This document shows positions 1 to 32,000 of a DNA stretch of 32,000 nt, piece by piece; position 1 is the stretch's first letter; every line of letters starts with the position of its first letter. The stretch is from Desulfocapsa sulfexigens DSM 10523 (GTDB lineage: Bacteria > Desulfobacterota > Desulfobulbia > Desulfobulbales > Desulfocapsaceae). Below the pieces are notes generated by a model, which was not told the origin of the DNA, searched no databases, and was given only the letters and a program-made list of their open reading frames with translations. A program made the position numbers and the translations under genes. The DNA lies in the NCBI RefSeq assembly GCF_000341395.1, contig NC_020304.1, positions 150,001 through 182,000 of the forward strand, written 5' to 3'.

Positions 1-123
1 CCCGGCCCGTCTGTTTTTCTCAACGACAGTCACATCATAGCCGAGACCGGCAAGGATTATCCCCGAGCTTAAACCGCCGATACCTGATCCGACAATGACC
101 AGCTTTTCAGCGTCATGCTTCAC
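1..123 (-). CDS. FAD/NAD(P)-dependent oxidoreductase, CrtI/phytoene-desaturase-like (5' end only, runs off the window)
   Basis: Reverse-strand reading 123->1 gives V(GTG)KHDAEKLVIVGSGIGGLSSGIILAGLGYDVTVVEKNRRAG. This has the GxGxxG dinucleotide fold and a VxVxEKN strand-2 acidic residue, typical of CrtI and amine-oxidase flavoenzyme N-termini. A GAGGG Shine-Dalgarno lies about 5 nt upstream. An alternative GTG at 135 forms a GTGA overlap with the upstream stop. The ORF is absent from the track because it is truncated by the window edge. Confidence 0.6.
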   Translation of the reverse strand, partial: MKHDAEKLVIVGSGIGGLSSGIILAGLGYDVTVVEKNRRAG

Positions 124-131
124 TCCTGCCC

Positions 132-1166
132 TCACGGTTCACTTTTTTGATTCCGCCAGCAGGTGGGATCGGAGGCAAGATAATCGCCGGTAAGCTGATA
201 GGCTGCTCCACGGCAGCCGTAACACTCCTCGGCCTTATCGCAGTCCCTGCATTCACCCCTAATCATCTCCCGATAATTCTTGAGATTCTGAATAACTTCA
301 CTATTCTTCAAAATATGTGCAAGGCTGTTGTTGCGGATATTATCCAAGGGAATGGTCACCCCGACGCAGGGCATCACATCACCGGTTGCGGTCAGGAGGC
401 AGGACACCTGATGGCGCATACATTTATTCCCGACAAGGGGAGGCTGGGGCTCCCACTCACGACCATACGTTTCCTGGTCAATTGCAGACAGCTCTGCAAA
501 CAGATTTTTCAATTTTTCAGAATCAACGGTGAGCCAGCTATTTGTAATGGCATTTGCCTGGGGGGTGATCACCTCAAAATAAGGCTCCATTTTCTGGTCT
601 CGAATCCACTTCCACATCTCGACCAGTTCATCAAAGTTTGTCTGGCAAATCACCGTTGAAAGAGCAAGGAAGAGATCAGAAGAGGGGTACCCTGCAACTT
701 TCAGATTAGCAAAGGCAGTTTGAATAATATCATAGGCCCCTTCCCTTCCTGCCAGGCGATCCTGTACTTCCCGTTTCATGGAGTTCAGTTTTAATACCAC
801 CCGGACTTTCAGTTTTGCCAAAAGCTGTGCAAGCTCACCATCCACTCCGGTTCCATTGGTAAACATTTCAATTTGAAAACCATGGTCATCCAGAAATCTC
901 AGCATCTCAGGAAGATGTGGATAGATACTCGGCTCTCCACCCAGGATAATAATCTTTCTGGCCCCGAGCGCCTTGGCCTGAAGAAGCACATCCTTCAGCT
1001 CATCTTTTGTCAGTTCCCCTCTGCACTCCTTCTTCTCGGGCACATAACAGTATGAACAGCGAAAATTACAGATACGACTGAACTCTATTTCCATTGACAG
1101 GAGCCTGTCTTCGGCCACTGCGTTTTTTATTTCTTCTTCAGTAAATTCAAGATTATATAGCTGCAT
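132..1166 (-). CDS. Radical SAM protein with a C-terminal SPASM-like auxiliary Fe-S domain
   Basis: The CNFRCSYC motif (CxxxCxxC) is at residues about 33-40. A GGEP motif is present. The C-terminus carries CLLTATGDVMPC (Cx5Gx4C), then CRDCDKAEECYGC (Cx2Cx5Cx2C), then a later DPTC. ATG start at 1166. Confidence 0.9.
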   Translation of the reverse strand: MQLYNLEFTEEEIKNAVAEDRLLSMEIEFSRICNFRCSYCYVPEKKECRGELTKDELKDVLLQAKALGARKIIILGGEPSIYPHLPEMLRFLDDHGFQIEMFTNGTGVDGELAQLLAKLKVRVVLKLNSMKREVQDRLAGREGAYDIIQTAFANLKVAGYPSSDLFLALSTVICQTNFDELVEMWKWIRDQKMEPYFEVITPQANAITNSWLTVDSEKLKNLFAELSAIDQETYGREWEPQPPLVGNKCMRHQVSCLLTATGDVMPCVGVTIPLDNIRNNSLAHILKNSEVIQNLKNYREMIRGECRDCDKAEECYGCRGAAYQLTGDYLASDPTCWRNQKSEP

Positions 1167-1181
1167 ATCATTCTTTTATAT

Positions 1182-2678
1182 TTAATAATCATTTAGATCG
1201 GTAAAAGTATTCATCCGTTCCAGACGTTCTATTTCCCGTTTATAGCGCCCCTGCCACCCATATTTTCTCATCACCCGACGATAGTGCAGTTTCAAAATCG
1301 GCTTAAAGGCAAAGAGCCATATCCATGTCCAGAGCTTTCCCTGTTTTTTTACAGTGTTGGGTGGTTTCCACCAACCAAGCACAATCTGTCGCTGATACCA
1401 GAAGTGGTACTGTAACGCATCTGAGTCAAGAAAGTTAGTCCGAACATTAGCCCAAAGTCCATTATATTTTTTCAGATCTGTCCTATTCGTAACCAGGTCC
1501 AAAGACAAAAGATGCTCACGCATACCCGTTTTGGGATAGGGGGTAATAATCTGGCAATAGGCCGCGTCAGCTCCAATCTCCTTAAAAAACTGGTAATTTT
1601 CCGTAATGGATTCCACATCATCCTCGGGAAACCCAAAGATAAGTCCGCCAATCACCATCATTCCATATTTATGACAGTTATCAATGGCCTTCCTGGAAGC
1701 AGCGACGATATCACCCTTGCCCGCTGCACTGAGATTCTTTTTGGAACCATTTTCTATACCCAGAAAAACAGAGCAAAACCCCGCCGCAGCCATTTTCGCC
1801 ACCATATCTTCCCGCATTGCCATGGTGACACAGTCTGCCTGAACAAAGAACTTCAGCTTTTTATAGCCCCTGGCGATAATGGCATCACAAAGCTCAATTA
1901 CCCGTTTCGGGTTGAGTACCATATTGTCATCGGTGATAAAGATGGAACGTACCTTGCGATTAAAATAGATATCATCAATATCTTCGAGCACCCGGCTTAT
2001 GGGATAGATACGAAAACTTCGCCCGTACATATTTTTCATGCTGCAGAAGTTGCATGACCGGGTGCAGCCCCGGGACGTTTCCAGAGTTTCTATACTGGCA
2101 TTCATCAGATGATAGCCCCAGGTCAACCTGCGTTTATCACGGATGGGGAGCTTTATCGTTTTAAGGTCAAGATTTTCCGCCCGAGGGTTATGGATAAACT
2201 TTCCGTCACTCTCGTTGCGAAACGAAAGTCCGGGGATATCCGAAAACGTATCTTTTCCTGCAAGTCCATTTACCAGACGCCTGCATACCTCTTCCCCCTC
2301 ACCTCGTACGATATAATCGATCCATCGGGACTGGGGAGAATCAGCTATTTCCTCTGCCATCAAAGTCGCGTGATAGCCGCCGATAACAATCTGTATATCA
2401 GGATGCATATCCTTGATCAAATGGGCAATTTTAATGCAGGTATCGTACTGCCAGGCCATGGCCGACAGGCCGACCAGATCCGGTTTTATTTTACCTATAA
2501 TTTTAGTCAGATATTTTTTTACCGAACGCCGTTTCCGGATAAGGTCGACCAGAAAAACCTCATGTTCCGAATCAATATTACCGCCAATACTTGCAATACC
2601 AAGGTTTGGTATATGCACGGCTGCCTCATGGACAAGCACTGGGACCACATCGGGCATGGAAACCAGTAAAACCTTCAC
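1182..2678 (-). CDS. Cobalamin-binding-domain (class B) radical SAM protein
   Basis: N-terminal Rossmann-like B12-binding region (VKVLLVSMPD...DLVGLSAM...IVIGGYHAT) followed by ETSRGCTRSCNFC (CxxxCxxC). I prefer the GTG start at 2678: it has a GGAGGGAGG SD just upstream and a GTGA overlap with the PlsC-like stop. The track ORF instead starts at the TTG at 2696. Confidence 0.9.
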   Translation of the reverse strand: MKVLLVSMPDVVPVLVHEAAVHIPNLGIASIGGNIDSEHEVFLVDLIRKRRSVKKYLTKIIGKIKPDLVGLSAMAWQYDTCIKIAHLIKDMHPDIQIVIGGYHATLMAEEIADSPQSRWIDYIVRGEGEEVCRRLVNGLAGKDTFSDIPGLSFRNESDGKFIHNPRAENLDLKTIKLPIRDKRRLTWGYHLMNASIETLETSRGCTRSCNFCSMKNMYGRSFRIYPISRVLEDIDDIYFNRKVRSIFITDDNMVLNPKRVIELCDAIIARGYKKLKFFVQADCVTMAMREDMVAKMAAAGFCSVFLGIENGSKKNLSAAGKGDIVAASRKAIDNCHKYGMMVIGGLIFGFPEDDVESITENYQFFKEIGADAAYCQIITPYPKTGMREHLLSLDLVTNRTDLKKYNGLWANVRTNFLDSDALQYHFWYQRQIVLGWWKPPNTVKKQGKLWTWIWLFAFKPILKLHYRRVMRKYGWQGRYKREIERLERMNTFTDLNDY

Positions 2679-3469
2679 CGCCCTCCCTCCATGCAACTGC
2701 CATCGGATTCAAAAATCTGGCGAACCTTTTTCTCAAGGGCCGTGGCAGATATCCTTCCCGCATCCACTCCAGGATCGAGACAGCCAATACTCTTCATTCG
2801 TATGTGGTTATGCACCCTGGTATTAAAAAAAAACTTTCCCGGAGTAAACAGTTTATCACTATTACAGAGGCTCAACACATGAACAGGACATCTATACATA
2901 CGGGCTATCTTAAAGACGCCCCTATGAAAATCACCAAGATGAGAAGCCGTGTTTCTGGTTCCTTCAGGAAAGACGAAGAGATTGCCACCATTTTTAAAAT
3001 AACTTCCCATATTTTCCACCTGAGCTATCATCCTTTTTGCATGAGCGCCTTCTGTAGTTGCAGGAAGATAGCCGGAAACCTTGAGTAACCAGCCGAAAAC
3101 AGGTGCATGAAAAAATTTCGTCTTTACAATGGTCTTGTTTTGAGGCAACTGAGAAATCAGGAGAAGCGGATCAAGATAGGAGAGATGATTACAAACTATG
3201 ATGGCACCGTGAATTTCCCTTATTTTTCGATCAATCTCCCATATATGCCTCGGTACCAGGGTGCGGAGGAGCCAGAAGAATCCTTTAAAAAACAGATGAT
3301 CGAGATACTGAAAGGCCCGCTCCCTGTCTCTCGCGAAGAAAAAGACAGCCAGATAAAAAAAGGAGAAGAACAGCAGGAAGGCAAAGATAAAATAAAACCA
3401 GCAGACAAGGGTCACCACAACATCACTGATCCTGTCCATAAAGCTTCCCTGCAACTTATTCCCGGCCAT
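2675..3469 (-). CDS. 1-acyl-sn-glycerol-3-phosphate / lysophospholipid acyltransferase (PlsC/LPLAT family), membrane anchored
   Basis: NHLSYLD (HX4D catalytic block) and FPEGTRN (block III), with a hydrophobic N-terminal helix. The ATG at 3469 overlaps the KS stop by 14 nt. An alternative ATG at 3439 has an AGGGAAG SD. Confidence 0.85.
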   Translation of the reverse strand: MAGNKLQGSFMDRISDVVVTLVCWFYFIFAFLLFFSFFYLAVFFFARDRERAFQYLDHLFFKGFFWLLRTLVPRHIWEIDRKIREIHGAIIVCNHLSYLDPLLLISQLPQNKTIVKTKFFHAPVFGWLLKVSGYLPATTEGAHAKRMIAQVENMGSYFKNGGNLFVFPEGTRNTASHLGDFHRGVFKIARMYRCPVHVLSLCNSDKLFTPGKFFFNTRVHNHIRMKSIGCLDPGVDAGRISATALEKKVRQIFESDGSCMEGGR

Positions 3470-4694
3470 CTGTTACAAGCAGACAGGTGTTCACTCCACC
3501 AAAGGCAAAATTCTGAATGGCAGCGGTACGGGTTTCAGTCTCTGTTACTTCGCGAAGGTGCCGCAGCATTGCACAGCGTGGATCTACGTTTTCAAGATTC
3601 AGGGTTGGAGCCAGAAAGCCTTCCTCCATCATATACAGACTTAAAATGAGTTCAATAGCGCCGCAGGTTCCCATGGTATGGCCCATATAACTTTTCAGGC
3701 CAGCCACCCAGGGTTTGTCTCCGTACACTTCTGCAATAGCCTGTGATTCAATCACGTCACCCATCTTGGTTGCCGTGGCGTGGGCAGAAATAAAATCAAT
3801 ATCGGCAGGTTTTCTGCCTGCATCCTCTAGAGCCAGACTGAGCGTTGCCGTTATCCCGCCCAGATTGGGAAGAATAAGATCACCGCCATTATTGTTGCAG
3901 GCAAAACCAATCACCTCACCTAGTATCAGGGCTCCGCGAGCCCTGGCATGTTCATACTCTTCAAGGAGTACAGCAGCCCCGCCTTCTCCCACCACCAGAC
4001 CATCACGATTCACATCGAAGGGACGGGGAGTACATTCGGGGGTGTCATTATAGTCCACGGAACAGGCGAGAAGATTATCAAAAACTGCCACCGTTGTGGT
4101 GTCATACTCATCGGCACCTCCCGCGATCATTGCATCCTGCATCCCAAATTTCACCATTTCATAGGCAAAGCCAATGGACTGGCTCGATGTGGTACAGGCA
4201 GTGGATGAGGCCACCACACGTCCCGTAATTCCATACATCCTGGTGATATTTACAGCGGTGGTGTGCACCATGGATTTCAGGTAATCCACGGCACCGATGG
4301 AGGAAAACTTTGATTGATCGTCACTGAAAAAGGTCTTGTAGATATTGCGTTGCACCGTAGGACTGCCATGGGTTGAGCTGAAGGAGACCCCTAAACGACC
4401 GGAACGGATAAACTCCTGATCCAATCCGGATGCAGCCAGAACATCACCGGCGACCTTGCAGGCGTAATAGGCGACGGGCCCCATGGTTTTGGTATCCTTG
4501 CGTGCAAACCCAAAATCAATGGGATAATCAACGGTACCGAATACTTTCGAGTGGATACGCTCCGTGAGCAGACCATCATCCCGCAGGGCTTTAACCCCAG
4601 ACTTCCCCCGGCGCAGACTCTCTACAATGGCATCTTTTCCGTAGCCAATGGGGGTAATGGCAGAACAGGCGGTGATAACGACTCGTCTTGTCAT
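3456..4694 (-). CDS. Beta-ketoacyl-ACP synthase (KAS I/II fold), atypical active site
   Basis: Active-site Cys context SSTACTTSS, second His in ISAHATATKMGD, GHTMGTCG, and C-terminal FAFGGVNTC. The DAxH(M/F)T(A/S)P block that holds the first catalytic His is replaced by NGGDLILP, which contains no His. Confidence 0.9.
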   Translation of the reverse strand: MTRRVVITACSAITPIGYGKDAIVESLRRGKSGVKALRDDGLLTERIHSKVFGTVDYPIDFGFARKDTKTMGPVAYYACKVAGDVLAASGLDQEFIRSGRLGVSFSSTHGSPTVQRNIYKTFFSDDQSKFSSIGAVDYLKSMVHTTAVNITRMYGITGRVVASSTACTTSSQSIGFAYEMVKFGMQDAMIAGGADEYDTTTVAVFDNLLACSVDYNDTPECTPRPFDVNRDGLVVGEGGAAVLLEEYEHARARGALILGEVIGFACNNNGGDLILPNLGGITATLSLALEDAGRKPADIDFISAHATATKMGDVIESQAIAEVYGDKPWVAGLKSYMGHTMGTCGAIELILSLYMMEEGFLAPTLNLENVDPRCAMLRHLREVTETETRTAAIQNFAFGGVNTCLLVTDGRE

Positions 4695-4708
4695 AAGGGA
4701 ATCACCAA

Positions 4709-4966
4709 TCAGCTACTGTGGGCAGTCTGGATGGTCTCGATGTAATCGAGGATATCACTGATGGTACGGATACTCATCGCCTGTTCCTTTTCTTTTCGTG
4801 ATATTTGATAACCGAGCATGTCTTCGATTTTCGCAAGCAATTCAATGGCATCAATACTATCAAAGCCGTGATCATCTCTAAGGTTATCGGTTAATCCCGG
4901 ATCCTCAAATTCAAATTCGTCTACTAAAATTGCTACGATTTTTCCCTGCAGTTCATCTCTTGTCAT
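4709..4966 (-). CDS. Acyl carrier protein
   Basis: 85 aa, acidic, with a GFDSIDAIEL phosphopantetheine-attachment Ser motif. It is the first gene of minus-strand block A. Confidence 0.9.
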   Translation of the reverse strand: MTRDELQGKIVAILVDEFEFEDPGLTDNLRDDHGFDSIDAIELLAKIEDMLGYQISRKEKEQAMSIRTISDILDYIETIQTAHSS

Positions 4967-5107
4967 GGTGTTTTTGTATGTTTGAATAGTTTCAATCTAA
5001 GCTTTTTTACTGTTTGATACTACACAGTTTCCCGATAAAATGAAAACAGAATGTTCACCCCCCAAAGGGGAACTGAAAAAAGCATGAGAAATGTGGGCTA
5101 ATGATAT

Positions 5108-5136
5108 TTGACAGCTCATTCCGAATAAGAGATACT
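5108..5136 (+). promoter_or_regulatory. Candidate sigma70-type promoter for the PAS histidine kinase
   Basis: TTGACA (5108-5113), a 17-nt spacer, then GATACT (5131-5136), about 65 nt upstream of the ATG at 5202. Identified by sequence pattern only. Confidence 0.3.
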
Positions 5137-5201
5137 ACAATTATGGTAAAGTATTTGTAAACCAAAAGACACACCGAGACAACGCCCTGGAAGATCAGAA
5201 T

Positions 5202-6308
5202 ATGAATGCCACAAACATGCGTTCCAAGCCCAAGTTAATTGGGGACCTACTCGACATCATACACAATGCGGTCATTGTCATTAACTCTCAAAACAGAATC
5301 GTTTATGCAAACAGTCGTACTGCTGTGATGTTCAGGACATCGGTTGCCGAACTCCAGGATAATGACATCTTCCACCTCTTCATGCCGGATGATACCGAAA
5401 TAATGGTAAGCAATATCCTCCATATTACGCGAAATGAGCGTGAATTCGAGGGTGAAGCAATGCTGAAGCGCATGGACGGCAGTAGTTTTATGGGACTTAT
5501 CTCCGGGACCTCGTTCCAATGGGATGAAAATCAGGACGGAATAGCCTTCTCAATCCATGACATTACTGATATGAAAGCCATTGAGCGCTCTCTGAGACAT
5601 TCAGAGCGAATGGCCTTCCTTGGTAACCTGATAGATGACATCAGCCATCAGATCCGTAACCCTATCATGGTTATCGGAGGCTTTGCCAAACGCCTTGATG
5701 CACTAAATAATTCACCAAAGGAAACCAAAGCCATAATCAGTGAATCCAGACGCCTTGAGGACCTTCTTGATACTCTTAACAACTTTATGCATCTGCCAAG
5801 CCCGGACACAAAACGTGTCCCCATGGGTGATCTTATACACATTGCAGAAACATTCCTGCGCGACACCGTAGAGGCCTGCAGCTGTAACTGGTTCAGTGAG
5901 TACGCTGACAACATAGGTGAAGAGGAACTGCTGCTCGACCTAAGTCTCATCACCAAAGCCCTGGAAGCTGTCATACTAAACGGTTGTGAATCCTACGATT
6001 GCAGCACAGCCGCGAACAGGGATATTATTTTCAAAATCCATCACTCCAATAATCCCACCCACCCCTATGATATTGAAATCACAGACCGTGGTGCCGGGAT
6101 ATCCAGCACCGTTTTTCCGCATATTTTTGACCATTTTTATTCAAACAAAACCAAACATATTGGAATGGGACTGACCTTCGCCCAGAGAATTGTCGAGGAA
6201 CAGCGAGGCACACTGAGCATAACTTCCAAGGTCAGCAAAGGCAGCACCGTCAGCTTCCATTTGGTAAAAGAGAGACGACGCCCCATCCGTACCACAAAGT
6301 TTCACTAA
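5202..6308 (+). CDS. PAS-domain sensor histidine kinase (cytoplasmic, no TM segment seen)
   Basis: N-terminal PAS-like region (NAVIVINSQNRIVYAN...), H-box DDISHQIRNP, and ATPase G-boxes DRGAGIS and GMGLTFAQRIV. It is convergent with the LpxL-like gene, with 17 nt between the stops. Confidence 0.9.
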   Translation: MNATNMRSKPKLIGDLLDIIHNAVIVINSQNRIVYANSRTAVMFRTSVAELQDNDIFHLFMPDDTEIMVSNILHITRNEREFEGEAMLKRMDGSSFMGLISGTSFQWDENQDGIAFSIHDITDMKAIERSLRHSERMAFLGNLIDDISHQIRNPIMVIGGFAKRLDALNNSPKETKAIISESRRLEDLLDTLNNFMHLPSPDTKRVPMGDLIHIAETFLRDTVEACSCNWFSEYADNIGEEELLLDLSLITKALEAVILNGCESYDCSTAANRDIIFKIHHSNNPTHPYDIEITDRGAGISSTVFPHIFDHFYSNKTKHIGMGLTFAQRIVEEQRGTLSITSKVSKGSTVSFHLVKERRRPIRTTKFH

Positions 6309-6325
6309 GCATTGAACCACAGACC

Positions 6326-7195
6326 CTACAGGATAAAACGATCAAAGTGATACCACTCCAGGGGGTGAGCACGAAGTTGCTCTTCAAGTAAATCAGCGTA
6401 CTGCTGTGCAGCCTTCTGGATAGTTCTTTTCCGTTCCGATCTCTGCTCACAATGAATATAGAGAGGATCGGCAAGACTGAACTGATAGCTGTTTTTTCCG
6501 GTACGAAAACTGTAAAAGCAAAAGATAGGGGCACCGGATACCATGGCAAAAATGTAGGGAGCTTCAGGAACTCTGGCCCTGCCGCCGAGGAAATCAACCT
6601 CCATACTGCGCTGATCTCCGCGCCAGACGATATCCCCGGTCATGGAGATAAGACCGCCATCCTGCAGCAAACGAATCCCCTCAACGGCATCAAAGGGGGA
6701 GCCGCCGTCCCGTGGAGCCCCGATTATCCGCACTCCGGAATCCTGGAGCTGCTCCTTCTGGAGTCCTTCCACTCCTTCCTTTTCCTTCACTCCCATATAG
6801 AGAAGAAGCTTCAACGTCTCTTCCTGCTGCTGCAGGAGCTGGGCTGCTATCTCCCAGTTCCCAAGGTGAGACATCAGCAGAATGGCACCTTTTTCACCTA
6901 CCACGGCCTCCAGCTTTTCCCAGCCATCCGATGTAAAGGTCGTTTTCTGACCATGGTTTGCCAGGAAACGATCATAATGAATGGTAGTGAAATTCTGATA
7001 CTGGCGAAAGGTGCAGAGGCTGTGAAAGAAACCACTTTTCCGGGGATAGAGAAGACCATAGAACCTACGGCTCTCCTTTGCGTTTTCTGAGAAAAGAAAA
7101 TACCCCGCAGCGATGGATCTGGATACGACGACAAAGAGCCAGGAACCACAGATTCTGGTCATTGTCTCAAGAAATCCGTACCAGAAACCCTTCAT
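6326..7195 (-). CDS. Lipid A-type late acyltransferase family protein (LpxL/HtrB/MsbB-like)
   Basis: The SHLGNWE (HX4E) signature of the lauroyl/myristoyl acyltransferase family, with an N-terminal hydrophobic helix. The ATG at 7195 forms an ATGA overlap with the GT2 stop. Confidence 0.8.
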   Translation of the reverse strand: MKGFWYGFLETMTRICGSWLFVVVSRSIAAGYFLFSENAKESRRFYGLLYPRKSGFFHSLCTFRQYQNFTTIHYDRFLANHGQKTTFTSDGWEKLEAVVGEKGAILLMSHLGNWEIAAQLLQQQEETLKLLLYMGVKEKEGVEGLQKEQLQDSGVRIIGAPRDGGSPFDAVEGIRLLQDGGLISMTGDIVWRGDQRSMEVDFLGGRARVPEAPYIFAMVSGAPIFCFYSFRTGKNSYQFSLADPLYIHCEQRSERKRTIQKAAQQYADLLEEQLRAHPLEWYHFDRFIL

Positions 7196-7908
7196 TTTTG
7201 TTTCCAGGAGGCAGAAAAAATCCGTTTACAGATCAACCTGCTAAATGTGGCACTGTTCCGTAAAAAATCTTTCCAGGGGTGAAAATGGGAAATGCGCTCC
7301 TTCCCTTTCTGGTAAATAACCTGGACCGGAGTTTCAACAACCGGGATCCCCATGCGATGAGCAGTGACCAGTACTTCAACCTCAAACTGGAAACGTCTGG
7401 CACGGACATCCAGTTCAAGAATTTCAGGGAGCGGGTAGAGCCTGAATCCTGACTGGGAGTCACTTATTCGCGGCCCACCGGACAACCACACCCAGAAGTT
7501 TGAAAACCCCCTCCCGAACCGAGATGTCCACGGAACATTTATCCCATCCATTCCCTGCCTCGATCCGACCACAATGGGACGGTCTTCCCCCTTTACCACA
7601 GCAAGGAGATTTTCTATATCTTCAGCTTTGTGCTGTCCGTCTGCGTCGAGTGTGACCGCCCAGTCAAAAGAGTCCTTAGCCGAGAAAAAGCCTGTTCGTA
7701 ATGCCGCGCCCTTTCCCATGTTCCGCGGGTGGGTCAGCACCGTAATCCCCTTTATGGAAGAGAGCGTTTCAGCAGTCTGATCCGTTGATCCATCATCTAC
7801 AACAATGACCGGGTAGCCAAGAGCCGCAGTCTCCCGCACCACATCACTGATACGCGTCCCGTGGTTATAGGCCGGAATGACGATGACAACTGCATCACGA
7901 TTCAACAC
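7192..7908 (-). CDS. Family 2 glycosyltransferase (DPM1/ArnC-like)
   Basis: VVIVIPAYNHG, VIVVDDGSTDQT and LDADGQH (DxD) motifs. I start it at the GTG at 7908 (AGAGAGG SD 6 nt upstream), or the TTG at 7905. The longer track ORF (to 8052) would overlap the DegV-fusion gene by 150 nt. Confidence 0.85.
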   Translation of the reverse strand: MLNRDAVVIVIPAYNHGTRISDVVRETAALGYPVIVVDDGSTDQTAETLSSIKGITVLTHPRNMGKGAALRTGFFSAKDSFDWAVTLDADGQHKAEDIENLLAVVKGEDRPIVVGSRQGMDGINVPWTSRFGRGFSNFWVWLSGGPRISDSQSGFRLYPLPEILELDVRARRFQFEVEVLVTAHRMGIPVVETPVQVIYQKGKERISHFHPWKDFLRNSATFSRLICKRIFSASWKQK

Positions 7909-9638
7909 CCGGCACCTCTCTTTGTTGCAAAGGCGATGCTCCAGGTGCCAGGACCCATATGAACGCCTGAAGTGAGAGATAGGGGAACGAGCAGAATCTC
8001 CGCCTTTGGGACCTCCTCCCGTATCTGCGGCTCCACGACACTTTCCAGCCATTCCCTGTTATCCGTATACTGCAGCAGCACCAGCAGAGCAGATTCTTTA
8101 TGATTCGATGCGCCAAGCCGCTTCTTTGCAAAATCCAACTGGGCCTCAGCATTTCGAACCACACCAACCTTGGCAACCCCTTCAAAACCAGGAGTGATGA
8201 CAGGTTTCATCTGCAGAAGATCCCCAAAAAATCCCTTTGCTCTGGAAACACGCCCACCGGACACCAGATATTTCAGTTCATGGATAAAAACGTACTCTTC
8301 CGCTTTCCTGGTGAGTTTTTCTGCATAGTCCACCACTGCATCGACACCAGCACCTCCCTCTGCAAAGCGGGCCGTCAGAAGAGCGATTACGGCTAATCGT
8401 CCAGAAGCGGCACCGCTATCAAGAACCATAAACCGATCATCTGAATCGTTATTTTTCTTCCACTCTCTGGCAGTGACAAAATTTCCGGTGAAGGCAGAAC
8501 CGGTACTGAGATAGAGCACTTTTTCATACTGCTGGATCGCTGCCCGATAGTGAAGATGCCGTTCATGGCTTGATGCCTGGGCAGTGCTGACACGTGCTCC
8601 CCCCCTCATCAGAGTATAGAGTTGTTCAGGGAAGAAAAGGCTCTCCGGCAGGGCCTGATCTCCGGCAACTATATAACTGTCGAGAAGGATAATTCCGTGA
8701 CCACGGGCAAGTGTCAAAGGAATGGAGCCTGCTGCATCGCTCATAATCCTGATACGGTTTGCAACAAAGGATTTCTGCCTACCCGCCGTAATCATAGGGT
8801 CCATGGCCTCATCCGACCAGTTCACAAGATCTCCCAGCAGGGAGAGATTACCGCGTAATGTCTCCGGATCCCGGGTGTGGATATGCAGTTTCACTCCGGC
8901 GCCATCCTGGACAACCACGGCACTGTTTCCCAGATTTGCTATCTTTTCTGTAAGATCATCCCCTGTTCCGCTGGTTGCAAGTAATGCCTCAACGCAATAC
9001 TCACCGCTTGCCTGGGGATAATAAGAAGCGTCGATGGAAAGGGTATCACCAAAGAGTTCAACCACCGGGCTTAATTCTGTTTTCTGTCCGCTCAATTCCT
9101 GAAAAAATCCATCAAAAAAGAGAAACATCCCCAAAGCCCCGGAATCAACAACTCCCGCTTCGGAAAGCTCCGCCAGTTGCTCTCTTGTACCCAACACCGT
9201 ACCTTGCAGCTGTGTTCTGATTTTCAACCAGTCACAATCAGTTGGGTTTTCCTCATCGAGCAACAGACAGAGGCTGTCAAAAACAGCAAGCATGGTGCCG
9301 GGTCTGGGATCCGCTATGGCCTGCCAGGCCTTCTCCCTGCCTCTTTTTGCCTGCTGGACCAACCCGGCACCATTGGGATTGAGAAATTCACAAAAGAATG
9401 CCACTGCAATATTACCCGAGTTACCACGGCCACTGGAGGCAAGACGAGCAACAGCAGCTGCCATATCTGTAGCACATTCCCGCAGAGGAGAAAGACTGAG
9501 ACGCAGATTTGCCCCGGTATCACCGTCTGCCACGGGAAAGACATTAATACGGTCAAGAAGCTCGGCCCATACGGCCAGATTTTCATATCCGGCTATGGCG
9601 GCTGCAACACTGTTAGAGGCAAATATAGAATCTTTCAT
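7902..9638 (-). CDS. DhaL/Dak2 (FakA N-terminal-like) domain fused to a DegV (FakB-like) fatty-acid-binding domain
   Basis: The N-terminus has INVFPVADGDTGANL, the Dak2/DhaL nucleotide-binding signature seen at FakA/YloV N-termini. The C-terminal roughly 285 aa begin IRIMSDAAGSIPLTLARGHGIILLDSYIVAGDQ, which matches the DegV pattern. It is a single uninterrupted 578-aa ORF. Confidence 0.8.
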   Translation of the reverse strand: MKDSIFASNSVAAAIAGYENLAVWAELLDRINVFPVADGDTGANLRLSLSPLRECATDMAAAVARLASSGRGNSGNIAVAFFCEFLNPNGAGLVQQAKRGREKAWQAIADPRPGTMLAVFDSLCLLLDEENPTDCDWLKIRTQLQGTVLGTREQLAELSEAGVVDSGALGMFLFFDGFFQELSGQKTELSPVVELFGDTLSIDASYYPQASGEYCVEALLATSGTGDDLTEKIANLGNSAVVVQDGAGVKLHIHTRDPETLRGNLSLLGDLVNWSDEAMDPMITAGRQKSFVANRIRIMSDAAGSIPLTLARGHGIILLDSYIVAGDQALPESLFFPEQLYTLMRGGARVSTAQASSHERHLHYRAAIQQYEKVLYLSTGSAFTGNFVTAREWKKNNDSDDRFMVLDSGAASGRLAVIALLTARFAEGGAGVDAVVDYAEKLTRKAEEYVFIHELKYLVSGGRVSRAKGFFGDLLQMKPVITPGFEGVAKVGVVRNAEAQLDFAKKRLGASNHKESALLVLLQYTDNREWLESVVEPQIREEVPKAEILLVPLSLTSGVHMGPGTWSIAFATKRGAGC

Positions 9639-9871
9639 TCATCGCGTAGGTTTACTGTAGCTGGGTCACATTCTAATAGCTGATATTGGAGTGCAACACC
9701 TTATCAGAGAAGGTGACAAAGATGCAATCACAACCTGCGGATATGCCCGACACCGAGATCCCACTCTCCTTCCCCAAAAAGGTAATCCACGGTTCCAGGA
9801 CGCAGAGCGTTAGTTAACAGGCAACAGGATTTAAGAAAGGAGGAAACACAAGGGATTCTGGAATTCTGACA

Positions 9872-11242
9872 CTACAGAGATGTGAAAAGTTTACAGATTG
9901 CCTCCCTGTCATATTTACCGTTTGGCATAACAGGAATTGCAGAGACAACCCTGATACGTTTTGGCATGGCGGCGGGTTCCAGACCACCGGTCAGGACTTT
10001 TTTCAGATTATCGAGGTCAAGCCCTTCACCACGAACAAGCGCTGCAATCAGGTTTCCCCGCCCCCCTTTATCAGCCAGGGAAACGACCACACATTCCTGT
10101 ACAGCGGCTTGACTTTGTATAAAATCACGAACCTCGTCAATATCTACCCGGACACCACCTACCTTGGTTATAGCGTCCGCTCTGCCATGCAAAGAGAAGC
10201 CGGCTGCTCCCTCCTGCTGTACCCGATCTCCAGAAAGAAAAAAGCCATCTCCATTTACTGGTAGATCAGGAGAGAGAAAAGGGGACTGAACATAGAGGCG
10301 CTCTTCCGCTATCCGCCAGATGACCGGCTCAAGCGGAGTAAAAAATTTCTGACCAACGGACCTGTCACGACTGGCAAGTCCTCCTGTTTCCGTGGAGCCA
10401 TAGACTTCCACCACTCCGATATCATTGGATGCTGAAAACTCGAGGCTGTCTGTTTCCTCAAGCATTCCGGCAGAAGAAAAGGCCACTCTGAGAGATGTTC
10501 CAACACTCCTTCCCCTTAAAACACGGTAGTGGGCAGGAACACTGACCAGAACGGTTGCCGAGTTCTGCTCCACAGCTTCAGTAATTTCCGCGGGGAAAGA
10601 GGGCGTTTCAGCAAGAACGGCAGCGGAAGAAACAAGAGGGATTACAATGGAAAACAAAAGACCGTAAATATGATAGGGGCTGACAGTTGACAGGATAATA
10701 TCCTGATTAGTAATCTGGTATCTGGAGGCCATAAACCAGGCTTCACCAAAGATATTGCCTGCTGTTTTTGACCAGATTTTCGGGCTTCCGGTGGAACCAC
10801 CCGTAAATATCCGGAGGAGCTCTGCATCTTCTGAAATGTTTTTAACAGGAAGTGAAACAGTGCCTCCCTTTCTTTCGGAGGAAATACACTGTATATCAGG
10901 TAAAAACTCCCGTTCCACATCGACTACCGCGCTGGTAAAGCCGGTAACTTGACGCATCTGTTCCAGAGCACTTTCTGAAAAACTATGGGGCAGAACCAGT
11001 ATTTTTCCGCTTGCCATTGCTGCAAGGAGGGCAGCGGCAATCACAGATCTTTCTTCTGCAGCAAGGCAGATGGGGACCTCACTTCCCATCTCAACAAAGG
11101 CAGCGTACAAACGGCCAGCCATGGTATAAACATCTTCCCGACTGTCTTTTTGGTACAAAAAAGGCTGCTGCGGATCAACGGGAGCCTGTAACAGTTTTTC
11201 CAGCAAGCCTTCAATGTCAGCCCCGCTATACAGGCTCTTCAT
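9872..11242 (-). CDS. Adenylate-forming enzyme (acyl/aryl-CoA or acyl-ACP ligase, ANL superfamily)
   Basis: TGGSTGSPK (A3), YGSTETGG (A5), GRADAITKVGGVRV (A8) and PNGKYDR (A10) motifs. I prefer the ATG at 11242, 1 nt after the upstream stop. The track ORF extends to 11308 inside the upstream gene. Confidence 0.85.
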   Translation of the reverse strand: MKSLYSGADIEGLLEKLLQAPVDPQQPFLYQKDSREDVYTMAGRLYAAFVEMGSEVPICLAAEERSVIAAALLAAMASGKILVLPHSFSESALEQMRQVTGFTSAVVDVEREFLPDIQCISSERKGGTVSLPVKNISEDAELLRIFTGGSTGSPKIWSKTAGNIFGEAWFMASRYQITNQDIILSTVSPYHIYGLLFSIVIPLVSSAAVLAETPSFPAEITEAVEQNSATVLVSVPAHYRVLRGRSVGTSLRVAFSSAGMLEETDSLEFSASNDIGVVEVYGSTETGGLASRDRSVGQKFFTPLEPVIWRIAEERLYVQSPFLSPDLPVNGDGFFLSGDRVQQEGAAGFSLHGRADAITKVGGVRVDIDEVRDFIQSQAAVQECVVVSLADKGGRGNLIAALVRGEGLDLDNLKKVLTGGLEPAAMPKRIRVVSAIPVMPNGKYDREAICKLFTSL

Positions 11243-11243
11243 A

Positions 11244-12506
11244 TCAGGTGAGATCCCGTCCAAAGGCCTGTTCCGCCATCTCCCTGTTGCGAGGCTGGAA
11301 CGTTCCATCTTCCATTTCCTTACTCACAACCTGTTTAAAGAGCTTGAACATCTTCAGTTCCTGCGGTTCGTCCTGGTAAAATGTATTCCAGGCCAGATCA
11401 AGCAGATCCTGCAGTTTCCCAGGGCTCATCTGTTTTGGCTGATAGACGACCTTATCTGCAGAAAAGTCGTTCCAGTCTCTGGAAAGAATACGCCCCTGCT
11501 GCTCAAGTTCCTTGTATGCCTTAGTATGAGGGAAGGGGGTCAACACCGTAAATTCGGCAAGATCAAGCTCTATATCGAGAAGAAAATCTATTAATTCCTT
11601 GATATAGTCCTCGCTGTGGCTGTCGAGCCCAAGAAGGATAGTCCCTTCAACGCCTATACCGTGATCATGGTAGCGCTTAATCCGTTCACGAATATAATCA
11701 GAGGTATCAAATACCGCCTGATACACATACCAGGCTCCGGCCTGGGCAGCCAGATCAAGAATCTCCGGTTTATCTTCAATGGGGTGGGAACACCACTTCT
11801 TCTTCAGAGGGATCATTTCCCGAAACAGATCTTTCTCCCACTGGCTGTTCTGGGCCAGCGAGTTATCCACAACAAACATACGATTGTTATCAATCCCGGC
11901 CATCTCAGCAACGGCCTGATCAATGGGCCGGGGCCTGAAATCCCGGCCGCCAAGATAGGAAACGGCGCAGGGGTAGCAGTTAAAACGACAACCTCTGGAA
12001 GCATGCACCAGATCAACCATCTGCACGCCTTTATAGTTATAGAGTTTTCTATTGAGGATATCTCGACGGGCAGGGCCCACAAGACCAATATCAGGACGAT
12101 CATTCATATAATCGTAACAGGGTTTCAGAGTACCATTCCTGAAATCAGCCATGACCTGTTCCATCCGACTTTCAGCCTCACCCAGGAATACAGAATCGGC
12201 GTGTTTCATGGTCTCTTCAGCATGAAGCATGGTGGCAATACCGCCAAAAATCACCTTGATACCTTTTTTACGAAAGGTATCACCAATCTCCCAGCCCCGC
12301 TTCACCTGGACGGTGAGCATCATGGATATTCCAACCATATCGACCTCTTCGTCAAAATCGATCTCCTCCAGATTTTCGTCAACAAAATCTATATCGACAT
12401 AGTCCGGTAAGGTGGCGGCAAAAACAACGGGGCCGTGTGGTGGAAGGTGAAATTCCGTCTGTCTGGAAAGTTTGGCCCATTTAGGATAAATCAGTTTGAA
12501 TTTCAT
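11244..12506 (-). CDS. Cobalamin-binding-domain (class B) radical SAM protein
   Basis: N-terminal B12-type domain (VDMVGISMM...KVIFGGIATM) followed by ASRGCRFNCYPC (CxxxCxxC). Confidence 0.9.
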   Translation of the reverse strand: MKFKLIYPKWAKLSRQTEFHLPPHGPVVFAATLPDYVDIDFVDENLEEIDFDEEVDMVGISMMLTVQVKRGWEIGDTFRKKGIKVIFGGIATMLHAEETMKHADSVFLGEAESRMEQVMADFRNGTLKPCYDYMNDRPDIGLVGPARRDILNRKLYNYKGVQMVDLVHASRGCRFNCYPCAVSYLGGRDFRPRPIDQAVAEMAGIDNNRMFVVDNSLAQNSQWEKDLFREMIPLKKKWCSHPIEDKPEILDLAAQAGAWYVYQAVFDTSDYIRERIKRYHDHGIGVEGTILLGLDSHSEDYIKELIDFLLDIELDLAEFTVLTPFPHTKAYKELEQQGRILSRDWNDFSADKVVYQPKQMSPGKLQDLLDLAWNTFYQDEPQELKMFKLFKQVVSKEMEDGTFQPRNREMAEQAFGRDLT

Positions 12507-12523
12507 TTTTATATTTTTGAATT

Positions 12524-13189
12524 TTATATTTTATCGGCACTTATCAGTTTCATATCTAAAGTGTAACCCCGGATTCCATGAGCTTTGAGTTGGATTTTCT
12601 CAGGAATCATTGCACCAGCAACCAGATGATATTCTTCCATCCAAATGGACCGGGTTCTTTTGCGACTGCTATCATACACATTCACCCCTCTACTTCCATT
12701 TAATTCGATCAGGACATCAGACAGATGGCCACTTTCATCAACATACCTGCAGAGAGTTCCTTCATGGACAGACTCTCCTGTGGCCACTGCCTCACCCGGA
12801 GGAAGCAGGAAAACAGTCTTCACATCACGCATCAAACCAAGAGCAAATTCTGCATTGTCAAAGGGAGGCAAAGCCCTTCTTATATCAAGTTTATTTTCTT
12901 TAGCAAGCTCTGCCTCAAAAAGGACAAAGCCTTCAACTCCCATAAGGCCTGTTTTCAATGTCTCCCCATCGAGCACCGTCACCCCGATCACCGTGGCTCC
13001 ATGGCCGTTTGCCATCTCAAAGCTGATGGAATGGACAAACTGCCACTTTCCTGTGACAAATGTCTGTTTGCAGCGCTCTATTTCCAGCGAATCTACACGT
13101 CCCTCAGGGAACTTCGGTGGTGTCAAGCCCTGCATCATTGAACAGGATGAAAACACAAACAGCATCAGCCACAGGGAAAGGGTTTTCAT
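12524..13189 (-). CDS. Putative lipoprotein (possibly the DUF3261-type lipoprotein found in APE clusters)
   Basis: Signal peptide MKTLSLWLMLFVFSSC with a lipobox-like FSSC. It forms an ATGA overlap with the LolA-like gene stop. The family assignment rests on size and context only. Confidence 0.65.
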   Translation of the reverse strand: MKTLSLWLMLFVFSSCSMMQGLTPPKFPEGRVDSLEIERCKQTFVTGKWQFVHSISFEMANGHGATVIGVTVLDGETLKTGLMGVEGFVLFEAELAKENKLDIRRALPPFDNAEFALGLMRDVKTVFLLPPGEAVATGESVHEGTLCRYVDESGHLSDVLIELNGSRGVNVYDSSRKRTRSIWMEEYHLVAGAMIPEKIQLKAHGIRGYTLDMKLISADKI

Positions 13190-13773
13190 GGCCTGGTAAA
13201 AACCGTTGTTGGAATCTGCTCGTTTAAGACCCCTTCTGAAAAAACCATCCGGGTAAAAGACCCCGGCCCCTCAAAGAGAGTTACCGATTCCATCAGTCCC
13301 GAACTGCCAAGCAGTTTTAACTCAATGCGAGCGATGATTTTCACAAGCGCCTCATCCCGAGGAGTGAGGATAATCAGATCATTTTCGTGACTCTGCACTT
13401 GAAAGGTTGGGGTATCCGTGATCTGCCCGTCGAGCCAGCTGGTGATCTCCTCCAGAACAATCTGCATGGAATCCACGCCCATCCCCTGCTCCTCAGTAAA
13501 CTGCCCGTCATGTTGAATAAATTTACGGGTGTCTCCATCGTGCATAAGCAGCACCGTATGAATTGGAGAGAAATACTCCCAGCGCAGTGAATCTGGTGCC
13601 TGAAACACAAAGTGGCCCGTTGAGATAATGGGGCGGGCAAGGATTGGAAGTTGTTTTTCCTGGGTAAAATCCGCGTGCACGGATTCCACACGTACACTCT
13701 CCCCTTCAGCCTCCTGCGCCTGTCCGGAAACAGTACAGAAGCAGAACAGTAAAAGAGTCAATAGATACTTCAT
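13186..13773 (-). CDS. LolA-like outer-membrane lipoprotein/lipid carrier protein
   Basis: Cleavable signal peptide (MKYLLTLLLFCFCTVSGQA) and the LolA-type FTQEK...GHFVFQAPDSLRWEY pattern. The ATG at 13773 shares one base with the FabG stop. The track starts at the GTG at 13779. Confidence 0.8.
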   Translation of the reverse strand: MKYLLTLLLFCFCTVSGQAQEAEGESVRVESVHADFTQEKQLPILARPIISTGHFVFQAPDSLRWEYFSPIHTVLLMHDGDTRKFIQHDGQFTEEQGMGVDSMQIVLEEITSWLDGQITDTPTFQVQSHENDLIILTPRDEALVKIIARIELKLLGSSGLMESVTLFEGPGSFTRMVFSEGVLNEQIPTTVFTRP

Positions 13774-14510
13774 CAACACATCCCGCCATTCACGGAAAGG
13801 ATCTGTCCGGTCATATACGAGGCAGCGTCGGAACAGAGGAAAGCCACTACCTTTGCAACCTCTTCCGGCCTGCCGATACGAGCCATGGGAATAAGTGTTT
13901 TTATATGATCCTTGGGGGCATCAGCTATCATATCCGTTTCTATAAGGCCTGGCGCCACCACGTTGACCCGGATGCCAAGACGTGCGACCTCCGAAGCCAC
14001 AACCCTGCTGGCGGCATTCAGTCCAGCTTTTGCCGCTGAATAGTTGGCCTGCCCACGGTTGGGAAGCATCGATGATGCCGAAGAAATCGAGACGATGGAA
14101 CCACTTCTTGCCCGTACCATTTTCTCAATAACAGGCCGGGTCATATTGTAAAATCCATTGAGACTGGTATCGATAACCGCCTGCCAGCTCTCACGGTCCA
14201 TCATCATAAAGAGCCCGTCTTTTATGATTCCGGCATTGTTAACAAGGACATCAATGCGGCCGAGCCTTTCTGCAATATCGTTTACTACTTCCTCAACCCT
14301 GTCAGCTTCACGGATATCAAAACCGTAGATTTCGCCAACGCCACCACTTTCCGTTACCAGCTGAAGGGTTTTTTCGGCAGCTTCAAGGTCCGATCGATAA
14401 TTGATCACAGTGTAATATCCAGCCCCTGCAAGTTCCACGGCAATGGCCCGACCAATTCCCCTGGCAGCACCCGTAACGATTGCAACCTGTTTGTCTCTTT
14501 CTTCTTTCAT
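13773..14510 (-). CDS. fabG: 3-oxoacyl-ACP reductase (SDR)
   Basis: TGAARGIGRAIA cofactor motif, NNAG, and a Ser...YSAAK catalytic triad. 245 aa. Confidence 0.95.
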   Translation of the reverse strand: MKEERDKQVAIVTGAARGIGRAIAVELAGAGYYTVINYRSDLEAAEKTLQLVTESGGVGEIYGFDIREADRVEEVVNDIAERLGRIDVLVNNAGIIKDGLFMMMDRESWQAVIDTSLNGFYNMTRPVIEKMVRARSGSIVSISSASSMLPNRGQANYSAAKAGLNAASRVVASEVARLGIRVNVVAPGLIETDMIADAPKDHIKTLIPMARIGRPEEVAKVVAFLCSDAASYMTGQILSVNGGMC

Positions 14511-14533
14511 AGCTTTTCTACTCTATTCGTTTT

Positions 14534-14974
14534 TTAGACCTGAAATAATTGCAGGGTTACTTCTCCAATCAGGGTTCCATCCATATGGAGAACGGCAGAC
14601 ACCTCACGAAGCTTATCGTACACATGGCTGTTTTCTGAGCGGGTCAGCACCGTCTTTCCAAGGGGAATGCACTCTACATAAAAGTGTGCCCGTTTAATTC
14701 CCACAAGCCATCCCATCTTACTGGAATCCTCACCATGATCCTTTATTCGAGACAGTCCGTTACAGACCCCAGCCGTTTGAGCCGCAAGCTCCACCAGTAG
14801 CAGTGGCTGTACGCCACCGTTGTCCATTAAGGGAAAGGACGCTTTTATCAATGATGCTGTCAGCGCATGATGCTCATCCATTTCGAGAATGTCGTCGATC
14901 AGCAGCATGGTGCCACGATGCGGAAGCAGATCTTCGATGGTATAATCAAATAATTGCGTCGGGTTTCGTTCCAT
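14534..14974 (-). CDS. Hotdog-fold 3-hydroxyacyl-ACP dehydratase (ApeP/FabZ-like)
   Basis: LLPHRGTMLLIDDI N-terminal signature. I start it at the ATG at 14974 (MERNPTQ...). The 39 codons the track adds upstream are hydrophobic, look like non-coding sequence, and extend into the promoter region. Confidence 0.85.
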   Translation of the reverse strand: MERNPTQLFDYTIEDLLPHRGTMLLIDDILEMDEHHALTASLIKASFPLMDNGGVQPLLLVELAAQTAGVCNGLSRIKDHGEDSSKMGWLVGIKRAHFYVECIPLGKTVLTRSENSHVYDKLREVSAVLHMDGTLIGEVTLQLFQV

Positions 14975-15638
14975 TCTTTTCCACAATTTGACGTATTTTT
15001 TTTGGGCCACATTGATTATGGTCACTCTAAACGGACGGCACAGCAACCGGAACAGTTCCCATATGTGTATTATGGATATACTCAACATCATACGGAAAAT
15101 CTATTCTTTTAGATATTCTGTTTTTTCGCAATTCTTTTCTTCATAGAGGTACGGTGAAAATGATAGTCTTCATGTATGCTCCTGAGACAGAAGTCATCCG
15201 AAAGACTTCACTCGCCCCCTCTCCGCCTTCTGTAAAGCTGTACCTGACAGCCTGCAGCTAAATCGAAGACGGGCCGGGGCAGAACAAAAACAGCTTTTCC
15301 ATCAGTACGATTGCTGACCGAAGATAATCAAAGAAACCTCTATACGTTGTGGCAGGCAGTGTAAGCATTTCTGTAACATACTATAATCCAATGAAATATT
15401 GGATGCTTCCCTGGATTCTTTTGATGTTGCTGCTTTGAGGGGGATATTATAGGGTGTTTTCAATGGTCTTGAGTAATTTGTGAGTGGATTATACTTCTTG
15501 CCATTTTTTCTACAGGAGCTTGCAAGAGGTGGAAGGCCACAGAAGCCACCCGGCAGTGCTGCTTTCAGCTCACGTTGGGATGCTAATTGGAAGGCTGGAA
15601 GCGTGATTTCTACTCGATACCTTCCTGACCAATAAGTG

Positions 15639-15656
15639 GATAGTGCTATCACTATC
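15639..15656. promoter_or_regulatory. Inverted repeat (candidate operator) upstream of the solitary class B radical SAM gene
   Basis: GATAGTG-ctat-CACTATC has perfect 7-bp arms. It overlaps a TATCAC-TATCAC direct repeat and lies 45-62 nt upstream of the ATG at 15701. Confidence 0.25.
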
Positions 15657-15700
15657 ACACCCTTCAACACGGGAATAATTATACACTGACAGGATCTTAT

Positions 15701-17245
15701 ATGACCCAATTATCGTTTAAGCATTATGGATCAAAAAAAGACTTTAAAAAAATCTACCTGATAGCCCCAAAACATCCTGACAACTTCTGGTCCATGCAGG
15801 GAACAGCTGATATTCTGGGGGCTAAGACCCTTATGCCGAATTCAGCTCTGGCCACATTGATGGCCCTGACGCCACCAGGGGTAAATATACAGTATACACT
15901 TGGGGATGAAAATATTTCTGCCGTCGATTTTGATTTCAGCTGCGACCTCGCAGTTATAACCGGAGGAACGCTTCATGCAGCACGAATTCATGAACTCTGC
16001 AGCGAGTTCAAGAAAAGAGGAACGAGGATAGCCCTCGGGGGCACATATGCCTCCATTGAGGCTGACAGGTGTGGAGGGTTGGCGGACCATCTCTTTATTG
16101 GAGAGGCTGAATATACCTGGCCACTTTTTCTCAAACAATGGACAGCAGGGAATGCTCTGGAAATCAACAGGCAGGAACACTACATCGACTTAAAAGACAG
16201 TCCTGCTCCCGACTGGTCCCTGATTCGTGTTGAGGACTATGTCAACATCAGTATTCAGACAAGCAGGGGATGTCCGAATCAATGTGATTTCTGTGATGTT
16301 ATCCAGTATGTGGGGAGGCAGTATCGAACAAAATCCATAGACCAGATCCTGCAGGAACTGCAAAATGCCGTGGATATCGGTGCCAGAACAGTTTTCTTTT
16401 CAGATGATAACTTTCTCGGCAATAAAAGGTTTACCAAAGAACTTCTCAGCAAGGTTATAGAGTGGAATGTTCAGCAGACGAGACCCCTCTCATTTTCAAC
16501 ACAGATCACCGTTCAGGTTGCCGACGATGATGAGTTGCTGCAAATGTTTGCAGATGCACGTTTTTCTGTCCTGTTTCTCGGAGTGGAAACTGTCAGGAAA
16601 GAGAGCCTTGCCGAGGTACACAAAAGCCAGAATGCAGAAAAAGATATTTTTGAACGCATTCGAAGAATATCCCGTTTTGGCATAGTCCCCTTTATTGGTC
16701 TTATCGTTGGTTTTGACAATGACGATGAAGGAATTTTTGAAGATTTGGAGCATTTTCTGGTGGAAACAGACAGTCCCATTGCCGGTATCAGTCTGCTCAA
16801 TGCACCCCGCCATACGCCTTTATACAAAAGGTTGAAGGAAGAAGGGCGATTGACAGAAAAGAATTTCTCAGGAGAGTGGCAGCTGCACACAAATATTGTT
16901 CCAAAACAGATGACTATCGAACGGATGAGTCTCCTGTACTGGGATCTCTTTCAAAAAATTTACCAACCAGAATTGTTCGAAGACAGATTTGTAAAATGGC
17001 TGAGGAATGTTGATTATTTCAGTACGATTTATGTAAACAAGAAGAGTGACCCCAGGCAGCTACTGCTTGGAGTTAAAATTTTCAAACATTTTATTTTTAA
17101 TGACGATCGCCGTGTACGTGCTCTTTTCTTCAGAATACTGAAGAAAACCTGGCAGATTAATCCGAAGCTGGTAAAGAGATTTTTCACTGTTATTACCCAG
17201 TACAGCCATTTTTACAGTTTTGTGAACTGTAAACAAGTGAAATAA
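15701..17245 (+). CDS. Cobalamin-binding-domain (class B) radical SAM protein with a long C-terminal extension
   Basis: B12-type N-terminal domain (DLAVITGGTLHA...RIALGGTYAS), then QTSRGCPNQCDFC (CxxxCxxC). About 150 extra C-terminal residues. AGGA SD at -10. Confidence 0.9.
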   Translation: MTQLSFKHYGSKKDFKKIYLIAPKHPDNFWSMQGTADILGAKTLMPNSALATLMALTPPGVNIQYTLGDENISAVDFDFSCDLAVITGGTLHAARIHELCSEFKKRGTRIALGGTYASIEADRCGGLADHLFIGEAEYTWPLFLKQWTAGNALEINRQEHYIDLKDSPAPDWSLIRVEDYVNISIQTSRGCPNQCDFCDVIQYVGRQYRTKSIDQILQELQNAVDIGARTVFFSDDNFLGNKRFTKELLSKVIEWNVQQTRPLSFSTQITVQVADDDELLQMFADARFSVLFLGVETVRKESLAEVHKSQNAEKDIFERIRRISRFGIVPFIGLIVGFDNDDEGIFEDLEHFLVETDSPIAGISLLNAPRHTPLYKRLKEEGRLTEKNFSGEWQLHTNIVPKQMTIERMSLLYWDLFQKIYQPELFEDRFVKWLRNVDYFSTIYVNKKSDPRQLLLGVKIFKHFIFNDDRRVRALFFRILKKTWQINPKLVKRFFTVITQYSHFYSFVNCKQVK

Positions 17246-17388
17246 AAAAAATCAACACTATCCAGTTAGTGCCTGTCACGATTCATAACCTGACACCAGA
17301 CATTGGGAATTACCAACATGACAATGCCGCGGATGACCAGAAGGAGTTGAAAAAACTATATACCTGTAAGAAGTCACGTTATGCCAAA

Positions 17389-17411
17389 GGCTCCGCAGGG
17401 GCCGTCTTTTT
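17389..17411 (+). terminator. Candidate rho-independent terminator
   Basis: GGCTCC-gca-GGGGCC forms a 6-bp stem with one G-U pair, followed by GTCTTTTT. It lies about 145 nt downstream of the stop at 17245. Confidence 0.4.
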
Positions 17412-17414
17412 AAC

Positions 17415-17441
17415 TTGTCGTATTGATGTTTATATTATAAT
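17415..17441 (+). promoter_or_regulatory. Candidate sigma70-type promoter for the hybrid kinase
   Basis: TTGTCG, a 15-nt spacer, then a perfect TATAAT (17436-17441), about 140 nt upstream of the ATG at 17584. The spacer is short, so the call is weak. Confidence 0.3.
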
Positions 17442-17583
17442 CTTTCTTTAATGGTTCGGTTGAAACTGAAGTGGGTTGTGACCTTTTGGTTCTTGCTGCC
17501 GAGAGAGGGAATTACCTGTTTTTTTTGGGCTGTACCATTCTCCTGGAAAGCAAATCCCTATAACCCTTGCAGCAGGTTACAAT

Positions 17584-20500
17584 ATGGGAGTCTTCAAATT
17601 TGGATCAATCAACAAAAGCCTGGCAATTCTTTTGCTGGTAACCATCCTGCCCACGCTGACTATTCTCCTCTATTCGGGCCTGGAGCAGCGGAGCCGTTCC
17701 ATAGAAGACGCCAAAGAAGCCGTTTTTCTTCTGACCCACAGTATGGCAGGAGTCCAGAAGGATATCACCCATAACGTCCGACAAACCCTTTTCACCTTGT
17801 CCCTGCTTCCTGAAGTCCAGAGATTAAACGGTCAGGCAAGCAATGAAATCTTCCAGACGATCCTCAAAAAAAATCCGTTATTCATCAACATCGTCCTAAC
17901 AGATTTAAAAGGAAAGGTTATAACCAGCGGGAAAGCTCTGAAAAAGCCAGGAAGCATTGCTGACTGTAAACATTTTAAAGAGACTCTGGCAAGCAAGGCC
18001 TTTGCCACGGGAGAATTTGTCTATACCCGCACAGGGGAACCAAGGCCTGCATTTACCTATGCCTATCCGGTCCTGGCCGAAGATAACAGCCTGATAGCAG
18101 TGCTGGCAACAGCTATCCAACTGGACCACCTGGATGTCTTTTATAAAGACCTGAATCTGGATAAAAAATCTTTTATATCTGTAACCGACCATCGAGGTAT
18201 CCGGCTTTTTTATTACCCCGCAGCCGAGGAGACCAATCCCGTGGGCAGCCAGATCAAGCCCTTTTCTCTGGAACAGTCTAGAAAAACTCCTTCGTTTGGC
18301 AGGTTCACCGGAACAGGCTCCGATGGTGCCCGGCGTGTATTCGCCTTTGAAAACATCCGCCTTGCTACCGATCTCCCATCCTACATGACGGTGTGGGCAG
18401 GCATACCGGAAGCATCGGTTCTGGCTAAGACCAATGCTGCATTATCGAGAAACCTTATCTTTTTCTTCCTGAGCGCATTCTGCTCAATTCTTCTCTTCTG
18501 GCTCGTCGGTAAAAAAGTACTGCTTGCGCCAATTGCCGGCCTTATGGCCCTCACCAGGGAGTACAGCGCAGGAAATCTGGAGGCACGCTCTAAGCAGGAC
18601 ACCGGCCCACGTGAATTTATTGATCTGACAGAGGCCTTTTATACCATGGCCGCAGCACTTTCCAGCAATCAACAATCCCTCCAGGAAAAGGAAGACCGCT
18701 TCCGTGGCGTCTTTAACAGCATGAGCAGCGGAGTCGCTATTTATGAGGTAGTGGGGAATGGAGAAGGTTTTATCTTCAAAGATATCAATCCCGCCGGTGC
18801 CAGGAGTTCTCAACTCAGCCATGACAACATCATAGGCAAGCGTGTACGTGAAGTTTTCCCGGCAGTGAGGGACATCGGACTGTTTTCAGTATTTCAGCGG
18901 GTCTGGCAGGCAGGGAGAGCAGAACACCACCCGGCCACCCTCTACAGCGACGACCGGATAACGCTTTGGGTTGAGAATCATGTCTTTAAACTGCCGTCAG
19001 GAGAAATTGTCTCCGTCTATGATGACATCACAGAGCGTAAGCAGTTTGAAGAAGGGCTCAGGGAGAGTGAAGAAAAGTTCCGTGCCCTGATCAACCAGGC
19101 CACGGATTCGATCTATGTCCTTGATATGGAGGCTAACATCATTCTAGCCAACAGGCAGGCCTGCAAAAGCACCGGATATAGCGAGACGGAACTGCTCCAG
19201 TTAACCATTGCGGATATAGATCCATATTTTATAACGCGTAAAGACAAGGATATACTTTGGAAGGAACTTGTACCAGGCGAAAAACAGGTTATTGAATCGC
19301 ACCTTCGCGCCAAAGACGGCACGATGATTCCCGTTGAAGTTCACCTTGGTCTCATTGAGGTGAACAACAAAAAATCCATCCTCGGTATAGTACGGGATAT
19401 CACTGCACGCCTGGAGTTTGAAAGATCACTGCGCCGGAGCAAAGAAGAGTGGGAAAGCACTTTTGATGCCATGGGTGACATTATCACTATTCAGGATAAA
19501 GAGATGCGCATCCTGAAGGGAAACAAGACCTTTTACGATACGTTCGAAGGGAACCCCGACACCCTGAACGGCAGGTACTGCTACGAAGTCTTCCGGGGAC
19601 GCAGTCAGCCATGCCCCAATTGTCCCGAACTCTCTACCCCTGCTGGCAAGCACATTCACAGTGGTGAAATCTTTCACAAGACTCTTGATAAAATTTTTCA
19701 TGTATCCAGTTATCCCATCCAAAATGGAACGGGAGAGCTTGATCGTCTTGTCCACATAGCCAGAGACATCACCGAACAGAAACGTATTCAGGAGGATCTC
19801 TTTCAATCGCACAAAATGGAGGCCGTCGGTACCCTGGCCGGAGGTATTGCCCATGATTTTAATAATATTCTTTCTGCCATCATGGGCGCTGCGCAATTGG
19901 TCAAAAGGGAACTTCCCGAGAAGAGCCCTGCCCTGCAGGATATTGATACCGTTCTCCAGTCTGGAAGGCGGGCAGCAGATCTTATCAGACAAATTCTTAC
20001 CTTCAGCCGCAAAAAAGAGCATAAACTGCAATCCCTGGCCCCCCATCCTATTATCAAAGAAGCCCTGCAGATGCTGCGTTCTTCTCTTCCAAGCACCATT
20101 GAAATAGAGGAGGAGATCGACAGGGAATGCGGAGCTATCACTGCAGATCCCACGAGTATTCACCAGATTATTGTCAATCTCTGTACCAATGCCCTGCATG
20201 CCATCGATCAGCAGAAAGGCAAGATCACGGTCAGGTTGTACCGTGAAGATCTCAATTTGCAGGACACAGAGGCACACCCTGATGTCTCTGCCGGTCCCTT
20301 TGTTGTCCTTTCCGTCAGTGACACAGGGCATGGCATGGATGAAACAACCATGCAGAAGGTCTTTGAACCCTACTTTACGACCAAGGAAATCGGCAAGGGT
20401 TCCGGCATCGGTCTTTCGGTTCTCCACGGCATAGTCCAGGACTACAAAGGATTTATCAACGTTGAAAGTACACTGGGCAAAGGCAGTACCTTCCGGGTAT

Positions 20501-20940
20501 ATCTGCCCCTTACCGACAAAACGGCCATCTCCACTAGTGACGAGCAGCAGCCAGTCCAGTTAACTGAAACAGGGAGCGGACGAATTCTTGTTGTCGATGA
20601 CGAGGAATTTCTTGTCAGGATAAATAAAAGACGCCTGGAATCTGTTGGATACACCGTCACGACTGCTACGGACAGTACCGAAGCACTGAAAATGTTCCGT
20701 GCCCACCCTGAAACATTTGATCTGCTTATCACAGACCAGACCATGCCAAAATTGAGCGGTGCTGAACTGGCCTCTGAGATATTGAAAATAAGACCAGATC
20801 TGCCTGTAATCATGTCCACCGGACACAGTGACGTCGTCTCTGAAGAAAAAGCTCTTGAAATGGGTATTACAAAATATGTGCAGAAACCTATTCAGGGCAA
20901 CGAACTCCTTGAAGCTGCCCAGGAATTATTGGGAAGATAA
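17584..20940 (+). CDS. Hybrid sensor histidine kinase/response regulator (periplasmic sensor, HAMP, 3 PAS, HisKA, HATPase, REC)
   Basis: Two TM helices (LAILLLVTILPTLTILLY and LIFFFLSAFCSILLFWLV) bracket a roughly 250-aa extracytoplasmic Cache-like domain. There is a HAMP-like linker and three PAS repeats. The H-box is GGIAHDFNNIL, and the G-boxes are DTGHGMD and GKGSGIGLS. The receiver has ILVVDDEE...LLITDQTMPKLSG. Confidence 0.95.
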   Translation: MGVFKFGSINKSLAILLLVTILPTLTILLYSGLEQRSRSIEDAKEAVFLLTHSMAGVQKDITHNVRQTLFTLSLLPEVQRLNGQASNEIFQTILKKNPLFINIVLTDLKGKVITSGKALKKPGSIADCKHFKETLASKAFATGEFVYTRTGEPRPAFTYAYPVLAEDNSLIAVLATAIQLDHLDVFYKDLNLDKKSFISVTDHRGIRLFYYPAAEETNPVGSQIKPFSLEQSRKTPSFGRFTGTGSDGARRVFAFENIRLATDLPSYMTVWAGIPEASVLAKTNAALSRNLIFFFLSAFCSILLFWLVGKKVLLAPIAGLMALTREYSAGNLEARSKQDTGPREFIDLTEAFYTMAAALSSNQQSLQEKEDRFRGVFNSMSSGVAIYEVVGNGEGFIFKDINPAGARSSQLSHDNIIGKRVREVFPAVRDIGLFSVFQRVWQAGRAEHHPATLYSDDRITLWVENHVFKLPSGEIVSVYDDITERKQFEEGLRESEEKFRALINQATDSIYVLDMEANIILANRQACKSTGYSETELLQLTIADIDPYFITRKDKDILWKELVPGEKQVIESHLRAKDGTMIPVEVHLGLIEVNNKKSILGIVRDITARLEFERSLRRSKEEWESTFDAMGDIITIQDKEMRILKGNKTFYDTFEGNPDTLNGRYCYEVFRGRSQPCPNCPELSTPAGKHIHSGEIFHKTLDKIFHVSSYPIQNGTGELDRLVHIARDITEQKRIQEDLFQSHKMEAVGTLAGGIAHDFNNILSAIMGAAQLVKRELPEKSPALQDIDTVLQSGRRAADLIRQILTFSRKKEHKLQSLAPHPIIKEALQMLRSSLPSTIEIEEEIDRECGAITADPTSIHQIIVNLCTNALHAIDQQKGKITVRLYREDLNLQDTEAHPDVSAGPFVVLSVSDTGHGMDETTMQKVFEPYFTTKEIGKGSGIGLSVLHGIVQDYKGFINVESTLGKGSTFRVYLPLTDKTAISTSDEQQPVQLTETGSGRILVVDDEEFLVRINKRRLESVGYTVTTATDSTEALKMFRAHPETFDLLITDQTMPKLSGAELASEILKIRPDLPVIMSTGHSDVVSEEKALEMGITKYVQKPIQGNELLEAAQELLGR

Positions 20941-20957
20941 AAAGGTATTCGTTTCCC

Positions 20958-21139
20958 AACCTGATTACCATCGAAACTCAGCTTTGCAACCCGGAGTTGT
21001 TCCGTGTCGATTATATGGGACGCCATAAACCCATCTCTGGGGGCTCTGCTGCGGCCGTCCAGGCCGCAGATGCCCATATAATCAACACGAAATAACTCCT
21101 CCTCAAACGGGTAGGCTGAGGATGAGTAGTAATCAGGTT
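20958..21139. repeat. Nested inverted repeats / structured intergenic element
   Basis: A perfect 11-bp inverted repeat, AACCTGATTAC (20958-20968) with GTAATCAGGTT (21129-21139), encloses three further structures. These are a 9-bp IR TTATATGGG/CCCATATAA (21011-21019 / 21073-21081), a GC-rich hairpin CTGCGGCC-gtcca-GGCCGCAG (21049-21069), and a 10-bp imperfect hairpin (21096-21126). Confidence 0.4.
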
Positions 21140-21311
21140 TCCCAATACCAACAAAGGGTCACGCAAAGACTTGCCTCCAACATTTATTCAAAATTTGAAA
21201 CAGTTTGCAAAAAGAATGGCAGGAAACTATTCTTTTAGATATACTCTCGACAATTATATAAATTTGCTGACATTTTGTTTCCAGTTGAACCTTACACACC
21301 CAAAAATAATC

Positions 21312-21578
21312 ATGGATGAGCTGACAAACGACCTGAAAAAGAAATTAATCGAAGTCCTGAACCTCACAGATATAACGCCTGAAGAAATCGATGAAAATGA
21401 GCAGCTTGTGGGCGGTGATTTAGGGATCGACTCCATTGATGTCCTTGAAATGGTAGTTATGGTTGAAAAAGAATATGGGGTAGTCATCAACAACAAGGAT
21501 ATTGGAGAGAAGGTCTTTTCCACCCTCGCAGCACTCACCGATTACATTCGTGAGAATTCTCCCACGTTAGCTTCCTGA
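21312..21578 (+). CDS. Acyl carrier protein
   Basis: 88 aa from the ATG at 21312 (MDELTNDLKK...), with an LGIDSIDVLEM attachment-Ser motif. The 47 codons the track adds upstream are not ACP-like. Confidence 0.9.
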   Translation: MDELTNDLKKKLIEVLNLTDITPEEIDENEQLVGGDLGIDSIDVLEMVVMVEKEYGVVINNKDIGEKVFSTLAALTDYIRENSPTLAS

Positions 21579-21590
21579 GTAACAAGAATC

Positions 21591-23726
21591 TTGAGTAGTA
21601 AAAAAAAAACAGTTTATATTGCAGGCATTGGTATCATCAGTCCCCTTGGTTGCGGAGCTGATGATACGGAACAGTCTCTTCTAAAGAACATTTCTGCGAT
21701 TGCACCCCTGAGTGCAGACATCTTTTCCATTCGCACCCCTCCCCCTCTTCTGGTGGGGCAGGTCACAAATCTTACTGAATCGCCCCTTCCCCGAACACAT
21801 CGTTTAACAATTGCCGCTGCACAACAGGCAATGAAAGGACAGTCGCAGCCACCTGATGCTGTAATACTTGGAACAACCACGGGAGGAATTCTCACTACAG
21901 AAAACCTGCTTATTGAGAGTGAAAAGGATCCTCTGAAATACAGACACCACGGACTCACCACGGTGGCTGAAGAACTCGCAGATGCCCTCCACTGCACGGG
22001 TCCCGCACTCACTGTCTCCACTGCCTGTTCCTCGGGGAGCGTTGCCATCTCCATGGCTTGTAAAATGCTGCAGTCTGGTGAGGCGGAATGGGTGCTGGCA
22101 GGAGGAGCTGATTCCCTTTGCAGGCTGACCTACTTTGGATTTCATTCTCTTCAGCTGGTGGACCCCGAGGGCAGCAGACCACTGGATAAAGACAGAAAAG
22201 GAATGTCCGTTGCCGAGGGAGCGGGACTGCTCCTGCTCACCACCGTAAAGCCCGAGCAACCCATGGGCCAGATTCTTGGCTGTGGACTGACCTGTGACGC
22301 CCACCACCCTGCGGCGCCTCATCCAGAGGGAAAAGGCGCCTTCCAGGCCATACGCAATGCTATCAACTCTGCGGGAATTAATGCCCGCGCAATCGATTAC
22401 ATCAACCTTCACGGAACAGGTACTCCGGATAACGACTTGGCAGAATCGAAGGCAATACGGGCAGTCTTTGCCAATCCCCCGCCCCTCTCATCTATCAAAG
22501 GAGCGACGGGGCACAGTCTGGCCGCATCCGGTGCTATAGAAGCTGTTATTGCCGCAATCTGTATACAGGAGGGATTTCTGCCGGGTAACACCGGACACAG
22601 AACCCCGGACCCGGAATTGCATATAAGGCCCATTATGTCGCCTGTAAGTCAACCAGTCTCAATAATCCTCTCCAACTCCTTTGGATTTGGGGGAAATAAT
22701 GCGTGCCTCCTTTTCTCAAAGAATGGAACAGTCACCGCACCCTCCATTGCTTCTGAACACGCCCCCTTAACCATAGTCGGAAAGGCTTGTATCACAGGAG
22801 TTGGCCATACCCGGAGCAGTCTGGAAACATTCTCCAAACTGGCAGTTATTGGTGGCACTCTTGACAGTAAAATCATCTCAGAGAACCTTCCAGCACGAAA
22901 GGTACGACGCCTGAAACGCTTTTCACGAATTGCCCTCGCCCTGGCCGCTGCTGCCCTTGAGGATTCCGGTCTCAAGGAATCACCCCAGTCCGTTTTTATG
23001 GGAAGTGGCTGGGGCGCACTTTCCGAGACCTATGATTTTATAGATAAACTGCAAAGCAGTGACGAAAAGTTCCCCAGCCCCATAGACTTTGTAGGTTCCG
23101 TTCACAACAGTGCTGCCGGACAGATTGCCATCATGCATGGGGCAAGGGGTGCGAATATCACCAGTAGTGGTGGTGACCATTCTTTTGAGCAGGCACTGCT
23201 TGCCGCAGACTCCTTTCTTGACGAAGATTCACCGTCCGCTTTCGTACTTGCTGTCGATGAGTTCCACAAACAGTTCTCACCGCTGTTTGATCCATCGATC
23301 ACAACTGATACGTCCCCTGCTGATGGGGGGGGAGGGTTTTACCTCCTCAGACAGGCCGTCCCCGGAAGGGTCTCCGTTCAACTCAAGTGTTACCAGAAAC
23401 AGACAGAAGATATACTGGAGTCGCTTGTTGCAGGTCTTGGTGGCACCGAATCACTGCAAAACGACTGCGGAATGATACTTGCCGGAATCCCCGCAGCCGT
23501 CGCCCACCAGGGAGAAGAACAGCTGCATCAGTTTATGGAGAAAACCGGGCTTGACATTCCGGTTATTCATTACAGGATGTTTACCGGAGAATTTGCCTCA
23601 GCTTCCAGTGTTGCTGCGGTTATAGCCGCACAACTTCTGGAAGACGGTGTTGTCGATTCCAGCAAGAAAATCCTGGTACTGGGTTTTGGGAAATACGTCA
23701 CTGCCATGGAATTCGCCATTCAATGA
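21591..23726 (+). CDS. Didomain protein: canonical beta-ketoacyl synthase fused to a Cys-less KS-like (chain-length-factor-like) domain
   Basis: Residues about 1-375 carry STACSSGS (Cys), CDAHHPAAP (His), NLHGTGTPDND (His), GHSLAASG and SFGFGGNNAC. Residues about 390-711 have KS-like blocks (GSGWGALSETYDF, SVHNSAAGQIAIMHGARG) but ITSSGGDHS where TACSSG would lie. TTG start at 21591. Confidence 0.85.
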   Translation: MSSKKKTVYIAGIGIISPLGCGADDTEQSLLKNISAIAPLSADIFSIRTPPPLLVGQVTNLTESPLPRTHRLTIAAAQQAMKGQSQPPDAVILGTTTGGILTTENLLIESEKDPLKYRHHGLTTVAEELADALHCTGPALTVSTACSSGSVAISMACKMLQSGEAEWVLAGGADSLCRLTYFGFHSLQLVDPEGSRPLDKDRKGMSVAEGAGLLLLTTVKPEQPMGQILGCGLTCDAHHPAAPHPEGKGAFQAIRNAINSAGINARAIDYINLHGTGTPDNDLAESKAIRAVFANPPPLSSIKGATGHSLAASGAIEAVIAAICIQEGFLPGNTGHRTPDPELHIRPIMSPVSQPVSIILSNSFGFGGNNACLLFSKNGTVTAPSIASEHAPLTIVGKACITGVGHTRSSLETFSKLAVIGGTLDSKIISENLPARKVRRLKRFSRIALALAAAALEDSGLKESPQSVFMGSGWGALSETYDFIDKLQSSDEKFPSPIDFVGSVHNSAAGQIAIMHGARGANITSSGGDHSFEQALLAADSFLDEDSPSAFVLAVDEFHKQFSPLFDPSITTDTSPADGGGGFYLLRQAVPGRVSVQLKCYQKQTEDILESLVAGLGGTESLQNDCGMILAGIPAAVAHQGEEQLHQFMEKTGLDIPVIHYRMFTGEFASASSVAAVIAAQLLEDGVVDSSKKILVLGFGKYVTAMEFAIQ

Positions 23727-25066
23727 ACGTCCTGCTCATCTCACCCAATACCCTCACCGTTCCCTATCCGGTATATCCCATTGGCCTTGATTATGTGGCC
23801 GGTTCCTTATCAACCAGGCATCAGGTTCAGATTGCAGATCTCAATATCCTGGGACATGATGCGCTTGGGCAAATGATAGGCGATTTTTCTCCGGATATTA
23901 TAGGATTATCAATCCGTAACATTGACAACACCGAATCAGGCAATCCACTTTTTTTTATCAGCGAGCACAAAAAGCTTGTGGATTGGCTGCGAACCCAAAG
24001 TGACGCCCCCATTGTCGGTGGCGGCGCTGGGTTCACCATCCTTCCCCGTGAAATCTTCGACGCCCTTGAACTTGATTACGGCATTATAGGAGAGGGGGAA
24101 CGCCTGGGAGAACTGCTTGAGGCACTTGAAAACAAGGGGCCACTCTCCAACATTCCTGGCCTGCTCACGAGCTCACATCCCGCTATTCCTGCCGCGCCCT
24201 GGGGGGGAATCCTGCAAAGACAACCAGCACGGAATGCCCATTCACAGTTCTATCTCGATTATGGCGGAATGCTTAACCTGCAGACAAAACGGGGCTGTTC
24301 TTTCCGCTGCATCTACTGCCCCTACCCCCATATTGAAGGAAAAAAACATCGTCTTGTTGATCCCGAAACTGTTGCCCATATGGCCCTTTCACTTCAGGAA
24401 AATGGCGCAAAATACATTTTCATCACCGACTCCGCCTTCAATTCAGATGTCAGCCACAGCCTCAGTGTAGCGGAGTCCCTTAAACGCAATGGCCTTTCAA
24501 TCCCATGGGGGGGATTTTTTGCCCCCATTAAACTCCCGGATGATTATTTCACCCGGATGAAAGAGTGCGGCCTGAAACATGTCGAATTCGGCACGGAATC
24601 CCTCTCTCAAACAATGCTTAAGACCTACCGCAAACCCTTCACCCCCAAAGACGTTATCAGTGCCCATAATCAGGCCGTTGCTGCCGGACTCCACGCAGCC
24701 CATTATTTTCTGCTTGGTGGCCCAGGGGAGACCGTGACAACGGTGGACGAAACACTGAATTGTATAGAACATCTAAAAAAAACGGTACTCTTCTTTTTCA
24801 CCGGCATCAGGATCTACCCTCATACCAGACTCTACGACATTGCTCTTGAGGAGGGGAAAATCAGCAAAAACACCAGTCTCCTGGAACCCTTCTATTATGA
24901 AAGTAATGCCATCAGTCATGGGGAAATAGAAAAACAGGTCTCAGAGCGCGGCAAAGAACGGATCAACTGGATCGTTGGATCCGGAGGAAAAAAGTCAGCC
25001 GAAACAGTGAGCAAGATGCATAAACGTGGGTTCACCGGGCCTCTCTGGGAGTTTTTGATCCGTTGA
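23723..25066 (+). CDS. Cobalamin-binding-domain (class B) radical SAM protein
   Basis: B12-type N-terminus (MNVLLISPN...DIIGLSIRN...PIVGGGAGFT), then QTKRGCSFRCIYC (CxxxCxxC). It forms an ATGA overlap with the KS/CLF stop. Confidence 0.9.
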   Translation: MNVLLISPNTLTVPYPVYPIGLDYVAGSLSTRHQVQIADLNILGHDALGQMIGDFSPDIIGLSIRNIDNTESGNPLFFISEHKKLVDWLRTQSDAPIVGGGAGFTILPREIFDALELDYGIIGEGERLGELLEALENKGPLSNIPGLLTSSHPAIPAAPWGGILQRQPARNAHSQFYLDYGGMLNLQTKRGCSFRCIYCPYPHIEGKKHRLVDPETVAHMALSLQENGAKYIFITDSAFNSDVSHSLSVAESLKRNGLSIPWGGFFAPIKLPDDYFTRMKECGLKHVEFGTESLSQTMLKTYRKPFTPKDVISAHNQAVAAGLHAAHYFLLGGPGETVTTVDETLNCIEHLKKTVLFFFTGIRIYPHTRLYDIALEEGKISKNTSLLEPFYYESNAISHGEIEKQVSERGKERINWIVGSGGKKSAETVSKMHKRGFTGPLWEFLIR

Positions 25067-25134
25067 TAATACAGAGTCCGCTATTTTCCTGAAACAACAA
25101 TGGAACATTTGAATTTTTTGACCATTCTTGGTAG

Positions 25135-25158
25135 AAACATCTGATGTTTACATAAACA
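25135..25158. promoter_or_regulatory. Overlapping palindromes in the 110-nt gap before the dehydratase gene
   Basis: AAACATC-t-GATGTTT (25135-25149) overlaps TGTTTA-ca-TAAACA (25145-25158). The site lies 19-42 nt upstream of the ATG at 25177. Function unknown. Confidence 0.2.
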
Positions 25159-25176
25159 GATCAACTGAGCACTACT

Positions 25177-25530
25177 ATGTGGTATTCGTATATTTCGATA
25201 GGACATGATGGAGAGAATGCAGTGCTTGCCCGGGTGACTACGGATGCTGCGTCGCCCTGGTTTGCAGGGCATTTTCCAGAAGACCCTATTTTACCGGGCA
25301 TTGCCCAGATAAATATGGTAACTGAAACCATTGCAAGGGTTTTAAAGAAAAATCTATCGCTACAAAGTGTTGCCCGTATTAAATTTAAAAAGCTTGTCCG
25401 GCCCGGCGATATCCTTGATATCCACGCCATGGCAGGAAAAAAAGAAAACCACTATTCTTTCAGTATCACCAGCATGGAAGAAGATGTCTGCTCCGGCAGA
25501 CTGGTGCTGGCCCCAAAAAAGGAGCAATAA
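25177..25530 (+). CDS. Hotdog-fold 3-hydroxyacyl-ACP dehydratase (FabZ/ApeI-like)
   Basis: WFAGHFPEDPILPGIAQINM, the FabZ-type HFPxxPxxPG active-site block. 117 aa. Confidence 0.85.
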   Translation: MWYSYISIGHDGENAVLARVTTDAASPWFAGHFPEDPILPGIAQINMVTETIARVLKKNLSLQSVARIKFKKLVRPGDILDIHAMAGKKENHYSFSITSMEEDVCSGRLVLAPKKEQ

Positions 25531-25536
25531 AGAAAC

Positions 25537-25803
25537 ATGACAACCGATACACATCAGGCAATCACCCGTATTGCTGAAATAATCATCAATGAACTGAAGC
25601 TTGAAGATGTTACCCCTGAAACCTTTGATGCCGACCTTGATCTTGTGGATGAGATCGGGATTGACTCCATGGATCTTGCCACCATCGCCCTGGTCCTCCG
25701 TGATGAATATGGGATCAGAATCGATGAAGATGACTACCCGAAACTGACCACCGTGCGCATTATTGCTGAGTACATCACTACAAAACTGGCAGAAAAAGAG
25801 TAA
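25537..25803 (+). CDS. Acyl carrier protein
   Basis: 88 aa with an IGIDSMDLATIAL attachment-Ser motif. AAGGAG SD about 12 nt upstream. Confidence 0.9.
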   Translation: MTTDTHQAITRIAEIIINELKLEDVTPETFDADLDLVDEIGIDSMDLATIALVLRDEYGIRIDEDDYPKLTTVRIIAEYITTKLAEKE

Positions 25804-25820
25804 CCAGGCAGGAACAGAGC

Positions 25821-26888
25821 ATGGAAAACGCAAAGGACATAACGGAGTATAAATTTTCCGATATTATCGCATCCCCCTCTATCAAAGAGCGCTTTGAAAA
25901 GGTACGCAAATATTTTTTTCTCCGTGAATCCACCTACGACATGAGCAATCGCTGCAATCTCCGTTGCGAAGGCTGTTATTATTATGCCGGAGAGACCGAG
26001 AAACAGTTCGCCGAAGAGAATCTCAACCCGGCCGACTGGCAGCAGCTCATGGAGGCCGAGAAAGAACGTGGCATTACCTTTGTGGTGCTCGCCGGAGCCG
26101 AGCCATCCTACGTCCCCGAACTCTGTAAAACATGTTATGACACTATTCCCCTGGGCTGCATTGCCAGCAATGGTCTGATGCCCCTGGCCAAAGAAATCGA
26201 TTATCGCATCCATATTTCTGTCTGGGGAAATGACAAAACCAGCCTTGAAATCAGAAAGGCCAAGAATATGCTGGTCCGGCAGATGGAAAATTACCAGGGA
26301 GACTCAAGGGCTATCTGGGTTTACACCTTTACCCCCGTCAATATTGACCAGGCCCGGGAAGTGACGGAAACACTGGCTGCAAACAATCATCAGATTACCT
26401 TCAACATGTTTTCTGCCCCCACTGACTACAATGGGCATCTTCGCCACACCCCGCAAACGCTGGCCCATACCCGTGCTGTCATGAGTGAGCTTTTGGCCGA
26501 ATTTCCGGAAACTGTTGTATTCTCCCCTTATAATATCGTGGCCCATACCCATGAACAGGGACTCCATTCCCTCTTTTCCTGCTCTTACCCGCGCATGAAC
26601 CCATCAACCGCCATCGGGCTTGGGAGGTCGTTCCGTCAGTACCGTACCGACCTGCAGTGGGATCGAGCTGCTGCATGCTGCGTGCCGGACACGGACTGTG
26701 ATGATTGCCGCCACTATGCTGCTGGAAGTGCCGTGGTTACAGCCAGGATGTATCGCCATGCAACTACCCCGCAGCATTTTTCCGCCTGGCTCGACTATGT
26801 GGATACCTATCTTGCAGTGTGGGTGAAAGGCTACGATAAAGGCGAAAACCTTTGTAAAGAAATGATTGAACCTCCAGAACAGAGTTGA
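25821..26888 (+). CDS. Radical SAM protein (no B12 domain) with a C-terminal CC-x5-C-x2-C cysteine cluster
   Basis: SNRCNLRCEGCYY (CxxxCxxC) near residue 43, LAGAEPS (GGEP-like), and C-terminal AACCVPDTDCDDC. It is a clear paralog of the next gene. Confidence 0.85.
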   Translation: MENAKDITEYKFSDIIASPSIKERFEKVRKYFFLRESTYDMSNRCNLRCEGCYYYAGETEKQFAEENLNPADWQQLMEAEKERGITFVVLAGAEPSYVPELCKTCYDTIPLGCIASNGLMPLAKEIDYRIHISVWGNDKTSLEIRKAKNMLVRQMENYQGDSRAIWVYTFTPVNIDQAREVTETLAANNHQITFNMFSAPTDYNGHLRHTPQTLAHTRAVMSELLAEFPETVVFSPYNIVAHTHEQGLHSLFSCSYPRMNPSTAIGLGRSFRQYRTDLQWDRAAACCVPDTDCDDCRHYAAGSAVVTARMYRHATTPQHFSAWLDYVDTYLAVWVKGYDKGENLCKEMIEPPEQS

Positions 26889-26893
26889 AAAAT

Positions 26894-27892
26894 ATGAAAA
26901 CAGTCAGTTCCCTCCTCGATCCTCAATGGTACGAGCGCTATAAAAAAATATCCAGACTCAATATCCGCAGCTCCATCTACGATGTAACGGATCGCTGCAA
27001 TCTTCGCTGTAAAGGCTGCTTCTTCTTTTCGTCCGGTGAGCACGAACGTGCCGCAGAAGAAAAGGATATAGACAAATGGCATGACTTTGTGGAAAAGGAG
27101 ATGGATCGCGGCGTAAATCTAGCCATCCTTATCGGTGGTGAGCCCACACTCTGCATGGACAGAATTGAAGCATTTTACAAACGACTGCCCACCTTTTGTG
27201 CAACCAACGGACTCATCAAGGTTCCCCGTGATCGGTTCCCTGATATGATGGTTGGCCTCTCCCTCTGGGGTGATGCTGAGGACGAAATTGCCCTTCGCGG
27301 TCAGGACACCTTCAAAATTACCAGTGCCAACTATGGAGGTGATCCCCATGCCTACTATCTCTACACCATCACCCCGAAACAGCTGGGGAAAACCGGAAAG
27401 ATAATTCAGAAGGTTCAGGATATCGGACTGAAGGTTCATATGCAGTTGCTTTCCAACGATGAGGATGTCAATGGATTTTCATGGAAACCTGAAGAACTGC
27501 TGGACATCCGCCAGGAGATGGATGCCATGCTTGATGCTTACCCCAATACGGTGGTCTCATCAAAATATTACCATGAAGTTATCACCACCGGAAAGATGCT
27601 GGGCCGAACATTTGGCTGGTCGGAATGTCCGTCGGTAACCATTTTACGTGACAATCGGGATCCGCAACCCAAGCGGCTCACAAACTTTATCCGCTATGCA
27701 TCGGATCTTAAAACAGTCCACCGCTGCTGCACTTCTGAAACCCGTGACTGCTCCACCTGTAAAGATGGTGCGGCCCATATGAGCTGGGTAATGGTCAATA
27801 AACGTGCCCACATCAAAACAACGAAGGATCTGCAGAATTGGATTGAAGTGTACGAGATGTTTGCAAAATTATACCAGTTTATTCCCTGGTAG
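26894..27892 (+). CDS. Radical SAM protein (no B12 domain) with a C-terminal CC-x6-C-x2-C cysteine cluster
   Basis: TDRCNLRCKGCFF, IGGEPT, and C-terminal RCCTSETRDCSTC. I prefer the ATG at 26894. The track uses the TTG at 26885, which overlaps the previous stop. Confidence 0.85.
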   Translation: MKTVSSLLDPQWYERYKKISRLNIRSSIYDVTDRCNLRCKGCFFFSSGEHERAAEEKDIDKWHDFVEKEMDRGVNLAILIGGEPTLCMDRIEAFYKRLPTFCATNGLIKVPRDRFPDMMVGLSLWGDAEDEIALRGQDTFKITSANYGGDPHAYYLYTITPKQLGKTGKIIQKVQDIGLKVHMQLLSNDEDVNGFSWKPEELLDIRQEMDAMLDAYPNTVVSSKYYHEVITTGKMLGRTFGWSECPSVTILRDNRDPQPKRLTNFIRYASDLKTVHRCCTSETRDCSTCKDGAAHMSWVMVNKRAHIKTTKDLQNWIEVYEMFAKLYQFIPW

Positions 27893-27908
27893 TGTTCCGT
27901 AGGATTTC

Positions 27909-29165
27909 ATGGGAAACAAAACCCCGGTCATCATTGGCTACGATGCCATTTCCGCACTCGGCAACGATCTTGAGCTGCAGTGGCAGGATGCCCTGGCTGG
28001 AAAAAGCGGTATCGGCCCTCTCTCCCGCTTCCCCCTGAAAGATGATTTTCCCGTTCGCATCGCTGGGCAGGTTCCTGATTTTGAGGATACGGACAAGAAG
28101 TACCCCTTTCTCACAGCCAGACATCAGGCTAGCTGGAGTTCCCCGGTTTTTAAATACGGAATGCTCTCCGTTGCCAGAGCGCTCGAATCTTCCGGTCTTG
28201 AAATAACCCCGGAACTTGCCCCACGGGTAGCTGTTACCTACAGCTCAGCGGTGGGTGGTCTCGATGCCGTCTTACATGCGGACAGACGACTCCAGGCTGA
28301 AAACAAACTCCCCCATCCCTACGCAAATCCCAACTCCTGTATCAATATGATTGGCGGTAAAATCGCCATCCTGACCGGAGCCCAGGGACCCATTGTAACC
28401 CCGGTCACCGCCTGTGCCACCGGCCTCACTTCCATGCTCACAGGAGCTATGTTCCTGGCCCAGGGCCGGGCGGACGTTGCCATCTGCGGGGCCGTTGATT
28501 TTGCTCTTGTTGAGCCCATTGTCGCAGGCTTTTACACCATGAACGGTGTCTACATCCCAAAGGAAGGCAATGAAGATGAAGCACCGGAACGTGCCAGCCG
28601 TCCCTTTTCCCGCAACCGGCGCGGGTTTATTATCTCAGAGGGTGCTGGAGCTGTGATTCTGGCCACCCCTGAATTCGCCAGAAATCATGGCCTGGGGTTC
28701 AGCATTGAGCTCAGCGGATGGGGAATGACCTCGGATGCCCACCATTTTGTAGCGCCTAACTTTGCAACCGTCAGGCAGTGCATGCAGAATGCCATGGATG
28801 ATGCCGGTATCAGTCCTGCTGAGATAGCGGTAATTAACGCCCATGCCGCATCAACAAAGGTTGGTGACAAGGTGGAATATGATGCCATCACAGCACTCTT
28901 TGGTAAAAACACACCTCCGGTGACTGCCAACAAATCACTCATCGGCCATCCCATGGGGGCATCGAGCGTTATAGAGTCCATTTTCAGCTTTCAGGGTATG
29001 CGTGATGGCGTACTTCCGCCCACTATTAACTACCTGCCAGACCCCGAGATTGTTATTGACTGTGTCGCAAACGAAAAACGAAAACTTGAACAGGAGTTTG
29101 TTCTGAAAAACTCTTTCGGCTTTGGCGGCTGTAACAGTTGTGCCATATTTAAACGGATACACTAA
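27909..29165 (+). CDS. Beta-ketoacyl-ACP synthase (KAS II-like, full Cys-His-His triad)
   Basis: VTACATGLTS (Cys), SDAHHFVAP (His), NAHAASTKVGD (His), GHPMGASS and SFGFGGCNSC. Confidence 0.9.
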   Translation: MGNKTPVIIGYDAISALGNDLELQWQDALAGKSGIGPLSRFPLKDDFPVRIAGQVPDFEDTDKKYPFLTARHQASWSSPVFKYGMLSVARALESSGLEITPELAPRVAVTYSSAVGGLDAVLHADRRLQAENKLPHPYANPNSCINMIGGKIAILTGAQGPIVTPVTACATGLTSMLTGAMFLAQGRADVAICGAVDFALVEPIVAGFYTMNGVYIPKEGNEDEAPERASRPFSRNRRGFIISEGAGAVILATPEFARNHGLGFSIELSGWGMTSDAHHFVAPNFATVRQCMQNAMDDAGISPAEIAVINAHAASTKVGDKVEYDAITALFGKNTPPVTANKSLIGHPMGASSVIESIFSFQGMRDGVLPPTINYLPDPEIVIDCVANEKRKLEQEFVLKNSFGFGGCNSCAIFKRIH

Positions 29166-29176
29166 GAATACAAGAT

Positions 29177-30442
29177 ATGAGAGCACCACTTAACAGACGG
29201 GTTTTTGTAGCCGGATATGCGGCGGCAACCCCACTCGGAAATACCTTTGAGAAGACCTGGGCCGCTGCAATACAGGGAAAGGCAGCTTTCCGCCGTGTAA
29301 CACGGTGCGAAACCGAAAGCCGCTCCAACGTGGTTGGTGAAATCCCGGACTGGGATCCATCACTTCTCCCCTATGTGAACCGTAAAGAAGCCTCTATCTG
29401 GAACGCAGATTACATTTTCCTCACCATGGAGATGTGCAGGCAGGCCCTGGAAAATGCCGGTCTTGAAATGACTGAGGAGACCGGTCCAAGAACGGCATGC
29501 ATGATAGGTTCTGCACTCAACGGCACCGATTCCTACCGGATTGCCATGGATAACTATGTCAACCGTGGCCCGTTCAAGGTAAGCCCCTATCTCCTTCCAA
29601 ACGTATGCGCCAATCTGCCAGCCGGAAAAGCAGGAATGCTGCTCAATTTCACCGGCCCTATCTTCTCTCCACAGGGCGCCTGCGCCTCGGGCAACCACGC
29701 AATCGCCATCGGCTCGAGAATGATACGGGATGGTGATTGTGACTTTGTCCTCGCCGGTGGAGTCGAAACCTGCATAATCCCCGAAATCATCCAGGGATTC
29801 TCCAATATGCTTGCCACCATTAAAGTAGGCCATAAAGATCGTGCCTACGATGATCCGACTCAGGCCTCACGCCCCTTCAGTTTGGATCGCAAGGGATTTG
29901 TCCTCTCCGAGGGCGCCGGGGTACTTCTTCTTGCTGCAGAAGACAAAATTGAATCACTTGGACTTAGCAAAAAAGCTGAAGTTGCAGGGGTCGGCTGGAC
30001 CTCAGATGCGAAACACTTCACCCGGCCAAACCGGGAAACAATCGTCCGGGCAATCCACGACGCCATTTACGATGCCGAAATCAGTCCACAGGATATCGGC
30101 AGCATCAACGCCCACGGCACATCCACTCCGACCGGCGATGCCACTGAGGTTGAGTGCATGCGTGAGGTGTTCGGTAAAGAAATCAGTAAAATTCCGGTTA
30201 CAGCCAACAAATCACAGGTTGGACACAGTCTGGGGGCATCGGCTGCCATTGAGGCAGCACTTTCTATTGAAGCGATGAGCCAATCCATACTCCTGCCCAC
30301 GGTCAATCATATTCCCGATCCGGCCTTTGCAGATATTGATGTCGTTCCGAGTCAAACCCGTAAGCACTCCTACGAACATATACTTTCCAACTCATTCGGC
30401 TTTGGTGGAACCAATTGCTGTATAGTCTTTAAAGGAATCTGA
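29177..30442 (+). CDS. Beta-ketoacyl-ACP synthase (KAS I/II-like, full Cys-His-His triad)
   Basis: QGACASGNHA (Cys), SDAKHFTRP (His), NAHGTSTPTGD (His), GHSLGASAA and SFGFGGTNCC. Confidence 0.9.
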   Translation: MRAPLNRRVFVAGYAAATPLGNTFEKTWAAAIQGKAAFRRVTRCETESRSNVVGEIPDWDPSLLPYVNRKEASIWNADYIFLTMEMCRQALENAGLEMTEETGPRTACMIGSALNGTDSYRIAMDNYVNRGPFKVSPYLLPNVCANLPAGKAGMLLNFTGPIFSPQGACASGNHAIAIGSRMIRDGDCDFVLAGGVETCIIPEIIQGFSNMLATIKVGHKDRAYDDPTQASRPFSLDRKGFVLSEGAGVLLLAAEDKIESLGLSKKAEVAGVGWTSDAKHFTRPNRETIVRAIHDAIYDAEISPQDIGSINAHGTSTPTGDATEVECMREVFGKEISKIPVTANKSQVGHSLGASAAIEAALSIEAMSQSILLPTVNHIPDPAFADIDVVPSQTRKHSYEHILSNSFGFGGTNCCIVFKGI

Positions 30443-30447
30443 GTACC

Positions 30448-30930
30448 ATGCGACCAAAGCCATTTATCCCCGAGCTTCTCCCTCAGCACCCCAATCATGT
30501 AAAAGATAGGAACAGTGGTCTGATCTGGCACAAAAGCGAAATGCGTACCCTCTATGTGGATACTGACAGGTCCCAGGTTGTTTACCATGCCAACTATCTG
30601 CGATATTTTGAATTTGGCCGGGCAGAACTTATGCGGGGGGCCAACTATCCCTACAAGAAGATCGAAGAAAGTGGCTACGTCTATCCCATCATCAAGACTG
30701 AACTCAACTATTTCACCCCGCTCTTCTATGACGATCTCATGTATATCCACACCCGGCCTTCCAGCATCGAACTGGTTAAACTGCAGTTTGACTATCTGAT
30801 CACCCGGGCGTCAGACGGTGAGATTATCTGTACCGGTTTCACCAAGCATTGCGCAATCAACAGTGACGGAATTCCGGTCAAGATCGATGAGAAAACAATC
30901 AAACTCTGGGAAAGTTTTCCAACAGAATAA
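30448..30930 (+). CDS. 4HBT/YbgC-type hotdog acyl thioesterase
   Basis: YVDTDRSQVVYHANYLRYFEFGRAELMR, the 4HBT-class Asp and HxN..Y..YFE pattern. The true start may be the internal ATG at 30541. Confidence 0.8.
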   Translation: MRPKPFIPELLPQHPNHVKDRNSGLIWHKSEMRTLYVDTDRSQVVYHANYLRYFEFGRAELMRGANYPYKKIEESGYVYPIIKTELNYFTPLFYDDLMYIHTRPSSIELVKLQFDYLITRASDGEIICTGFTKHCAINSDGIPVKIDEKTIKLWESFPTE

Positions 30931-31772
30931 TGACAAGCCGTCAAGCTGTTCACATTCCCGTTCATCCCTGGTTCAAAGATCATCATTTTAATGGACAGAC
31001 AATTTTACCGGCGGTTGAGAGCATGCTTCTCCTTGCTGAAGTTGCTAAGAAAATACAACCTGACATTCAGATATGTACGATGACAGAGGCACATTTTTCC
31101 AAATTTCTGCCCATCCCCGCAAACGCAACGGAGTTATCAGTCCTGGTGGAGATTGATGCAGGTGAAGAGGTACTTCGCCTCAAGCTGCTCAGTAAAATGC
31201 AACTCAAAAAAATCAGCAGAATTAAAGAGCATGCCGAGCTATGCTTTCCTCTAAAAGAACCTACCATAGAGACTGTTACGCAAAACAGTGCAACGGACAG
31301 CCATATTGAAATAGGAGCCGATAGAATCTATAGAGAACTTGTTCCCTTCGGTCCAAGTTACCGCAGCCTTACAGGGACATTGCAGATATGCGGCAATACC
31401 GCCTGTGGTACCCTCCAGGCCCCAACACTTACACACCAGCATGTGATGGAAAAGGATATAGGATCTCCTTTTCCACTTGATGGTGCCATGCACGCCGCCT
31501 GCGTACTGGGACAATGCCTTGCAGATTTTGTCCCTTTCCCCGTCGGCTTTGCCACACGCTGCATTCACAGCCCAACACGGGCGGGTCAGCAGTACAGCAC
31601 CACAGTACTTGCCCGGTCAGTAACAAAAGATGAACTGCTCTTTGATTTATCTATTTTTGATACAAAGGGAAATATCTGCGAAACGATCAGAGGATTGCGG
31701 ATGCGCGATGTGAGCCGAGGGACAATCAGGTCTCCCCTGGATTTACCCAGGCAGAAAGTTTCTCAACCATAA
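30930..31772 (+). CDS. Stand-alone PKS-type double-hotdog dehydratase
   Basis: HPWFKDHHFNGQTILPAV matches HxxxGxxxxP exactly. LDGAMHAAC supplies the DxxxH/Q second-half motif. The 280-aa size fits a double hotdog. It forms a TAATG overlap with the thioesterase stop. Confidence 0.75.
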   Translation: MTSRQAVHIPVHPWFKDHHFNGQTILPAVESMLLLAEVAKKIQPDIQICTMTEAHFSKFLPIPANATELSVLVEIDAGEEVLRLKLLSKMQLKKISRIKEHAELCFPLKEPTIETVTQNSATDSHIEIGADRIYRELVPFGPSYRSLTGTLQICGNTACGTLQAPTLTHQHVMEKDIGSPFPLDGAMHAACVLGQCLADFVPFPVGFATRCIHSPTRAGQQYSTTVLARSVTKDELLFDLSIFDTKGNICETIRGLRMRDVSRGTIRSPLDLPRQKVSQP

Positions 31773-32000
31773 CCCGACTGAGCCAGCGAAAAAAGATTAT
31801 GGTATATTTTGCACCTGAAAAATACATCCCAAGCCCGAAGACAGGAAAAGACAGGCCATAGGCCAGCGGCCCACCAATAACTGCGAGTAGAGGTTCATTA
31901 AATTTTATGGCCAGTACTCCCAGAACGGCAACGGCTGGCCAGCCCAGGAGAGATCCTAGAATAATTAACAGAACACCAGTAATGACCTCCAGAGAAGGTT
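31726..32000 (-). CDS. Integral membrane protein, C-terminal 90 aa only (gene enters from beyond the window)
   Basis: The open minus-strand frame reads PSLEVITGVLLIILGSLLGWPAVAVLGVLAIKFNEPLLAVIGGPLAYGLSFPVFGLGMYFSGAKYTIIFFRWLSRVMVEKLSAWVNPGET, with its stop at 31726-31728. It has at least two hydrophobic helices. It is not in the ORF track because no start codon lies in the window. I recognise no family. Confidence 0.4.
   Translation of the reverse strand, partial: PSLEVITGVLLIILGSLLGWPAVAVLGVLAIKFNEPLLAVIGGPLAYGLSFPVFGLGMYFSGAKYTIIFFRWLSRVMVEKLSAWVNPGET

Follow-up and report, generated by a model that had tools for sequence, protein, structure and literature searches.

We found that a single gene of Desulfocapsa sulfexigens DSM 10523 joins a FakA kinase module and a FakB-type DegV domain in one polypeptide, and the Pfam domain calls agree with the original prediction on this point. 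We propose that the gene encodes a self-contained fatty-acid kinase (EC 2.7.2.18), the acyl-phosphate of which would be passed through PlsY into the membrane lipid of the surrounding gene cluster, a reading to which we give a probability of roughly 0.6. The acyl-phosphate that the fusion probably makes would serve to link a fatty acid to glycerol phosphate. The proposal was based on the domain architecture, residue conservation, fold, synteny, co-inheritance with the cluster and the plsY linkage elsewhere in the family, from which we infer that the protein is an active kinase, that PlsY consumes its product and that it has a role in the cluster.

Domain architecture and gene integrity

The window, i.e. 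the whole stretch of DNA that was analysed, comprises 32,000 nucleotides (NC_020304.1, positions 150,001 to 182,000). The fusion gene and its parts are located as follows.

7902..9638, minus strand: single-chain Dak2-FakA_M-DegV protein (P0001), 578 aa, whole ORF
9105..9536, minus strand: Dak2/DhaL-type nucleotide-binding domain, residues 35-178 (Pfam)
8802..9002, minus strand: FakA-like middle domain, residues 213-279 (Pfam)
8754..8801, minus strand: variable linker from the middle domain to DegV, residues 280-295
7923..8753, minus strand: predicted full DegV/FakB-type fatty-acid-binding domain, residues 296-572 (Pfam, NCBIfam and Foldseek)

The ORF contains no internal stop. In Pfam, Dak2 scored 39.1 bits (cut-off 27) within a helical domain covering about residues 1-190, FakA-like_M (PF21645) scored 42.2 bits (cut-off 24.9), and DegV (PF02645) scored 134 bits (cut-off 27) and matched 2-279 of the 280 profile positions. 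The NCBIfam DegV model TIGR00762 was also exceeded (134.9 vs cut-off 99.7). The scores of YloV (TIGR03599, 131.7 vs cut-off 396.1) and FakA (NF038248 FakA_VfrB, 74.7 vs cut-off 975) were below their cut-offs, with only residues 13-281 matching in each case, and the FakB1 model NF038249 reached 43.5 against a cut-off of 350, the DegV domain being fused to the kinase and not stand-alone. Both motifs previously quoted from this ORF were found, the FakA/YloV-type INVFPVADGDTGANL at residues 31-45 and the DegV-type IRIMSDAAGSIPL from residue 296 onward. It had further been claimed that the middle and C-terminal domains of FakA are missing. This was correct for the C-terminal domain, as Pfam gave no match to FakA_C (PF13684) in the 578-aa protein nor anywhere in the genome, but not for the middle domain, which is present with its Cys-His-His. 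Judged from the domain order, the putative lipid-binding DegV/FakB domain occupies the place of FakA_C.

The best 120 homologues all have 553-598 aa, except two fragments (about 432 aa), and show the same set of Pfam domains, and full-length uninterrupted matches were obtained in at least 20 related genomes; because the full length and domains are kept in these, the fusion is not a sequencing artefact. The chance that a sequencing frameshift or a wrong ORF call joined a FakA-like gene and a DegV gene, a two-gene origin that according to the original prediction would refute the fusion, is practically negligible: split or interrupted copies exist in a few relatives (G326, G266, G133 and G002), but the reading frame is uninterrupted in the D. 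sulfexigens copy, over 100 independent orthologues, taken from different assemblies, agree in length and domain order, and AlphaFold2 gives a confident single-chain model.

Predicted structure and conserved residues

The AlphaFold2 model of the 578-aa protein had a mean pLDDT of 92.5 and a pTM of 0.92. Using Foldseek, the C-terminal half was superposed on whole FakB/DegV crystal structures with TMt of 0.82-0.89 and rmsd of 2.3-3.0 Å over about 280 columns. FakA_C is without the three inserts that form the FakB lipid tunnel (PMC9136124); therefore the DegV half, superposing on whole FakB/DegV, includes the three inserts absent from FakA_C. The Dak2 domain matched FakA_N structures with TMt of 0.72-0.74, whereas the whole chain superposed poorly on the elongated crystal FakA (TM 0.29); the fusion is predicted to be compact and its domain arrangement differs. 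In the linker (residues 280-295), two short helices were predicted and there was no counterpart of the long FakA dimerisation helix alpha14 (PMC9136124).

When the N-terminal plus middle (N+M) part and the DegV part were folded as separate chains, an ipSAE of 0.56 was obtained (best control, 0.00), for two halves of one chain with a self-built alignment. The runs shared at least 63% of contacts and the partner pLDDT was at least 84. Of 80 solved complexes, 58 attained the pass mark, as did 2 of 110 mismatched pairs, and passes at ipSAE ≤0.60 comprised only 7 of the 80 solved complexes yet both of the passing mismatches, so that the value weakly suggests docking of the N+M part onto the DegV part.

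Residue conservation was assessed in 92 full-length fusions with 23-66% identity. N32, D38, D40, N73, D165, C215, H252, H254, R463 and H560 are invariant (92/92), T41 and T352 are each kept in 91 of the 92, and 91 carry Thr or Ser at position 384. Alignment to S. aureus FakA_N (8vip/7rm7) predicted N32, D38, D40, T41, N73 and D165 as the ATP/Mg residues of the Dak2 domain; the ATP-(Mg)2 ligands of S. aureus FakA are Asn32, Asp38, Asp40, Thr41, Asn82 and Asp185 (PMC9136124), the numbering being identical for the first four. C215, H252 and H254 align with S. aureus C240, H282 and H284 and with the S. suis zinc ligands C244, H289 and H291, the roles of these positions being taken from PMC9136124 and PMC10848957, while the fourth S. 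suis zinc ligand, H226, aligns to Y206 and has no conserved counterpart among the fusions. The putative carboxylate site consists of T352 (=T61), T384 (=S93), R463 (=R170) and H560 (=H264) in S. suis FakB2 numbering, mapped through motif and spacing rather than structure superposition, with the roles from PMC10848957. Mutating the residues kept here cripples FakA or FakB (PMC9136124; PMC10848957). In the alignment, the residues with experimental importance in FakA/FakB are thus all invariant or conservatively kept in the 92 fusions.

Across the whole cluster clade, to which the D. sulfexigens protein belongs (see below), Thr384 stands in the place of Ser93, which retains the hydroxyl. Near the carboxylate site this clade has the motif G-S-x-Y/F-T-G-N in place of S-S-x-L-S-G-T and a polar T-S at the otherwise hydrophobic positions 556-557. 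Because of these clade-wide changes, the ligand of the cluster clade may differ from an ordinary fatty acid.

Compared with the Firmicutes FakA and FakB (S. aureus, S. suis; PDB 7RM7, 8VIP, 6W6B, 7W7H, 5WOO, 4X9X), the fusion has the same Mg/ATP ligands, the middle-domain Cys-His-His, and the DegV fold with its Thr/Ser(Thr)/Arg/His carboxylate site. By analogy, a like product would be expected, namely acyl-phosphate for PlsY/PlsX (PMC9136124; PMC10848957). The differences are that one chain stands here for two proteins there, that a predicted lipid-binding domain takes the place of FakA_C, the tunnel-less FakB-like docking domain with its acidic groove (E538/E554 in S. suis), and that alpha14 and the fourth zinc ligand are not retained. 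Also, the Firmicutes Fak serves scavenging, whereas the fusion is found in a diderm sulfate-reducer lineage inside a biosynthetic cluster.

The lipid cluster and the wider family

The neighbouring genes of relevance in the window are listed below.

6326..7195, minus strand: Lip_A_acyltrans (LpxL/ApeD-like lysophospholipid acyltransferase), overlapping the GT2 stop by 4 nt
7192..7908, minus strand: GT2 glycosyltransferase (ApeJ-like), 238 aa if started at GTG 7908
9872..11308, minus strand: AMP-binding (ANL) ligase, upstream of the fusion across a 233-nt gap
11244..12506, minus strand: B12-binding radical SAM enzyme, better conserved in orthologous loci than any other neighbour (64-94% identity)
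30448..30930, plus strand: 4HBT-type thioesterase belonging to the cluster, which might supply free acid

These coordinates agree with the earlier placement of the fusion between the ANL ligase and the GT2/LpxL-type genes. The overlap of the fusion stop with the GT2 start, also noted originally, amounts to 7 nt (GTGTTGA) given the GTG at 7908, a start with which the length of the orthologous GT2s (236-241 aa) agrees; this overlap indicates that fusion and GT2 are translationally coupled. On the other side, the ANL ligase overlaps the fusion start in the orthologous loci L017, L018 and L021 and does not adjoin the fusion in L023, L025 and L027. No sigma-70-like promoter, intrinsic terminator or Rfam family was found in the gap 9639-9871. 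A LolA-like gene is present in the operon, and a CrtI-like oxidase gene lies just outside the window and is also found in orthologous loci.

The succession of fusion and GT2 was the same in six orthologous loci (L017, L019, L021, L023, L027 and L029), and the order B12-binding radical SAM, (ANL), fusion, GT2, LpxL-like gene recurs with 37-66% identity in Desulfobulbales, Desulfobacterales, Syntrophales and one Polyangiaceae MAG. Among 41 related genomes, the fusion and the KS-CLF gene were both present in 22 and both absent from 16; the 3 discordant genomes are all incomplete MAGs (82-88% complete). The synteny and this co-occurrence support the fusion as a conserved part of the lipid cluster, and the fusion clade is embedded in and co-inherited with an APE/'ladderane-type' cluster.

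The lipid-anchor module of aryl-polyene (APE) clusters comprises the lysophospholipid acyltransferase ApeD, the GT2 ApeJ, the thioesterase ApeK, the adenylating starter loader ApeH and the LolA-like ApeL (PMC8253772; bioRxiv 10.1101/2020.12.19.423268). Homologous Lip_A_acyltrans, GT2, 4HBT thioesterase, AMP-binding and LolA types occur in the window, together with an ApeI-like dehydratase (ApeP-like in orthologous loci). Unlike APE clusters, for which no Fak-like gene is listed among the ape genes (PMC8253772; bioRxiv 10.1101/2020.12.19.423268), the locus has the fusion and several added B12/SPASM radical SAM enzymes. The cluster also resembles the 'ladderane-type' FAS clusters of Kuenenia and Desulfotalea (PMC2649909), for which Rattray et al. 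2009 mentioned no DegV/Dak gene.

The fusion is the only Dak2, FakA_M and DegV gene of this 100%-complete genome, and no second Fak system was detected with the Dak2, DegV, FakA_M and FakA_C profiles. PlsX and PlsY are encoded elsewhere. PlsY is located at C1:949509-950045, about 790 kb from the fusion, with no plsY adjacency in the window or genome; the PlsY link in this genome therefore rests on relatives.

Among the matches listed, the Dak2-FakA_M-DegV architecture, in one ORF of about 560-610 aa, is spread over many phyla, the taxon lists being samples of non-anammox genomes and not a census; as far as domain assignments go, the fused kinase form is common. These fusions of other phyla, named 'DegV family protein' (e.g. 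Fictibacillus iocasae WP_379750544 and Pseudoxanthomonas sp. Root630), have the same domain order, about 570-610 aa and the same invariant residues, but are only 22-29% identical to the cluster protein. They carry the canonical S-S-x-L-S-G-T and fit the Pfam models far better, with Dak2 at 79-141 bits (39 here) and DegV at 145-277 bits (134 here) in the ten more distant fusions that were scanned. They adjoin plsY or DUF1295, whereas the cluster clade is found in the KS/radical-SAM cluster. The fusion is thus widespread and does not always neighbour KS and radical SAM genes, two points for which a check had been proposed originally. In the tree, the 12 clade rows formed one side of a branch with SH-aLRT 100, with the plsY-adjacent fusion L020 as their sister, and the branch of the clade was long and flagged with a long-branch warning. 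The Desulfocapsa protein is accordingly placed, by its sequence, in a divergent and well-supported clade. The literature searched contained no characterised single-chain Fak, and Dak2-FakA_M-DegV fusions were mentioned there only once, in a single sentence of bioRxiv 10.1101/2021.02.16.431466 that cites Erni et al. 2006.

In 9 of about 38 loci that do not belong to the cluster clade, the fusion has plsY on the same strand at a distance of 17-312 nt (fusion architecture Pfam-verified for 7 of the 9), the taxa including Xanthomonadales, Bacteroidota, Spirochaetota and Bipolaricaulota. In the cluster locus L029, plsY is found 7.7 kb upstream, inside the cluster. The plsY adjacency in other phyla argues for acyl-phosphate production by the fusions and lends indirect support to such a reaction in the Desulfocapsa protein.

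Proposed function and its meaning

In the proposed mechanism, a fatty acid would be held in the tunnel of the C-terminal DegV/FakB domain with its carboxylate fixed by T352, T384, R463 and H560, while the N-terminal Dak2 domain would bind ATP-Mg2 through N32, D38, D40, T41, N73 and D165. The Dak2 domain and the Cys-His-His middle domain would then transfer the gamma-phosphate to the carboxylate, generating acyl-phosphate; FakA_C is absent and, as we propose, not needed because the lipid carrier is tethered. The housekeeping PlsY encoded elsewhere would convert the acyl-phosphate into 1-acyl-glycerol-3-phosphate, from which the co-translated ApeJ-like GT2, the ApeD-like acyltransferase and a PlsC-like enzyme of the cluster would build the final membrane lipid.

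The kinase might otherwise act at the start of the pathway and not in lipid assembly, phosphorylating an ordinary or scavenged acid that PlsX would convert to acyl-ACP for extension and modification by the ketosynthases and radical SAM enzymes. PlsX is encoded in the genome, the transfer from Fak through PlsX to ACP is established in Firmicutes (PMC9136124; PMC10848957), and the fusion adjoins the B12-binding radical SAM gene and the ANL ligase; in APE clusters the homologue of this ligase, ApeH, loads the starter unit (PMC8253772). However, the fusion is linked most closely, and with the best conservation, to the GT2 and LpxL-like assembly genes that follow it with a stop/start overlap, the ANL ligase already offers a loading route, and fusions elsewhere adjoin plsY and never plsX, which was nearby only at canonical FakA loci, so we regard a role at pathway entry as unlikely. 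The same property of ApeH, which loads the starter onto ACP (PMC8253772), and the loci where the ligase does not adjoin the fusion make the formerly suggested two parallel reactivation routes, adenylation and phosphorylation, doubtful.

It is rather improbable that the DegV pocket binds a hydroxy- or glyco-lipid or a monoacylglycerol, the hydroxyl of which Dak2 would phosphorylate in the manner of DhaL/DhaK. Dihydroxyacetone kinase likewise combines a Dak2 nucleotide domain with a substrate held by an EDD-fold partner (PMC9136124), the downstream GT2 appears translationally coupled, and the clade has its own substitutions around the head-group site (Thr for Ser at 384, Asn for Thr at 386, Tyr/Phe for Leu at 383, and a polar pair at 556-557). 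But Thr, Arg and His of the carboxylate site do not vary, and a hydroxyl is retained at 384. The plsY-adjacent sister L020 belongs to an intermediate tier in which Thr384 occurs in 7 of 9 and Tyr383 in 9 of 9, Asn386 of the cluster clade not being shared by this tier. The fusion differs from DhaL/DhaK in having no DhaK (Dak1) domain, and its middle domain and DegV lipid tunnel are Fak-specific.

As for a non-catalytic carrier or sensor, in which DegV would shuttle the product, e.g. to the LolA-like protein of the operon, and Dak2 would be a nucleotide switch without turnover, the low Dak2 Pfam score would fit, and some stand-alone DegV proteins reportedly have roles beyond Fak (PMC10138225). 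Such a role is very improbable, however, since the full Mg/ATP ligand set and the Cys-His-His being invariant at 23-66% identity is hard to explain without catalysis and the family is linked to plsY.

Within the preferred reading, a self-contained fatty-acid kinase feeding PlsY, the activated acid is the exotic product of the cluster with a somewhat less than even chance, and with a still lower one an ordinary chain serving as sn-1 anchor; by analogy with APE lipids, it equally could be the saturated chain of the lyso-phospholipid anchor (bioRxiv 10.1101/2020.12.19.423268). More tentatively, the kinase of this clade may phosphorylate in cis a thioesterase-released, radical-SAM-modified polyene or 'ladderane-type' acid, which would be delivered through PlsY to sn-1 of a cluster-specific glycolipid in diderm anaerobes. 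If this is true, a corollary would be that the single-chain form is older and that the FakA_C of Firmicutes is a degenerate copy of its DegV domain.

The fatty-acid kinase has been regarded as a two-protein scavenging system of Gram-positive bacteria (PMC10146087); a putative one-chain version of it, as shown here, occurs widely among diderm phyla, has a link to plsY and, in one clade, has become part of a biosynthetic cluster. How the FakB carboxylate meets the ATP site of FakA is debated between two structural papers (PMC9136124; PMC10848957), and a single chain, tethered and predicted to be compact, would make this geometry simpler to solve. Since the product of the Desulfotalea/Kuenenia-type cluster has been unsolved since 2009 (PMC2649909), a lipid co-purifying with the DegV domain could open a direct experimental way to this product.

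Domain architecture and immediate neighbours of the fusion

The fusion protein P0001 is encoded by a single uninterrupted ORF of 578 aa. Its gene, domains and surrounding features are listed below (nucleotide positions refer to the window, residues to P0001).

7902-9638 (-): fusion gene
Residues 35-178: Dak2 domain (Pfam)
Residues 213-279: FakA-like middle domain (Pfam)
Residues 296-572: complete DegV domain (Pfam, profile positions 2-279 of 280)
9872-11308: AMP-binding (ANL) ligase gene, on the other flank of the fusion from the GT2 and Lip_A_acyltrans (LpxL-like) genes
11244-12506: B12-radical SAM gene
5202-6308 (+): soluble PAS histidine kinase gene
21591-23726 (+): single-chain KS-CLF gene, 711 aa

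The Pfam calls bore out the original prediction that Dak2 and DegV reside in one polypeptide, and the motifs quoted in it were found at residues 31-45 and from residue 296. According to the same prediction, both the middle and C-terminal domains of FakA appeared to be missing; the C-terminal domain was absent, with DegV in its place, but the middle domain was present. The NCBIfam DegV domain model scored the fusion above cut-off in agreement with Pfam, while the YloV and FakA models covered only the first 281 residues and stayed far under their cut-offs.

As had been proposed, the gene is placed between the ANL ligase and the GT2/LpxL-type genes, and its stop overlaps the GT2 start. This start is most likely GTG at 7908, giving a 7-nt overlap with the fusion TGA and a 238-aa product similar in length to orthologous GT2s. 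The fusion is translationally coupled to these ApeJ-like and ApeD-like genes. On the ligase side lies a non-coding gap of 233 nt (9639-9871), which gave no promoter-like or terminator-like site and no match to Rfam. Among loci carrying homologues, ligase and fusion overlap by 1-4 nt in L017, L018 and L021, and are about 875 nt apart in L019, where a 209-aa reverse ORF is called in the gap. When called as longest ORFs, the B12-radical SAM and ligase genes overlap by 65 nt (11244-11308); the ligase is 478 aa as called here versus 453-464 aa in orthologues, and its true start is probably further downstream. The PAS histidine kinase is located on the opposite strand between the LpxL-like gene and the ACP-KS-PlsC genes of the minus-strand block, and it looks like a lineage-specific insertion, because an ACP directly follows the LpxL-like gene in L019 and L021.

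The best 120 database homologues (51-98% identity) had the same Pfam domains and, except for two fragments, 553-598 aa. An exhaustive HMMER search of 1.84 billion representatives returned 239 proteins at E <= 1e-30, the best 150 of which were full-length fusions or shorter proteins aligning to part of the query, forming three identity tiers (37-66%, 32-36% and 23-31%). All three domains were present in each of ten spot-checked family members, and a full-length uninterrupted fusion was detected in 21 of 24 same-genus genomes sampled. A frameshift or two-gene artefact was ruled out by the unbroken ORF together with the conserved length and domains of the homologues. Two adjacent collinear pieces occur in four related genomes (G326:C12:29962-31639, G266:C47:35160-36780, G133:C1:269844-271589 and G002:C217:12842-14559); a frameshift, a misassembly or decay of the gene may account for them. 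Such fusions are labelled 'DegV family protein' in databases, while one JGI record names both halves.

Conserved residues and predicted structure

Conservation was assessed in A1, an alignment of 92 full-length fusions. Residues N32, D38, D40, N73 and D165 are invariant and correspond by alignment to the ADP-(Mg)2 ligands Asn32, Asp38, Asp40, Asn82 and Asp185 of S. aureus FakA_N (PMC9136124). C215, H252 and H254, also invariant, correspond to S. aureus FakA Cys240, His282 and His284, whose mutation lowers activity about 100-fold (PMC9136124) and whose S. suis equivalents are zinc ligands (PMC10848957). In the DegV domain, R463 and H560 (invariant) and T352 (91 of 92) match in motif alignments the FakB2 residues that bind the carboxylate of the fatty acid, Arg170, His264 and Thr61 respectively (PMC10848957). 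Position 384, mapped to FakB2 Ser93 by motif spacing, is Ser in 28/28 distant fusions and Thr in 61/64 closer ones. The divergent clade that includes P0001 carries G-S-x-Y/F-T-G-N instead of S-S-x-L-S-G-T, and residues 556-557 are polar; the head-group environment of its DegV domain is therefore changed.

Residues 495 and 474-475 correspond to the FakB Arg/Leu pair (R202, L181) that docks onto FakA_C. This pair is mostly kept in the clade though FakA_C is absent (R/K in 49/55, the alignment being uncertain in this loop), and in distant fusions a hydrophobic residue often takes the place of the Arg. The corresponding Arg wedge of S. aureus has membrane binding as a further function (PMC9136124), and this may be its role in the clade.

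The AlphaFold2 model built on A1 had a mean pLDDT of 92.5 and a pTM of 0.92. Its C-terminal half matched whole FakB/DegV crystal structures (TMt 0.82-0.89, rmsd 2.3-3.0 A) and its N-terminal domain matched FakA_N (TMt 0.72-0.74). The whole model is collinear with crystal FakA yet not superposable on it (TM 0.29), and the predicted domain arrangement is therefore more compact. When the N-terminal plus middle part and DegV, halves of one protein, were folded as separate chains using our own alignment, ipSAE was 0.56 (best control 0.00). Of 80 solved complexes 58 attained the pass mark, as did 2 of 110 mismatched pairs; only 7 of the 80, and both mismatches, did so at 0.60 or under. Runs shared at least 63% of contacts with partner pLDDT of at least 84, and the models weakly support a specific interface.

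As read from these features, the fusion would work like FakA plus FakB, but in one chain. It falls outside the FakA equivalog, scoring sub-threshold and lacking FakA_C, nor is it a stand-alone FakB; it is best regarded as a putative variant of the known fatty-acid kinase with an uncharacterised fused architecture. Such fusions receive only passing mention in the literature searched, and FakAB is described in one review as a Gram-positive strategy (PMC10146087).

Distribution and linkage to plsY

PlsY and PlsX are the two enzymes that use acyl-phosphate. Both are encoded in this 100%-complete, 4.02-Mb genome away from the fusion, which was the only Dak2, FakA_M and DegV match in a profile search; the same search gave no FakA_C match anywhere in the genome.

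In a survey of one genome per species, full-length fusions were counted among the matches listed and occurred in Gemmatimonadota, Bacteroidota, Spirochaetota, Acidobacteriota, Xanthomonadales (including Pseudoxanthomonas sp. Root630), Fidelibacterota, Thermotogota, Bipolaricaulota, Actinomycetota and Bacillota. In a tblastn search with this genome's own PlsY, 9 of about 38 such loci among the matches listed had plsY co-oriented with the fusion at a distance of 17-312 nt; Pfam confirmed the architecture at seven of the nine. In one of the plsY-adjacent loci, L020, plsY and the fusion start overlap by 4 nt. The linkage is seen again and again in distant phyla and is dispersed across the family tree; it is the best available evidence that the family may make acyl-phosphate for PlsY.

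Two other neighbourhoods were observed. Just upstream of the L020 fusion (GCA_050304755.1, 8055-11821, 34% identity), on the other strand, are LolA-like and Cob_adeno_trans genes, so a LolA-like neighbour exists even outside the KS/radical SAM cluster. In L022 (8001-10585) a gene for a DUF1295/PEMT-type membrane protein comes after the Fictibacillus iocasae fusion and overlaps it by 1 nt, in agreement with a reported association of DegV with DUF1295 in the vicinity of heliorhodopsin genes (bioRxiv 10.1101/2021.02.16.431466).

The lipid cluster and the putative role of the fusion

The window holds an aryl-polyene (APE)-like, 'ladderane-type' type II FAS/PKS cluster with three ACPs, five KS-type genes, ApeI-like and PS-DH dehydratases, a 4HBT thioesterase and several B12 and SPASM radical SAM enzymes. 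Rattray et al. described clusters of this type as syntenic in Kuenenia and Desulfotalea (PMC2649909).

The clade belongs to this cluster. At loci of 37-66% identity, in Desulforhopalus, other Desulfobulbales, Desulfococcus, Syntrophaceae and a Polyangiaceae MAG, the order B12-radical SAM, (ANL ligase), fusion, GT2 and LpxL-like recurs, usually with ApeP-like dehydratase, SDR, LolA-like, ACP-KS-PlsC and further radical SAM genes; L026, a clade member on an 8.9-kb contig, has none of these neighbours. The 711-aa KS-CLF, a convenient marker of the cluster, was detected at full length in 23 of the 41 relatives, 22 of them with the fusion. Both genes are present in 22 relatives, neither in 16 (including three of the same genus), and three are discordant, all MAGs 82-88% complete; this table is descriptive, since kin are not independent. 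An even phylum draw of 301 genomes gave an orthologue in 27, from about a dozen families, and a Fak-like piece in only two others. In a quick IQ-TREE run of 46 fusions with a fast model, subject to long-branch warnings, the 12 clade rows fell on one side of a branch (SH-aLRT 100), with plsY-adjacent L020 as sister.

The original prediction also envisaged two parallel reactivation routes, adenylation and phosphorylation. By APE analogy, starter loading on ACP is a more probable task for the ligase than a second such route, and it is not next to the fusion in L023, L025 and L027. For APE lipids, ApeD adds the conjugated acyl chain at sn-2 of a lyso-phospholipid with a myristoyl or palmitoyl chain, and ApeJ then attaches a sugar (bioRxiv 10.1101/2020.12.19.423268; PMC8253772). 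Because of this anchor chemistry and the coupling to ApeJ-like and ApeD-like genes, the fusion is read as a putative source of the acyl-phosphate for that module's 1-acyl-G3P acceptor; either the exotic acid freed by the thioesterase, as first proposed, or an ordinary chain may be what it activates.
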